Source of the DNA: a bacterium | GTDB taxonomy: Bacteria; Patescibacteriota; Minisyncoccia; UBA6257; GWB1-50-10 | DNA: 64,000 bases | Direction of reading: 5' to 3' | NCBI GenBank assembly: GCA_021815205.1 | Contig: JAKAHD010000001.1 | Coordinates: forward strand, 89,247-153,246 | Shown: piece after piece, positions 1-64,000 of the stretch | How the letters are laid out: every line of letters starts with the position of its first letter | Position numbering within the stretch: position 1 is the stretch's first letter | Position numbers and translations under genes: made by a program | Notes under the pieces: model-generated | Seen by the model: the letters and a program-made list of their open reading frames with translations, nothing else | Databases searched by the model: none | What the model was told of the DNA's origin: nothing

Positions 1-2
1 GA

Positions 3-431
3 AAAGATAAGTTCTTACATCTCGCACGGGAAAAAGAAAGAGGGATTGGAATGACAGGGACGCGTATCTATGATGCGTCGGGCCTCGACGATTCGAACAC
101 GACGACCGCGCGCGATATGTTTTTGCTCCTCAAGTATCTCGTAGCGCACCACCCCGATATCTTGAGTTGGACGCGGCTCACGTCGCTTATCGTACAGCCC
201 CTGAATACCGATCGCTCGCACATCGTATCGAACATCGACGCGCTTTCCTCTCGCCCCGATTTTCTTGGGGGGAAGACGGGAACCTCTCCCAAGGCGCAAG
301 AGAATTTCGCGGGTATCTTTTCGTTTCACAACGCGCGGACGGCGCTCGTCATACTCGGTACGCCCGATCGCGTGAAGGAGACGGATAATATGCTCAAGTG
401 GATAAACAGTGCGTACACATTCGGTAATTAA
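3..431 (+). CDS. D-alanyl-D-alanine carboxypeptidase (peptidase S11), 5'-truncated by window edge
   Basis: Frame open from base 3; 'DASGL...TTARD' and 'GGKTG' penicillin-binding-protein motifs. Confidence 0.8.
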   Translation, partial: KDKFLHLAREKERGIGMTGTRIYDASGLDDSNTTTARDMFLLLKYLVAHHPDILSWTRLTSLIVQPLNTDRSHIVSNIDALSSRPDFLGGKTGTSPKAQENFAGIFSFHNARTALVILGTPDRVKETDNMLKWINSAYTFGN

Positions 432-530
432 GTCATTTGCATCCCGCAAAAAGCGGATGCGTAATTGGTAATTAGGTTGTTCGTTCGGTTCATGACGACC
501 TAATTTCCATGAATTACTACCAATTTCTTC
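424..530. repeat. GTAATT/AATTAC short-period imperfect inverted repeat array
   Basis: gtaattggtaattaggttg...taatttccatgaattactaccaattt; similar to 14491-14630. Confidence 0.55.
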
Positions 531-554
531 GCGGTGGTATAATGTAACAGATCT

Positions 555-1601
555 ATGGCTGTTTTCGCCGCAACCCGTGTCCTTATTATGTTTGCGCTCT
601 CATTCGTGGTGGCGCTTTTTATCACTCCGCTTGTGTTTCGTCTCCTTGATCGTTTCAATCTCCGGAAGAACAACATTCGCGACAAAGAGAGCGCGCCGGT
701 CTTCTACGTGTACCATAAGGATAAGGCGAACACTCCCACGATGGGAGGGATAATTATCTGGGCCACGGTTATCGGGCTCGCGATCATCTTTCTTGTGTTA
801 GGGGGTCTCTTCGACGGATTCGCGAGTTATCTGAACTTCGTGAACCGCTCGGAGACGTATCTTCCGCTTGCGGCGCTCCTCCTCGCCGCGATCGTTGGGC
901 TCGTGGACGACATGATGGGTATTCGCGGGAAGGGGCCTCACGGCGGGGGACTGCGGATGAAGTACAAGATACTTTTGTATACCGCGGTCGCCCTGATCGG
1001 CGCGTGGTGGTTTTATTTCCGCCTCGGATGGAACACGCTCTACGTGCCGTTCGTTGGCACATTCGATATCGGCGGGTGGTACATCCCGTTCTTCCTTTTC
1101 GTGCTCGTCGCGAGCGCTTTTTCCGCGAATGAGACGGACGGACTCGACGGTCTTGCGGGCGGCATCCTCCTCCTCTCTTTCGGAGCCCTCACCGTCGTCT
1201 CGTTCGTATTGCACCGTTATGATCTCGCGGTGATGGAGGCAGCGATCTTAGGATCGCTCCTCGCGTTTCTTTGGTTCAATATTCATCCGGCGAGATTCTT
1301 CATGGGGGACACGGGCTCGATGTCCTTAGGTATCACGCTCGGGATTATCGCGATGCTTACGAACACGGCGCTTTTTCTTCCGTTTTTCGCTTTCGTGCTG
1401 GTGCTCGAATCGACATCCGTGATCATCCAGGTGATGGGGAAAAAATTTCTGAAGCGGAAACTGTTCCACTCGACCCCCATTCACCATCACTTCCAGGCGC
1501 TCGGCTGGCCCGAAAGCCAGATCACGATGCGGTTCTGGATTATCGGCGCCTTAATGACGGTCTTTGGGCTCGTGCTGTTCTTCTTGGCGCATTTCGCGTA
1601 G
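555..1601 (+). CDS. mraY: Phospho-N-acetylmuramoyl-pentapeptide transferase
   Basis: TPTMGG, DD, NETDGLDGL, FMGDTGS, PIHHHF motifs; multi-TM. Confidence 0.97.
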   Translation: MAVFAATRVLIMFALSFVVALFITPLVFRLLDRFNLRKNNIRDKESAPVFYVYHKDKANTPTMGGIIIWATVIGLAIIFLVLGGLFDGFASYLNFVNRSETYLPLAALLLAAIVGLVDDMMGIRGKGPHGGGLRMKYKILLYTAVALIGAWWFYFRLGWNTLYVPFVGTFDIGGWYIPFFLFVLVASAFSANETDGLDGLAGGILLLSFGALTVVSFVLHRYDLAVMEAAILGSLLAFLWFNIHPARFFMGDTGSMSLGITLGIIAMLTNTALFLPFFAFVLVLESTSVIIQVMGKKFLKRKLFHSTPIHHHFQALGWPESQITMRFWIIGALMTVFGLVLFFLAHFA

Positions 1602-1705
1602 TTAGCTACGAAATACGAATTTTGTACGAATATACGAAAACGAATAGAATACATGAAGAATTATTCGTATATTCGTAATCAATTCGTAATTCGTAGAGAA
1701 ATTCC
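1602..1705 (+). repeat. TACGAA/TTCGTA inverted repeat array, copy 1
   Basis: gctacgaaatacgaat...ttcgtaattcgtagagaaat; copies at 13057-13180 and 57435-57549. Confidence 0.85.
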
Positions 1706-3175
1706 ATGAGTATTCTCATTAAAAATGGAACGGTCTATGACGGCACGGGCGCGCCGCCGCAGAAGATGGATATCTTGATCCGCGAAGCGCGGATCGTCCG
1801 TTGCGGAACGCTCTCCAAGGATAGCGCGGAGACGCTTCTTGACGCGACGGGAGCGATCGTAGCGCCCGGATGTATTGATACGGTGTCCGGCGAAGGAGTG
1901 CACGGCGGTTTTGATCCGGACGCGGATACAAAACTCCTCGAGAAGGGAGTCACAACAATCCTTGGTGGGGTAAGCGGCATTTCTTCCGTCCCGTTCTCTT
2001 CGAGGACGGGATCATTGATGCGGGAGTGGAGCGCGGAGCGGCGTTGGAACGTGCATTGGAACAGCGTGCGAGAGTTTCTCCGCGTGCTCGAGAGGCGCCC
2101 CCATACGCTGAATTTCGGAACGTTCGTCGGTCTCGGGACGCTTCGGAGCGCCTGCGGCGTACCGTATGGAAACGACATGACGTTTCGCGAGCTCGAATCG
2201 GCAACGGCGTTACTGCGCAGGAGTCTTGCGGAAGGAGCCTTCGGCCTTTCAGCCCATCTCTCCATGCCGCATTCCGAGACGATTGCATTTCACGAACTAG
2301 TGCGACTTTTCAAGGTGGTTGCGGAAAAAAAAGGAACAGGTATCCTTGAGGCGCGTTTCCCCGACAAGGGCGCAATTCCGGCGCTCGAAGAGTTTTTCGA
2401 TCTCGCGCGTTCGTCCCATGCGCGCGTCGTCCTCCATAACGCGCAATCGCTCTTCGGAGGGAACGACAAAGAGGAGGCGCTTGCGTTCCTTGAACGCGAG
2501 ACGGCGAACCTCGATGCGTATTTTGATACCGTTCCTTTTCCTTCCCTGCGGCTTCCGCTTACGGCATTTCTGCCCCGGTGGCTCCGCGAAGGGAATCGCG
2601 CGGCAATGGAAGCGGCGATGCGGGAGCGGCACGGAAAAGAACGCCTGCTTGCGCATTTCAAGAACACGATGAAAGGGAAAGGTGAGAAGCTTGTGATCGC
2701 GGATGTGCCGCCCCCGCTCAGTTTTCTTCGCGGTACGACGCTCGCCGCTTTTGCGGAGCACCACGGCGTTTCGCTTCAAAGAGCCCTGTATCTTTTCATG
2801 CGTCTTACGAGATTTCGCGCGCATCTACTCGTACCACAACCGCACACGCGAATCTTCGAGGCATTGCTCGCGAATCCGCATGGAATAGTGACGGGGGATT
2901 TTAAGGCGCTTCTTGCTCGTGCGGCAGACGACGAACGCGTGCCGCTTGAGAAGTGGATAAGGAAGATGACGGGACTGCCCGCGGAGAAGTTTCGTATCCC
3001 GAAGCGGGGAGTCCTCAAAGAGGGGAACTTCGCGGATATCGTGGTGCTCCGCGATGCGAAGCCGGAGACGGTGATCGTGAACGGTGTGCAGACGGTCCGC
3101 GATGGAGTGTCGCTTCACGGCAGGTACGCTGGGCGTGTACTCGCGCGCGAGGCGCAGAGCGGTAACATACAATGA
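1706..3175 (+). CDS. Amidohydrolase-family (N-acyl-D-amino-acid deacylase-like) protein with degenerate metal motif
   Basis: ILIKNGTVYDGTG, GVTT, RKMTGLPA, RGVLKEGNFADIVV; HxH replaced by 'PGCIDTVS'. Confidence 0.8.
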   Translation: MSILIKNGTVYDGTGAPPQKMDILIREARIVRCGTLSKDSAETLLDATGAIVAPGCIDTVSGEGVHGGFDPDADTKLLEKGVTTILGGVSGISSVPFSSRTGSLMREWSAERRWNVHWNSVREFLRVLERRPHTLNFGTFVGLGTLRSACGVPYGNDMTFRELESATALLRRSLAEGAFGLSAHLSMPHSETIAFHELVRLFKVVAEKKGTGILEARFPDKGAIPALEEFFDLARSSHARVVLHNAQSLFGGNDKEEALAFLERETANLDAYFDTVPFPSLRLPLTAFLPRWLREGNRAAMEAAMRERHGKERLLAHFKNTMKGKGEKLVIADVPPPLSFLRGTTLAAFAEHHGVSLQRALYLFMRLTRFRAHLLVPQPHTRIFEALLANPHGIVTGDFKALLARAADDERVPLEKWIRKMTGLPAEKFRIPKRGVLKEGNFADIVVLRDAKPETVIVNGVQTVRDGVSLHGRYAGRVLAREAQSGNIQ

Positions 3176-4278
3176 ACATGAAATTCAAAGCGCGCAAGGG
3201 GAACCCCGATTACGTATTCATCGCGTTTCTTGTTATCCTCGTCGTGTTCGGGCTCGTGATGCTCATGAGCGCCTCATCCGATCTTGGGAGAGCAAATTTC
3301 GGCGACAGTTTTTATTTTCTGAAACATCAGATCTTCTACGGGCTCATTCCGGGGATCATCGGTTTCTTTTTCGCGTATTTCTTTGAGTATCGGATATGGG
3401 AGAAGATAAGCCTCCCCGCACTGCTCGTGAGTATCCTTTTTCTTCTTCTTGTATTCAGTCCTCTGGGATTTCGCGCCCTGGGCGCCGAACGGTGGGTCTC
3501 GATCGGCGGCATACAGTTCCAGCCCGGCGAGCTTGTGAAACTCACCTTCATCGTGTACATGGCGGCGTGGATGGGAAAGAAAAGAGCGCGGGGGAAAAAA
3601 CTGGGTGAAGGATTCTTGCCGATGCTCATGCTCCTCGGCGCGGTATTGGTGCCGCTTGTGCTGCAGCCCGCGACGACCACGGCGGGCCTTATTTTTGCGT
3701 CCGTGCTCACCATGTACTTTATGAGCGGCGCGCGCGTGAAGTACGTTGCCGCGACGATCGCGCTTGCCGCGGTCGGGTTCGTATCACTCGTTATGATTAC
3801 GCCGTATCGCATGGAGCGTATTTTAGGATTTATTCATCCGCAGGCGGATCCGCTCGGGAAGACCTACCAGATCAATCAGACGCTCATGGCAGTCGGATCG
3901 GGAGGCGTGTGGGGCGTAGGGTACGGCCGTTCGACCACGAAGCTCGGCGCTCTTCCCGAACCGATGGGGGATTCCATCTTCGCCGTGATCGGCGAGGAGC
4001 TCGGTTTCGCGGGATCTATAGCGCTCATCCTTTTCTTTTTACTCTTCGTATGGCGGGCGTTCATAATCGCAAAGAAGACCTCCGACGGCTTCGCGCGGCT
4101 TATGGTTGTGGGATTTGGAACGCTTATCGGCATTCAGGCGTTCGTGCATATCGGCGCGAATACCGGAGTGATTCCGCTTACCGGCGTACCGCTTCCTTTC
4201 ATCAGTTACGGCGGTACGGCGCTTGCGGTTTTTTTGACCATGAGCGGCATTATTGCTACGATTTCGAGAGGAAGATGA
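3172..4278 (+). CDS. ftsW: SEDS peptidoglycan glycosyltransferase FtsW
   Basis: RW..G.QFQPGELVK, LPEPMGDSIFAVIGEELG, TGVPLPFISYGG; upstream of murG. Confidence 0.92.
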   Translation: MNMKFKARKGNPDYVFIAFLVILVVFGLVMLMSASSDLGRANFGDSFYFLKHQIFYGLIPGIIGFFFAYFFEYRIWEKISLPALLVSILFLLLVFSPLGFRALGAERWVSIGGIQFQPGELVKLTFIVYMAAWMGKKRARGKKLGEGFLPMLMLLGAVLVPLVLQPATTTAGLIFASVLTMYFMSGARVKYVAATIALAAVGFVSLVMITPYRMERILGFIHPQADPLGKTYQINQTLMAVGSGGVWGVGYGRSTTKLGALPEPMGDSIFAVIGEELGFAGSIALILFFLLFVWRAFIIAKKTSDGFARLMVVGFGTLIGIQAFVHIGANTGVIPLTGVPLPFISYGGTALAVFLTMSGIIATISRGR

Positions 4279-4282
4279 AACG

Positions 4283-4489
4283 AAATCCTAAATTCGAAAT
4301 CCTAAATCCTAAACAAATTCAAAACACGTGTTTCAGTCATTGTGATTTTGTATTTCGGTCATTATTTAGGATTTGGTGTTTGAAATTTGAAATTTTTATT
4401 CAAGTCCAAATGGAGTAATTTTGAAATTTAAAATTAAAAGACATTTAAAATTGATTAAAAATTTAAAATTGTGAATTAAAAATTAATAT
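4283..4489. repeat. AT-rich heptad inverted repeat arrays (AAATCCT/AGGATTT, then AAATTT-type)
   Basis: aaatcctaaattcgaaatcctaaatcctaaac...atttaggatttggtgtttgaaatttg; related copy 36346-36546. Confidence 0.75.
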
Positions 4490-5620
4490 ATGATAAAAAG
4501 GATTGTGTTAACAGGCGGGGGAAGCGGGGGGCACGTGTTCCCGCTCGTTGCCGTCGCGGAGGAGCTTAAGAAGATCCCCGCGGACCTCGAACTGCATTAT
4601 GTGGGTCCAAAAAGTCCCTTGAACCAGGAGTTTCTGGAGCGAGATATTCCCGTCCGCACCATCTTGGGAAGCAAGATCAGGCGATATCTTTCTTTCGGGA
4701 CTATTGTTGATATTCCGAAATTTTTTATAAGTCTCCTGCAGGCGCTCTTTTACCTCTACCGCATCATGCCGGATGCGGTGTTCTCGAAGGGCGGTACGGG
4801 TGCGTTTCCCGTGGTCTTCGCCGCGTGGTGCTACCGGATTCCCGTTGTGATTCATGAGTCGGATTCGGTTCCTGGTCTCCAGAATCGTCTTTCCGGAACA
4901 TTCGCGAAAAAGATCTGCATCTCATTCTCCGGCGCCGCGGATTATTTTAAGAAAGAGAAGCTTGTGTTCACGGGGAATCCGATTCGTGAAGCGTTGTTGC
5001 ACATGGCAGAAGCGCAGATGCCGCACGAGAAGGTAGCGATCGGGTTCAAGGACGAGGCGCCGCTTCTTTTCATCGTGAGCGGATCGCAGGGCGCCGCGCG
5101 CATCAACCGTTTTCTATTTGATAATTTCGAGCTCCTTCTTCAAGAGTTCCAGATATACCATCAGGTCGGTCCTTCGAATACAGAAGATGCCGAGTTTTTT
5201 GCCGCATCCGCACTGCAATCCTTCGACGAGAACATGAAGCGGCGTTACAAGATGGCGGGGTTTCTTTCGCTTCGCGAAATGCAAGCCGCGTACGCCGCCG
5301 CCGATATCGTGCTTTCGAGGGCGGGCGCGAGTGGCATCTTCGAGATTGCGGCGTTTGGAAAGCCCTCACTACTCATTCCACTCCAAGGATCGGCGAATGA
5401 TCATCAGCGGCTCAATGCGTATGAGTATGCGAAAGGAGGCGCTGCGGTTGTCGTTGAGGAATCGAACCTTACGCCGCACGTCGTTGTGGATCAGGCGGTT
5501 CGTATTCTGAAGGATAAGAACCTTTACGGATCCATGAGTGCGGCCGCGAAGGCGTTCTCGAAGCCCGATGCCGCGAAGATGATTGCGCGGGAGCTTACCA
5601 CACTGCTTCGTCTGGCATAA
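4490..5620 (+). CDS. murG: Undecaprenyl-PP-MurNAc-pentapeptide GlcNAc transferase
   Basis: TGGGSGGHVFP, HESD, TGNPIR, GSQGA, RAGA, HQRLNA. Confidence 0.96.
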   Translation: MIKRIVLTGGGSGGHVFPLVAVAEELKKIPADLELHYVGPKSPLNQEFLERDIPVRTILGSKIRRYLSFGTIVDIPKFFISLLQALFYLYRIMPDAVFSKGGTGAFPVVFAAWCYRIPVVIHESDSVPGLQNRLSGTFAKKICISFSGAADYFKKEKLVFTGNPIREALLHMAEAQMPHEKVAIGFKDEAPLLFIVSGSQGAARINRFLFDNFELLLQEFQIYHQVGPSNTEDAEFFAASALQSFDENMKRRYKMAGFLSLREMQAAYAAADIVLSRAGASGIFEIAAFGKPSLLIPLQGSANDHQRLNAYEYAKGGAAVVVEESNLTPHVVVDQAVRILKDKNLYGSMSAAAKAFSKPDAAKMIARELTTLLRLA

Positions 5621-5648
5621 AAGCCGCAGGGTGCCCTATAATAGGAGC

Positions 5649-7058
5649 ATGCCGATACGCGTGCGCTTTGCTCCGTCTCCCACAGGTCCTTTCAGCTTCG
5701 GGAACGCGAGAACGGCGCTTTTTAACTGGCTTTTTGCCCGCCACGAGGGGGGTAAGTTTTTGATTCGCATCGAGGATACGGACAAGGAGCGTTCAGAGAA
5801 AACCCACGAAGCGAATCTCCTTATGACGCTCGAGTGGCTCGGCATCACGCCGGACGAAACGATAGTGCGTCAGAGTGAGCGCGGCGCGGTCTACGAATCG
5901 TATCTTAAGAAACTTCTCGAGGAGAAAAAAGCGTACTATTGCTTCTGTACGCCCGAAGAGCTGGAGGCGGAGCGGCAGGCGCAGTTGAGCCAAGGGCTTC
6001 CTCCGCGCTACCGCGGAACGTGCAGGGCACTCTCGGACGAAGCGATCGCGGAGCGCCTCAAAAAGGGGAGCGGAGTGATCCGTTTCAAGATGCCGGAGAG
6101 TACCGTGTCGTTTCAGGACATAGTGCACGGAAAAGCGTCCTTCGATGGGTCGCTTTTCGGCGACTTCATTATCGCGAAGGGATGCCGCGAACCGCTCTAT
6201 AATTTCGCGGTTGTTGTGGACGACTACGAGATGAAGATCACGCATGTGATCCGCGGCGACGATCATTTTTCGAATACACCGAAGCAGATCGCGATTCAAG
6301 ACGCCCTCGGATTTCCGCACGTGCATTACGCACACCTTCCGCTTATTTTGGGGAGTGACCATAAGAAACTCTCGAAGCGCTATCTTGAAACCTCGATCTA
6401 CGAATATAAGGAAAAAGGATACCTCGCCTCCGCGGTCGTGAACTTCCTCGCGCTCTTGGGGTGGCACCCCGAAGAGGATCGCGAGGTGTTGACCATCGAA
6501 GATCTTGTAAGGGAGTTCGATCTGAGACGCGTGCAAAAATCGGGAGGCGTGTTCAATCCCGAAAAACTCGAGTGGCTGAACGCGCAACACATAAAGAGGA
6601 TGCCGACGCCCGCGCTCGCGGAGCTTGTGGCGCCCTTTATTTCCGAATCCTGGCGGGCGAACGGAGAGATGCTCCTTCGCGTGGTGAACGTCGAGAAGGA
6701 GCGCTTGAAGCATCTCTCGGATCTCCCGATGCTCGCGGGATTCTTTTTCGAGCTTCCGGAATACGACGCGAAGCTTCTTATCTGGAACAGCACGCCGCCC
6801 GCCGCGATTCTCGACAATCTGCATTTTACGCTGGATGTGATGCAAGAGATTCCTCCTTCCGAGTTTGAGAAGGGCACGATTGAACAGTATGTCATGACGG
6901 TTGCCGAGAAGCGCGGCAGGGGAGAGGTCTTGTGGCCCCTGAGAGTCGCACTTTCGGGGAAAGAAAGTTCGCCCGGCCCATTTGAGATTATGGAAGTGTT
7001 AGGTAAGGAAGAGTCATTGAGAAGAATTGAGCGTGCGATTCAAAAAATGGAAGCGTGA
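5649..7058 (+). CDS. gltX: Glutamyl-tRNA synthetase
   Basis: RVRFAPSPTG, RIEDTD, HVIRGDDH, KLSKR; start chosen at ATG 6 nt after TATAAT. Confidence 0.95.
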   Translation: MPIRVRFAPSPTGPFSFGNARTALFNWLFARHEGGKFLIRIEDTDKERSEKTHEANLLMTLEWLGITPDETIVRQSERGAVYESYLKKLLEEKKAYYCFCTPEELEAERQAQLSQGLPPRYRGTCRALSDEAIAERLKKGSGVIRFKMPESTVSFQDIVHGKASFDGSLFGDFIIAKGCREPLYNFAVVVDDYEMKITHVIRGDDHFSNTPKQIAIQDALGFPHVHYAHLPLILGSDHKKLSKRYLETSIYEYKEKGYLASAVVNFLALLGWHPEEDREVLTIEDLVREFDLRRVQKSGGVFNPEKLEWLNAQHIKRMPTPALAELVAPFISESWRANGEMLLRVVNVEKERLKHLSDLPMLAGFFFELPEYDAKLLIWNSTPPAAILDNLHFTLDVMQEIPPSEFEKGTIEQYVMTVAEKRGRGEVLWPLRVALSGKESSPGPFEIMEVLGKEESLRRIERAIQKMEA

Positions 7059-7175
7059 AAATCCTTCGTATGCGGGAGCAAGGGCACGGGTCCCGGCGTG
7101 AATCTCTTGTGCACAGTCATTGCGTGCATTGATTCCGGGCAGTGCTACAGTATATACAGGGAGAACAAACGGCGT

Positions 7176-7598
7176 ATGAGAAAAATTACTCTTATTCTGC
7201 TTGTTGCCTCGTTTTTCATCCCGCTTATAGGGAGCGCGCAACAGGCGCAGACCGTGCAGAACGCGCAGGGGATTCAAAACTTGAATCCAAGCGCCCTCGT
7301 ACCGGTTCAGGATCTTATGAATCTTCTTAATAAGGCAAAGAGCTATGTGCCGCTTCTGAACGTTGCACAGGGCCGGCACACCGTTCAGGCGCCCGCACCT
7401 GCCGCCATCCCTTCTATCGCCGCATTTGATCTTTCAACGCTTACCAATGCGTGGAGTTCGGCGAACGCATGGTCCGAGGCGAATCTCGGAGTGAGTCTTA
7501 CGAGCATCGCGACCACCGTAATGAACTTTATGATGTGGATATGGGGACTCGTGTGGAAGCTCCTTCAATTTGGGTTGTCGCATATTCAATTCACGTAA
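7176..7598 (+). CDS. Hypothetical secreted/membrane protein
   Basis: Signal-peptide-like N-terminus MRKITLILLVASFF; hydrophobic C-terminus. Confidence 0.7.
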   Translation: MRKITLILLVASFFIPLIGSAQQAQTVQNAQGIQNLNPSALVPVQDLMNLLNKAKSYVPLLNVAQGRHTVQAPAPAAIPSIAAFDLSTLTNAWSSANAWSEANLGVSLTSIATTVMNFMMWIWGLVWKLLQFGLSHIQFT

Positions 7599-7788
7599 GG
7601 AATATGAAGAAGATAATTCTTCTTTCTCTAATCCTCGTCTTCCTTTTGGATGGCAACATTTGACGATGGAAATGGAAACACTGCGAGATGTTACGTAAGC
7701 TGGCCTGGATATACTGGACACGCAAGAACATCATTCTATCACGTGGGAGATATAATAGGATCAACAACTACAGTTCCAAAATTCTAAT

Positions 7789-7968
7789 ATGCTTTGGTTT
7801 CTCGCAATAATCGCGGTGGGAATGTTGTTATTAAGTAATCCGAAAAACAGTATTTCTTCACTTGCTCAAGCAGAACGCTCTGTTGGGAAAATTATTCTTA
7901 TAATAACTATAGGATTACCTCTTTTAGTTATCCCTCTTTATTTCATTGCCCCTTCTTTGTTTTACTAA
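7789..7968 (+). CDS. Small membrane protein, 59 aa (not in ORF track)
   Basis: MLWFLAIIAVGMLLL...IILIITIGLPLLVIPLYFIAPSLFY; two hydrophobic stretches; TAATG overlap with next ORF. Confidence 0.55.
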   Translation: MLWFLAIIAVGMLLLSNPKNSISSLAQAERSVGKIILIITIGLPLLVIPLYFIAPSLFY

Positions 7969-8135
7969 TGATAGCGCGTCTTCTTCTTTCATTCGGGATA
8001 TTTGCACTTATCACTTATATAGGATATAAGCGCGGGAAACCTGTCTCGTATAAAGAGTATGCGATATTCATGCTCGCGCTTTTGTGTGCGCTTACGGTTT
8101 TTGTGGCTTCTCTTGCACTCCTCGGATGGTGGTAG
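7968..8135 (+). CDS. Small membrane protein, 55 aa (not in ORF track)
   Basis: MIARLLLSFGIFALITYIGYKRGK...AIFMLALLCALTVFVASLALLGWW; start overlaps previous stop. Confidence 0.55.
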   Translation: MIARLLLSFGIFALITYIGYKRGKPVSYKEYAIFMLALLCALTVFVASLALLGWW

Positions 8136-8146
8136 TTTCTAAAAGT

Positions 8147-8310
8147 TTAGGAAGGGGAGGGTGTTATGACGCGTCATAACACCCCTTAGTAGACCCCCAC
8201 ACCTATACTAGGTTGTGGTGGTAAACCAGTGCCATTAAGATTATTAGTCTACCAATGGCGTATATAAGAGTTGCGGATGTTGCATTGCAAGATTGAATTT
8301 GCGGTATTTT
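8147..8310. repeat. Dispersed composite repeat (26-bp palindrome + CCCCACACC hairpin + conserved tail), copy 1
   Basis: GGGTGTTATGACGCGTCATAACACCC at 8159-8184; homologous block at 48398-48645. Confidence 0.85.
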
Positions 8311-8313
8311 TAT

Positions 8314-8343
8314 TTGACAATTTAGTGTAAGAGTTGTTACTAT
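8314..8343 (+). promoter_or_regulatory. Sigma70-type promoter
   Basis: TTGACA-18nt-TACTAT; GGAGG precedes ATG 8394. Confidence 0.6.
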
Positions 8344-8393
8344 ATTTCTCAAGTTTTAGTTTGCATTTTTAAAAATAAACCCATGGAGGATGT

Positions 8394-8783
8394 ATGGGAT
8401 CCCGAACAAAAAAGCGGTTGGTGCTATTATTGTTAATAATACTAGTTGCCGTAAGCGAAGTAATATTGGCCATAAGAACCATATGGCATGTAAGCTGGTG
8501 TACAGAAATATTTTCCGTGGCCTATAGCACGATAATGTTTATAATCGGGGTTGTGTCATGGATGCTTGTGGCGTCGCATTATTGGTTAGGACAATACAAG
8601 TGTATTGATCGTATGAGGTTTTTTACTGTGTTACTGGTAATCATCGCGATAGTGCTCAGCAGTACAGGAAGGATACTGCCATTTTATGTGGCTTTGGTAC
8701 TCAACGCGCTTTTATGGATAATTTTTTCCATAAAGTTCTTTTTTGAGCTTGTATGGAATTCCAGGGGAGATTGGAGCAAATAG
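8394..8783 (+). CDS. Hypothetical 4-TM membrane protein, AT-rich
   Basis: Hydrophobic ORF with promoter and SD. Confidence 0.65.
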   Translation: MGSRTKKRLVLLLLIILVAVSEVILAIRTIWHVSWCTEIFSVAYSTIMFIIGVVSWMLVASHYWLGQYKCIDRMRFFTVLLVIIAIVLSSTGRILPFYVALVLNALLWIIFSIKFFFELVWNSRGDWSK

Positions 8784-9011
8784 TTTTAGCCCGGTTCTTA
8801 ATTGTAAGGGACCGGGCACATTATTTTCTGGATTAAGAAGTCCACGAGATTCAACCTCCTTGCGCCAGTATCATTATGTCGGGAAATGTACCTTGTGCGA
8901 CAGATACAGATACCTCTAGGCCGCGCTTCTTTTCAACTCCCCCGCATCGTTCATGAGCAGTGTACGCAACCACTTCGCTTTTTTCGTTTCTTCTGCGATA
9001 ATACGAAAGAT

Positions 9012-10418
9012 ATGCGCGTCCATCCCCATACTCCTGTATTTGGAGACGTATCGAAAGACAGGTCCGTACACTTTGTCGGTATCGGAGGTATTGGCGTAAG
9101 TTCACTCGCCCGTTGGTTTCTCGCTCAAAAATGGGCTGTTTCTGGCTCTGATATCGTGAAGGGTGAAATTACCAAGGATCTCGAAAAACAGGGCTTAAAA
9201 GTCAAAATAGGGCATAAGAAGGGCAATATAGGCCCAAAAACGGGTCTTGTGGTGTATAGTAACGCCATAAGAAGCGACAACCCAGAGGTTATTGAGGCAA
9301 GGCGTCGGGGCATTCCCACGCTCTCCTATCCCGAGGCATTGGGGGCGCTCACCAGGGAGTATACGGCAATTACCGTCTCCGGCGCTCACGGGAAGAGTAC
9401 AACAACGTCGCTTCTTTCGCTTGTGCTTATCAAGGCGGGAATGGATCCGACGGTCATTGTGGGAACGAAGCTTAAAGAGTTCGTTCCGCCCGCTCGTGGA
9501 AGTAATTTCCGATTCGGCAAGAGCGAGTATCTTGTGCTCGAGGCCGACGAATGGAAGGCAGCGTTCCTCCACTACTCCCCTTCTCTTGCCATTATTACAA
9601 ACATCGATAAGGAACATTTGGATTTCTATAAAAACCTTTCGAATATAAAGAAAACGTTTCTGCGATTCATTGGAAACGTGCGGTCGGGCGGCGTGCTTGT
9701 CGTGAATCGCGATAGTAAGGAGCTTTACGGATTGCGCCCGCGCATCATGAAGATCGCGAGGGCGCATCGCCTGAAGGTTATGTGGTATTCGGTCGCCGGC
9801 TCCCCCACCGCTTTTACGCGGAAGGTAAGAGCGAATTTCTCGATTCCCGGGGCGCACAATATTTCAAATGCATGTGCGGTGTATACGCTCGCGCATCATC
9901 TGAAGATCAGAGATGAGGTTATTTTTTCCGCGTTAAAGCGTTATCGCGGCGCATGGCGCCGTTTTGAATATCGCGGTGTATTAAAAATTTCAAATTTCAA
10001 ATTAAAAATTTATGATGATTACGCGCACCACCCGACGGAGATCAAGGTGACGCTCCAGGCATTCAGGGAGAAATTTCCCAAATCACATCTTATCTGCGTC
10101 TTCGAGCCGCATCAGGCGAAGCGGCTGAGGTCGCTCTTTAGAGAGTTCGCTGGCGCGTTCAAGGGCGCGGATACGTTGATCCTTCTTCCCATTTATAGAG
10201 TGGCGGGGCGCGACAGAATCAATCCCCGCTATACCTCGGAGGCGCTCGCGAAAAAGATAAAGGGAGCAACGTATCTCCATAATAAAAAAAATTTACTGCA
10301 TGCGATTCGCGCTGTCATATCTAAAAATTTCAAATTTCAAATTTCAAATTACGTCGTGATCATGATGGGTGCCGGCACCATCGTCGAGGAAACGGACAAG
10401 CTTTTGCGAAACGAATGA
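9012..10418 (+). CDS. murC: UDP-N-acetylmuramate--L-alanine ligase
   Basis: HFVGIGGIGVS, GAHGKSTTT, EADE, DDYAHHPTEI, MGAG. Confidence 0.95.
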   Translation: MRVHPHTPVFGDVSKDRSVHFVGIGGIGVSSLARWFLAQKWAVSGSDIVKGEITKDLEKQGLKVKIGHKKGNIGPKTGLVVYSNAIRSDNPEVIEARRRGIPTLSYPEALGALTREYTAITVSGAHGKSTTTSLLSLVLIKAGMDPTVIVGTKLKEFVPPARGSNFRFGKSEYLVLEADEWKAAFLHYSPSLAIITNIDKEHLDFYKNLSNIKKTFLRFIGNVRSGGVLVVNRDSKELYGLRPRIMKIARAHRLKVMWYSVAGSPTAFTRKVRANFSIPGAHNISNACAVYTLAHHLKIRDEVIFSALKRYRGAWRRFEYRGVLKISNFKLKIYDDYAHHPTEIKVTLQAFREKFPKSHLICVFEPHQAKRLRSLFREFAGAFKGADTLILLPIYRVAGRDRINPRYTSEALAKKIKGATYLHNKKNLLHAIRAVISKNFKFQISNYVVIMMGAGTIVEETDKLLRNE

Positions 10419-10494
10419 CTAATATCTAATTGCTCTAATTTCTAATGTGGCGTTTAGGTTAATTAGGAATTAGGTTAATTGGAAATTTGAACAG

Positions 10495-11259
10495 ATGAAC
10501 ACCTTTTCCACTCCCGAGGAGTTCAAGGAAACCTGCGGTTACGAGATCGACGGTTTCTGGTATCCGCGCGTGACAAAAATCGTCGAGATCAAGGCGAAGC
10601 CGGCGCTCTACCGCTTTTATGCGGCCTTAAAGAACTTCGACGAGGGGGAGCGGATCAAACAGAACTCCGCCGAGGAGGGCACCTTAATCCACGAGACAGT
10701 GGAGGCACTGCTTCTTGGAGAACGTCCTCTCATCCCCCCCTCCGTCGATTCTTCCATCAAGGCGTTTCTTGAGTTTGCGGAGAAGACGCATATCCGCGTC
10801 GAGAAAGAGTTCGTCGAGCGGCGGCTTGTGAACTTCGAAGAGCGCTACGCGGGTACGCTTGATGCAATCGCCTTGATCGACGGCAAGGTGGGAATCTTGG
10901 ATATCAAGACCTCGCAGGAAATCTATCGCGACTATAATCTCCAGACCTCCGCATATGTCGCCGCGATGAAGGACATCGTGCCGGAGCTCGAGACGAGGTG
11001 GATCCTGCGGATCGATCAAATGCGGCACTGCGACCGGTGCGGGAGCATCCTGCGGAGCAAGGGCGGAAGGGATAAGGTGCGCCTCAATTGGCGGAATTAC
11101 AACTCGAAAACATGTATGCACGAGTGGGGACCGCTTGAGGGGGAGGTAGAGTTTAAAGAGTTCCCCGCGTGGCACGACGACTACCACGCCTTCCTCGGCG
11201 CGAAGAAGTTATGGGAATGGGAGCACGCCGATTGGCTGAAGAAGGTGGGGTACCTTTAG
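10495..11259 (+). CDS. PD-(D/E)xK nuclease-family protein with possible Zn site
   Basis: GTLIH, YAGTLD, DIKTS, LQTSAY; CxxC...CxH near C-terminus. Confidence 0.75.
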   Translation: MNTFSTPEEFKETCGYEIDGFWYPRVTKIVEIKAKPALYRFYAALKNFDEGERIKQNSAEEGTLIHETVEALLLGERPLIPPSVDSSIKAFLEFAEKTHIRVEKEFVERRLVNFEERYAGTLDAIALIDGKVGILDIKTSQEIYRDYNLQTSAYVAAMKDIVPELETRWILRIDQMRHCDRCGSILRSKGGRDKVRLNWRNYNSKTCMHEWGPLEGEVEFKEFPAWHDDYHAFLGAKKLWEWEHADWLKKVGYL

Positions 11260-11336
11260 AGGTCATGGTGTAGCAATATTGAAGCCGTGCGAATCTTTGA
11301 TTCGCACGGCTTTGTTTCGTTAAAAACTTCTCCTTC

Positions 11337-11705
11337 TTATGAAAAGAAAGCAATAAGAATAATAAGAAGAAATATGAGGAGTACCCCCACCATCGTGGGC
11401 AAACGCCTCATTCTCCGCTCATGAGAGAGTTTCTTTAATGCGGCTTTTTTCTCGAGATCACTCTGCATTTGTCCTCCTCGAATTGCTCCGAGAAAAAGAA
11501 AGAGCGACTCGATGAGCCATAGCAATATGATGTCCATCGGTGTGAAGTCCACCATCTTTCCTATTATGATGATGGATATCCCCAATGAACAGGCAACCGC
11601 AATCAGTCCGCCGACGCGCACGCCGCCTCTTCTTAGGAAAGATCCAATTAAGAAGAGGATATACGACACAAATATCCCGATCCCCAAAACACTCCAGTTT
11701 TCCAT
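11337..11705 (-). CDS. Hypothetical membrane protein
   Basis: Four hydrophobic segments; AAGGAGGT upstream of ATG 11705. Confidence 0.6.
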   Translation of the reverse strand: MENWSVLGIGIFVSYILFLIGSFLRRGGVRVGGLIAVACSLGISIIIIGKMVDFTPMDIILLWLIESLFLFLGAIRGGQMQSDLEKKAALKKLSHERRMRRLPTMVGVLLIFLLIILIAFFS

Positions 11706-11948
11706 AACCCACCTCCTTATGTTATTTTGAAGTTTCTTTGTATTTTGTAGTATCACAATCTTTGCCTCGCGGTCAATAGTACCCGATACGTTAAGGACTG
11801 TGCGTCTCGATTATGATCGGCGTCTGGTTTTTCTCCTGTCCTACCAGAAAACCGACCCCAAAGCTTGCGAGGACGAGGAGCGCGAGCCCACCCCAGAAGA
11901 GAATCCATAGGCGGCGGTATTTTGCCCACTGTACGATATTCTTAATTA

Positions 11949-11977
11949 TTGACATATTTTTGATTGTTCTATACTAT
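11949..11977 (+). promoter_or_regulatory. Sigma70 promoter upstream of the rpmA leader
   Basis: TTGACA-17nt-TACTAT. Confidence 0.7.
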
Positions 11978-12160
11978 TATACAAAAGTCTAAGGTGTTAT
12001 CCCGCAGCTATTTTACTATTCGACTCGTATCTCTGTGGGAGGATAGTGGTAAATATCTAACCGAGGAGCGGGTTCGAATCTACAGTAAAATAGTGCGGGA
12101 CGCTCATGATTGTAACGAAATTTTTTCGCTCACAATCGTGAGCTTAAAATTTCGACAATC

Positions 12161-12445
12161 ATGGCGCATACTAAAGCGAAAGGATCAACTAAGTTAGGAC
12201 GAGAATCAGAGTCCAAACGGCTTGGCGTGAAGCTTTTTGACGGTGAGACGGCGAAACCGGGCGATATCCTAATCCGGCAACGCGGCACAAAGTACTACCC
12301 CGGTGTGAACGTGCGCCGCGGCGGCGATGACACGCTCTACGCGGTACAGCACGGTACGGTAAAGTTTACGAAGAAGAAGAAAGAGAATTTCAACGGTTCT
12401 ACGAGAAAAGTGAGTGTGGTGAACGTCCTCGAAAAAACCTCCTAA
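12161..12445 (+). CDS. rpmA: 50S ribosomal protein L27
   Basis: [32 protein letters not shown]. Confidence 0.98.
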
Positions 12446-12465
12446 TTATCGGGAGGTTTTCTTTT
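12431..12465 (+). terminator. Intrinsic terminator
   Basis: aaaacctcc-taattatcg-ggaggtttt followed by T-rich tract. Confidence 0.6.
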
Positions 12466-12618
12466 ATTCCGACGAGCGAGAGAGCCAAATGAAAATGGAT
12501 ACATTTTCATTTGGGCCGAGCGATGTCGGAACAAAGGTTGAATACCTCGCGGCGTGCCGCGAGGGCGGACGAGCGAAGCGAGTTCCGCGAATACCGCGGG
12601 GCTTGCCCCGCGGAACCT

Positions 12619-13056
12619 TTATTCCGGTTCGACTTGGATATTAATCTCGGTTCGTACGCCTTCGCCGAAGTTGATGGCGACCGGATGAGTGCCGAGTGTT
12701 TTGATCGGCCGATCGAGCTCCGCATGTGCGTTTAAAATCCCCCGCTCCCCGAGCTTTTTCTCGATGTCATTCTTCGTGACCGAGCCGAATACGGATTCGT
12801 GCGCTCCCGTCTTTACCGTAAAGGAGAATGTTTTTCCCTGGATTGTCTTCGCTTGCTCCTGGAGTTTCGATAGAAGCGCATGATGCGCCGCTTCGTGTTC
12901 CGCTCTCTGCCTTTCGAGCTTTACGAGCGCATCTTTCGTCGCGGGTATCGCAAGTTTTTTCGGGATGAGGGCGTTCCTCGCATAGCCGTCCGAGACGTGC
13001 TTCACCTCGGATTTTTTCCCGACACCGCGGACATCCCGAAGGAGAATGACTTGCAT
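12619..13056 (-). CDS. rplI: 50S ribosomal protein L9
   Basis: MQVILLRDV..G...V.DGYARN.LIP, FGSVT, PIKTLG. Confidence 0.97.
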   Translation of the reverse strand: MQVILLRDVRGVGKKSEVKHVSDGYARNALIPKKLAIPATKDALVKLERQRAEHEAAHHALLSKLQEQAKTIQGKTFSFTVKTGAHESVFGSVTKNDIEKKLGERGILNAHAELDRPIKTLGTHPVAINFGEGVRTEINIQVEPE

Positions 13057-13180
13057 GTATTTCTCTACGAATTACGAATTGAGTACGAATATACGAAAAC
13101 GAAGAGATTTTTCACTGCGTTCAGAATGACACAAAAGGTACAAATTCGTATATTCGTAAGTCATTCGTATTTCGTAGCTA
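13057..13180 (-). repeat. TACGAA/TTCGTA inverted repeat array, copy 2
   Basis: Same ends as copy 1; spans ctpA stop to rplI ATG. Confidence 0.85.
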
Positions 13181-14395
13181 TTTCGCCATCTCTTGCTTAA
13201 TGATCTCTATCGCCTTATCGTACTGGGGATCTTTTCCTTCTTTTGTATTCTGATCCGTAATTGGCACTTGTATGTCGGGCTGAAGCCCAATCTTATTAAT
13301 GGTATGTCCGTCTGGTGTGAGCCATTCGGCGATCGAGACCTTCAAGGATGATCCGTCTTTCAGTGTTTGCACCTCCTGCACACTCCCCTTCCCGAACGTT
13401 TTTTCTCCAATGAGTTTGATGCTCCGATCGTCGCGAAGCGCTCCCGAGAGAATCTCGGAGGCAGACGCCGAACCTCCGTCAATAAGAACCACGACCGGCA
13501 TGTGCGTGAGCGCCGCATTCCCATTCGCCCGAAGGATGTTCTCGTCTCCCGAACGGAGCTTCTCCTTCACAACCACGTCTCCTCTCGGCAGGAACCATCC
13601 CGCGATATCCGTTGCTACCTCAAGGAAACCTCCCGGATCGCCTCGGAGATCAAGTACCACCCCGCGCGCTCCCTGGAGCAGCGCCGAGAGCGCCGCTTCG
13701 TAGAAGAGCGATGAGGCGTTCGCGCTGAAGTTATAGAGTTGAATGTAGGCGATGTTGCCGTTTACCATCTTCCAGTCAAGTGTCGGAATATGGATGGTCT
13801 TGCGGGTAATGTCGAATTCTTTCGCCGCCTTCCATCCGTTCCGCATAACCATAAGTTTCACCTTAGTGTCAATTGGGCCTCGGATGAGATTCACCGCTTC
13901 GTCTACACTCAAGTCGCTCGTTACGATCGTGTCGTCAATCTTCAGGATCTGATCGCCCGTCTTGAGCCCCGCCTTTTCCGCAGGATTCCCCTTGATGGGA
14001 GCAATCACCGTGAGTTGATTGTTTCGTATACCGATCTCGGCGCCGATACCTCCGAAGCTGCCGCTCAGATCTTCGTTGAATTTTTTCGCGTTGCTCGGCG
14101 TGAAGAACACGGTGTACGGATCGCCCGTTGACTGCACCGCTCCTTTGATCGCGCCGTACACGATGTCCTGATCGCTTATTTTATGTATCCCATAGTAATT
14201 ATCCTTCAGTGCTTTCACCGCATCCCAGAACAAGGAGAAGTCGGCGTTCTGCAGTAAGCTGTTTTGAACCCCGTTCGTTGCCGTCGATGCGGCGTCCTTC
14301 ACGGAACCGATCTTGTACCCGCCGTAGAACGTAGCGGCCAGAAGGATGATTGCAACGCCGATCGCGGCGATTCTTTTCCTTGAGAAAAAACCCAT
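13178..14395 (-). CDS. ctpA: S41 C-terminal processing peptidase with PDZ domain
   Basis: DPYT, GIGAEI, LDLRGDPGG, SASASEI, TFGKGSVQ. Confidence 0.93.
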   Translation of the reverse strand: MGFFSRKRIAAIGVAIILLAATFYGGYKIGSVKDAASTATNGVQNSLLQNADFSLFWDAVKALKDNYYGIHKISDQDIVYGAIKGAVQSTGDPYTVFFTPSNAKKFNEDLSGSFGGIGAEIGIRNNQLTVIAPIKGNPAEKAGLKTGDQILKIDDTIVTSDLSVDEAVNLIRGPIDTKVKLMVMRNGWKAAKEFDITRKTIHIPTLDWKMVNGNIAYIQLYNFSANASSLFYEAALSALLQGARGVVLDLRGDPGGFLEVATDIAGWFLPRGDVVVKEKLRSGDENILRANGNAALTHMPVVVLIDGGSASASEILSGALRDDRSIKLIGEKTFGKGSVQEVQTLKDGSSLKVSIAEWLTPDGHTINKIGLQPDIQVPITDQNTKEGKDPQYDKAIEIIKQEMAK

Positions 14396-14547
14396 ACGTC
14401 TATTTAAGAGGAAATCGAGTGAAAAGGCAATTACGATTCTCTGTTGGCATTTTACGATAGTTTAACATAGAATATGAAGGTGAGAGCTTGAGTAATTAGG
14501 CGGTAACTAGGTTGTAATTAACGGTAATTACGTTGTTCGTGCAATGA

Positions 14548-14613
14548 ATTTCTACTTCATTTCTACTTCATTTCTACTTCATTTCTACTTAATTACTACT
14601 TAATTACTACTTC
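14548..14613 (+). repeat. 11-bp tandem repeat x6 (ATTTCTACTTC / ATTACTACTTA)
   Basis: Read directly; right arm of the GTAATT array starting ~14491. Confidence 0.85.
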
Positions 14614-14653
14614 ATTTCCATTAATTACTCAATGTTGTTCAAATTTTCTTCAT

Positions 14654-14950
14654 ATGTCAGGGAAAAACACCGCAGATGGAAAGAGTGAAAATTACCTCGC
14701 CTCTCTGAAGCGGCGGGGAAAAGAAAGCCACGTATACAGGAGATATCAGATGACGGGCTTGATGCTCTCCGAGATCTTGCATGATAGTGCCCACAAGGCG
14801 CTCTATATCAAGCTTGCGAAAGAGCACAATGAAGAGAAGCTTCTACGGCTTGCAAAGGATATCGCGGAGAAAAAGAACGTGAGAAACAAAGGAGCGTATT
14901 TTATGAGGGTATGGTTCGATGGAGAGAAAAATTCTGCGCATCACCAATAA
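14654..14950 (+). CDS. Hypothetical basic protein
   Basis: 98-aa ORF overlapping the def start. Confidence 0.65.
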   Translation: MSGKNTADGKSENYLASLKRRGKESHVYRRYQMTGLMLSEILHDSAHKALYIKLAKEHNEEKLLRLAKDIAEKKNVRNKGAYFMRVWFDGEKNSAHHQ

Positions 14951-15419
14951 GGAGGAGGATTTGTGTTTGCGGAAGAAAACGATTCCGTATGATTTCGCCG
15001 CACATTCCCTCAAGGAAACGCAGGCGTTCGTGAGATCAATGCGGGAGGTGATGAAACGCGCGGACGGCGTCGGACTTTCGGCGAATCAGATCGGGCTTCC
15101 CTATCGCGTCTTTGTGGCACAAGTGCCGGACAGTCAGGGAGCACAGAAGTTCTACGCGGTCTTTAATCCGGAGATCGTGAAGCGGTCGAAAGAAACGGAG
15201 GCTCTCGAAGAAGGGTGCTTGAGCGTACCAAATACGTTCGGTTCCGTCGATCGGCATTACCGCGTGACGCTCACTGGATTCGATGCGCGCGGCAAGAAGC
15301 TCAAAATCAACGCGTGGGGACTCCTCGCGAGAGTGTTCCAGCACGAGGTGGATCACCTGGACGGGAAGGTGTTTGTGGATAAGGCGAAGATAGTGCACGA
15401 AGTCGGCGAGGATGGCTAA
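14919..15419 (+). CDS. def: Peptide deformylase
   Basis: GVGLSANQIG, EGCLS, QHEVDHLDG. Confidence 0.97.
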   Translation: MERKILRITNKEEDLCLRKKTIPYDFAAHSLKETQAFVRSMREVMKRADGVGLSANQIGLPYRVFVAQVPDSQGAQKFYAVFNPEIVKRSKETEALEEGCLSVPNTFGSVDRHYRVTLTGFDARGKKLKINAWGLLARVFQHEVDHLDGKVFVDKAKIVHEVGEDG

Positions 15420-15519
15420 TTTTTAATTTACAATTTTAAATGAATCAATTTTTAAAAATTAAAACATTACTACATTGAGTATTGAATGAAAATTTCAAAT
15501 TAAAAATTTAAGAATTAAA

Positions 15520-16365
15520 ATGAATTATGTATTTTTCGGCACTCCGCGTTTTGCGGAGATCGTCTTCCAGAAACTCATCGAGGGCGGCATGCCGCCGTCT
15601 CTTGTGGTCACGAACCCCGACCGTCCCGTAGGAAGGAAGCAAATAATAACTCCTTCGCCGGTGAAGGCGCTCGCCGGACGATACGCGATACCCCTTTTGC
15701 AGCCAGAAGATATTAAAAATTTTGTCCCTACGGGACATCTCCCGGAGGGAGACAAATTGCATTTCGCCATTCTCGCCTCATACGGCAAGATTATCCCGAA
15801 GGAGATCATCGGCCTCTTTCCAAGAGGGATTGTGGTGGTGCACCCCTCCCTTCTCCCGAAATATCGCGGCGCGACACCGATTCAATCCGCGCTTCTCGCG
15901 GGAGACGAGGAAACGGGCGTGAGTCTTATCCGCATGGACGAGAAAGTGGATCATGGGCCGATTATCGCGGAACGCGAATTGAATAAGGAATTAGGAATTA
16001 TGAGTTATGAATCTCTGCACGACGCACTCGCCAAACTGAGCGGCGAACTTCTCCTTGAAACAATTCCCGAATATCTTGCGGGAACAATAACACCGCGGGA
16101 GCAGAATCATGCGGAGGCGACATTCACGAGAAAATTTTCCGCGGACGATGCGTTCGTGGGCGAAGAAGAATTACACAAAGCGGAGACGGCGGGCGGTGAA
16201 ACTGCAGTAACAATAGATCGGATGATCCGCGCGCTGAATCCCGAACCGGGAGTATGGACGCTTCGCGGAGGAAAACGAATCAAGCTCCTTGAGGCGGAGC
16301 TTGTCGAAGGAAAATTAAAACTGAAGAAGATTCAGGAGGAAGGAAAAACCCCAAGAGCGGTCTAA
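15520..16365 (+). CDS. fmt: Methionyl-tRNA formyltransferase
   Basis: FFGTPRFA, HPSLLPKYRGATPI, IRALNPEP; follows def. Confidence 0.96.
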   Translation: MNYVFFGTPRFAEIVFQKLIEGGMPPSLVVTNPDRPVGRKQIITPSPVKALAGRYAIPLLQPEDIKNFVPTGHLPEGDKLHFAILASYGKIIPKEIIGLFPRGIVVVHPSLLPKYRGATPIQSALLAGDEETGVSLIRMDEKVDHGPIIAERELNKELGIMSYESLHDALAKLSGELLLETIPEYLAGTITPREQNHAEATFTRKFSADDAFVGEEELHKAETAGGETAVTIDRMIRALNPEPGVWTLRGGKRIKLLEAELVEGKLKLKKIQEEGKTPRAV

Positions 16366-16492
16366 TTTCTTAATTATCGTGGTCGCGGTGCGTTAGGTTG
16401 TAATGAGTTGATATACCGATGAAGGGCGACGGAATTGCCGATCGATGCATGTGTGGGGTTTGCACGATCAGGGTCGTTTCTTGTACGTTTCC

Positions 16493-16888
16493 TTACTGGC
16501 GGGACACAAAAGAAAAGAGCAGGGCCCTTATTTCTTCCCGAAACGGCAACGAGCCGAGTCTCTCGATTGGCACCCATTCGAGTTCGTAAAAATTTTCCGG
16601 CGAGTTCCGCTCCGCTTCGGGGCCGCCGAGCTTTGGAGTGCCGACCCATGATTCAGCAACGTAGAACGATTCCGATGCATCGTTCGCGGCGAGCGATCCG
16701 ATCTTCTCGCCGAGCACGATGTCGAGACTTGTTTCTTCCCTAAGCTCCCGTACCGCGGCGTATTCCTCGGTTTCGCCTTCTTCCACCCCTCCCCCGGGAA
16801 CGGCATAATATTCTTTACCGTGTTTGCGGCGGTGAAGGAGCAGTACGTTTTTCCCGTCGAACACAAATACCGCAACGCGTTGTCTCAT
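16493..16888 (-). CDS. Nudix hydrolase
   Basis: GGGVEEGETEEYAAVRELREETS Nudix box. Confidence 0.9.
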   Translation of the reverse strand: MRQRVAVFVFDGKNVLLLHRRKHGKEYYAVPGGGVEEGETEEYAAVRELREETSLDIVLGEKIGSLAANDASESFYVAESWVGTPKLGGPEAERNSPENFYELEWVPIERLGSLPFREEIRALLFSFVSRQ

Positions 16889-16924
16889 AAAGATGTGCCC
16901 TTCTCTGTTTCTTCGCTGCCAAAT

Positions 16925-17515
16925 TCAACTATGGGTTGACTCTGGAATCAATTGCCTTCGGAAATAGCAAATAAAGAGAAGTGCGATATTAGCTGATGTT
17001 ATCGCGGCTAGATACGTAACCGTCAATGCATTATATTCTTTTAGCGCCGATATCGCAAAAATATTTGACGCTGAAAATAACATCCAAGAAATTAAAGTTT
17101 CACTCCACGGCTCCTCATATGACTTTCTAAAACTTGGAACATACCCGATTACGTCGATTGCGGAAACCATGAGCACGGAAATAAGAGGTTGATGTAATTG
17201 CCACCACACCACAATTGCGGCCAAGGCCGCAATCAAGATAACCATATCGCTTTTGGTGATATTTTTTGTTCCATACTTTAGCGAAAATAAAAAAACCGCG
17301 ATTACAAAAAGAGTTCCAACCGTTAACTCTAACGCACCCCACCCTCCGCCGCCATACCAAATTCCAAAGACCGCAGTTCCTTGAGTAATCGCCCAGATAA
17401 GCCACGTATAAACGTGAGGCTTTGTTTTTAATGAAAAGGTGTCTTTAAAATACAGGAGGAAAGCAACAATTCCGATAAGCGTGGCAACTAGGGTAAGAAT
17501 TATCTTTATATCCAT
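16925..17515 (-). CDS. Hypothetical multi-TM membrane protein
   Basis: ~7 hydrophobic segments, 'KP...TW' and 'P..RKSY..P.SE' pattern; AT-rich. Confidence 0.75.
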   Translation of the reverse strand: MDIKIILTLVATLIGIVAFLLYFKDTFSLKTKPHVYTWLIWAITQGTAVFGIWYGGGGWGALELTVGTLFVIAVFLFSLKYGTKNITKSDMVILIAALAAIVVWWQLHQPLISVLMVSAIDVIGYVPSFRKSYEEPWSETLISWMLFSASNIFAISALKEYNALTVTYLAAITSANIALLFICYFRRQLIPESTHS

Positions 17516-17536
17516 GACTATTTTCGCCGCCAACTA

Positions 17537-18157
17537 TTAATTTTGAACTTTCACAAAATAGCAGAGCCAATTTGTTTTTTGCCTATCATGTTCGGTGTGT
17601 GTACTCATTCTAACAACCGAAAAGCCATTTTGTTCAAGTAGATTTTTGAATTCATCCTGAGTATAGAATGAAAAATAACGACTTATGCCTCCATACTTAT
17701 TTTCATCTATCATTCCTTCGTCCATTCCATTTTTTTCTTTGACCGAGATAAAACCGATGCCGCCGTTTTTAGTAATTCGCTTTGCTTCCTGTAAAACTCC
17801 AGCGACATCGTTTTTGGGAATGTGCAGAAAACTGGCGGCCGCCCAAAATCCGTCAAATTCTTCGTCTGGGAAGATGGTTTTGCCAAAATCCATTTTTTGA
17901 AATTTTCCTTTTGGCACCCGCTCGCTTGCTACTTTCAACATTCCATCCGAAGCGTCTATACCCGTGTAGTCAAAACCGTTTTCCACAAAAACGGCGGCAT
18001 CTCGTCCGGCTCCACAGCCGAGGTCAATAACTTTTTTGCCACTGGTCATGCTTTTATAAAAATCAAACTCATCAACCCAAAAGTGATCAAAATGGCCCGC
18101 ACTGTAGCCAAAAGCAATTTTGTCGTAGGTTTCGGTTGTTTTCTGCTTGAAGTCCAT
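17537..18157 (-). CDS. Class I SAM-dependent methyltransferase
   Basis: VIDLGCGAGRD, GIDAS, SFLHIP. Confidence 0.9.
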   Translation of the reverse strand: MDFKQKTTETYDKIAFGYSAGHFDHFWVDEFDFYKSMTSGKKVIDLGCGAGRDAAVFVENGFDYTGIDASDGMLKVASERVPKGKFQKMDFGKTIFPDEEFDGFWAAASFLHIPKNDVAGVLQEAKRITKNGGIGFISVKEKNGMDEGMIDENKYGGISRYFSFYTQDEFKNLLEQNGFSVVRMSTHTEHDRQKTNWLCYFVKVQN

Positions 18158-18214
18158 AATTATTTTTCTGTCGGCTCAAACTGGATAATTTGAAAGCCCT
18201 ATTTCTCTACATTT

Positions 18215-18955
18215 TTATCCAAGAGTTACCAGCCCCATTCCCCCATCAATAGTAAGAACCTCGCCGCACATAGCATCATTCTTTATAAGGAAAATTATTG
18301 CATCAGCAATTTCTTCGGGTTGTATCATCCTCCTTATGAGATGAACCTGTCCTAATTCTTCTTGTTCTTTTATGTCAGGATTGCCCCACATAGGAGTTGC
18401 GACGCGTCCTGGTGCAACAGCGTTAACAAGTATCTTGGGAGCGAGGTCTTTAGCCAAGTTCTTAGTGTAATTTTCAAGTGCAGCCTTAAAAGCAGAATAA
18501 GCGGCCGCCGATGGCCTGCCATACCCAAGTCGCCCATGAATTGAGGAAACATTTACGATTTTTCCTTCTTGCATTAAGGGCAGAGAGTGTTTAGTTACCA
18601 TTACAGCACTCAAAAAATTATTTCGGAAAACATTTTCAAATGCCTCAACATTTATTGAATTATCGTTTTCATCAAAAATTCCTGCGTTATTGACGAGTAT
18701 ATCCAAATGAGAAAATTCTTGTTTTACCTCTTGGCACATTTCGGATACCTCTTTATCGTTAGATACATCAGCACGAACAAGTATATTGCCCTTAGAGTAA
18801 CGATTACACTCGTCTAGGACTTCTTGTGCCGCTTTAGTGTCCGATTTGAAATTGATTGCGACCGAACAACCCTCTTTCGCCAAAGCAATAGCGGTTGCCC
18901 GCCCGATACCTTTTGAAGCCCCTGTTATGAGAATTTTCTTATCTTTTAGATTCAT
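18215..18955 (-). CDS. SDR-family oxidoreductase
   Basis: TGASKGIG, NNAG, YSAFK, VAPG. Confidence 0.92.
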   Translation of the reverse strand: MNLKDKKILITGASKGIGRATAIALAKEGCSVAINFKSDTKAAQEVLDECNRYSKGNILVRADVSNDKEVSEMCQEVKQEFSHLDILVNNAGIFDENDNSINVEAFENVFRNNFLSAVMVTKHSLPLMQEGKIVNVSSIHGRLGYGRPSAAAYSAFKAALENYTKNLAKDLAPKILVNAVAPGRVATPMWGNPDIKEQEELGQVHLIRRMIQPEEIADAIIFLIKNDAMCGEVLTIDGGMGLVTLG

Positions 18956-19060
18956 AGATTATTTCAAAACACCATATCTTTACCTAGCCGTTCCGAAATT
19001 TTATTCTCCTTCGCCCGAATACCTCGCCTTGTAATTATTCATATTTTAGCACTTTGTTAT

Positions 19061-19099
19061 ATTTACCTCCACACCTAAGCCTGAGGTGTGGAGGTAAAT
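19061..19099. repeat. REP-like hairpin (CCCCACACC family)
   Basis: 16-bp perfect stem atttacctccacacct/aggtgtggaggtaaat. Confidence 0.8.
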
Positions 19100-19155
19100 A
19101 GGCACTATTTTCCTGCCCGCCGACCTGTCCGCCAAAGTTTTGACATCGGCGGAAA

Positions 19156-21327
19156 CTATTCGCGCAGGCGGGGTTCGACGCGTTTAAGGAGCACGGCGTT
19201 CGTGGCCACAATAATGGAAGAAGCGGACATAAGGAGCGCGGCGATCTCCGGCCGCAAGGTCCAGCCAAGGGGGTGGTAGAACACTCCAGCAGCAACGGGA
19301 ATGGCCAGCATGTTATAAATCGCTGCCCAAAAAAGATTTTGCTTCATTTTAACGACCGTCGCCTTGCTCAAACGAATCGCGGCTACGATGTCGAATGGAT
19401 CAGATTTCATGAGGACGATGTTCCCGGTTTCAATCGCAACGTCGGTGCCCGCGCCGATCGCGATGCCGATATCGGCTTGCGCCAAGGCGGGCGCATCGTT
19501 CACGCCGTCGCCCACCATTGCTACGAACTTCTTCTCGTCCTGCAGTTTTTTTACGTAACTCGCCTTGTCCTCTGGGAGCACTTCCGCGAACACACGGTCG
19601 ATGCCGAGCTCTTTGCTCACCGCTTCCGCAACTTTTGCGTGGTCGCCGGTGATCATCACAACTTCGATGCCCATATTTTTCAATTCCTCGATGCTCTTTT
19701 TCGCGCTCGGGCGCACCGTATCCGCGACCGCGATGACGCCGGCAATCTTGCCATCAATGGCGAGCATGCTCAAGGTTTTGCCCTCTCCCGCGAGCCGGTC
19801 GATCGTCGCCCGGGCGGTTTCAAGATTTACACCGCTCGCATTCATAAGCTTCTCGTTGCCCGCAAGGATGCGTTTACCGTCGATCACGGCCTTTAAACCA
19901 TATCCAGCAACCGATTCGAACTGCGAGGACTTGACAAGCCGAATGTTTTTATTTGCCGCCTCATCGACGATGGCTTTTGCGATCGGGTGGTTCGAGCCGA
20001 TTTCGATGCTCGCCTCATATTTCAAAATTTCTTCTTCCTTCACGCTATTCAAGGGCGCGATATCAGTCACCTTCGGCTTGCCGAGGGTTAACGTTCCCGT
20101 CTTGTCCAGCACGATCGCCGTAAGACGGGAGGTATTTTCGAGTGTTGCTGCGTCCTTAATTAAAATGTTGTGCTTTGCGCCGATGCCGGTGCCGACTGCT
20201 ACCGCCGTCGGTGTGGCAAGCCCCAAGGCGTCGGGACATGCAATAACGACTGTTGCCACGGCAAAGGTTAACGCGGTAAGCAAGTTCGCACTGCCGATAA
20301 AATACCAACCGAGGAATGCGGCGATGCCGGAACCAATCGCAACAATCACCAGCCGTCCCGCCCAAATATCAGCAATGCGCTGACCGGGAGCTTTGGAATT
20401 CTGGGCGGTCTCCACCATTTTGATGATTTGGGCAAGCACGGTTTCCGAGCCGACTTGTGTGGCTTTGAATTGAATCGTGCCGGTGAGATTGACCGAACCG
20501 CCCACCACCTTGTCGCCGATCGTCTTTGAGATCGGTATAGATTCGCCCGTCACCAACGATTCGTCAATTGATGTTTCGCCCGAGGATATTTCGCCGTCCA
20601 CCGGAACCTTGTCGCCGGGTCGGAGTACCACACTATCGCCATGAATAATTTCCGCGCTCGGAATAGTAATCTCTTTGCCGTCCCGAATCACATTTGCTTT
20701 GGGCGGCACTAGATCAAAGAGGGCGCGCAAGGCATCCGAGGTGCCGCGGCGTGATTTCATCTCCATCCAGTGGCCAAACAAGACGAACGTAACCAAGAGC
20801 GCAGCGGCTTCAAAAAATGTTTCTTCGCCGCCGACGAGTGTGAGTAGAACGCTGAAAAGATAGGCCGCCAAAACGCCGGTCGCGATTAAGACCGCCATAT
20901 TAAGCTTCTTTGCTTTGAGCGAGTAGTAGGTGCCGGTAATAAAGATTGAACCAGTCCAAAAAACGATTGGTGTCGTGAGAATTAAGAGCAACCAATTGAT
21001 TGGAATGGGGGTTGGCAAATGTAACTTAAAAATAGTTGTGCCAACCGGCGAATACAGGAAAATAGGAACGGAGAGGAAAAGTGAAATGAAAAACCGGCGG
21101 CGCATATCCCTTTCCATCTGTTTGGCGATTGCTGGGTTGGTCATGGCCGCTTCATGATCGGTATGGCTCATTTTTTGCATGTTGTGACCAGTATGAGCAT
21201 CAACTTCCATCGGAATTAAATCCATACCACATCCGGGGCATTTGCCGGGCGCATTTTTAATGACTTCCGGGTGCATGGGGCAGGTGTAGAGAGTTTCTTT
21301 TGAATTGTGGTGATTATGGTTATTCAT
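19156..21327 (-). CDS. copA: Copper-type P1B ATPase with N-terminal YTCPMHP and His/Met-rich region
   Basis: TGES, CPDALGLATP, DKTGT, HP, GDGVND, YN and MSASS transmembrane motifs. Confidence 0.88.
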   Translation of the reverse strand: MNNHNHHNSKETLYTCPMHPEVIKNAPGKCPGCGMDLIPMEVDAHTGHNMQKMSHTDHEAAMTNPAIAKQMERDMRRRFFISLFLSVPIFLYSPVGTTIFKLHLPTPIPINWLLLILTTPIVFWTGSIFITGTYYSLKAKKLNMAVLIATGVLAAYLFSVLLTLVGGEETFFEAAALLVTFVLFGHWMEMKSRRGTSDALRALFDLVPPKANVIRDGKEITIPSAEIIHGDSVVLRPGDKVPVDGEISSGETSIDESLVTGESIPISKTIGDKVVGGSVNLTGTIQFKATQVGSETVLAQIIKMVETAQNSKAPGQRIADIWAGRLVIVAIGSGIAAFLGWYFIGSANLLTALTFAVATVVIACPDALGLATPTAVAVGTGIGAKHNILIKDAATLENTSRLTAIVLDKTGTLTLGKPKVTDIAPLNSVKEEEILKYEASIEIGSNHPIAKAIVDEAANKNIRLVKSSQFESVAGYGLKAVIDGKRILAGNEKLMNASGVNLETARATIDRLAGEGKTLSMLAIDGKIAGVIAVADTVRPSAKKSIEELKNMGIEVVMITGDHAKVAEAVSKELGIDRVFAEVLPEDKASYVKKLQDEKKFVAMVGDGVNDAPALAQADIGIAIGAGTDVAIETGNIVLMKSDPFDIVAAIRLSKATVVKMKQNLFWAAIYNMLAIPVAAGVFYHPLGWTLRPEIAALLMSASSIIVATNAVLLKRVEPRLRE

Positions 21328-21328
21328 A

Positions 21329-21496
21329 TTATTTATTTTCAATAGCTTGGTTTGTGATCTCTAAATTGCAACCGTGATGTTCTTTGCACCATGTTTCGCA
21401 CTTTTTCGCTTGCGTTTTCTCTTTATAATGCAAACCGCACTCTGGACACTTATGTGATTCCTCCTCGACTTTTTCGTTATGATTTTTGTGATCCAT
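21329..21496 (-). CDS. Small Cys/His-rich putative metal-binding protein
   Basis: CPECG..Y......CETWCKEHHGCNLEI; paralogous to N-terminus of 49363-51162. Confidence 0.75.
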   Translation of the reverse strand: MDHKNHNEKVEEESHKCPECGLHYKEKTQAKKCETWCKEHHGCNLEITNQAIENK

Positions 21497-21501
21497 ATAA
21501 T

Positions 21502-22227
21502 TTATATTTGTTTTACAGATTTTAACTTTTTCCAAGTAAGATGTTCGTAAATACTCGACCAGATAAAACCAAAGCTGAAAGCGAATAAAAGTTCTTCTAA
21601 TGGAATTCCTAATATCAAAATACCCGAGATAGCCTTGAGGTTCCAGACCTGTTCCACATACCCAGGATAAAGAGCAATGAGCGTTAAGAAATATACAAAA
21701 TAAATCCCTAAGAATATAAAAGCGCTTGCGATCATTTTCTTTTTAAGATCAGGTCTGCAATACCAAGAGAAAAAGCCGCCGACAAGCATTGCTATAATTG
21801 CCGAATAGATAGGATTAAGCGAAGTTGTAAAAAAGATCACAAAAAAGATAAATGGGGACGAGAGAATAGAGAGCAAGTGGTAGTTGTGGTGGATCAAATG
21901 ACGTTCATATGTTTCTATTCGCTCATGCGAAGTGCGATGGATACACTCATAGATCGCTACCGCGATACCACCGATAGCAAAAGAGAAAATGAAACTTTCA
22001 ATATCAAAACCAGTTCGGTGAGCTAAGTCAAAAAGTGATGGTGGATTCCAGTAGGTTGGAACAAAAAGTGGCTCTGTAAATCCAAAAAGTGCAGTCCATA
22101 AGCTCACCCAAAGCATTTCTTTTTTACTCTCTCTGTTTTTTAGAAGTACGTAAATAACTACCCAGATTGCAACAAGGATTAAGCTCCATAAAAACCAAGC
22201 AAGTTGTGGTTCGTGTGTTGAGTTCAT
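21502..22227 (-). CDS. Lycopene-cyclase-domain-like membrane protein
   Basis: Two internal repeats ending 'DIESFIFSF' and 'IPLEELLFAF'. Confidence 0.65.
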   Translation of the reverse strand: MNSTHEPQLAWFLWSLILVAIWVVIYVLLKNRESKKEMLWVSLWTALFGFTEPLFVPTYWNPPSLFDLAHRTGFDIESFIFSFAIGGIAVAIYECIHRTSHERIETYERHLIHHNYHLLSILSSPFIFFVIFFTTSLNPIYSAIIAMLVGGFFSWYCRPDLKKKMIASAFIFLGIYFVYFLTLIALYPGYVEQVWNLKAISGILILGIPLEELLFAFSFGFIWSSIYEHLTWKKLKSVKQI

Positions 22228-22595
22228 ACGTTTTTAGTTAGATATTTCTCGCCAAAGACAAGAGCAAGTGCCATAAACAAAAGTCCGGAATGCTCAAGCG
22301 CATCGAAAGGACTTGCAATAACGATCATGACGCCGACAAGCCAGATAAACGCCCATAAGCCCACACGACGTGTAGTAATACCAAAAAAGAGGAGCAAAGC
22401 GACGATACCGTCGTTCAAACCGATCACAAACGGCACAAATAGCTCCGGGCGGATTGGCAATAGAGGCAAGATAAACGAGTTGTTTATCAGCTCGATGAAT
22501 TCCGATGGTGCAAAAAACGCCGTTAGAGAATTAGCAAGGAAGATGACGCCTAAGCCAAAGCGAATCAAGAAGTTATAATTTAGAAATTTATTCAC
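22224..22595 (-). CDS. DoxX-like membrane protein
   Basis: LIRFGLGVIFL start; 4 TM. Confidence 0.55.
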   Translation of the reverse strand: MNKFLNYNFLIRFGLGVIFLANSLTAFFAPSEFIELINNSFILPLLPIRPELFVPFVIGLNDGIVALLLFFGITTRRVGLWAFIWLVGVMIVIASPFDALEHSGLLFMALALVFGEKYLTKNV

Positions 22596-22596
22596 G

Positions 22597-23058
22597 TTAT
22601 TTCAAACCCCATTTGAAAGATCGTTCTGGAATGCCGCCAATATCTTTGATTTTAAGTTCGACGGTTTGAGGCATTGGTTGGATTGCGTTAAAAATCAACA
22701 CTCCCTCCCGATGGTGGCCGCCGGGCCCGGCACCCTCCCAAGACAGGGGCTTATACACGTTACCTTTATCATCGACCAGCGTCACGATTTGTACAGGATC
22801 TTGATCAAGTTCGACCGAATGTGTGTTCATACCAATATCAAATTTCCACTCCGTCGATTGTGATGAAAGATTAAGCGGCGTAACTACGACGGTAACATTT
22901 GCTTGCTCGTCAGTCCTCGTCTCCCATTTTTGTTTCACGCCTGATGTTGAAGAGTTGTCTTGGGGCGGACGAGAGCTGGGTTTAGGATTATACAAGACCA
23001 GAGAAACTCCCACGAACACCAATGCCAATACGGATATTGTGATTACTTTTTTATTCAT
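22597..23058 (-). CDS. Exported hypothetical protein with His motifs
   Basis: N-terminal TM; MNTHSVELD, GGHHREG. Confidence 0.7.
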   Translation of the reverse strand: MNKKVITISVLALVFVGVSLVLYNPKPSSRPPQDNSSTSGVKQKWETRTDEQANVTVVVTPLNLSSQSTEWKFDIGMNTHSVELDQDPVQIVTLVDDKGNVYKPLSWEGAGPGGHHREGVLIFNAIQPMPQTVELKIKDIGGIPERSFKWGLK

Positions 23059-23114
23059 CCCGTTAGGGGTTCCCATGATTGATTTTTTGAGATATTGGTA
23101 ATTGCGACTATTTT

Positions 23115-23603
23115 TCAATTTTTCCACCCGTCAGAGTTTTTTAGGTTTCTCACAGAGGCGGATCCGTCTCGGGCGGAGCATTTGATGATTTTATTGCTGA
23201 TAAATAAAATGCCGAATATGTTAAACGCAAGACCGATCCAGAAAATCTTGACTTGATATTGAGCTACAAACGTAGCAAGCCCCGTAACTCCGAGAATGGG
23301 AACCACATTCACAAGATAATGAGCGCAACAGGAAATCATAGAGGCCGTCGAAGTCGTACCTGATACGCCGACAACCTTGCTCATGCCAAGCCCCCCATGC
23401 ACTAAGGCCCTAAGATGCTGATATAAACCGATCTGAACACCGAAACCAATCGCCAAGCTCGTGATGAAATACCAGTATGTGCCGAATTGATCTTGAGCAA
23501 AGCTCCATCCGGAGACGAGCGTCAAGACCGCGAAGTACACACCAAGCAAGATCGCACTTGCAAGTGTCCCATATAATATTGCCTTTGCGTAAGTGTTTGT
23601 CAT
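23115..23603 (-). CDS. Membrane protein with MISCCAH motif
   Basis: 4 TM; vicinal Cys-Cys plus His. Confidence 0.75.
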   Translation of the reverse strand: MTNTYAKAILYGTLASAILLGVYFAVLTLVSGWSFAQDQFGTYWYFITSLAIGFGVQIGLYQHLRALVHGGLGMSKVVGVSGTTSTASMISCCAHYLVNVVPILGVTGLATFVAQYQVKIFWIGLAFNIFGILFISNKIIKCSARDGSASVRNLKNSDGWKN

Positions 23604-23605
23604 GG

Positions 23606-23791
23606 TTACTTTTTGATATAGCTTTCCGGGTCTTTCTCAAACTGACTCCGGCAATGATCCGAACAAAAGACATACTCCTTGTCTTTGTAGGTGAAGGTAA
23701 TGCTGTCGCTTGCCCGCATACCGCACACCGGATCCCGCAAAAGCTTCTTTGATGGGATTTTTTTGAATTTGTTGAAGAATGATGTAAGCAT
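23606..23791 (-). CDS. YHS-domain protein
   Basis: DPVCGM...Y.FCS..C...F..DP..Y. Confidence 0.88.
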   Translation of the reverse strand: MLTSFFNKFKKIPSKKLLRDPVCGMRASDSITFTYKDKEYVFCSDHCRSQFEKDPESYIKK

Positions 23792-23828
23792 AGATTTATC
23801 CCCCACACCTCCTGAGGGGTTTAGTGCC

Positions 23829-24116
23829 TTAATGGCAACACCCATGGCCGGGATGATCTTTTTTGTTTTTGCCATCTTTATCTTCGCCCTCTCCATTGGT
23901 AACCGATTTTTCCTCATCGGAATGTTTATGCGATCGACCCATCATAAAGAAGTGGGCTATGACCATTATGGCAACTCCACCGATAATGACCCACGTCGGA
24001 GCCCCAAATGCTCTGCCTCCGAGTCCGAGAATGACGATTAACAATAAGGGCGCCACACAGCACACCATCATTGTCCACATCATCCAATTCCCGTCTTTTT
24101 GATCGTGATTATGCAT
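23829..24116 (-). CDS. Small Met/Cys/His-rich membrane protein
   Basis: WMMWTMMVCC, HFFMM, C-terminal HPGHGCCH. Confidence 0.75.
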   Translation of the reverse strand: MHNHDQKDGNWMMWTMMVCCVAPLLLIVILGLGGRAFGAPTWVIIGGVAIMVIAHFFMMGRSHKHSDEEKSVTNGEGEDKDGKNKKDHPGHGCCH

Positions 24117-24147
24117 GGCGATTAATAGTTTAATAATAACCAGATTA

Positions 24148-24360
24148 TCAACCCTCACGTTCTAACTGCCTGCGATACAAGGCGCATACTCCGGCCGAGA
24201 TGGAGATGAGAGTAAGCACAATTGCGTCATTGAAGCAGTGCTGTTGCGTGAAGCCGAAAATGGTGCCGTTCTGTCCGGCAAGCCACGCCCCAATGAGCGC
24301 AAGTACCCCCCAAATACCAGTAACAATCGAGACCCCGTGAATGAATGTGGATTTTTTCAT
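24148..24360 (-). CDS. Small 2-TM protein
   Basis: 70-aa hydrophobic ORF in operon order. Confidence 0.65.
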   Translation of the reverse strand: MKKSTFIHGVSIVTGIWGVLALIGAWLAGQNGTIFGFTQQHCFNDAIVLTLISISAGVCALYRRQLEREG

Positions 24361-24366
24361 AGGTTT

Positions 24367-24648
24367 TTATTTATTGGAAAGGGTATATATCCTGATCAAT
24401 TCTTTAATTGCTTTTTGATCTTCACTTTTGCTCTGCATTTGATGTTTGACATGCGAGCGCAAGTGATTTTCAAGAAGAAAGCCGTCAAGACTCTTAAGCG
24501 ACCTTTGAATGGAGAGGGATTGTTCCAACAGCGTTGGGCAATACACCTCTTTCTCAATGGCCTTAATAAGACCATCAAACTGACCGCGAAGAATCCTCGC
24601 CCGATGGAGGGCGCGTCCTTTTATTTTCTGATCTACTCCGTGTTGCAT
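24367..24648 (-). CDS. CsoR/RcnR-family metal-sensing repressor
   Basis: R....GQ..G......E.YC...L.Q.......L......ENHL..H. Confidence 0.88.
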   Translation of the reverse strand: MQHGVDQKIKGRALHRARILRGQFDGLIKAIEKEVYCPTLLEQSLSIQRSLKSLDGFLLENHLRSHVKHQMQSKSEDQKAIKELIRIYTLSNK

Positions 24649-24687
24649 GTAGGTAACGCATTAGTGATTTTATCGACCTCTCTAGGT

Positions 24688-24716
24688 AGGGTATACCCCT
24701 ATGCCCTATTTGTCAA
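24688..24716 (-). promoter_or_regulatory. Promoter with G-tract operator-like spacer
   Basis: TTGACA-AATAGGGCATAGGGGTA-TACCCT on minus strand. Confidence 0.7.
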
Positions 24717-24735
24717 ATCGTGCTTGTGGATAATC

Positions 24736-25689
24736 TTATATGCCACACCCGTCCTGCTGGCGCTGTGGCGCTGGGGCTGTTCCACCTGTATCTACACCGC
24801 ATCCGCTCCCGCCTCTCTCTTGTCGCGTTTGGGGGACTTGAGCGGCAATTCTTGCAAATCCGGAACCGCTTGAATATTCCGCGCTAAGAAGCATTTGCGG
24901 AGTTACACTTTTTACATCAATACCTTTTATTTTTAGGTATTGTGCAATGGTCTCGTATTGATCCGGGAACCAGGCTCTGTTGGCCGTTATGGCCGCATTC
25001 CACATCTCTTCCCCTGTTCTCCCTTGCGATGCCAGGTATTCAAGAAGCCCGAGCATTGCCATGCCGTGATTGCAATCCGGGAAATACGTTGAATTATTGC
25101 AGCAGGGCCGGTAAATTCCTTTCGCGATCTTCTCCACAAGCGCCTGCTGATCTGACGTGAGAGGGGCCAAGGCGTGCTTGTCGTAGTGATCCATCACCGA
25201 CCCCGTAGTAACCGTCCAACCGCCGACCGATGCCATGTTGGTCGGTCCGCCGTAGCGCACGTCCATAATCGGGCCGGTCTCCAAAACCGGGTTTTTATTT
25301 GCCAGACCATAAGCCCAGAGCAAGTTCAGCTCTGTCACTTGAGAAAGCTTGGCGGGATTGATAGTGCCATTCGCAATCAAGGCGGCAAGCATTTTCTTTT
25401 CTGTTTCTAAGGGCAGGATTTTTCCTCCGTCAACCAGGGTTGCCTGGCCGTTTTGCGAAGCCGCATTTTCTGCCGTCTGCGTCTCCGGGGAGCGATTCTC
25501 GTTGTTATAGATCATAGCTCCCGCAAGCATGGCTCCCGCAATGACAATGGCAATCGGGATCATATATCTGTTGCCGAACTCTTTAGGTTTCTCCTGTCTT
25601 GATCCCTCCTGTATCTCGTATTCCGTTTCGTGTTCCGTCCCATTAGAAATTTTCGTATCGGTGAGATTTTCATTTTTTTTCTTATCCAT
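24736..25689 (-). CDS. Membrane-anchored Cys-rich protein (RPCC...DCNHG domain)
   Basis: TM; ASVGGW, YRPCCNNST.F.DCNHG, WFP, GCGV/GCGI tail; paralogue at 49363-51162. Confidence 0.85.
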   Translation of the reverse strand: MDKKKNENLTDTKISNGTEHETEYEIQEGSRQEKPKEFGNRYMIPIAIVIAGAMLAGAMIYNNENRSPETQTAENAASQNGQATLVDGGKILPLETEKKMLAALIANGTINPAKLSQVTELNLLWAYGLANKNPVLETGPIMDVRYGGPTNMASVGGWTVTTGSVMDHYDKHALAPLTSDQQALVEKIAKGIYRPCCNNSTYFPDCNHGMAMLGLLEYLASQGRTGEEMWNAAITANRAWFPDQYETIAQYLKIKGIDVKSVTPQMLLSAEYSSGSGFARIAAQVPQTRQERGGSGCGVDTGGTAPAPQRQQDGCGI

Positions 25690-25795
25690 ATTTTTATACC
25701 CGTTACCCATTCAGTATTGATTGGATTTCTAACGGGACAAGTGTTTTTATCCCGTGAGAAGCAGGTCGCAATGCGACCGCGACTTCTCATTGGGG

Positions 25796-26041
25796 TTATT
25801 TCTTACAACAATCCGTTAACTTGCTAATAATTTCTTCAATTGACTTTTTTTCGAGAGAACGCTTAGAAGATACGGAAAATCCAACCGCTCTCAACTTCCT
25901 TATTGTTTCTCTTACCCCCAACGATCTCACCTCGTTGAGAATAAGGCGACGCTGTTCGCATTTTTCACAGTGAGGTATATGAAGCGCCTTCGCAATCTTC
26001 CTCACCGTATCGCCGAGTCTAAGTTGCCGTTTCTTGCCCAT
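25796..26041 (-). CDS. Small basic protein with HCxxC and C-terminal CC
   Basis: HIPHCEKCEQRR...DCCKK; abuts the upstream gene. Confidence 0.6.
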   Translation of the reverse strand: MGKKRQLRLGDTVRKIAKALHIPHCEKCEQRRLILNEVRSLGVRETIRKLRAVGFSVSSKRSLEKKSIEEIISKLTDCCKK

Positions 26042-26042
26042 G

Positions 26043-26690
26043 TTATTGTTTGCTTAATTCCTGAATTTTACCGAAGAGCATGTCATTCGCTATTGCCATG
26101 TTCGGGTCATCGAATACGAATCTCACCATCCCCTCTTTATCAACCACGATATAGGTATGGCCTGGCAGTGAGCCGCGATGCATTGAGGAATTTGTAGTCA
26201 ACATGCCAAGCTCTCTCGAGGCGTTCGCACCTCCGTCAAACATGGTGGTTGCCTTCGCAAGCTCCGGCATCTTGGCTATTGCCGTCTGCCAGTCTCTCGC
26301 GGAATCGGTTACAACGGATATTGCTTGAATCTCTCCGCTCTTGAATCTTTGGTCGCTCCCGAATGATGCCATCTGATTCCAGCACGCCGGATAACACATA
26401 AGGCCCTCGTTGAAGAACAGAACGGTGTATTTGCCTCTGAAGTCTGCCGAGGTGTATATTTTTCCATCCTTATCAGTCAGTTGGATATTTGGCAATGGTT
26501 TTCCTATAAGGGAATTCAGTTGCTCGGTATTGGGGGCCCCCGGCGATCCATGCATGGTATCAGTGGCGGATGTTTGATTGGCGTTTTGCGGCGAACTCTT
26601 CATAAGGAGATATCCCAAGCTCAGCGCCACGACCGCAATGATGGTGATCGTGAGCCAAGGAGTTTTTTGATTGTAGTTATTTTTATTCAT
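26043..26690 (-). CDS. Exported thioredoxin-fold (AhpC/TSA/Sco-like) protein
   Basis: GKPLPNIQL.D..G, FRGK..VLFF, MCYPAC, YIVVDKEG.VRF. Confidence 0.82.
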   Translation of the reverse strand: MNKNNYNQKTPWLTITIIAVVALSLGYLLMKSSPQNANQTSATDTMHGSPGAPNTEQLNSLIGKPLPNIQLTDKDGKIYTSADFRGKYTVLFFNEGLMCYPACWNQMASFGSDQRFKSGEIQAISVVTDSARDWQTAIAKMPELAKATTMFDGGANASRELGMLTTNSSMHRGSLPGHTYIVVDKEGMVRFVFDDPNMAIANDMLFGKIQELSKQ

Positions 26691-26796
26691 CCCGTTAGAA
26701 GTTTTCATGATTATTTTTTTGTTTTTTTATTTTGGCTAGCGAAGAGCGAAATGAAAATTTATTTCCATTTCGTCCGAGCGAAGACGAAACAAAAGA

Positions 26797-27648
26797 CTAT
26801 TGTCTTTTATATTGTTTAATGAACACATACGAAACGTACGCGACTATTCCAATGAAGAGAAGCGCCCAAACGTATTCCGGAATCAACGTTACCAATCCGT
26901 TGATTGCGTCCAAGAACTTGGCATTCCACAGATTTATTTGCAATTGATACTCCGAATGTACGAATAACGTATTGCTGAACGCCAAATACGTTATGTAGCC
27001 GCCCATCAAGAGAAATATCAATCCGGAAATGAGCTCCGAGACGGTAATGTGCCAGCTCCAGCTCCCGATTCTCATCCCCACCGTTTTCTTGGCGTTCGTG
27101 AATCGTTCTGTCAGATTTACTTTGTCGAGGAACGCCGCAATGATAAAGAGCGGCAGGGTCATACCTACGACATAGGCCAAGGTATACAACGCGCCCCACA
27201 GAATGGTGCCGCTTGCAACGGACAGCGCGAGCACACCGGCGAGCACCGGCGCACAGCAGGTAGTGGCAATAGCCGAGAAGATACCGAGAATATAGATCGA
27301 GGACACATGCCGCTTCATGCCGTCACGAACGGAGGTCGGGGTGGTGAACTTCTTGCCAAAGAGCATTGAGAGTCCCAACGCCATCAGGAAAATTCCGCCA
27401 ACGGTGAAAATTATGTTGTGGTATTTACTGAACAACTGTGCCAAGAAAGAGGCTCCAAGTCCGATTGGCAAGAAGACCGTCGCTACTCCCAAGAAGAAGA
27501 CAAAAGTCATGAAGAATATTTTGTATTTTTCTTTGAAGATGTTTCCCAAGTAGGACGGTAAGAGGACGGTAATACAGCATGGGGCAAAGAGCGCGGCAAC
27601 CCCCGCCACGAACGCCGCTATGAGTGATGTCCCTACAAGTAATTCCAT
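26797..27648 (-). CDS. ccdA: CcdA/DsbD-type transmembrane electron transporter
   Basis: AFVAG...FAPCC...LP.Y, TTCCAPVL, Y..GM.LP. Confidence 0.82.
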   Translation of the reverse strand: MELLVGTSLIAAFVAGVAALFAPCCITVLLPSYLGNIFKEKYKIFFMTFVFFLGVATVFLPIGLGASFLAQLFSKYHNIIFTVGGIFLMALGLSMLFGKKFTTPTSVRDGMKRHVSSIYILGIFSAIATTCCAPVLAGVLALSVASGTILWGALYTLAYVVGMTLPLFIIAAFLDKVNLTERFTNAKKTVGMRIGSWSWHITVSELISGLIFLLMGGYITYLAFSNTLFVHSEYQLQINLWNAKFLDAINGLVTLIPEYVWALLFIGIVAYVSYVFIKQYKRQ

Positions 27649-27776
27649 TCCGTTAGAAGCAGGTCGCGATCAGCCGACCCTGCTTAATGATTAAGTTTGT
27701 GGATTCTCGACCCGCTTTCATATCGACGTTCTTTCTCTTTAGAGAAATCGTGATCGCGGCTTCTAACGGGATCCAT
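27646..27776. mobile_element. MITE-like element with CCGTTAGAAG...CTTCTAACGG ends
   Basis: Terminal inverted repeats; ATGGA on both sides (minus strand); partial copies elsewhere. Confidence 0.6.
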
Positions 27777-27885
27777 ATAGTTTTTTGCATAGGTATTATT
27801 TGATGCGAGTTAGTGAATAACAAAAATATCCTTTTTGAGAGGATATTGAAACAGCACGAAAAAGCGTATCGCTTAATGCGTGCTG

Positions 27886-28296
27886 TTAGTGCAAAGAGGG
27901 ACTAAGCTCAAATAGAGAAAGCCACGAGGTAATTTTCTGCTCACCGCCTAAAGAGTGAAGCGTCCCCTCTCGCCGCCGCTCTTGCAATAGTTCCGGTTTC
28001 GGAAGCAGTACATTTTTATACCATAGAACTATCGAAACCGAAGCAAGAAGCAGGGACACGATCAATGAAAGCCAGCCGGAGATCGGCGGCACCACGGTTG
28101 TCGTAAGCGTTTGAAAAGCGGAGACATGATGCAAAGTCATGTCCATGATGCTTGCGGGACAGGCCGTTCCGTCTATGGCCGAGGCAATACAACCGTCGCT
28201 TGAGCCACCCATCATCGCATGCTCAAAAAGCGAAAAACCAAAAACACCTATTCCGACAAAGCTCATTATTAGGAGTAGTGACGCAAGATATTTCAT
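27886..28296 (-). CDS. Hypothetical membrane protein with Cys/His/Met cluster
   Basis: HAMM...C.......CP.....HH; first gene after the promoter. Confidence 0.7.
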   Translation of the reverse strand: MKYLASLLLIMSFVGIGVFGFSLFEHAMMGGSSDGCIASAIDGTACPASIMDMTLHHVSAFQTLTTTVVPPISGWLSLIVSLLLASVSIVLWYKNVLLPKPELLQERRREGTLHSLGGEQKITSWLSLFELSPSLH

Positions 28297-28310
28297 GGGA
28301 TTACAAGATG

Positions 28311-28339
28311 AATATATACCCCCATACCCTATTGGTCAA
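28311..28339 (-). promoter_or_regulatory. Promoter with G-tract operator-like spacer
   Basis: TTGACC-AATAGGGTATGGGGGTA-TATATT; near-identical to 24688-24716. Confidence 0.72.
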
Positions 28340-28383
28340 GTTAAACCATTGTGGATAACAACAAGGCAAGGAAAGATTATTAA

Positions 28384-28418
28384 CGCTTTTGCATTTGCTG
28401 CGGGACTTGGATTCGAAC
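28384..28418 (-). repeat. 35-bp duplication of tRNA-Gln 3' end plus flank
   Basis: Identical to 28563-28597. Confidence 0.9.
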
Positions 28419-28576
28419 GTCGTCCGCCTAAGGCGGACTCCTTGAAACCCATCGGTTTCAATACTTCCGCCACGGGGAAACTCCCGTTTCCCCGACCCCT
28501 TTCCCGGTTCGAATCCACGCCCAAGAAATGCTAAAGCGATATACCTTTTGAGTATAGTATATCGCTTTTGCATTTG

Positions 28577-28647
28577 CTGCGGGACTTGGATTCGAACCAA
28601 GATGACATGATTCAGAGTCATGTATCCTACCATTAGATGATCCCGCA
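28577..28647 (-). tRNA. tRNA-Gln(CTG), CCA not encoded
   Basis: TGCGGGA acceptor stem, CATGA-CTCTGAA-TCATG anticodon arm, GGTTCGAATCC T-arm; followed by CAA. Confidence 0.95.
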
Positions 28648-28777
28648 AGTGCGGACTTATCATATCAAGGAAGAAGAGACGATTCAACTCGAAATGTAAA
28701 CCCCCACACCATAAGCATAAGCCTATGGTGTGGGGGTAAACCGCCGTCAGTTGCTTGACGGCGGAGATTTTGGTGGG

Positions 28778-30568
28778 TTATTGGGTGAGAATGTTTCCTA
28801 GGCTTTGCGCGAATGTCCGGAATGCGCCTAAGAGGTTTCCTCCAGAAGATGGCGCAGGAGACGGCGGCGTCATGCCGGCCGGAGGCATCTGGTTCATTGG
28901 CGGTATCTGACTTGCGGGCGGTTGTCCTTGCGGAGGCATCTGCCCCTGCGGAGGTTGTCCGTCTGAAGGAAGTTTTCCGTTCGGCGGGAATCGTCCCTGA
29001 AACTCTTGCATCATCTTTCGCAGATTGCTCTCATCGCCTTGACCCCCCCGATGATTATCTTTACCATCTTGCGGCATCATCTGAAGTTGTTGTTGATTTT
29101 GAAACTGCCCTCGCTCACCGCCCTGCCCTTCGAAGGGCGGCATCTGGCCTTGATTAGGTTGTCCGTTTGGCGGCATTTGTCCGCCAGGGAGGTTGCCTTC
29201 CTGCCCATTCATCATTGGACCGCCATTCGGAAACTTCCCATTCGGCATCTGCCCCTTAAAGGGAATCCCTTCAGGGGTAAGCTGACCTCCTCCTTGTTGC
29301 TCCCCTTGATGCATCTGCCGTATTGTTCCGGGACCTCCCTCTCCTTGCGCGCCTTGAGGAGGTATCATCTGCTCAAAACATTGGCGCATTTTTTCGCCGA
29401 TGCCCTGCGACGCCATCATCGTGCCGCTTTCCAGTTTTTGCATTATGTCGCTTCCCAACGCGTTCTTGAGGCAGTCGAGTACCGCAGGCGGCGCCTGTTC
29501 GAGTGATTGCCGCATCATCTGTCTTCCCTGTTCCATCTTCCGAAGGTCTTCCGGCGGTATCATGCCGTTATCCTTCGCAAACTGGAAACAGGTTTGTTGG
29601 TTTTGAGGATCCTTGCAAAACGTCTCGCACGCGTCTTTGCCGACACATCCGCCCGGACCCTTCCCTCCCGTCTTTTGCGCCATCTCGGCATCCTTTTCCG
29701 TCATGAAGCCCGCGGCCACCGCGAATTTCGTACACTCGTTCACGTGCGCGGGGTCGGCGCAATATTGATCACACGCTTCCTTCCCTTGGCACGCAGGCGG
29801 CTTCACGCCCGCCTGGAGCGCCTTCATCATTCCCTGCGACTGCTCCGCTTCCTTCGGCGTCATAAACCCAGCCTCTTTCGCGAACGTTATGCACTGGAGC
29901 ATGTGGTCGGCCGATGCGCTACAGTAGGTGTTGCACGAATCGCGTCCTCGACAGGGCGGCGGCGTAATACCCTTGTCAATCGCCGTAAGCACTTTCTCGG
30001 CGTTCTGGAGTTCTTCTCCTTTTAAAAATCCTGCCGCCTTGCCGAATGTGATGCACTCCTTCATGTGCGAAGGCTCGCTGCAATAGGTATCGCACGCGTC
30101 TTTGCTCTTGCACGCGGGCGGCTTCACGCCGCTTGCGATCGCCGCTTGTATCCGTTTTGCCTGCTCGAGCCCGCCGGGCGGCGTGATGCCCGTCTTCTCC
30201 GCAAACGCAAGGCATTCATTGATGTGATCAATGTTCGAACAATATGTCTTGCAGGAACCGAGGGACGTGCACCCGCCGGGACCCTGGAGCGATTTCCGCG
30301 CAAGCTCCTCGGCGACGTTCACCTCGTGCTCCGACATTAAGTTGTGGGCCTTCGCAAACGCAAGACACGCATCTGTGTGCGAGGCATCCGCGCAGTATGT
30401 TCTGCATGAGTCTTTACTCGAACAATTTCCGAGCTCGGCAATCGGATATTGGAGCGAGGCGAAAGGATTCGGTCCTGCAACCGTTTGCGCCCGAGCGATG
30501 TGCATGATCACGCCCGCGATCGTTATCCCTGTAGCAAGAATGGCGACCGTGAATAATTTCGTTCTCAT
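28778..30568 (-). CDS. Secreted protein with six 4-Cys repeats and a Q/G/P/M-rich tail
   Basis: Signal peptide; Cx5Cx3Cx8-9C repeated six times. Confidence 0.85.
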   Translation of the reverse strand: MRTKLFTVAILATGITIAGVIMHIARAQTVAGPNPFASLQYPIAELGNCSSKDSCRTYCADASHTDACLAFAKAHNLMSEHEVNVAEELARKSLQGPGGCTSLGSCKTYCSNIDHINECLAFAEKTGITPPGGLEQAKRIQAAIASGVKPPACKSKDACDTYCSEPSHMKECITFGKAAGFLKGEELQNAEKVLTAIDKGITPPPCRGRDSCNTYCSASADHMLQCITFAKEAGFMTPKEAEQSQGMMKALQAGVKPPACQGKEACDQYCADPAHVNECTKFAVAAGFMTEKDAEMAQKTGGKGPGGCVGKDACETFCKDPQNQQTCFQFAKDNGMIPPEDLRKMEQGRQMMRQSLEQAPPAVLDCLKNALGSDIMQKLESGTMMASQGIGEKMRQCFEQMIPPQGAQGEGGPGTIRQMHQGEQQGGGQLTPEGIPFKGQMPNGKFPNGGPMMNGQEGNLPGGQMPPNGQPNQGQMPPFEGQGGERGQFQNQQQLQMMPQDGKDNHRGGQGDESNLRKMMQEFQGRFPPNGKLPSDGQPPQGQMPPQGQPPASQIPPMNQMPPAGMTPPSPAPSSGGNLLGAFRTFAQSLGNILTQ

Positions 30569-30570
30569 GG

Positions 30571-30840
30571 TTATTGGAAAGGATTGGTTTTTACCGACTG
30601 AAGCGGATTGGCATTTTCCGCCGGATTCACATTTGGCTGGTTTTGGAGGGGAGAGGTTACGTCACCGAACGAGGGAACGGCCGCTTGCGCCGCGCGCTGT
30701 ACTGCCGCGGATTCCGATGATGTGGCGGGCGGCGAAGACGCGGGTTTTTCCCCGGTCCCCGTCTTTGTTGCGAAATACCACGCGATGAGCGCCGCTACGA
30801 CAATGGTCACTCCCGCGGAAATAAGGGCTTTTTTGTTCAT
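30571..30840 (-). CDS. Small membrane-anchored protein
   Basis: N-terminal TM; NP-repeat tail ending TNPF; abuts next gene. Confidence 0.7.
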   Translation of the reverse strand: MNKKALISAGVTIVVAALIAWYFATKTGTGEKPASSPPATSSESAAVQRAAQAAVPSFGDVTSPLQNQPNVNPAENANPLQSVKTNPFQ

Positions 30841-30892
30841 GGAAGTTCTTATGCTTATTATACCATATCGTTCTTGTGCTACTACTATGCGA

Positions 30893-30919
30893 AGTTGAAC
30901 CTCCGCGGAGGTTCAACTT
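30893..30919. repeat. Palindrome GTTGAACCTCC-GC-GGAGGTTCAAC
   Basis: Related copies at ~38988-39019 and a half copy at ~8847. Confidence 0.75.
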
Positions 30920-30969
30920 CCCACAGGTACTTCAGGAAACTTATATCAAGTTTCGGTATACTATATACT

Positions 30970-31410
30970 ATGAAGCAGTACACAGGCATCGCGATAAGCC
31001 TAGCAGGAGCCGCGGCGCTTGTTGCGGTTCTTTTCTCCATGGGGGTCCTTCGCGAAGAGAAGAAAGAAACCGAAGCGGTCACATCAACGCCGCCCGTATC
31101 GGAAGCAATGAATCCGAACCTCTCACAATCGGGAGGTCTCTCCCATGTGTATTCCACGCAGTACGAAATTACCGAAGCCGATATGGGGAAGACCTTTGTG
31201 TATCCGCTCACTTCCCGTTTCTCGGTGATGTTGGACGGCACGAAGTATGCGCCGCAGAATCTCCATTGCGATAAAGAAGGGATTCTTGGTTCCATCTCAA
31301 ATATCCCCTCGGTTGCGCCGTCGCGTTTCGCAAAGCGATTCGAGGCGGTTGCGCGGGGACTCTGTACGCTTATTGACGGTGATTTCAGCGTGAAGATTCG
31401 CGTCGAGTGA
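30970..31410 (+). CDS. Hypothetical exported protein
   Basis: N-terminal TM, two Cys; TATACT 7 nt before ATG. Confidence 0.7.
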   Translation: MKQYTGIAISLAGAAALVAVLFSMGVLREEKKETEAVTSTPPVSEAMNPNLSQSGGLSHVYSTQYEITEADMGKTFVYPLTSRFSVMLDGTKYAPQNLHCDKEGILGSISNIPSVAPSRFAKRFEAVARGLCTLIDGDFSVKIRVE

Positions 31411-32662
31411 GGAATGATTGCGCTCTGACTTTTTTATGGTACGCGATCGCAAAGCGATGCGCTTCGTCACGCACGCGGATCAGCGTCGCTTCGTCCGCGA
31501 ATCCGGGGATCGCGCCGAAGAAGTCGTTTCTTTTTCTTTCGGGACCCTTTGCGATCCCCACCACGGGAATCTTCAGTTTTGTTTCCCGAAGTACCTCCCG
31601 TGCGGCACGCACCTGCTCCGCTCCCCCGTCGACGAGAACGAGATCCGGAAGCGGCCAGCCGTCCCGGTCGTCGTGCACGAACCTGCGTCTCATGATCTCT
31701 TTGAGCATCCCGACATCATTCGGCGTCTTGAGTGTCCGTATTTTGAACCTCCTGTACCATCGTTTGGCGGGCTTTCTGTCCTCGAAGACCGCCATCGATC
31801 CCACTGCCGAGGTTCCCGATAGATTCGAGATATCAAACCCCTCTATGCGATAATTTTTAATTTTTAATTTAAAGTTTTTAATTTCCGGTTCTTTAATGAG
31901 GGCGACATCTTGAATGTGCTGGAGGGCGAAGAGATTCCTTTTTATCCTTTCCGCCTTCTCGAACTCGAGATCTTTTGCCGCCGTCCGCATTTCCCTCTTG
32001 AGATTCTTTATAATCCTCTCTTTTTTCCCTTCGAAAAACAGTTTTAAATTCCTAACGGTCTTCAGGTACTCGCTCCTCTGACCGGCATTGACGCACAGTT
32101 CCGGACAGAGGTCTATCTGCGCGTCGAAGCACGGCGTTCCTCTTCCGATATCTCTTGAGGGGTGTGTGTTCCATGGAAAAATCCTGCGGAGAATTTTGAG
32201 TGCTTCGCGCACGCTCGAAGCAGAAGTAAACGGCCCATACCGCGTTCCCGCACATTTTGTTTTTCCGCGCACAAGAAGCACTCTCGGAAATTTCTCCTTC
32301 GTAATCTCGACATAGAGGAAGCTTGTGTCATCTTTCTCGCGGATATTGAACGGCGGAAGATATTGTTTGATAAGGCGCGCCTCAAGCATCAGCGCCTCAA
32401 TCGCGGTACCGGTTTTTTTGTAGTCTATCTTTTGTATCTTGCGTACGAGCTCTTCGATGCGGGAGTCATACCTGCCCTCCGAAGCCTTGGCGAGGGAAGG
32501 AGGACGCAAGAAATAACTCGAAACTCTCCGTTTCAAGTTTCCCGCTTTACCGACGTAGAGAACGTTCCCGTGCCCATCCTTCATGAGGTATACGCCGGGA
32601 GTATCCGGGAGATTCTTGTAGTACGCGGCGCGATCCTGGTTTTTATTCTTACCGGTTCGCAT
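31385..32662 (-). CDS. uvrC: Excinuclease ABC subunit C (no C-terminal HhH)
   Basis: GIY-YIG (PGVY, YVGKA), UVR coil, RIEGFDIS, DGG, RDEAHRFA. Confidence 0.93.
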   Translation of the reverse strand: MRTGKNKNQDRAAYYKNLPDTPGVYLMKDGHGNVLYVGKAGNLKRRVSSYFLRPPSLAKASEGRYDSRIEELVRKIQKIDYKKTGTAIEALMLEARLIKQYLPPFNIREKDDTSFLYVEITKEKFPRVLLVRGKTKCAGTRYGPFTSASSVREALKILRRIFPWNTHPSRDIGRGTPCFDAQIDLCPELCVNAGQRSEYLKTVRNLKLFFEGKKERIIKNLKREMRTAAKDLEFEKAERIKRNLFALQHIQDVALIKEPEIKNFKLKIKNYRIEGFDISNLSGTSAVGSMAVFEDRKPAKRWYRRFKIRTLKTPNDVGMLKEIMRRRFVHDDRDGWPLPDLVLVDGGAEQVRAAREVLRETKLKIPVVGIAKGPERKRNDFFGAIPGFADEATLIRVRDEAHRFAIAYHKKVRAQSFLTRRESSR

Positions 32663-33527
32663 CGAAGAGAAAGTCCGTGATCTTTTGTAGTGGAGTCCGT
32701 ACGGGTTTCGGATATCCCGCGCCGTTTCTGATCTGTGTTACGTAGTATGCCGCCTCCGCCGTTCCAAGTTGGATGAGATCTTCCGCTTCAGGAAAATCCG
32801 CCCAGTGGTACTTCGCGACCGGAGGATGCAGTACGATATCGGCTTTTTCGAGCACATGGCGCGCAATCTGGAACTCGAGCGCGGGAAGCACGTCCGCGAT
32901 AAGTGACTTGATGCCGTGGATGCTTATCGTCTCTTCGGAGATGTCGGGCCATTCTTTCGAAACGTCAACCGCGATCACGAACTCTGCTCCCATGTCGCGC
33001 ACGACGTCCGCCGGCACGGGGTCCACAAGTCCTCCATCCGCAAGCAGGCGTCCTCCCACGGGAACCGGTGCGAATAATATCGGCAGTGCGGCCGACGCCT
33101 GGATTGCGGTGGTGAGCAGCCCTTTCTTAAGAATTACGGTTTCGCCGTTTTTTACGTCCGTCGCGATGGCGCTGAACGGGATTGTGCATTTCTCGATTGA
33201 AATGCCCTTGATGTGCGACTTCAGCATCTCAATCACGGGCCGCGTGTCGCGGAAAGGCGACTCCGCCTTCTTGTGCGCCCTGAGAAGTTTGCGCACGGGA
33301 AGCATATCCTTCTCCTTCACACTCAGAAAGAGTTTTTCAAGCGTGTCGATATCCTTCGTTGCCGCATAGAATCCGCCGATTAAGGCGCCCATACTGGTGC
33401 CTGCAATGTAGTCAATTTGAATCTCCGCGTCCCGCAACGCCTTGATGACGCCGATGTGCGCGAGTCCTCTCGCTCCCCCGCCTCCAAGGGCAAGCCCGAT
33501 TGTTTTTTTCTTCTGACGTGGTGCCAT
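32649..33527 (-). CDS. Patatin-like phospholipase
   Basis: GGGARG, GTSMG, DGG. Confidence 0.92.
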   Translation of the reverse strand: MAPRQKKKTIGLALGGGGARGLAHIGVIKALRDAEIQIDYIAGTSMGALIGGFYAATKDIDTLEKLFLSVKEKDMLPVRKLLRAHKKAESPFRDTRPVIEMLKSHIKGISIEKCTIPFSAIATDVKNGETVILKKGLLTTAIQASAALPILFAPVPVGGRLLADGGLVDPVPADVVRDMGAEFVIAVDVSKEWPDISEETISIHGIKSLIADVLPALEFQIARHVLEKADIVLHPPVAKYHWADFPEAEDLIQLGTAEAAYYVTQIRNGAGYPKPVRTPLQKITDFLFDANR

Positions 33528-33815
33528 TCTTTTTATTGGCGCAGTGTAGCGAGTGAAATGTGAAAGCGAAGCTTTTGCGTTTCAGGAGCACACAAGCCAA
33601 GAAGGGGTTCACTACCCCGCGGTCGGCTACCCTTCATTTTAGAACGAAAATGTTTTTTATCAAAATATAGACGGAACGCTGGTCTATTAGTAGATGGATG
33701 TCTTTATGATCATCATATCCTTCAAACAAGAGGGTGCTATGCCATAGCATAGCACCTGTTACTCCGCGCATTTTTTCTTAAGCAAAGAGAATCTCCCCTG
33801 TCCGTAAGGAAAGGG

Positions 33816-36338
33816 TTACTTTAAGATTTTCCTCAAATACTCTCCCGTAAAGCTCCCCGCTTTCCGCGCCACTTCCTCGGGTGTTCCGGTCGCAACGATG
33901 TATCCTCCCTTCTCTCCTCCCTCGGGGCCGAGGTCGATCACCCAGTCCGCGGTTTTGATGACATCGAGATTGTGTTCGATCACGACTACCGTGTTGCCGC
34001 GGTCCACGAGGCGGTTTAGTACGTCCAGAAGATTCTGCACGTCCGCGAAATGAAGCCCCGTCGTGGGCTCGTCCAGAAGGTAGAGGGTATTCCGCGTGTC
34101 CCGTTTTCCGAGCTCCGCGCCGAGCTTTACGCGCTGGGCTTCGCCGCCCGAGAGCGTCGTTGCCGATTGCCCGAGCTCGAGGTAGCCGAGTCCCACCTCG
34201 TCCAGGATTTTCAGGCGATCATAGAGCCATGGGATATCCTCGTAAAACTTCACCGCTTCCTCAATCGTCATCTTCAAGATCTCGTAGATGTTCTTTCCTT
34301 TATATTTTACTTCGAGCGTTTCGCGGTCAAAACGTTTCCCATGACACACGTCGCACTCCACGTAGACCGTGGGGAGGAAGTGCATCTCGATCGCGATCGA
34401 TCCGTGCCCCTCGCAGTTTTCACAGCGCCCCCCTTTCACGTTGAAGCTGAAGCGCCCGGGCTTGTAGCCCCTAACGCGCGCGTCCTCGGTCGAGGAAAAA
34501 AGCTCGCGGATAAAAGTCCATGCGCCGACGTACGTCGCGGGATTCGAACGCGGCGTGCGCCCGATCGGCGACTGGTCAATATTGATGATGCGATTTACAT
34601 ATTCGGTGCCCGTGATCGATTTGTGCGTCCCCGCTTTGTAATTCGCGCCGTTGTAGGTATTGGCGAGCGATTTATAAAGCACATCATAAAGCAGTGTGCT
34701 CTTTCCCGAGCCCGAGACGCCCGTGATCGCCGTGAAGCGCTTCAGGGGAATGTCGATGTCTATGTTCTTGAGGTTATTCGCCGTGACTCCTCTGATTTTC
34801 AGATGTTCCCTGTCCTTCGTTACTTTTCTCCGTTCCTTCGGCACCTTGATAAATCGTTTTCCGCGCAAGTATTCGAGCGTGAGCGAATCTTTCTTCATAT
34901 CTTTAAATATCTCCGGCACTTTTCCCTCCGCGATTATTTTCCCGCCGTGCACCCCCGCCGCCGGACCGATATCCACGAGATAGTCCGCGGCGCGGATCGT
35001 GTCTTCGTCGTGTTCCACGACGATAATGGTGTTGCCGAGATCGCGGAGATCATGGAGCGTTTTAATGAGCTTCGCGTTGTCGCGCTGGTGGAGACCGATC
35101 GTGGGTTCGTCGAGAATATAAAGCGTACCTACGAGGCGCGAGCCGATCTGCGAAGCAAGGCGGATGCGCTGAGATTCTCCTCCCGAGAGCGTTCCCGCCC
35201 TTCGATCGAGCGTGAGGTACTCGAGCCCCACGTCGATCATAAACTGAAGGCGGCTTTTTATCTCCTTCAAGGGAATTTCCGCGATCTCCGCAAGATTTTT
35301 TTTCTTCGCGAGTTTTTCCCGCACCTTCGTGAAGAACGCGAATGCGTCATCAATCGAGAGTTTGGTGACGGAAGCGATATTTTTGTGTTCCACGAGTACG
35401 TTCAAGCTCTCTTCCTTGAGGCGCTTTCCTGCGCATATGGGGCAGAGTTTTTCAGACCAAATGCTTTCGGTGCCGAGGCCGTGGCACTCGGAGCATGCGC
35501 CGTAAGGACTGTTGAATGAAAAGAGGCGCGGCTCAATCTCGGGAAAGGAGAAGCCGTCCCTGGGGCAGGTGTACTGCGCGGAGAGCGAGGTTTCATCTTT
35601 CGTAATGATCGACACCACATCGTGGCCGTACTTCAAGGCGGTTTCGATGGACTCGGCAAGTCGTGCGCGATTGTCCTTTTCTTTAAAATCGATTCCAGCC
35701 GGCATGCGATCTATTACAAGCTCGATCGTGTGCTGTTTGTATCTCGAAAGATTGATACGTTCGCGGAGACTCATGAACTTCCCGTCAATCCGCACCTCCG
35801 AGAACCCCGCGTTCAGAAAGTCATAGAGCATCTGGTAGTACTCCCCCTTCCTGCCGCGCACGACAGGTGCGAGGATCACGATGTTCCTTTTTTCTTTATT
35901 CTCGTTCGAGATTTGGATTACCACATCCACGATCTCCTCATTCGTCATCTTCCTAATCTCATTTCCGCACCGCGGGCAATACGGCGTTCCCGCTCGCGCG
36001 AAGAGCACGCGGAGATAATCGTAGATTTCCGTGATGGTCGCGACTGTGGAGCGCGGGTTCGCCGAGTGGTGCTTCTGATCGATCGAAATCGCGGGAGAAA
36101 GCCCCTCAATTTCGTCCACGTCGGGCTTATCAAGCTTTCCTAAGAATTGCCTCGCGTACGCCGAAAGTGATTCGATGTAACGGCGCTGACCCTCGGCGAA
36201 GATCGTGTCGAATGCAAGGGACGATTTCCCCGATCCGGAAAGCCCCGTGAACACGATCATTTTATCGCGGGGAAGCTCGAGGTTAATGTTCTTGAGATTA
36301 TGCTCGCGAGCACCCCTGATGATGATTTTGTCCCGCAT
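33816..36338 (-). CDS. uvrA: Excinuclease ABC subunit A
   Basis: GAREHNLK, two GSGKS Walker A motifs, LSGGE signatures, Zn fingers. Confidence 0.98.
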
Positions 36339-36345
36339 GGTCTTC

Positions 36346-36546
36346 AAATCCTAAATTCTAAGCACTAAATCCTAAACAAATTCTGTCCCTTTGGTCATCC
36401 CTACGGGAGATGTCCCGGAGGGACAGACATCTCCCGCAGGGAGACAAATAACCAAAACCCAAAATTCAAAACACGCGTTTTGGTCATTTGGATTTTGTAT
36501 TTTTGTCATTATTTAGGATTTAGATGATATTGGAATTTAGAATTTC
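36346..36546. repeat. AAATCCT-type inverted array with nested GTCCC...GGGAGAC hairpins
   Basis: Arms like 4283-4397; insert 36384-36448 matches fmt 15721-15756. Confidence 0.75.
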
Positions 36547-36751
36547 GCTTATGTATACGCAAACACTCCCCCGCCTTTATGCTATGGGGGGTGGTGTAGT
36601 GAAGATACTCCTCCCTTTATCTCCCTGTCAAACAACAATCATCAATTAGAAAAAGAAAAGGATGCATTATAAAAGCGGGGAAGAGCGGCCTCGCCTGCCT
36701 GCGCAGGCAGGCGGCCTTGGAGCGCACACTCTTATAATACATTCTTTTCGT

Positions 36752-38971
36752 TTAAGATTTTCTTGTTTTTTCTCTCAGTATTTTTATCTCATCCCGCAGA
36801 ATCGCCGCAAGTTCGAAGTCGAGCGCGTTCGCCGCTTCTTTCATTTCTTTTTCCTTCTCCTTGACGAACTGCTCCAAACTCTTCTTCGATTTCGGCAGTA
36901 CCTTCGTTTCGAGCGTGAGGATTTTTTCTACAGGGAGAATGTCTTTGATCTCTTTCTCAATCGTTTTCGGAGTGATGTGATGCCTTGTATTGTACGCGAG
37001 CTGGAGTCTCCTGCGACGTTCCGTCTCCATAACGGCGCGCTGTACCGATCCCGTGATCGTATCCGCATAAAGAAGCACTTCTCCTCCCACGTTCCGCGCC
37101 GCCCTTCCGATCGTCTGAATGAGCGATGTTTCGCTTCGGAGGAACCCTTCTTTGTCGGCGTCGAGGATTGCGACCAAAGACACCTCGGGAAGATCAAGCC
37201 CTTCGCGCAAAAGATTCACGCCCACGAGGACGTCGAATCCGCCGTTTGAAGATCCTCTTCTGAGATTGGTAAGAATCTTGATGCGGTCGAGCGTCTTCAC
37301 GTCGCTATGGAGATACGTCACCTTGATTTTTGCCTCCTCGAGGAAACTTGCGAGATCCTCGGCCATACGTTTTGTAAGCGTCGTGACCAAGACGCGCTCC
37401 TTTTTCTTCACGCGCTCTCGTATGCGCGGTAGAAGATCATCAATCTGCCCCATGACTGGACGGATCGTAACCTTGGGATCGACGAGTCCCGTGGGGCGGA
37501 TGATCTGCTCTACTACTCCCGGTAATCGCGGACTTTTGCCCCCATGCCAGAACGCCCCGAGCGTAAGCCCGTGGTGTGGGGGTTTGCTGAACGCGCGCTG
37601 AAAATCGCGGCCGCTCTTTTCCGCGCCGTTCCGCATTTTGTCCGTGTGAGTCTGTGCAAAATGTGCAACGCTTTTGGCGGACATTTTAATTTCAAATGCT
37701 CCCGGCGTCGCCGAGGTATAAATCGTCTGGCCCGTGCGTTCCTTAAATTCTTTGAATTTCAGAGGACGATTATCCGCGGCCGAGGGAAGGCGGAACCCGT
37801 ACTCGATCAATGTCTTTTTTCGTGATGCATCTCCGTGATACATTCCCTGGAGCTGCGGTATCGTCACGTGCGATTCATCTATTATGGTTAAGAAGTCTGG
37901 CTTCGCCAGACTCGCTGATTGTCCATGATTTTCAAGTTGATTGCCGCTCACATTATTACGCCAGAAGTAATCCAATAAGGTGGCGGGCGGCTCGCCCGGT
38001 TTTCTTCCGGAGAGATGGCGGGAGTAATTTTCGATGCCGTGGCAATATCCCACTTCGCGGATCATCGCCATGTCCGCTTTTGTTCTTCGTTCGAGGCGCT
38101 CCGCTTCAAGGAACTTCTTCTCTTTTTCGAATTGTTTGAGCTGTGCTTTGAGTTCTTCCCGGATCGCGTGGAGTGCACCCTTGCGGTCTTCGGGCGGGGT
38201 GATGAAATGCTTCGCGGGCGCGATGTAGATCTCCGGCAGTGCCGGCGTTTTTCCTGCCTGCCCAGGCAGGCCCGGGCGGAACCCTTGCACGGGGTCAACT
38301 TCATAGATGTTCTGGATCGTATCGTTTTTCGTTTCGAAAGTGTAGATCACCTCCCTGTCGGGTGGCATGATCTCCCAGTGGTCGCCGCGGAGGCGGAACG
38401 TAGCGCGTTTCAGATCGGAGTTCGTGCGCGCGAACTGGAGTTCGACGAGTTTCCTCGAAAACTCGCTCCTGCTTACCCGATCCCCCGGCTTCAAGTGAAA
38501 AATATTTTTTGCATATAATTCGGGGCTCCCCAATCCGTAGATGCAAGAGACGGAGGCGACGACAATCACATCCTTCCGCGTAAGAAGCGCCGCGGTCGCC
38601 GCATGGCGGAGCTTGTCAATCTCGTCGTTCACCATCGCCTCTTTTCCGATGTAGGTATCGCTTGAGGGAAGGTATGCCTCGGGCTGGTAGTAGTCGTAGT
38701 ACGAGACAAAATAATTTACCGAGTTGTGCGGAAAAAGCTCGCGGAACTCATTTGTAAGCTGGGCGGCCAAGGTCTTATTGTGCGCGATCACCAGCGTCGG
38801 TTTTCCAACGCTCTGGATCACATTTGCAATTGAAAATGTCTTCCCCGATCCTGTAACCCCGAGGAGCGTCTGGTCGCGGTATCCTTTCCGGATGCCATCC
38901 GTGAGCGCCTTGATAGCCCTCGGCTGATCACCCGCGGGTTTGTTCTTTGAAGTGAGGTTAAATACGTTCAT
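36752..38971 (-). CDS. uvrB: Excinuclease ABC subunit B with several peptide insertions
   Basis: GVTGSGKT, YYDYYQPEAY, DESH, QTIGRAARN, UVR tail. Confidence 0.97.
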   Translation of the reverse strand: MNVFNLTSKNKPAGDQPRAIKALTDGIRKGYRDQTLLGVTGSGKTFSIANVIQSVGKPTLVIAHNKTLAAQLTNEFRELFPHNSVNYFVSYYDYYQPEAYLPSSDTYIGKEAMVNDEIDKLRHAATAALLTRKDVIVVASVSCIYGLGSPELYAKNIFHLKPGDRVSRSEFSRKLVELQFARTNSDLKRATFRLRGDHWEIMPPDREVIYTFETKNDTIQNIYEVDPVQGFRPGLPGQAGKTPALPEIYIAPAKHFITPPEDRKGALHAIREELKAQLKQFEKEKKFLEAERLERRTKADMAMIREVGYCHGIENYSRHLSGRKPGEPPATLLDYFWRNNVSGNQLENHGQSASLAKPDFLTIIDESHVTIPQLQGMYHGDASRKKTLIEYGFRLPSAADNRPLKFKEFKERTGQTIYTSATPGAFEIKMSAKSVAHFAQTHTDKMRNGAEKSGRDFQRAFSKPPHHGLTLGAFWHGGKSPRLPGVVEQIIRPTGLVDPKVTIRPVMGQIDDLLPRIRERVKKKERVLVTTLTKRMAEDLASFLEEAKIKVTYLHSDVKTLDRIKILTNLRRGSSNGGFDVLVGVNLLREGLDLPEVSLVAILDADKEGFLRSETSLIQTIGRAARNVGGEVLLYADTITGSVQRAVMETERRRRLQLAYNTRHHITPKTIEKEIKDILPVEKILTLETKVLPKSKKSLEQFVKEKEKEMKEAANALDFELAAILRDEIKILREKTRKS

Positions 38972-39034
38972 GCAAGCGTTGTAAGAGAGATCCAACCTCC
39001 CTGAGGAGGTTGGACCTCCTTAATTAAGGAGAGG

Positions 39035-42000
39035 TTACCGCAAATCTTTCGGCAGTATCTTCTTATCGATGATGTCGCCGTAATTCTGCGCGATGACATT
39101 AAGCTGTATTTTTATCCGACGCAGAAGCCCGTCGGCGTGTTTCGTCTCGAACGGGTTCGCGCGCATCTTTTCGTATATGCCGATATTATGCGTGAGTTTC
39201 TTTCCCTCCATAATCGCATTTCCCCTTAGGAGATCCAGCTTCTTGCCGTGCGAGTTTGCGTATGCCACAAGCTTTGATTCGAAGTCCTTTGAGAAATATT
39301 CCCCTCCTTTGATCCCGCCTCCTGGCCGGGTTTCAGCGAGCGACTTCGCGATCTCGTGATGCGGCGCGGTGTGAGCGCTTTGCGTATTTTCCTTCATCGT
39401 CTGGAATATATGATCGGCGGTTCCCCCGCGTGGTATCATTGTTGTTCCTTTGGGAACCACCTCTTCAAATCCGGTCGAGTGTATGTGGCGGGGTGTCATG
39501 TGAAATATCTCCCGTAATGGCTGTGATTCCTCGATCCCCTTCGCCTCGATTCCCTCAAGTACCTTCTCCGGCGGCTGGTCGTGGAGCACTGATGCACGAA
39601 GCCATCCCGGCACGTGCCCCTTCTTTTTGAGGATAATGTCATACAGCGCGGCATCACTTTTCGCTTCACGACTTGTATCAATAAGCTCGAAGTGGCCCCC
39701 GTGTCCTCCCGCGTGAGGCACGTATGCCACCTTATCGCCCTCGACGACAAGTCCCATCCTGGAGAGCGGCACCAATTTTCCATCGGGAGTCCTGAAGACG
39801 GAATGCGGGTCGCTCCACGCTTTTTCAAAATCAACGTGATTCTTTTTCGCGAGTTCCCGCGCCGAGTTCCATATATTCCCGCCCTTCCCGATCGTGGCCT
39901 CGAGATTCGTCGGCGCGTTCGGCGCGGGGGAAGAAATGATTTCTGTTGGTGTGTTACCACCGGTTTTAGGAAGGGGCACCACCCCCTTCAAGGTGTTTTG
40001 TATGCCTCGTGTCGTGTCGGGTACTTCCTGAAATTGAGAGGGGAGGCGAACGGTGTCTTGAGGCGCGGGGGTATTTTTGATGGACACGTAAGGAGTTTTA
40101 TTGTGAACAACGGTATAGTCTGGAGCAAAAGGATTTCCGGATGTTTTTAGTGCGGGAGCGTGAGACACCTGCTGCTGGGGTAACACGTGGTCCGTATGCG
40201 GCACGGTTTCAGTACCTCCTCCACGCCACCATTGATTGATCTCGCCGCCCAGGAATGCGAGGCCCGCTCCAAGCGCCGCGCCCTTCAGCGTTTCTTTCCA
40301 TACGTGCTTTGTTCGTGCGGTATCGGTATGCCCCGCTTTTCTCCGGAGCACTGACGCAAGCCGTTCTTTTATTTTTTCGTTCACCTCTTTATCTCCCATT
40401 TGGACTGCTACTTCTCCTTCCGCGAGCTTCGAAAGCAGTTCGTATTGTTCGGAGAGTTGCGCGTCTTTTCCGGAAAAACCGACGAGCCGATTATCAAGCA
40501 CGTATCTCGTGTAATACAAGCGCTGGTCGAGTATATTCAGTAAGTGAGCTCTTTCTTTCTCGTCTGTTGCCATATTGATGCGCTCGATTGTTTTTTCTAT
40601 TTTTTCCGCGAGCGTGTTCGCTTCTACATACGCTTTTCCCGCGAGGATTGTTTCTCCGCTGTACTTTCCGCTTTTTATTCTTTCCGCCGCTTGTATTTTC
40701 TGTTTTTCCGTGTTGCCGCTCATTTTTTCCATGAGCGCGCTCTTCTTTCCTAACTTTGCGGCTCGGAACTCTTCGTTAAGATTCTCCACCGCTCGCTTTC
40801 TCGCCATAAATCCCCCGCTTCCCGCGGCGACGAGCGGCGCGGCGAATACACCGAGCGCTCCCGCAAGCGCGGCGCGTCCGCCGTAACCTAACGCCATATA
40901 CCCGCCGCGTTCGAGGGTGGTGTTCTTGAGCGCTTTCGTCCAAAACGGTTTTGAAGTAATTTTATTCAACTCTTCTTCCACTTTTGGATTCTCGCTGAAG
41001 AACTGATTCATTCGCACCCTTTTATCAATCCTCATCATCTCGAGAAGCGTCTCCCTTGTGTACTCGTCCCGCCATGAAGCCTTCTCAAAGTCCATTCTCC
41101 TTAAGATCCCCCCTTTTTTGATAGTCATGAGGTCATCCAGCGCGGTGGCATACTCGTTTTCAAGAAGATTATTTGCGATATCAAGTTTCAATCCCCTTCC
41201 TGCGTTTCTCGTATCCCCTTCCGCGAGGCGTCGCGCCACGTCGTTAAAGCGATCCACCACGGCTTGTTCCTGCTCTGTCAATCCTTCCATTCTTCCGGCG
41301 TAATCTATCACAAGGACTGATTTTGGTCCCTTTGCGAGTCTCTTTGCTAAGCGAGCTTTTTCTATGAGTGTTCTGCTTCCTTCTCCCGAGCGGAGGGTGC
41401 GGCTCAACACTTCGTCGCGTTTCTCAAAATGCGCGTCAATGCCGCTCTCCTTCGTCATTCTCGTGAGGTCTTCAAGCGTTCTTAGATTTGCTTCCTTGTC
41501 TCGCGCCTTCGCCGTCCTCACAACCTCCTTCTCGGTTTCTGCGAGGTAGAAATTTTTAAGAATGCTTCGTACGACTTTTGGGAAGAACGACGCCTTTGCG
41601 GTTTCCTCCTTGTATTGTTTCGCCGCTTCCACCTTCGTGTGCATCAACGCCATGCTTTCCATATTCTGAAGTACGAGCCGCCGCTGTCCCTCGGAGAGCG
41701 ATGCGTATCCCTCAATGGCGTTCAATTCCTCTTCCTTGATGCCGAAGATTTTTTCAAAACCCGCCGTTGTTGCTTTTTCGGGATCTTCCGGCGTTTTTTC
41801 TTGCCTCTCTTTTTGTTTCGATTTTTTCTTTTCTTTTATCTCATGAGAAGCAGAAAGCCCCGTGGCGAACGCGGGGTTTACTGCCTCGTGTGAGCTTTTC
41901 ACGGGATTTATTTCCCTGAATTTCGCTTCGGTTGCCTCGTCTTTATTAAATGATTTCTTATATATCCCCCCGTCTTCGGGTATGATGACAGCCGCCTTTT

Positions 42001-42568
42001 TTCTCCTGAATTTTTTTACCTTTTGTCTCTCTGTTTGTAGGAGAATTTCTTTTGCTTTATCAACCGCTTTCTCAATGTTCTGTTCCCTCCTTTTTTCTGC
42101 ATCCTCCGTTCGTTCTTGTTCAAACGGATTCATTTTTTCATGAGTCGAGGTGTCTTCATGCACCTTCGTGTTTTGTGTTGCTTTTCCTTCTTCTCCCTTT
42201 TCCCCCTCCCCTTCCTTAAACTTCAAAAATCTTCCATCCGCATACTTCTTTGCGTACATCCTCCCGTGTTCCCAGAACTCGGTGTTCCCCTCGGAGTCGT
42301 TTATTTTCCCATTCTTCAATATTTCTTTTGTTTTTTCTTGCTCCGCTGTTTTCTCTTGCGTCGCCTCGTGCAGTACCGCTCCCAAATCCTCAAGCGTGAG
42401 CGAGGTCGTTCCTTTCTTCTTTTTCGCGATCTCCCGCGCGCGGATTATCATGTCGTCGCTTTCGGGCAAGGCATGTTCCGGCGTTTTCGGGGTTTCCGGC
42501 GTTTGTTCCGCCGGATTGTTCTTGAATTCTTCTTCCGATTGACCCGCGAGAGGGTTTTCTATAGACAT
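39035..42568 (-). CDS. Large hypothetical coiled-coil/membrane protein
   Basis: 1177 aa; E/K-rich N-terminus, Gly/Ala hydrophobic hairpins, P/T-rich linker. Confidence 0.8.
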   Translation of the reverse strand: MSIENPLAGQSEEEFKNNPAEQTPETPKTPEHALPESDDMIIRAREIAKKKKGTTSLTLEDLGAVLHEATQEKTAEQEKTKEILKNGKINDSEGNTEFWEHGRMYAKKYADGRFLKFKEGEGEKGEEGKATQNTKVHEDTSTHEKMNPFEQERTEDAEKRREQNIEKAVDKAKEILLQTERQKVKKFRRKKAAVIIPEDGGIYKKSFNKDEATEAKFREINPVKSSHEAVNPAFATGLSASHEIKEKKKSKQKERQEKTPEDPEKATTAGFEKIFGIKEEELNAIEGYASLSEGQRRLVLQNMESMALMHTKVEAAKQYKEETAKASFFPKVVRSILKNFYLAETEKEVVRTAKARDKEANLRTLEDLTRMTKESGIDAHFEKRDEVLSRTLRSGEGSRTLIEKARLAKRLAKGPKSVLVIDYAGRMEGLTEQEQAVVDRFNDVARRLAEGDTRNAGRGLKLDIANNLLENEYATALDDLMTIKKGGILRRMDFEKASWRDEYTRETLLEMMRIDKRVRMNQFFSENPKVEEELNKITSKPFWTKALKNTTLERGGYMALGYGGRAALAGALGVFAAPLVAAGSGGFMARKRAVENLNEEFRAAKLGKKSALMEKMSGNTEKQKIQAAERIKSGKYSGETILAGKAYVEANTLAEKIEKTIERINMATDEKERAHLLNILDQRLYYTRYVLDNRLVGFSGKDAQLSEQYELLSKLAEGEVAVQMGDKEVNEKIKERLASVLRRKAGHTDTARTKHVWKETLKGAALGAGLAFLGGEINQWWRGGGTETVPHTDHVLPQQQVSHAPALKTSGNPFAPDYTVVHNKTPYVSIKNTPAPQDTVRLPSQFQEVPDTTRGIQNTLKGVVPLPKTGGNTPTEIISSPAPNAPTNLEATIGKGGNIWNSARELAKKNHVDFEKAWSDPHSVFRTPDGKLVPLSRMGLVVEGDKVAYVPHAGGHGGHFELIDTSREAKSDAALYDIILKKKGHVPGWLRASVLHDQPPEKVLEGIEAKGIEESQPLREIFHMTPRHIHSTGFEEVVPKGTTMIPRGGTADHIFQTMKENTQSAHTAPHHEIAKSLAETRPGGGIKGGEYFSKDFESKLVAYANSHGKKLDLLRGNAIMEGKKLTHNIGIYEKMRANPFETKHADGLLRRIKIQLNVIAQNYGDIIDKKILPKDLR

Positions 42569-42639
42569 GTAAATATTATAGCATTCTTACCCCTCTGTTG
42601 TGTTGAGATATTATAACACATGTGCTTGAAAAAAGCAAC

Positions 42640-42672
42640 AAAAAAACACCCATGCGCGCATGAGTGTTTTTT
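42640..42672. terminator. Hairpin terminator
   Basis: aaaaaacac-c...g-gtgtttttt with A/T tracts on both sides. Confidence 0.55.
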
Positions 42673-42705
42673 GCAGTAAGGGGATAAAGAAAGATTAGGT
42701 GTCCC

Positions 42706-43038
42706 TTATTCTACTCCATTAAACTGACGATCAACGTTCACCCCCGCCTGATCCTGGTGCCCGCCGCCGGGGAGGTTTTCATTTGCCTCAATGCCGCTTT
42801 TTGTTTCTACGCCGCCCTCTTTCCCTAGTGCGGATTCGGGTGTGCCGCTCTCTTCGGGCTTGCCGCTCTCTTTGTCTATTCCAAAATTATCTTGTCTGCC
42901 AGACTGTGTCTGAATCTGTGCGGGCTGGCTTGCGGCGGCGTTCTGCTGGGCGTGCGCCTGAAGTCCTATCGCGCCGGCGCCGCCGAGCACGAGTGACAAC
43001 ACCGCAAGGAGAGACGCTGTTTTTTTATTCCACTGCAT
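42706..43038 (-). CDS. Small secreted protein
   Basis: AxA signal peptide; low-complexity E/G body ending GGGHQD...QFNGVE. Confidence 0.75.
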   Translation of the reverse strand: MQWNKKTASLLAVLSLVLGGAGAIGLQAHAQQNAAASQPAQIQTQSGRQDNFGIDKESGKPEESGTPESALGKEGGVETKSGIEANENLPGGGHQDQAGVNVDRQFNGVE

Positions 43039-43204
43039 AATGTGGTTCCTTAATTTTTTTGAGTATTCTTACTCAAAGTCCAGGCCGACCTTTATCATCA
43101 TTATTCCTGAACTTCCCCAGTATATACAGTGGGGATGAAAAAAATATGAAGTAGAAACACTGCGGCTCTCACCGCAGTGTGTGCATCGTCAACTCTATTT
43201 GGAA

Positions 43205-43750
43205 TTACTGGATGCTATAGCTTATCCTTTTCGCTTTTTCCCCGTTCACGTAGAAATTGAGCGTGTAATTGCCGGTTTTGCGCGTCTGTCCAGGTTTCAG
43301 CGTCCAATCAAAGTGGAAATACTGCACGCCATCTTTGGTGGGATGCGAGACCTTTGAATCCACATACTTGCCCGCATAGTAGCGGACGTAGGACAGTTCT
43401 GTGCGCTGGGTTGCATTCTGGAGCGACAACACTGCGTAGATTACCGGATCGGCAGAAGAAAATACGGTCTTGGGCGCGACTGCCGCCCCGCGTGCGGTGA
43501 TACTCCTACTCATCGCAACGTTCGTAATCGTCGCTACGGTGCCGGGCTGTGATTTCAGGGCGATCTTTTGGGAGGGTGTAACGGTTGATGTGGGTAGCGC
43601 AGGCATTGATCCGAGAGGCGCCGTGAGTGGAGGCGAAATCGGAGCTTTGGTACTCAGAGTCGATACCGAGGGATATCGGGTCGCAAGATAAAAAATACCT
43701 CCTATTGCAACGAGTACGATTGCTATAACGCCGATTACTTTTGCGTTCAT
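43205..43750 (-). CDS. Membrane-anchored protein with a beta-sandwich-like C-domain
   Basis: TM, P/T linker, 'G.Y....YVNG' strand pattern. Confidence 0.75.
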   Translation of the reverse strand: MNAKVIGVIAIVLVAIGGIFYLATRYPSVSTLSTKAPISPPLTAPLGSMPALPTSTVTPSQKIALKSQPGTVATITNVAMSRSITARGAAVAPKTVFSSADPVIYAVLSLQNATQRTELSYVRYYAGKYVDSKVSHPTKDGVQYFHFDWTLKPGQTRKTGNYTLNFYVNGEKAKRISYSIQ

Positions 43751-43815
43751 TTAAGATATTACTGGATAGAATTGTTTATTCTTACACCGCAGGTATACAC
43801 CAGGGATGTGGAAGT

Positions 43816-44262
43816 TTAGTCACCCTCACCACTACCGGTTGACGATGCGTCGGACTCATGGTTTTCAGTTGATGATGTCGAGCGATTCCCGCTTTCTTGA
43901 TCATTCTGGCCGCCTTCTGTTTCTATTTCTACCTCATTCTCAATCTCTTGCTCGATCTCCAGTTCCGGTTTCTCTCCGTCAATCACCTGATGATCCCCGT
44001 ACTGGTCCCCCGCCTTTTCGTTTTCTTCGTCATCTATTTCACGCTGATTATTCTGGGCGACTTTATCGTTCACGATCTGCTGTTTTCCATCTTCTACGTC
44101 TTTCTGAAAGTCTGATTGGCTTTGACTGTTGGCTTGGGACGGCGTTGTTGAAGTTTGCGCGCGTGCTGATACAACCCCCCTTCCAGTAAATAGTGCAATG
44201 GCTACTACAGAGATAATGGCGAAAGAGGATCGAGAGAAGGTACATTTCGTTGGTTGTAGCAT
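43816..44262 (-). CDS. Secreted acidic low-complexity protein
   Basis: Signal-like N-terminus; E/D/Q/N-rich. Confidence 0.65.
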   Translation of the reverse strand: MLQPTKCTFSRSSFAIISVVAIALFTGRGVVSARAQTSTTPSQANSQSQSDFQKDVEDGKQQIVNDKVAQNNQREIDDEENEKAGDQYGDHQVIDGEKPELEIEQEIENEVEIETEGGQNDQESGNRSTSSTENHESDASSTGSGEGD

Positions 44263-44332
44263 CCTTTCATTGTACCATAAGGAGCTCTTTTCTGTGCAAC
44301 GTTATCCACATGAAGTTATTCATCCCCGCACC

Positions 44333-45856
44333 CTATTCACCGATATTCAGCGCCATTCGTGTGTTGGGGCCGACATATCCGGTTGCTTCGATACCGTGCG
44401 CCGTTTGATATGCCTTGACGGCCGACTCTGTAAGAGGGCCGTAAAATCCGGTGATTGTCCCCGAATAAAATCCCCGCGAGGATAATTTCTCCTGCAGTGC
44501 GGTCACTTCCGCGTCCTGTGATCCGATGTTCAGAAATTCGGTGAAGGTATATGCAGGGCTCGCGCTCGTACTTGTAGTGGCGGTTGTAGTAGGATTGGCG
44601 TTGAGGTTGTTCAGGGCAGGCGCGCGTGTACCCATACTTGCGGCGAGCCGAGACAAGGTGTTCGCCATGGACTGAACTTGCGTTACGATCTGCGACAACT
44701 GGTTTTGTATAGATTGGATCGCCGAAAGCAAACTGCTTGCGGATGCTGGGGAGGCGGTCGGAACAAGGGTCCCGCTCACCGTCGCGTAAAGCGTATTGCA
44801 CCCGCTCCCCGAGGCACACACCGTGATCGCGTCTGATCCCGCGCTCTCCCCGTAGAGCACGAGCGAATTGCCGTTCACACTCGCTTGAGCGATTGCGCTG
44901 TTCGCATTTGAAGAAACATAATAGCTTGATCCGCCCGAAAGTGAGAGGTTGAAACTTTGACCAATCGTGAGCGCGGGGTTTACGACGCCAAACATCACGT
45001 TCCCTGTGGAACTCGAAGCACCAACTGTCGCATAGATCGAACCACAACCATTCGAAGCCGAACAGACGGTGATCATGTCGGAGCCGTTTCCTATGCCGGA
45101 TATCGTAACCACGTTGCCGCTCAAGGTCTGTGCCGCCACGCTTGGGTTGGAGTTGCCGGTCACGTAATATCCCGATCCTCCCGAAATGGTAACGGTGATG
45201 GTCTGACCGAGCGCGATATTCGGATTGGAAGTACTGAAATAGAGCGACCCGCTCGTGGGATTATTATTCACCGTAACATAGAGTGTGCCGCAATTCGAGG
45301 CGGTCCCCGTGTAGCAGATTGTTGCGGTGGCTGACCCCGTTTGATTCCCCCGCACGGTGATCTGCGTTCCGTTTGTCTGCATCGAGACGGCGGAAGGGTT
45401 GGAGTTCGTCGCCGTATACACCGGAGCGGAACTTCCCTGTGAATACAGCGTCACTGACTGCCCGATACCGAGCGTGACGCTCGTCTGGCTTAGGGTCGGC
45501 GTTCCCGTCGGCGCGGGCCATACTTGCATTGCCGACTGCTGACCGTTCACGATGACATACGCGGATTGTCCTGTGTTGATTCCGTATGAAGATGCGCTAA
45601 TGTTCATTGAGAAGTACCCGCTCGAGTTCGTCGTGCCGAGCGTTACCGTCCGCATCCCAGACCCACTCGCAACGTTGTAATAGAAGACAACGCTCGCATT
45701 CGGGTCTCCAAAGACGCTCACGAGTGCCGAATCGCCGCCGGCACTTGAAAGTGAGAGTGTGGGCGTCATTGCCGCGCGAGCGCCTGTTGCCGCAAAAAGA
45801 CCGATGCCGCTCAAGCCCATTACGAAGAGAGCCGTAATTGTCCAAAATCGTCCCAT
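44333..45856 (-). CDS. Surface protein with three Ig-like repeats and a C-terminal peptidoglycan-binding domain
   Basis: Repeats 'SN.S.....G..T.C....C..Y.TV'; 'GS....V..LQ..L...G.Y.G..TG.YG..T..AV..YQ'. Confidence 0.85.
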   Translation of the reverse strand: MGRFWTITALFVMGLSGIGLFAATGARAAMTPTLSLSSAGGDSALVSVFGDPNASVVFYYNVASGSGMRTVTLGTTNSSGYFSMNISASSYGINTGQSAYVIVNGQQSAMQVWPAPTGTPTLSQTSVTLGIGQSVTLYSQGSSAPVYTATNSNPSAVSMQTNGTQITVRGNQTGSATATICYTGTASNCGTLYVTVNNNPTSGSLYFSTSNPNIALGQTITVTISGGSGYYVTGNSNPSVAAQTLSGNVVTISGIGNGSDMITVCSASNGCGSIYATVGASSSTGNVMFGVVNPALTIGQSFNLSLSGGSSYYVSSNANSAIAQASVNGNSLVLYGESAGSDAITVCASGSGCNTLYATVSGTLVPTASPASASSLLSAIQSIQNQLSQIVTQVQSMANTLSRLAASMGTRAPALNNLNANPTTTATTSTSASPAYTFTEFLNIGSQDAEVTALQEKLSSRGFYSGTITGFYGPLTESAVKAYQTAHGIEATGYVGPNTRMALNIGE

Positions 45857-45958
45857 TGCATACAAATGTAGAGAGCGAAGATGAAATCAATATGAACCCC
45901 GTTACCCCCCTTTCTTTCCTGCGTTAAGGCCAGAGTTTTGGGGAATAACGGGGTGAAG

Positions 45959-46984
45959 TTACATCACAGCGGGGAAGGTAATGATCACGAGCGTCCCCTT
46001 CCCCGGTTCGCTTTCAATGTGAATGGCGCCATGATGCGTATGCGCGATTTCTTGAGCGATCGCTAGCCCCAAGCCGGTTCCACCGCCCTGCTCCCGCGCC
46101 TTATCGGCTCGATACAGACGCTCATACACATGCGGGAGGTCTTCTTTTGCTATTCCTATCCCCGTGTCGTGAACGCGAATCATTATTTTTCCGTCATGTG
46201 TGTAGACCGCAACCCGAACATATCCATTGGCGGGAGTGAAATGAAGCGCGTTGCTTATAATATTCATTATAAGCCGCTCTAAGGCGCCGGCTTCCCCGTA
46301 CATCCATGCGGTATCGGAACGTTCAATGGAGAGCTGAACATTGCGCTCCGTCGCAATACCCTGCATTTTTGTTACCACCTCCTCAACGAGTTTGGCTACG
46401 TTGATTTTTAGAAAAGAACGAGTTGTTTCCCCGCTCTCTAACTTTGAGAGCGTCAGCAAGTCCTCGGTCAGTTTGGTCATCGATTGCACTTCATTGATGG
46501 CGCCCGCAATACGCATGCGTCCTTTTTCGTTGTTCCATTCCTTTTCCCGCAATGCCACCTCTAGATTGGTTCGTATTACCGCAAGCGGCGTGCGGAGTTC
46601 GTGCGATGCGTCAGCGGTAAATTGCTTTTGTTGTTCCATCGCGTGTTGAATGGGTTTTAACGTCTTCCCCGCCAGAAAATAACTAAAGCCGCCTAAGACA
46701 AGCAGCACCAATGCGTCGATAAAAAATATACTGGTTTGCAGCTCATCCGTTGTTTTTGTAATAACTAGTTCTTGGGTTTGTTCGCTTGAAAAGTTGCCCT
46801 CAAGATTATTCCGAACATTTTTGGCGAGCGCGTAGTAGAGTGTTACGCTAAACGCGACTAATATGACGGCAATAATACCGACATAGAGACCGGTAAGTTT
46901 CAGACGAGCGCGTTGCAACACACTATGCCTTGAGGCGGTAGCCCACTCCGCGAATGGTTTCCAATACTTTTTCATTGTTGCCAT
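45959..46984 (-). CDS. Sensor histidine kinase
   Basis: ADASHELRTPL, N box, DTGIGI, GTGLGL. Confidence 0.95.
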   Translation of the reverse strand: MATMKKYWKPFAEWATASRHSVLQRARLKLTGLYVGIIAVILVAFSVTLYYALAKNVRNNLEGNFSSEQTQELVITKTTDELQTSIFFIDALVLLVLGGFSYFLAGKTLKPIQHAMEQQKQFTADASHELRTPLAVIRTNLEVALREKEWNNEKGRMRIAGAINEVQSMTKLTEDLLTLSKLESGETTRSFLKINVAKLVEEVVTKMQGIATERNVQLSIERSDTAWMYGEAGALERLIMNIISNALHFTPANGYVRVAVYTHDGKIMIRVHDTGIGIAKEDLPHVYERLYRADKAREQGGGTGLGLAIAQEIAHTHHGAIHIESEPGKGTLVIITFPAVM

Positions 46985-47597
46985 GCGCTATTTTCTTGCG
47001 CAGATTTTTTATATGCACGTCGACCGTGTTGCTCATAGCGTTCGCGGCAAAATCCCACGCATGGTCATACAACTCATCGCGGGTTACCACCTTGTTGGGG
47101 TGGCGCATCAGATATTCCAATACCATAAACTCTTTGAGTGTGAGCGGAACTTCCTTCCCGGCGCATGTTACTCTTCTTGTTCCTGTATGTAAAGTAATGT
47201 CCTTGATGGTGAACTCATCCGGTACCATTGCGGCGGGGCGACGCAGGAGCGCGCGAATTCGGGCCGTCAGCTCATCAAATGAAAATGGCTTTATCAAATA
47301 ATCGTCCGCGCCGCAGTCAAGCCCCACAATGGTATCTTCGGTCGTGTCTTTCGCTGTGAGCATGAGTACTGGAATGGTAATATTGGCATTGCGCCAATCT
47401 TTACAGACGGATATGCCGTCCTTTTTTGGAAGCATGATATCTAGAATCACCGCATCGTAATCATGCATCCCGAACCCAATTCGTCGTGCGCCGCTTTCGC
47501 CGTCTAAGACGTAATCGGCGGCATATCCTTCTTGTACTAATCCCTGCTGTATTCCCGAGGCCAGTGTTTCGTTGTCTTCTATGATTAAGATTTTCAT
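46923..47597 (-). CDS. OmpR/PhoB-family response regulator
   Basis: MKILIIED, LDIMLP, GADDYL.KPF, VDVHIKNLRKK, TIRGVGY. Confidence 0.96.
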   Translation of the reverse strand: MKILIIEDNETLASGIQQGLVQEGYAADYVLDGESGARRIGFGMHDYDAVILDIMLPKKDGISVCKDWRNANITIPVLMLTAKDTTEDTIVGLDCGADDYLIKPFSFDELTARIRALLRRPAAMVPDEFTIKDITLHTGTRRVTCAGKEVPLTLKEFMVLEYLMRHPNKVVTRDELYDHAWDFAANAMSNTVDVHIKNLRKKIAHGNNEKVLETIRGVGYRLKA

Positions 47598-47628
47598 GGG
47601 TGTAGCATACACAATGAAGATGAAGCTT

Positions 47629-48249
47629 TCATGAAGATTGTTTCGCGGACGATCGAGAATATTTGACAATAATTCTAGTAAGAATGACCGCAACAATGAC
47701 CGCGAGAATAAAAATGCCGGCTCTCGTTGACCATGCCTCGATGACCCGCAACGCGCCGCCAAAGAAATAACCAAGAAACAAGTGCGCCGTTGCCCACAGA
47801 AAACCGCTCACGAGATTCCAGAGCAGGAACTGCCACTTGTTCATCTTTGAAAGACCGGCAATAAAAGGGATGATCGGTCGAAGCGGTCCGATGAATCTGC
47901 CCAAGAACACGCTCTTGCCGCCGTGCGTTTTGAAGAACCGCTCTCCTTTTTCCAAGTGCGCCCGCTTAAGCCATCGGTTTTCTTCCTTGAAGAACCTCGT
48001 TCCTTTCGTCCCAAGCCAGTAACTCAAGTTGTCGCCCAGTATCGCGCCTATTGCCGCGAACCAGATCAGATCGCCGAGATCAAGATAACCCCGGGAGGAG
48101 AGGAAACCCGCGAGGGTCACAAGGATCGCGCCCGGCACCACCGATCCGACAAATGCGAGCGACTCGGTGAGCGCGACGAGCAACACGAGCCAATACCCAA
48201 ACACGCCGAGGTGCTGGAGTGCGGGGAGTATTGAATTAATCGCGTTCAT
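47629..48249 (-). CDS. DedA-family membrane protein
   Basis: ES..FVG..VPG, GDNLSYWLG, GRFIGPLR. Confidence 0.9.
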   Translation of the reverse strand: MNAINSILPALQHLGVFGYWLVLLVALTESLAFVGSVVPGAILVTLAGFLSSRGYLDLGDLIWFAAIGAILGDNLSYWLGTKGTRFFKEENRWLKRAHLEKGERFFKTHGGKSVFLGRFIGPLRPIIPFIAGLSKMNKWQFLLWNLVSGFLWATAHLFLGYFFGGALRVIEAWSTRAGIFILAVIVAVILTRIIVKYSRSSAKQSS

Positions 48250-48397
48250 TGGTGTAGTTATTGTACCAAGTTAGAACCTGTTTCCAAAATCCATAACAGA
48301 AGACGGATTTTTGCGGGACATATTCTGCGGGGGGTAGGATCCCGGATGAATTTAGGATACGGCACCGTGTGCGGTGCCGTATCTTCGTTTAAGGAGG

Positions 48398-48645
48398 ATT
48401 GGGAAGAGAGGTGTTATGACGCGTCATAACACCCTTTGTAATTCTATGCCAAGTTATAACGCCATGGCATTATAACTTGGTATATAACCTTCTTACTAAC
48501 TTATGTGACGATCGTCACATAAGTTAGTAACCCTCACGCCTATACTAGGTTGTGGGGGCAGACCGGCGCCATTAAGGTTATTAGTCTACCGAACGGTGCA
48601 TGAAGATTACAGGTGCTGCACTTCAAAGTTGCATTCGCCTTTGTT
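48398..48645. repeat. Composite repeat copy 2 with two extra nested palindromes
   Basis: Homologous to 8147-8310; extra palindromes at ~48445-48484 and ~48493-48530. Confidence 0.85.
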
Positions 48646-48767
48646 GTTGATGATGAAAACGGAGATTTTATGGTAAAATCAAGCTATGTTCAGGGTGTAT
48701 AAGAATCTTTCAGAGAACCTCGTAATTTTTGTCTTCGCCTCGTTCGCTGACAAAAACTTCTAACGGA

Positions 48768-49361
48768 GTGAATAAAAAATTACCAACCGCAATTATTATC
48801 CTTGCTGGTATCGTTTTGGGATACCTCTTTATCTCAAGTTCGCAACAGTTCAAGTTTGGACAACCGAAAGAACAAACACACAGCGGAATAGTAAATGAAG
48901 CATTGGCGGCCAAGTTTGATTACTTAAGCAAAAACGGAAATTCATCTTGTTCAGCAGTGTTTCGCGATTCTATCGCCTCAAAATCAGATGGCGCCCGACT
49001 ACAAGGTTCATGCTGCAGCCCCATGAGCATGCACCGCTATCGCGAGCAAGTCGAAGCGCTTAAAAGATACAGCAATATTAAAGAAATCCCTCCCGACCCT
49101 TACGACATTCAGGCCGGACTTGCCAAAATACTCATGTCCCATTATGGCGACGAGCTCTCGCCGGAACAGCAAAAGGTCTACGACTACGCCATGCAAAACT
49201 CAAGCGAGAAAGGGCCGTGCTGCTGCAAATGCTGGCGGTGGAATACGTATGGCGGTTTAGCAAAAATACTTATTACAAGATATAGCTTCACTGGCGAGCA
49301 AGTAACCGAAGTGTGGAATTTATCCGACGGCTGCGGCGGCGACAGTGAGCATCATCACTAA
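48768..49361 (+). CDS. Membrane-anchored Cys-rich protein
   Basis: TM; SSCS, GSCCSPM, GPCCCKCWRW, DGCGG, HHH tail; GTG start inferred. Confidence 0.8.
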   Translation: MNKKLPTAIIILAGIVLGYLFISSSQQFKFGQPKEQTHSGIVNEALAAKFDYLSKNGNSSCSAVFRDSIASKSDGARLQGSCCSPMSMHRYREQVEALKRYSNIKEIPPDPYDIQAGLAKILMSHYGDELSPEQQKVYDYAMQNSSEKGPCCCKCWRWNTYGGLAKILITRYSFTGEQVTEVWNLSDGCGGDSEHHH

Positions 49362-49362
49362 T

Positions 49363-51162
49363 ATGACAAAGGTGATTCAAAAAGAAGACAAAAAATTATA
49401 TCAATGTGAAGCGTGCGGCTTCCAGTATACAGATGATTCGACCTCGCTCATCACAGGGAAAGAGTGGGCGGAAAAATGCGAAGCGTGGTGCAAAGAACAC
49501 AAGAGTTGCAATACTGAGATAACTGCGCATGCCGTTCCACAAGACAGCGAACCTGAAAAAAGCGAGCTTAACGCCGTTCAAAGCAAAACATCAGAGGCGT
49601 CTGCCGATCCGCTTGCGGGTAGAACTTCTAACAGGGTCAAGCCGGAAGACGTTAAGTTTCTGGCCCGTTCGATAAGCTCAAAGCCGGCTTTGAGTCGTAT
49701 CGAAGGGATGACAAGATTTTTCTACGGTCTTGTCGGCATCGCCTCATCCCTTGCCTTTTTTCTTATCTTGTACTGGGCATTACGACTTGATTCAACAATC
49801 ACGAACATAATCGCCAACACCTACAGCACCCCGCTCTACTTCTGGCCGTACGTTACTCTGACGCTCGGCGCGATTGTGCTCTTTGGCGTCAATGTTTCTC
49901 TCCTTGTATATCGCTGGAGAAAGTTCGGACCGCCACGATTCAAAACAGAAGCCGGCGGCGGAGCAGGAACACTTTTCGGCATTGCGGCCTCTGCGTGTCC
50001 TGTTTGCGGGTCAACCCTGCTTTCGGTAATTGGCATTGCCGGAGGGCTTGCCGCATTTCCGCTTGGCGGGCTTGAACTTAAAGCATTGTCTTTTGGATTT
50101 ATGGTATTGCCAATTTGGCTAATAAGAAAGGACTTGTCCGCCAAGGCCTCAGTGTCGGCGGGAGCCTCGGCACAGGCGGGCGAAAGCGGCATATGTCCTC
50201 TCCCAAGAGACCACCGCTTCAAAGAATCTGATCGGCCGTGGCTTTTAGCGCTTCTCGCCTTGGTAATTGTTTTGTCGCTTATTAGCTGGAATTGGCTTAA
50301 GACCGAGCCGATTATCGCCAAAGCCCTTGCTCAAAACCGCATCTTGGACTCAAGCTACAACGCAAACATTTCGGCGAAAGGAGATAAACTCATTAATGAA
50401 GTAGTTGCGCAGGTTCTACCGGAGAAAGGGTTCCAAAGTAAAATCGCGCTCGGCGATAGCGTCCTGAAATTGGTGCAAAACGGCGTGATTGATCGAGATA
50501 AGTTCCTCGCGATTTATGAAGATCGCGGCGGTCTGCCCGATGCGCTAAAAAATGTGCTTGATAGCCCCTCGACAAAACCAATTCTCCTTACTCGCGAGAA
50601 TGCAAACTACTATATAAATCTCATGTGGCCGTTGGGGCTTGCAAACTACATGTCGTCTAACAAGAAAAGCCCTATTAGTGGTAAGTCGCTCTTTCACTTT
50701 GCTTCGACTGGCGGCTGGAACTTGGGAAAAGAAGAAAACGGCGGCGCGTACTTCAACAAATTTAAGATTGCTAAACTAACACCGGAGCAAGAGGCGCTGG
50801 TCACGAAAATCGCCCAAAGTACCTATCGCCCCTGCTGTAATAACTCAACGTTCTTTCAGGATTGCAATCATGGCTCGGCTCTCTTGGGACTTTTGCAACT
50901 CGGCGCGTCCCAAGGTTTAACTGAAGATGAACTCTATCGTGAGGCGCTTGCATTCAATTCGTTTTGGTTTCCTCAAAACTACGTTCAGACCGCGCTCTAT
51001 TTCAAAGCGACGAAAGGCACTGATTGGAATGAGATTGATCCAAAAATGGTGATGGGAAAAGATTTTTCTTCCGCGAGCGGTTGGTATACCAACATTGACG
51101 CGGAAGTGAAACGGCTCGGCCTTGTTCCACAGCAAGAAGGCGGCGCAGGTTGCGGAGTATAA
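49363..51162 (+). CDS. Multidomain Cys-rich membrane protein (Cys/His module + TM CPVC domain + RPCC/DCNHG domain)
   Basis: Paralogy to 21329-21496 and 24736-25689 visible in the translations. Confidence 0.85.
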   Translation: MTKVIQKEDKKLYQCEACGFQYTDDSTSLITGKEWAEKCEAWCKEHKSCNTEITAHAVPQDSEPEKSELNAVQSKTSEASADPLAGRTSNRVKPEDVKFLARSISSKPALSRIEGMTRFFYGLVGIASSLAFFLILYWALRLDSTITNIIANTYSTPLYFWPYVTLTLGAIVLFGVNVSLLVYRWRKFGPPRFKTEAGGGAGTLFGIAASACPVCGSTLLSVIGIAGGLAAFPLGGLELKALSFGFMVLPIWLIRKDLSAKASVSAGASAQAGESGICPLPRDHRFKESDRPWLLALLALVIVLSLISWNWLKTEPIIAKALAQNRILDSSYNANISAKGDKLINEVVAQVLPEKGFQSKIALGDSVLKLVQNGVIDRDKFLAIYEDRGGLPDALKNVLDSPSTKPILLTRENANYYINLMWPLGLANYMSSNKKSPISGKSLFHFASTGGWNLGKEENGGAYFNKFKIAKLTPEQEALVTKIAQSTYRPCCNNSTFFQDCNHGSALLGLLQLGASQGLTEDELYREALAFNSFWFPQNYVQTALYFKATKGTDWNEIDPKMVMGKDFSSASGWYTNIDAEVKRLGLVPQQEGGAGCGV

Positions 51163-51240
51163 CCCCGCCTCCGGAGGACGCGGCGGAAAGAGGGAACAAG
51201 TTATACCCCACGAATAACTCCTATTCACAAACAGAGAACA

Positions 51241-51269
51241 AAAACACCATCCTTGATGAGTGGTGTTTT
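51241..51269. terminator. Hairpin terminator between convergent units
   Basis: aaaacacca...tggtgtttt. Confidence 0.6.
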
Positions 51270-51272
51270 ATC

Positions 51273-51346
51273 TGGTGCGGGATACGGGAATCGAACCCGT
51301 GCCTCAACCTTGGGAAGGTCGCATCCTACCACTAAACTAATCCCGC
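51273..51346 (-). tRNA. tRNA-Gly(CCC)
   Basis: GCGGGAT acceptor, TTCCCAA loop, GGTTCGATTCC, encoded CCA. Confidence 0.96.
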
Positions 51347-51413
51347 CTACATTTGCCCCGGCAAACTTCGGCGGGCAAGCCCGCAAAGATGACCGGAGTT
51401 GAACGAATGTATC

Positions 51414-51722
51414 TTATTTCTTGGTGCTTGTTGATGAGCTTGCGGTGCTTGATGAAAGTCCGGGGACGACAATAATAAGCTTTTCGCCCGGCGCGACGTA
51501 GTTCGTTTGCGATTTAAGCTCGTTCACCAGATTCTGCGGATTTTGGTAATATTCTATCTTGTTTTGGAGTTCATGGTTCTGATCCTCGAGTTCTTTGAGT
51601 TGCTGTTCCATGGTCCCCGTGTGAGCTTCGAGGCCGCGCTTCGAGTTTTCGAGTCCTACCAACCCTCCTACGAGGAGGAGCACCACAATGACGAAGAGAA
51701 TAGGTCTCCATGCCCGCATCAT
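51414..51722 (-). CDS. FtsB/DivIC-like septum formation initiator
   Basis: TM + coiled coil + 'Y..PGE'. Confidence 0.75.
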   Translation of the reverse strand: MMRAWRPILFVIVVLLLVGGLVGLENSKRGLEAHTGTMEQQLKELEDQNHELQNKIEYYQNPQNLVNELKSQTNYVAPGEKLIIVVPGLSSSTASSSTSTKK

Positions 51723-51828
51723 GTGTATTATACATCAATTGACTTTAGAAGCAGATCACGCCGATGAAACGCAGATGAACGCAGACGTAACCTCTGGTTC
51801 ATTTGTGTCGTTTCTATGTTGGTTATCT

Positions 51829-54138
51829 CTATTTTTTGAGAAGTTCTTTGAATAGATGCGGCGGGATGCGGACGTGTGCGCGTGCCTTGAGGCGCTCCTT
51901 CCCTTTTTTCTGCTTCTGCCACAGCTTCATTTTTCTCGTCCGGTCCCCTCCGTTTTTCCCAAAGTTGCCGAGTTCTTTCCGGAGCGCGGGGATGTCTTCG
52001 CGTGCGATCACTTTTCCGTGGTCCTTCGCCTGAATCGGCTGAGCGAACTGCTGTTGCGGGAGCGTCTTCTTCAGGCGCTCGACGAGCTCACGCGCTTCGT
52101 ATTGCAGCGTGCTCTTCGGAAAGAAGCGCGAGAGCCCCGGGATGATTTCTCCCGCAATCGCGATGTCGATCTTTACGATGTCGGCCTTCATGTAGTCCGC
52201 GAGCTCATAACTGAACGAAGCGTAGCCGGCGGTCGCGGATTTCAACTGGTCGTCAAAATCACTTACGAGTTCCGCAAGCGGCATGATTGCCTTGATTTCT
52301 GTTTGGTTTTGGAACGTCTCCGTCATGATGTTCGAGAATCTGAATTTGTTCTGGAGCGGGTAGATATTATTCAGAAATTCCGGCGAGGTGAGGATTACAA
52401 TCTTCACCATCGGTTCCCAAATCGCTTCGTATTCTTCAGGGATTTCTTCGGGCTTCACAATCTCGATCCACCCCCCTCTAGTTTTCACTTTATAAAGCAC
52501 CGAAGGAAATGTACTCACGGTCGTAACATGGAATTCGCGCCGGAGGCGTTCCGCGGTAATCTCGAAGTGAAGGTGCCCCAGGAATCCGACCTTAAATCCC
52601 CGCCCCAAGACCTCGTTCTGGTCCGGTTCGATATGGAGTGCCGAGTCATTGAGCCGCAGTTTATCGAAGCTTCGCTTCAGAAGATCATACTCGTCGTTGT
52701 CCTCCGGGTAAAAGGACACGAACACAACCGGTTGCGGCTCTTGGTAGCCGTGCAGCGCAAACGTTTTTGGATTCTGGCATTTGGATTTTGAGCTTACTAT
52801 CGTGTCCCCTATCTTCACGAGCGCAATATCCTTGATGCCGGTCGCGATGTACCCGATCTCTCCCGTTCCGAGTTTCTGTGTCGCGGTCAAGGGCGGAGCA
52901 AAAAAACCAACTTCCTTTATCTTCGAGGAAGCGCCGGATGCCGCAAGCGTAATAATGTCCGTTCCGTTTACCGTGCCTTCGAAGACGCGCACCGACGCGA
53001 TCACCCCCTTGTGATCGTCGTAGAAGGAATCGAAAATGAGTGCCCGCGCTGGGGCCGCCGATACTCGCTGATTTTGAGCTGATGCACGCTGATCCGTTTC
53101 TATCTCGACCGGTGAAGGTATTCGTTCAATGATTACTCGAAGCAGATCAGAAACCCCTTCTCCCGTTTTTGCGGAGACCATCATTATTTCATCGTCGGAT
53201 ATGTTCAGAAGTTCCGCGACCTCGTGCCGGATGCGCGCAAGCCCCTCCGTGTCTCCCCGCGCTTCGAGAATATCGATCTTATTTACCGCGCCGATGATCG
53301 TAAGTCCCGCACTGCGCGCCAAGTGAAGGTTTGCAAGGGTCTGTGCCTGGATTCCTTGGGTTGCGTCCACAAGGAGAATACCGCCCTCGACGGCCGCCAA
53401 GGCGCGCGACACCTCGTACGAGAAATCGGAGTGCCCCGGAGTATCAATCAAGTTGAGGATATATTCCTCAACTTGCGCGGAAGGTCGCGGAAGGGACGCG
53501 GAATCGCGCGGAATTTCACGGGCTGTGTCGTATACGACTCTTTGTATGTCGAGAGTCTTCGTTCCGAAATTAATGAGTAGCGCAAGTTTGTAGTCTGACC
53601 CCTTGAGATAGCTCCATAGCTGTTCTGTCTGTGGGCGGCCTATTTCCGGTAATGCTTTCAGCTCGATAAGTATTTTCTCTTCAATTATAAAATCCGGTTG
53701 GTAGGAACCGATTTTCTTGCCGTCGTAAAAAATTCCAATGTTTTTTTCGCTTTCGAACCGCAGGTTTCTCTTCTTGAATTCTTCTGCCAGGGCATTATGA
53801 TAGACGATCTCTTTATGTCCTAGACCTAGCCTTTTTCTTACCTCGAAAGCGGCGCCGCGTATTTCATAGGTAATGGTTTCGTATAGTAATTTACTTTCTG
53901 CGTCATTCCGCGTATCATTCTGCGTCATTCTGCGGTGAGGATGATAACGCATCCTCACAGGGGCCATTTTAATGGTGATCCCCCGCTCCCGTTCGAGTTC
54001 AAGCTGATCAAGATATTGTTCCTGCATGTGGCGCGTATCCACCGTGCCCGTAATTTCAAGGAACCGATCCGCGAGGGTTGACTTCCCGTGATCGATATGG
54101 GCGATGATGCAGAAATTTCTGATGTAGACTTCGTTCAT
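51829..54138 (-). CDS. lepA: Elongation factor 4 with an in-frame GxxExxY nuclease insertion
   Basis: IRNFCIIAHIDHGKSTLAD, RERGITIK, DTPGH, GFLG.LH, GGDRTRKMKL. Confidence 0.95.
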   Translation of the reverse strand: MNEVYIRNFCIIAHIDHGKSTLADRFLEITGTVDTRHMQEQYLDQLELERERGITIKMAPVRMRYHPHRRMTQNDTRNDAESKLLYETITYEIRGAAFEVRKRLGLGHKEIVYHNALAEEFKKRNLRFESEKNIGIFYDGKKIGSYQPDFIIEEKILIELKALPEIGRPQTEQLWSYLKGSDYKLALLINFGTKTLDIQRVVYDTAREIPRDSASLPRPSAQVEEYILNLIDTPGHSDFSYEVSRALAAVEGGILLVDATQGIQAQTLANLHLARSAGLTIIGAVNKIDILEARGDTEGLARIRHEVAELLNISDDEIMMVSAKTGEGVSDLLRVIIERIPSPVEIETDQRASAQNQRVSAAPARALIFDSFYDDHKGVIASVRVFEGTVNGTDIITLAASGASSKIKEVGFFAPPLTATQKLGTGEIGYIATGIKDIALVKIGDTIVSSKSKCQNPKTFALHGYQEPQPVVFVSFYPEDNDEYDLLKRSFDKLRLNDSALHIEPDQNEVLGRGFKVGFLGHLHFEITAERLRREFHVTTVSTFPSVLYKVKTRGGWIEIVKPEEIPEEYEAIWEPMVKIVILTSPEFLNNIYPLQNKFRFSNIMTETFQNQTEIKAIMPLAELVSDFDDQLKSATAGYASFSYELADYMKADIVKIDIAIAGEIIPGLSRFFPKSTLQYEARELVERLKKTLPQQQFAQPIQAKDHGKVIAREDIPALRKELGNFGKNGGDRTRKMKLWQKQKKGKERLKARAHVRIPPHLFKELLKK
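53473..53937 (-). mobile_element. GxxExxY PD-(D/E)xK nuclease cassette with inverted repeat arrays
   Basis: GHKEIVY, PDF..E.K, QxxxY, LLINFG; CGCGGAA x4 (53476-53513) versus TTCYGCG x4 (53896-53934). Confidence 0.8.
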
Positions 54139-54179
54139 ATTATTTTGAAATCAAAATCTCTGATGCTCAGTCAAAGCAG

Positions 54180-56291
54180 TTATTCCTGCCGTGTTGGTTG
54201 CGCCTCAAGCGTGAGCGTGAGTAGTATCCGCTTATCCGGATCGTTCGTGTCGTAGGTAAAGACGGAACTCTTGGATTCCGCCCAATAGTATTTGAAAGGC
54301 GCATTGATGACAAGATGAAGCGAGTTTTGTACTCCCGATTGACGCTCGAAAATGAAAGTGTATACCTGTCCCGGCGCGAGTGCGGGAAGATTGGTGTAAG
54401 AGGTCTGATAGCGGAGCTGCATCGTCTTCGACTGTCCCGCGGGAGTCTGAAGCCACGCGGCGAACACATTCTTTCCAAACTCGTTCCTTTGCCACGCCTT
54501 GAAATTCGTGAGGTATACCTCCTTCTCTGTTGCGGCGAGATCCGGGTTTGTTGTGTAACTCGAGCGGGTGTACTCAAGCGTGGAGTTCACCGTCCTTGCG
54601 TCATTTCCTTGAATACTCACGAGCGATGTGCCGGGTTCCGTGAAGACCTGCAGAAAATCTTTGTTCACCACCCGATACCATGGATCTTTCTGGGTGTTGC
54701 CGCTATGGGTTCTTGTGATGTTTACACTCGTAAACGTATTCCCGTTCGTATCAAGATCCACCTTCGCACTGACGCTTTCCCCGATGAACGCATCGGTTTT
54801 TCCTCCAGCGACGTTCGCGTTCACGACCGCAAGATACGAACCCCAGAAGTTGTCGGGGAGTGAGTAGACCGAACCGTCGAGGTTATGTGACGTAAGGAAA
54901 TCGGAGAGCGTCGCATCCTTCGCGTAGTACATAATGTCTTTTTTCTGCACCGCTTCTTTTATCTTTTGGAAGAGTTGATTTCTTCCTTCGGAAGAGAGAT
55001 CATTCAGCTTCTGGAGCAGGATCGGCGCGAGCACTTTGAGTATCTTCTTCGGCTGGCCCGCCTTTTTATCCGCTCCCGCCTCGACTTCCCGTTGTACCTC
55101 AGGAAGGAAGTTATCGCTCGTAATGGTTATACCGTATTCGGGAAGCGGAATGGGGCCTGTCACGTCGAGGAGGGATTGCACGACGTTGATATTGAGGGCG
55201 ATCGCCATATCGAACGTTTCGTTACGATCCGAGTACATCTTCGATGCCTCGAGGAAGTGCACGATCGTCTTTGCGGAAGTCGGAAAATCAAAGAACCAGT
55301 TCGCGTCGCGCGCTCCCCAGTTGCGCGTGACGCCCTGCAATTGTTCCGGAGGAATCACCTTGAGGTCGAGCTGTCCGTCGGGATCGTAAATATCCCGCAC
55401 GTCTATGTTTGTCATCTGTCCTCCCGAGACCGTGATATCGGCATAACTCCCCACAAAACCGCCTCCCGGGCGGATCTCGGAGGGATTTTGGAAGAGAAGC
55501 ACTATATGGTGATCCCCCGGCGCTTGAAACCACGCGAGGAGACTTCCTAAGGCGCTGTCCCAACTGTAGAGCTCGGCGCTGTATTTCAGGTACTCCCCTC
55601 CGATCGCGGTATCAACTGACTGGAATGACGAGGAAAGGTTTTTAAGATTCGAGGTGGTATTTTTAATGTCGAGCGTCTCGGTATTGATCTGTTGGATGAG
55701 AGTATGGAGGGAAGAGAGCGCCGCAATAAGCGACTTTCCGTCGTGTACGAAGTATCCGAAGCCGTTTGTCTGGAGATCCTGGAGCCCCTGGCTCAGTTGA
55801 AGGAACTGGAGGTTCAGCGAGGTGATTTTCCCAAGAAACCCCATCCCCTGTTGGACGACGGGAACAATATTCCCCACGACATCAAAGATGGTTTGTCCGA
55901 CGCCGTTCCGCACCATGGAGTTGATGTTTCCGAGCGCTTCCTTGTTTTTCTCGAGATACGCGGATGCGGCTTGAGGTTCGAGATTTTTGAGCGCGGTTGC
56001 GGACGCGAGAAAATTTTTCATAATGGACGAGCTTGTGTCGGCGACGCTCGCCTTAATGGTCCTCAAGTTGTTTACGAGAAGGAGCACGAAGAGCACGACC
56101 CCGACAAGGAGGAGCCCGAATATGCCTATGAGCGCCCGTTTCAGAATCACAAATCGGGGCGGTGCAGCTTCCGGCACGTGCGCGAGGTTCACCGTACCGA
56201 ACTTATTGAGCCGCTCGTAGTTGAAGTTTGGGTTCCTCACGTCGACGAGGATCGGGTCGATGTTCTTTTTTGGTACTGACTTCTTTTCCAT
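54180..56291 (-). CDS. DUF4012-domain membrane-anchored protein
   Basis: LLFQNPSEIRPGGGF.GSY, RDANW..DFPTSA, N..GGK.D. Confidence 0.85.
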   Translation of the reverse strand: MEKKSVPKKNIDPILVDVRNPNFNYERLNKFGTVNLAHVPEAAPPRFVILKRALIGIFGLLLVGVVLFVLLLVNNLRTIKASVADTSSSIMKNFLASATALKNLEPQAASAYLEKNKEALGNINSMVRNGVGQTIFDVVGNIVPVVQQGMGFLGKITSLNLQFLQLSQGLQDLQTNGFGYFVHDGKSLIAALSSLHTLIQQINTETLDIKNTTSNLKNLSSSFQSVDTAIGGEYLKYSAELYSWDSALGSLLAWFQAPGDHHIVLLFQNPSEIRPGGGFVGSYADITVSGGQMTNIDVRDIYDPDGQLDLKVIPPEQLQGVTRNWGARDANWFFDFPTSAKTIVHFLEASKMYSDRNETFDMAIALNINVVQSLLDVTGPIPLPEYGITITSDNFLPEVQREVEAGADKKAGQPKKILKVLAPILLQKLNDLSSEGRNQLFQKIKEAVQKKDIMYYAKDATLSDFLTSHNLDGSVYSLPDNFWGSYLAVVNANVAGGKTDAFIGESVSAKVDLDTNGNTFTSVNITRTHSGNTQKDPWYRVVNKDFLQVFTEPGTSLVSIQGNDARTVNSTLEYTRSSYTTNPDLAATEKEVYLTNFKAWQRNEFGKNVFAAWLQTPAGQSKTMQLRYQTSYTNLPALAPGQVYTFIFERQSGVQNSLHLVINAPFKYYWAESKSSVFTYDTNDPDKRILLTLTLEAQPTRQE

Positions 56292-56294
56292 ACG

Positions 56295-57434
56295 TTATGC
56301 GCGCTGTGCGATCGATGCAAATAGCTTCATATACTGCGCGGCGCTTTTTCTCCAGTCGAACCGCGCCGCATTTTCCTTCCCTTTCCGTATGAACGATGCG
56401 CGGAGTGCGGGGTGTTCGAGGAACGCCTCAATTGCGTCGGCGAGCTCGCGCACATTCCAGGGATTTACAAGGAGCGCGCTTCCGCCGAGTATTTCTGGAA
56501 GTGAGGTGCGGTTTGAAGCGATGACGGGCGTGCCGCACGCCTGGGCCTCGAGCGGAGGAAATCCGAACCCTTCAAAGAAGGAAGGGTAGACGAATGCCTC
56601 GGCTCTGCGGTAGAGGAGGCGCATCACTTCGGGGTCCGCTTTTCCCCAGAAGATGATGGCGTTCGAGTAGGGCGACCGCGCTGCCTCTTTGAAAATTGTA
56701 GCATAGAGCCATCCCGGCGATCCCGCGAGTACGAGCGAGAGATCCTTGTTGTTCGGCGATTGTTTGAGGAGAGAAAATGCCCGTATGATCGCGATGATGT
56801 TCTTTCTCGGTTCAATCGTGCCGGAGTACAACAGGAAGCGCTCGGGCAGCCGTAGCGCATCCCGCGCCGCCGTGTTTGTATGGCTTGTTTCGAGGTACAA
56901 AGGATCAATTCCAGAGTAGATTCTCGTGATCTTCTCTTCAGGTATTTTGAAGGTATCAACGAGCGTTTCTTTTGTGAAGTCGGAGACGGCGACGAGATGC
57001 CCCGCGGTACGTATCTGCTCCGCGTAGTTCTGTCTCCAATGCCACAGGCGTTCGCGCGAAGAGAAGAACTCCGGGTAGTGGAATGAAATATCGTGAATCG
57101 TAAGGACGCGGCGTTTCGGGTTCCGAAACGAAAGAATATTGATGTTGGGACTCCAGAATACATCGGAGGGAAATAGTGCGTCAATCTTCGGAGCCGCAAG
57201 AAAGAGGTTTAGAAAATCGAATATCCTGTTCGGTATCCTGAAATTCGCCGAGTGCATATTCCCCGGGCCCTCCGGAGCGCACATCTCTTTTTTTCTTCTG
57301 AACCCGTTCGCAAAAAGGAGATACCGGTGTTCCGGATAATCCTCGATGAGACGTTCGGTAAGAAGTCTTGTATATTCGGAGATTCCGGAGAACGTATCGG
57401 GTTTCCATCCCCGTGTGTCAATGAAGATATTCAT
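56295..57434 (-). CDS. GT4 glycosyltransferase
   Basis: TIHD, GTIEPRKN, EGFGFPPLEA. Confidence 0.92.
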   Translation of the reverse strand: MNIFIDTRGWKPDTFSGISEYTRLLTERLIEDYPEHRYLLFANGFRRKKEMCAPEGPGNMHSANFRIPNRIFDFLNLFLAAPKIDALFPSDVFWSPNINILSFRNPKRRVLTIHDISFHYPEFFSSRERLWHWRQNYAEQIRTAGHLVAVSDFTKETLVDTFKIPEEKITRIYSGIDPLYLETSHTNTAARDALRLPERFLLYSGTIEPRKNIIAIIRAFSLLKQSPNNKDLSLVLAGSPGWLYATIFKEAARSPYSNAIIFWGKADPEVMRLLYRRAEAFVYPSFFEGFGFPPLEAQACGTPVIASNRTSLPEILGGSALLVNPWNVRELADAIEAFLEHPALRASFIRKGKENAARFDWRKSAAQYMKLFASIAQRA

Positions 57435-57549
57435 GTATTTCTCTACGAAGTACGAATTGCTTACGAATATACGAAAAAAAACGTACAACTCGCAACTTAC
57501 AGCTTAATGAGCGGATTCGTATATTCGCGTAAAATTCGTATTTCGTAGC
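57435..57549 (-). repeat. TACGAA/TTCGTA inverted repeat array, copy 3
   Basis: Ends ttcgtagagaaatac-ATG, as in copy 2. Confidence 0.85.
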
Positions 57550-57696
57550 ATGGCATAGTTTTTACCCTCCTCCGCGAGCGAAAGCGAGTAGAGAAAGTCA
57601 TGCCCGTAACCCCCCCACATCAGAGAATGCCCCGCGCGTGATCCCATGGTGTGGAGGTAAAGTCGCGGGGCTCCACATTGCATTTTTGGAACGTTT

Positions 57697-58794
57697 CTAT
57701 AGTGTAAGCCCATACTTGGCGAGCATGCCGAGAAAATTTTTTTTAAATTCTTCCTTCGAGAATCGTTGTGCCGATTTTGCGATCGCGCGCCGATCGAACG
57801 AATGGAATTCCAGCTCCTTCACGGCGGCAACGATCGCTTCGGGCGTTTGTTCCCGGAACAAAAGCCCCGTTTTCTTATGCGTAACGATTTCTCTCGCGCC
57901 CCCTTGGGCGAACGCGATGACGGGCGTGCCGCACGCCTGCGCTTCCGCGGCGACAAGCCCGAAATCCTCGATCTGGGGAAAGATAAACGCCTTGGCGTTG
58001 CTGTAAAGAAGCCGCAGTTCGTCGTCGCTCGCCGACTCTATGAATTCTATGAGCGGCGATCGTACGAGCTTCTTAAGCTTTGCGAGTTCCGGTCCCCGTC
58101 CCGCAATCTTCAGGGGCTTCTGAAGCTGATTCATGGCGGCAATCCCGAGATCGAATCCTTTGTAATAGAGAAGCCTTCCCGCCATAAGATAATACTCCTT
58201 CTTTCCCGATTCCGGCTCCGGATAGAACATGTCGGTGTCGACGGGAGGATATACCGTAATCGCGTCTCTTCCGTAATACGCTCTCACCTTCTCGGCGATG
58301 AAGTTCGAGTTTGCAATGAAGAGATTTACCTTTTGCGCCGCGTTCCTGTCCCATTTCTTGAGCCACTTCGCGATGGGGTATGCGATAAGATTCGAGAGCG
58401 CCTTCGGAGAAAAGCGGAGATTCTTCAGATAATCGATCTCCCACGCGTAGCGGAGCGGGCTATGGCAGTAGCTTATGTGATAAGGCGCCCGTACCCGGAA
58501 CCCCTTGGCATATCCCGCGGTCGAGGAGATCACGAGGTCGTATTCCTGTTTCGGGTGAATGGACGACGCGGCGAAAGGCATGAGTGGTATGAAGAGCCGA
58601 TGATGTTTCCGTACCCACGGGATGTCGAGAAAGCTCGATCCGCGGATGTTTCTTTCAAAGATCCCTTTTGTTTTCCCCCTATCGTAAAGAAGCGTATAAA
58701 GATCGGCGCGAGGAAAAATCTCGATCAAGGATTTCAATACCCGTTCCGCTCCTCCGAACTGATTTAAGTAATCATGGAGTATGGCAACTCTCAT
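57697..58794 (-). CDS. GT4 glycosyltransferase
   Basis: HDYLNQFGGAERV, YCHSP.RY.W, EDFGLVAAEA. Confidence 0.92.
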   Translation of the reverse strand: MRVAILHDYLNQFGGAERVLKSLIEIFPRADLYTLLYDRGKTKGIFERNIRGSSFLDIPWVRKHHRLFIPLMPFAASSIHPKQEYDLVISSTAGYAKGFRVRAPYHISYCHSPLRYAWEIDYLKNLRFSPKALSNLIAYPIAKWLKKWDRNAAQKVNLFIANSNFIAEKVRAYYGRDAITVYPPVDTDMFYPEPESGKKEYYLMAGRLLYYKGFDLGIAAMNQLQKPLKIAGRGPELAKLKKLVRSPLIEFIESASDDELRLLYSNAKAFIFPQIEDFGLVAAEAQACGTPVIAFAQGGAREIVTHKKTGLLFREQTPEAIVAAVKELEFHSFDRRAIAKSAQRFSKEEFKKNFLGMLAKYGLTL

Positions 58795-58837
58795 TACCTC
58801 AATTTTACACTGAAAATCTCTATTATTCCAAATGAAG

Positions 58838-59006
58838 AGAGTTCTCCTCCCGAGCGTATATTGCTCAAGCATGTCACACGCTTCCCGCGCGAGCCACGTT
58901 GCCGAGCCAGGCCCCTCGCCGATAGGCGCGCAGGGTGGCGAGGAGTGAGCGAGCAAGGAAGAAGCGTGATGCGCGATGCACGTATACGCGAGGGAGGAGA
59001 ACTCTT
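58838..59006. other. ~170-nt intergenic imperfect hairpin
   Basis: GAGTTCTCCTCCC/GGGAGGAGAACTC, GCGTATA/TATACGC and CACGCTTC/GAAGCGTG stems. Confidence 0.7.
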
Positions 59007-59010
59007 ATTC

Positions 59011-59613
59011 TTACACCCCCGTCGGGTCGGAGAAGAATATAAGAAACGTCTTGAGGAGAATTTTCAGATCGAATGAGATGGATTGGTGTTCGAGATAGTA
59101 TCTGTCGAACCCAATCTCTTGCTCAAACGGAAGGAGGGATGCGCCGCGTATCTGGGAGAGGCCAGTCAACCCCCCCCTCGCAAGGGTAACGTCTTTGAAT
59201 TCGGAAGGATAACGTGCTACCTCCTCCGGCTCGTGAGGCCGGGGTCCCACGAGCGCAAGCCGCCCCTGGAGCACGTTCACGATTTGCGGGAACTCGTCGA
59301 TCCTGAACTTGCGGAACCACTTACCCACCCGCGTGATGCGCGGGTCATTCGCCATTTTGAAGAGCGGTCCGTCATTCCGCTCGTTCTGGGAGAGAAGCTC
59401 ATGTTTCATTGCGTGGGCGTTCCGCACCATACTGCGGAATTTGTATACCTTCACGATCTTTCCTTCACTCACGCGGTCGAGCGCTACGAATACGGGAAAG
59501 CCGCTCTCGAGGACGATTGCGAGAGCTATGAACGGATAGAACGGGAGAGAGATGAGGAAGAAAATCGTTCCGAGAGCGATATCAAAGAGGCGTTTGGAGA
59601 GAGGATAGGACAT
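59011..59613 (-). CDS. Bacterial sugar transferase (polyprenyl-phosphate glycosylphosphotransferase catalytic domain)
   Basis: KRLFDI, YKFRSM, DPRIT, DEFPQ, VGPRP. Confidence 0.92.
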   Translation of the reverse strand: MSYPLSKRLFDIALGTIFFLISLPFYPFIALAIVLESGFPVFVALDRVSEGKIVKVYKFRSMVRNAHAMKHELLSQNERNDGPLFKMANDPRITRVGKWFRKFRIDEFPQIVNVLQGRLALVGPRPHEPEEVARYPSEFKDVTLARGGLTGLSQIRGASLLPFEQEIGFDRYYLEHQSISFDLKILLKTFLIFFSDPTGV

Positions 59614-59616
59614 GCC

Positions 59617-59755
59617 TAAAATTTTAAATTTATAATTACCTAATTTTTAATTCACAATTTTAAATTTTTAATCAATTTTAAATGCGTTCTAATTTTAAAT
59701 TTCAAAATTATTTCATTTCGATTTGAATAAAAATTTCAAATTAAAAATTATTTTA
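59617..59755. repeat. AT-rich heptad arrays (also 15418-15519, 60425-60512)
   Basis: Repeated aaatttt/aatttca units. Confidence 0.7.
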
Positions 59756-60419
59756 TGACCATGGTAAATTCTCCTCTCCCCTTCTCTCCTTTGAAATACT
59801 CCTGTGCCTCGCGCACGGTGCCGTGCCAGACCTCTTCGTGTAATTTCGTGAGTTCTTTCCCCACGATAAGACGCTGATCCGCTCCGAATGTTTTCTTGAT
59901 ACTCTCGAAAGTTTTTTGGAGCCGGTGCGGCGATTCGTAGAGCACGATGGGGCGGATGATAATTTTGCAAAGTTTTTTAAAGAATGTTGCTCTCCCTTTT
60001 TTGTGCGGCGGGTAGCCGACGAACGTAAACTCATTCGCGTGGATGCCTGATACGGAGAGAAGCGTCGCGATGGCCGACGGTCCCGGGATCGGTATGATGC
60101 TTATCTCCGGATGGCGTTCGCGAAGATACGCCACGAGCTTCGCGCCGGGATCCGCGATTCCCGGCGTACCCGCGTCGCTTACGAATGCGGCGCTTTTCCC
60201 TTCATCAAGAAAATCGGCCACCCTTTTATAGAATGATTCCGCCGCGTACTCGTCCGCGCGCCATGCGGGCCTTTGAAGTCCGAGATGGTTCAAGATTTTT
60301 CTTGCAACGCGCGTATCCTCGGCGAGTACAAGATCAACCTCCTTCAAGGTCTCGATCGCGCGGAGCGTGAGATCGTTCAGGTTCCCGATCGGTGTGGCGA
60401 CGATGTAAAGGGTAGGCAT
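59748..60419 (-). CDS. rsmI: 16S rRNA C1402 2'-O-methyltransferase
   Basis: LYIVATPIGNL.D, AEDTR, SDAGTPGIADPG, YESPHR, ELTK. Confidence 0.96.
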   Translation of the reverse strand: MPTLYIVATPIGNLNDLTLRAIETLKEVDLVLAEDTRVARKILNHLGLQRPAWRADEYAAESFYKRVADFLDEGKSAAFVSDAGTPGIADPGAKLVAYLRERHPEISIIPIPGPSAIATLLSVSGIHANEFTFVGYPPHKKGRATFFKKLCKIIIRPIVLYESPHRLQKTFESIKKTFGADQRLIVGKELTKLHEEVWHGTVREAQEYFKGEKGRGEFTMVIK

Positions 60420-60512
60420 GAAAAGAAATTTGAAATTTGAAATTTTTAATTTTAAATCAATTCTAATTTTTTCAATTTAAAATTCAATTAAAATTTAGAA
60501 CTTGAAATTTTC

Positions 60513-62501
60513 TCATTTAATACCAAACTCCCGTAAAAATGCCTCGTTCGACGGTTCACGGCCGAGGAAATTTTTGATGAGATTTATCGCTTCCTCGCTT
60601 GATCCTTTCTCGAGCACTTTGTTCCTGTAATCCATTCCGATCGTTCCGCTCAGTATACCCTCGCTCCTGAACCGTGTGAACATGTCGGCGGCGTACACCT
60701 TTGACCACATATAGCCGTAGTAGCCGGCGTCGTATCCCACGAGATGCCCGAACCCCGCCGGAAAAATTGCGTCGTCGGGAAGCGTGACGCCGAGATACCG
60801 CGCGAAGATCTCGTTATATAACGCCGCGGGGTCATCGTGCTCGGTATGCTCCATATGCAGGCGCAGATCGAATATGCCGAATACAAGCTGGCGCATTGTG
60901 ATATACCCTTCCATGTAGTGCTCGGTTTTTTTCAGGTTCTCAATCATGGCGTCCGAGAGTGCTTCGCCGGTTTTATAGTGGCGCGAGAGCATACGGAGCA
61001 CTTCCGCATCCCATCCCCAGTATTCGAACATCTGGGACGGCGCCTCGACGAAGTCGCGTTCGACCCGCGTGCCCGATTGCGATCCGTACGTTGCCGCAGT
61101 CAACGAGTGGTGCATCACATGGCCGAACTCGTGGAAGAAGGTGAGTACTTCGTTGTGATCCAAGAGTGAAGGGTTTTCTTCCGTGGGCTTGTTGAAGTTT
61201 GCGACCATGACGCAGAGTGGCGCGACATACCCCTCCCCTTCTTCAGGAAGCGTTTTTCTTCCATGAATGATCGGAAACATTGCGGCATGTCCGTATTTTC
61301 CCTCGCGTGGATAGAGGTCGAGAATAAACTGCGCAATACAATCTCCTCCCGCATCTTCGACGCGGTAAAGTTCCGCATCCTCGTGCCACAAAGGATATCC
61401 CTCACCCCGCACGAAGCGTACCGAAAAAAGTGTTTCATAGCTTCTGAATACGGCATCTTTGACCGACGCGAATGGGAAATACTCCCGCATTTTTTCTTTA
61501 TCGATCTTCATGGAACTCTTCCGTAATTGGTTCAGGTAGTACGGAATGTCATAGTATGCGAGCGCCTCCGTATTTGAGCCGAGTATCCTCCGTTTTTCTT
61601 CAGCAAGCGCGTGGAGATCTCTCCTCACGAGCGGAGCGATTTTCTCCGCGAGTGAGTTGAGGAATTCTTTTGCGGTCTTCGCGTGTTTTGCCATCCGTGT
61701 CTCGATCCTGAAGTCCGCGTGGTTCGCGTACCCGAGAAGTTCCGCGTTGCGTTTCCTGTACCAGAGTATTTTTTTGAGTATCGCGATGTTTTTTACCCCG
61801 CCCTTCTTGAGATTTTTATCAAAGAGCTCTTTGCGTTTCGCGGCATGCGCCGCGTTCTCGACGAACGGGAAGTAATCGGGATACTTGAGCGTCACGATAT
61901 AGTTTTTTTTGTCGTCCCGCGCAAGCCCCTTCAAGTACTGTTCCGGTAGTCCCTCGGTCTCTTCGGGCGCGACGAGGATGGCATCGTTATACTCGTTAAT
62001 ATTCTTAAGGAATTGCGTCTCGAGTCCGGTGAGCTCCTTGTAGTTTTCCTTGAGTTCCTTTCGTTTCGCTTCGTCGAGTTCGAATCCCATGCGTTTCATA
62101 TCGCGGAGCATGTCATCGAAGAGCTTCTTATCTGCTCCCTCGAGAACCCGCTTTCTCGCGGCATACGCCTTGAGCGCCTCATAGATCTTTTCGTCGTACT
62201 CAATATCAATCATCGTTTTCTGGATATCTTCGATCGCGACGCGCGCCGCATCCCGCACCTTCGGGTCGGGGCTCACATTCATGAGCACGTCGATGGCATT
62301 TATAACTCTCTCATTTTTGTAGTCGGAGGATTCGATCGCGAATACGGTATTCTCGAACGTTCTTTCGGACTCCGGGATTTCTTTGATTGCTTCGTAGCAC
62401 CCGCGTTTCTCCGCGAGAATGTCCGCGGGCATTTTTGTGATGGTCGCGGCGTCCCACCGCGTCCAGCGGAAATCTTCGGGAGTGTATTCCGTTCTTTTCA
62501 T
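60513..62501 (-). CDS. M3 metallopeptidase (thimet oligopeptidase-like)
   Basis: DLYPREGK, FHEFGH, DFVEAPSQ, YYGYMWS. Confidence 0.94.
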   Translation of the reverse strand: MKRTEYTPEDFRWTRWDAATITKMPADILAEKRGCYEAIKEIPESERTFENTVFAIESSDYKNERVINAIDVLMNVSPDPKVRDAARVAIEDIQKTMIDIEYDEKIYEALKAYAARKRVLEGADKKLFDDMLRDMKRMGFELDEAKRKELKENYKELTGLETQFLKNINEYNDAILVAPEETEGLPEQYLKGLARDDKKNYIVTLKYPDYFPFVENAAHAAKRKELFDKNLKKGGVKNIAILKKILWYRKRNAELLGYANHADFRIETRMAKHAKTAKEFLNSLAEKIAPLVRRDLHALAEEKRRILGSNTEALAYYDIPYYLNQLRKSSMKIDKEKMREYFPFASVKDAVFRSYETLFSVRFVRGEGYPLWHEDAELYRVEDAGGDCIAQFILDLYPREGKYGHAAMFPIIHGRKTLPEEGEGYVAPLCVMVANFNKPTEENPSLLDHNEVLTFFHEFGHVMHHSLTAATYGSQSGTRVERDFVEAPSQMFEYWGWDAEVLRMLSRHYKTGEALSDAMIENLKKTEHYMEGYITMRQLVFGIFDLRLHMEHTEHDDPAALYNEIFARYLGVTLPDDAIFPAGFGHLVGYDAGYYGYMWSKVYAADMFTRFRSEGILSGTIGMDYRNKVLEKGSSEEAINLIKNFLGREPSNEAFLREFGIK

Positions 62502-62526
62502 TGTTCTTATTTTAGCGCACTATGCC

Positions 62527-63015
62527 CTACGGAAGCACGTTCGTTTCCTCAAGTTGGTGCGCAAGGATCGTGTCATGTTCGCCGAAAAGGAACCTCCCCT
62601 TGAATCTTTTCCCCGCAAGAAAAAGCGGAAGCCAATGAATGTCGTCGGGCCACATCGTGTCATAGGGGATTTCATCAACGGAAAACCATTGAGGTTTCAT
62701 CTCCTCGCTCTCTTCCGGAGTTCCGGTAAAACCGCGTACTTGAAAGACGTGAACCTCGAGTATTCCCGCATTCTTCTGCCCGCTTTGGGGGGAGAATTCA
62801 AATTCGATCACCCCCCTCTTCTCGATGTCGTGGGCGGTAATACCGGTCTCTTCGAATATTTCTCTTTTTGCCGCGCTCTCGATCGTTTCTCCTTCTTTGA
62901 GTTTTCCGCCGAATCCGTTCCATCGTCCCGCGCCGAAGCCGCGTTTCTTCATTCCGAGGAGAATGCGCGGAGGATCATAAATAATACAAAGCGTGAGCGG
63001 TCTTTTTATCGGCAT
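62527..63015 (-). CDS. 8-oxo-dGTP diphosphatase (MTH1/NUDT1-like Nudix)
   Basis: LLGMKKRGFGAGRWNGFGGK, Nudix box, MWPDD..W. Confidence 0.9.
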   Translation of the reverse strand: MPIKRPLTLCIIYDPPRILLGMKKRGFGAGRWNGFGGKLKEGETIESAAKREIFEETGITAHDIEKRGVIEFEFSPQSGQKNAGILEVHVFQVRGFTGTPEESEEMKPQWFSVDEIPYDTMWPDDIHWLPLFLAGKRFKGRFLFGEHDTILAHQLEETNVLP

Positions 63016-63052
63016 ATTTGTGTAGCATGTGTTCTCATTCGTGACATCTGCG

Positions 63053-63523
63053 TTATTTAAAGAAGGTCTTGAATACCCTATCAAATCCAGGCAAGAGCTT
63101 CAATCTTTTCACTTCCTTCGGGGTGGTCCATATATATTTTTTCGCTTCCCAGTCGAGCTTTATCTTGTCCGTAGTTATGGTGACCATGACAGGATGTACG
63201 ACCCATGTCTTTTTATATTTCGGTTCTTCCTGGTCGAATGGCGCACCGCGTACTATTGTTTTTACTTTATTCCTCGGAACGCTGAGTTCTTCTCTTAATT
63301 CTTCGTATACCTTTTCCTCGAGGCTCTTTGCGTCATCCAGAAATCCCGAAATGCCGTTCCAGCATTCCGGATAGAAGTGCAAATTTTCATTCCTCCAGAC
63401 GAGAAGTATTTTGCCCTTGTATTTCACTATGGAATTCACAACCGGCGTCCAGCGGATATTCCGGTAATCCGCTTGCCCCGGCTTCGGCTTGAATTTCGGC
63501 TCCTTAAATTTTTTTTGTTCCAT
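63053..63523 (-). CDS. Nudix hydrolase
   Basis: G.LD......EELREELS variant box. Confidence 0.8.
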   Translation of the reverse strand: MEQKKFKEPKFKPKPGQADYRNIRWTPVVNSIVKYKGKILLVWRNENLHFYPECWNGISGFLDDAKSLEEKVYEELREELSVPRNKVKTIVRGAPFDQEEPKYKKTWVVHPVMVTITTDKIKLDWEAKKYIWTTPKEVKRLKLLPGFDRVFKTFFK

Positions 63524-63689
63524 GTTTATACTTATTCAAACTTCCGCACCATGAGCAATACCATGCGCGTTTCGTTTTCGGTGCGTCGCCCACCGTCCAC
63601 CACTTGCCGCACTTCCCGCAATTGAAATGATGTAGCAGTTCGATGAACCTACGCCCGCTTTTTGATTTTTGTGTTTTTGCGGTTTGCAT
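63504..63689 (-). CDS. Small zinc-ribbon protein
   Basis: HFNCGKCGKWW...YCSWCG; overlaps both neighbours. Confidence 0.65.
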   Translation of the reverse strand: MQTAKTQKSKSGRRFIELLHHFNCGKCGKWWTVGDAPKTKRAWYCSWCGSLNKYKHGTKKI

Positions 63690-64000
63690 GATGCGCGTAC
63701 GCGGCGAGAAGCCACGAGCTTGATTGGACCTTTCCGCCTTTCCCCACATTGAAGATTATCTGAATGCCGAGCTTCTTGCATGTCTGTATGTCTTTATAGA
63801 GAGAAGATTTTGGATCGGCGGCATCTTTCTCATCTCTATCACCCCCATTCGCGAAAAGAGTGGGTCGAAGTTTCAGGAGATCCCTGGAGACGCTCATATC
63901 TTTCGGGTTTTTCGAATGGGACGAAATTATCACCTTATCGACACCCCCGATTGCCTCAATGAGTTCCTTTCGTTCCTTGTCGGGCATGAAGATGATTCCC
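63649..64000 (-). CDS. Cytidylyltransferase-family protein, 5'-truncated by window edge
   Basis: ER.ELIEAI..VD.V, FANGGDR, K.QSSS. Confidence 0.8.
   Translation of the reverse strand, partial: GIIFMPDKERKELIEAIGGVDKVIISSHSKNPKDMSVSRDLLKLRPTLFANGGDRDEKDAADPKSSLYKDIQTCKKLGIQIIFNVGKGGKVQSSSWLLAAYAHHANRKNTKIKKRA

Follow-up and report, generated by a model that had tools for sequence, protein, structure and literature searches.

The window (the whole stretch of 64,000 nucleotides that was analysed) carries on its minus strand a lepA (EF4) ORF of 769 aa, uninterrupted by stop codons and the sole lepA in the 735-kb genome, whose product scores 640 bits against the TIGR01393 lepA profile (cut-off 534). 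Within this ORF lies an in-frame cassette that encodes a nuclease domain between two inverted repeat arrays, with a hairpin at each junction with the host gene. From the 5′ to the 3′ side of the cassette, the features are:

51829..54138, minus strand: lepA (EF4) ORF with in-frame cassette (ORF translation and TIGR01393)
53464..53943, minus strand: cassette of 480 nt / 160 codons, H66–E225 (alignment with same-genus alleles)
53935..53958, minus strand: 5′ junction hairpin, host V61-R62-M63 codons plus an exact 9-nt inverted copy (sequence, folding)
53896..53934, minus strand: 5′ arm of four CGCRGAA units, read as the spacer peptide RRMTQNDTRNDAE (sequence reading)
53539..53877, minus strand: GxxExxY / PD-(D/E)xK nuclease domain with E110, D149, E159, K161, Q173 and Y177 (PF13366, TIGR04256)
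53476..53513, minus strand: 3′ arm, TTCCGCG four times on the mRNA strand, in inverted orientation relative to the 5′ arm and translated as spacer (sequence reading)
53449..53475, minus strand: 3′ junction hairpin, a perfect 11-bp stem with a 5-nt loop (inverted-repeat search, folding)

The 160 cassette codons stand for six codons of lepA in the same genus, a net gain of 154, which agrees with the roughly 155 extra codons that the initial annotation had placed at a short LepA turn. The span from ERGITIK to IDTPG is 185 aa in the window LepA versus 31 aa in three of three same-genus genomes, and the insertion site corresponds to residues 69–73 of the solved EF4 chain 5imq_B, a short turn in the G-domain. 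At the protein level the junctions read Y/HPH and QVEE/Y (slashes marking the cassette boundaries), and about 70 and 75 nt flank the nuclease ORF inside the cassette. A free GxxExxY gene might have been joined into lepA through repeats during assembly, given that the genome holds four free GxxExxY loci and 43 arrays of this type, which is above chance (0–4 in ten triplet shuffles). We give this explanation next to no weight: the free copies are only 34%–52% identical to the cassette nuclease and fall in other clades, the exact window fusion protein is recorded on five contigs, and the same junction build is seen in 34 distinct lepA alleles from other assemblies. Misassembly at the junctions is very unlikely because, among the 120 long homologues listed (the window's own protein included), 112 are LepA fusions of the same build, the others being four GatB and four LeuRS fusions.

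By its profile matches the insert is a member of the GxxExxY family: TIGR04256 covers aa 89–202 (E = 7e-34, 116.7 bits, cut-off 35) and PF13366 (PDDEXK_3) covers aa 88–200 (112.2 bits, cut-off 22). The motifs G107-H-K-E110-x-x-Y113, P148-D149, E159-x-K161 and Q173-xxx-Y177 all lie where they were first read, and with the open frame they bear out the original description of an intact nuclease in frame in LepA. None of the 62 in-frame copies has lost any of the predicted catalytic E, D, E, K, Q and Y, and pN across the nuclease domains is 0.10–0.22 at saturated pS; as judged from these comparisons, the domain is under strong purifying selection. Remote relatives are harder to name. The sole PDB matches listed are endonuclease I chains (3cae and 1m0d), with E-values of 0.13 and 0.76 that are below normal significance; 5 of 12 members weakly match PF05367 (Phage_endo_I; best E 0.011), and 11 of 12 match PHROGs phrog_945 ("endonuclease"), again weakly (best E 0.0013). 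A search of the ESM Atlas with PF13366 left out returned two unnamed clusters at 0.75 and no named lead. T7 endonuclease I cleaves cruciforms and branched DNA; the cassette nuclease resembles it over the PD...ExK core, a likeness that is not significant alone, and differs from it in that the T7 enzyme is a free phage junction resolvase. The QxxxY motif is also reminiscent of RecB/Cas4-type nucleases.

Reading the forward strand directly gives four CGCGGAA units at 53476–53513 and four TTCYGCG units at 53896–53934, as initially reported, and the two arrays are indeed mutually inverted, with 82%–83% complementarity over 17–18 nt. The insert folds as a single long interrupted stem that is closed by the arms and has a hairpin at each junction; the fold of the region has an MFE of -144 kcal/mol (z -2.4), and 0 of 100 shuffles were as good. 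On the 5′ side, the host codons V61-R62-M63 (53950–53958) pair across a 6-nt loop at R64-Y65 with their mirror in H66-P67-H68 (53935–53943), and on the 3′ side the cassette end at 53465–53475 mirrors the host codons I227-L228-N229-L230 (53449–53459). These fold-back hairpins with host codons at both junctions go beyond what the initial annotation recorded.

Aligning LepA from relatives revealed both empty and filled alleles. The site is empty in all three same-genus genomes. In an even draw from the order, lepA was found in 140 of 146 genomes, and 8 of the 140 (~6%, source genome included) have frames of at least 740 aa; all six newly fetched long frames carry the cassette at the same site, so that all eight are filled. 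Another 13 lepA alleles have short in-frame inserts at this site, drawn from several repeat families, and one of them (L025) retains the 3′ end of the cassette without the nuclease, an array-only relic. Relatives of the insert that carry a name come from Paceibacterota, Parcubacteria and Wolfebacteria records, which points to a host within Patescibacteria. The nearest inserts to that of the window are 79%–83% identical, in hosts that are only 55%–68% identical, the matches having been picked by insert similarity, whereas the nearest hosts (82%) are empty.

Trees of nuclease and host conflict. AU tests reject the groupings of the hosts when imposed on the nuclease tree (p = 0.0046 for the trio that includes the source genome, and 1.5e-5), and likewise those of the nucleases when imposed on the host tree (p = 1.2e-4 and 0.015); these tests used quick trees of 24 filled alleles and groups chosen from the nuclease and host trees themselves, and the p-values overstate the case, as filled alleles outside the order were found via the insert search and kin are non-independent. 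There is also a partial vertical signal (Spearman 0.33), with co-divergence in L084/L085/L134 and in L001/L047. On the host tree the window LepA groups with three empty sisters (support 100), adjoining a filled allele with a close nuclease. Because this next relative, L047, is filled, a gain in the window lineage and a loss in the three sisters are equally parsimonious, and because synonymous sites are saturated the transfer is undatable.

The same domain is found well beyond lepA. GxxExxY matches occur in 84 of 401 genomes of the class, and the loci examined hold 129 distinct domains, with 62 inside a host frame, 56 free and 11 other or cut. Host genes comprise those for LepA (28), RecG (at two sites), GatB (three), LeuRS (two), ValRS, RtcB, transketolase and a family-4 glycosyltransferase, with an AsnB-like protein and a membrane protein added by sequence reading alone; the domain thus occurs in at least nine unrelated hosts, as well as free between genes. 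Inverted repeated 6-mers surround 47 of the 62 domains within host frames and 38 of 51 that are free (85/113), compared to direct-orientation repeats around 2/62 and 6/51 and inverted ones at 8 of 1,000 random sites. The in-frame cassettes that the initial annotation proposed to look for in other genes do exist, in RecG, GatB, LeuRS, ValRS, RtcB and transketolase; around distant free domains the inverted arms are built of other repeat words. Nucleases group by host gene (17 changes versus 54 when shuffled, on a quick tree), and the GatB and LeuRS copies nest inside the LepA nuclease clade. Arrays of the source genome also occur without a nuclease: in frame in LeuRS, GatA and RecG, between genes, in helices of the 16S rRNA, and twice in helices of an RNase-P-like RNA (E 6e-8, below the gathering cut-off).

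These observations bear on whether the fusion might be domesticated, with the nuclease serving its host (LepA could, for example, deliver it to the ribosome) and being inherited mostly vertically with losses. The strong purifying selection, the instances of co-divergence and 18 filled alleles that form one block on the host tree, where sampling is biased, would all fit. Set against this are the low share of filled alleles in the order, the tree conflict, the spread of one domain over unrelated hosts and free loci, the array-only relic at the same lepA site, and the DNA arms and mirrored junctions, which have no role in a protein-level benefit. We consider domestication unlikely. Instead of a fusion that is fixed and vertical, without empty alleles or insertions elsewhere, we found empties, conflicting trees and other hosts. 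Together with the patchy distribution and the arms, these favour the earlier proposal that nuclease and arms form a mobile unit parasitic on housekeeping genes; as far as its sequence indicates, the unit may also be autonomous, as that proposal had it.

The mirrored junctions were compared across 34 distinct filled and 31 empty lepA alleles, with a stem score of at least 7 between the cassette end and the adjoining host codons as the threshold; kin alleles are non-independent in this comparison, L181 was left out, and L043, a near-empty allele of 11 aa, was counted as "short". Such stems are present at the 5′ junction of 25/34 filled versus 2/31 empty alleles, at the 3′ junction of 30/34 versus 6/31, and at both junctions of 24/34 versus 0/31. 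A cassette end pairs better with its own host half than with swapped halves in 31/34 (5′) and 30/34 (3′) filled alleles, and the ends track synonymous host codons, at least eight different V-R-M codon strings having an exact mirror. Among alleles fetched after the test was fixed, which form part of the 34 and 31 except for L181, stems were seen in 5/6 (5′) and 6/6 (3′) filled versus 1/9 and 1/9 empty alleles.

Junction hairpins are common in lepA yet not universal across hosts. A LepA subclade (L080, L084, L085 and L134) has no 5′ junction stem. Hairpins reach the top decile of host windows at 10/21 (5′) and 1/21 (3′) junctions in RecG and at 3/3 and 0/3 in GatB, and they are unenriched at free-standing domains (5/38 and 2/38 in the top decile). 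Short in-frame inserts of other repeat families at the lepA site have junction stems with scores as high as 19, and a stem of about 19 bp is present at the LeuRS insert of the source genome, which is array-only. Both junction loops often contain TA, and an intergenic subfamily starts and ends with TA. The host-mirroring ends are possibly a trace of the mode of insertion. In lepA they copy the flanks in inverted rather than direct orientation; if a hairpin target had been duplicated directly, lepA would fit in part, but not LeuRS and GatB, whose two flanks differ. We also considered a hairpin-cap (P-nucleotide) footprint, as perfect spacer-less palindromes at fixed centres occur at the junctions of 6 and 4 of the 34 filled alleles (ten junctions). 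It was rejected as unproven: the bases at the centre vary among the other alleles, and since the palindromes can be explained by codon constraints (conserved Tyr codons favour TA), they do not demonstrate such a footprint.

How a host gene with such an insert could yield a functional product has several conceivable answers. Splicing as an intein finds no counterpart in the protein: a Pfam search of LepA detected no Hint or Intein_splicing domain, with a library that finds a true intein in L143, and reading of the cassette junctions located neither an N-terminal C/S, nor a C-terminal HN, nor a C/S/T at +1, as the initial annotation had maintained. PDDEXK_3 is the sole Pfam domain in the cassette, with no DDE, HUH, DEDD or serine transposase, and the three Rfam matches to the insert (E up to 10) are chance-level and include no group I/II intron core. 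With neither Hint, nor intron RNA core, nor IS transposase, the element appears on these tests to be distinct from inteins, group I/II introns and IS elements, as was first claimed.

Alternatively, the arm stem and junction hairpins might guide a cut and re-ligation of the RNA, as for an IVS or intron, that takes the cassette out, or the ribosome might hop over it. The closed stem with both junctions paired to exons, the nuclease-less copies in rRNA and RNase-P-like helices, and a metagenomic allele (L103) with a stop codon inside the nuclease lend themselves to this explanation. However, in 34 distinct filled alleles no stop interrupts the frame between the 5′ and 3′ host parts (of two further alleles, one has the stop and the other runs off its contig), and the 13 short inserts at the site likewise all keep the frame. 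Junction stems are 96% Watson-Crick, with six G-U and five A-C pairs in 34 alleles (low power), and show no RNA-strand bias, the sense strand being the more stable in 16/34 (again of low power). Joining the two hairpin loops would give a segment of 24 aa, which is below the shortest empty allele seen (27 aa), and a cut at the stem base would lose conserved host codons; neither kind of cut, it would seem, restores a LepA of natural length. Three metatranscriptome contig sets of the same study gave only short matches to conserved LepA motifs of other organisms. We regard RNA removal as distinctly unlikely. Because the frames are open, G-U and sense-strand bias are absent, and just 7 of the 28 LepA inserts supply their own Met, the sequences favour read-through, with the cassette translated unspliced. 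The two options in the initial annotation therefore part ways: a tolerated looped-out domain is favoured, and excision from the RNA is unsupported.

It is quite probable that this is a selfish, non-splicing cassette that spreads by some DNA route. The specific form that we prefer, at a probability of about 0.5, is a cassette that is translated as an extra domain and homes at the DNA level via a predicted branched-DNA nuclease directed by structure. In such a scheme, the LepA fusion would be made and tolerated, with the nuclease depending mostly on the start codon of its host gene. During recombination between a filled and an empty allele, the arms would fold the insert out as a stem between the two junction hairpins; the nuclease, with its weak likeness to T7 endonuclease I, would nick at the branch, and repair would then fill the empty allele with a copy of the cassette. 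The mirrored junctions would be created and re-perfected by fold-back copying or by template switching at the cassette ends, nuclease-less arrays would be deletion derivatives mobilised in trans, and rare jumps would seed new host genes.

The main competitor is classical homing, in which a sequence-specific endonuclease cuts empty lepA and break repair copies the cassette, the arms and hairpins being by-products or aids. Nucleases that cluster by host gene are what intein or intron alleles also show, and over ~4–6 codons the 3′ flank in the window agrees with distant filled alleles and not with the same-genus empties, which resembles a short co-conversion. Site-clustered homing has been described for LAGLIDADG genes in rRNA insertions of CPR bacteria (PMC11270868). 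Yet GatB harbours a 75% identical nuclease and LeuRS further ones, at sites without evident sequence in common with that in lepA; arms accompany most domains, free ones included; and candidate donor and recipient lepA genes share just 55%–66% DNA identity. Classical homing is somewhat unlikely on this balance, and structure-directed homing is preferred because of the endonuclease I likeness, the arms that fold the insert out, the junction hairpins and the unrelated target sequences. More tentatively, and with less than even confidence, the cassettes could be a distinct selfish class, in which a PD-(D/E)xK junction-cutter homes by DNA structure, not sequence, acts where arms and mirrored ends loop the cassette out of a heteroduplex, nicks the empty strand, enters frames without splicing, mobilises the in-frame palindromes of Patescibacteria and is retargetable via its ends alone.

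Among known systems, inteins with homing endonuclease domains insert at active-site motifs and use LAGLIDADG or HNH nucleases. The cassette resembles them as an in-frame nuclease in conserved proteins (LepA, RecG, tRNA synthetases, RtcB) with filled and empty alleles, an allele-clustered phylogeny and lateral spread. It differs in having no Hint domain, C/S start, HN end or LAGLIDADG/HNH nuclease, in the inverted DNA arrays at its bounds, in also being free-standing, and in entering a variable turn rather than an active-site motif. RAYTs are HUH tyrosine transposases, and REP elements are extragenic. REP/REPIN-RAYT systems share with the cassette an enzyme gene between inverted short repeats and enzyme-less palindromic copies genome-wide, but the cassette enzyme is of the PD-(D/E)xK type, with no HUH (Y1) transposase by Pfam, and the whole unit enters frames. 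Terminal inverted repeats, as in IS elements and MITEs, are present, though as imperfect and periodic arrays.

Closer to home, rRNA insertions in CPR bacteria (IVS, group I/II introns) carry LAGLIDADG, GIY-YIG or IVP ORFs (PMC11270868). They belong to the same phylum, are stem-closed and come in ORF-bearing and ORF-less forms per site, and array-only copies of the cassette family sit in 16S rRNA; by contrast, the cassette interrupts protein-coding genes, preserves their reading frame and matches no intron fold. The term PDDEXK does not occur in the main text of PMC11270868. Rickettsia palindromic elements (RPEs) are intragenic, non-autonomous MITEs of ~150 bp, palindromic DNA that is translated in frame in unrelated housekeeping genes and is also intergenic (PMC10969869). 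The nuclease-less arrays of the source genome resemble RPEs so described, a likeness by description and not by sequence, and the cassette family shares their in-frame insertion in unrelated genes. At 480 nt, with a conserved nuclease, site-clustering across lepA and ends that mirror host codons, the cassette differs from RPEs. In its presumed mode of action it can be likened to the homing nuclease of an intein minus the splicing, or to an autonomous version of RPE-type coding palindromes. Solely its array-only relatives are non-autonomous, without an enzyme ORF and shorter than ~200 bp.

A literature search of main texts, mostly from non-subscription journals, found no description of the cassette, nor of the in-frame form or inverted-arm context of GxxExxY. 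To our knowledge, the selfish elements that enter essential genes, namely introns and inteins, remove themselves, and we know of no identified mobilising enzyme for in-frame palindromes such as RPEs. Unlike all three, the cassette appears to remain in the protein and to bring its own nuclease. This would give the GxxExxY family a testable role and name a candidate for the enzyme that spreads coding palindromes, and the mirrored junctions offer a concrete substrate design for assays. Free-standing GxxExxY proteins (TIGR04256, PF13366), which are of the same family as the cassette nuclease, are annotated as plain proteins. Several LepA and GatB fusions are likewise labelled merely "GxxExxY protein" in their source records, a mis-annotation for which insertion of the cassette accounts.

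The LepA turn that holds the nuclease cassette is an insertion hotspot: in 11 listed lepA alleles (L015, L019, L021, L026, L028, L035, L042, L186, L189, L191 and L192) the same turn is occupied by short in-frame inserts from other repeat families, many of them with mirrored junctions, in which the insert end is an inverted, hairpin-forming copy of the adjoining host codons (scores of 10–19). Two near-identical filled alleles, L103 and L100, differ in that one of the pair has a TAG stop within the nuclease, reflecting either natural loss or an assembly error. An in-frame TGA is found within lepA of five genomes (G030:C47, G448:C9, G469:C13, G489:C59 and G509:C5), all of one family (f7; L043). 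The L043 protein reads ETG*VATG, the stop falling where others have an aromatic residue, and it is possible that TGA is recoded as Trp. Beyond LepA, an RtcB gene (L143:2-3361) holds a GxxExxY cassette in frame and, separate from it, a true intein that contains a LAGLIDADG domain.

In the genome under study (G000), CGCRGA arrays or array-only elements without the nuclease are found in both protein and RNA genes:

C11:34765-34856, array in frame in LeuRS
C4:20651-20750, array in frame in GatA (amidase)
C4:25298-25334, array in frame in RecG
C1:31545-31629, array-only element close to the 16S rRNA 5' end
C12:53025-53389, array-only elements, two copies, in an RNase-P-like RNA

Junction hairpins of the LeuRS array are ~19 bp (5') and 8 bp (3'). 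The 16S rRNA and RNase-P-like RNA elements have similar terminal hairpins (TGTCA..TGAC / GCCA..TGGCA), and the 16S rRNA match spans 2132 nt, which indicates additional insertions within this gene.

An intergenic subfamily is defined by TAGAAGCRGA...TCYGCTTCTA ends (53 ends genome-wide; for example, C3:36111, C5:15551 and C8:8108-8714). The TAG of these ends terminates a frame of at least 100 codons in 13 of 53 cases, versus 6% for all TAGs. Such ends also bound two GxxExxY loci lying outside any host frame on C8, the contig with these features:

14326-14687, frameshifted GxxExxY gene, split over two frames, with one TAG
L045:4-492, 4438-4803 and 8309-8668, three small ORFs

Repeat ends are intact on either side of the frameshifted gene. 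The small ORFs, interspersed with free GxxExxY genes in one cluster, presumably resemble four-helix-bundle/23S IVS proteins.
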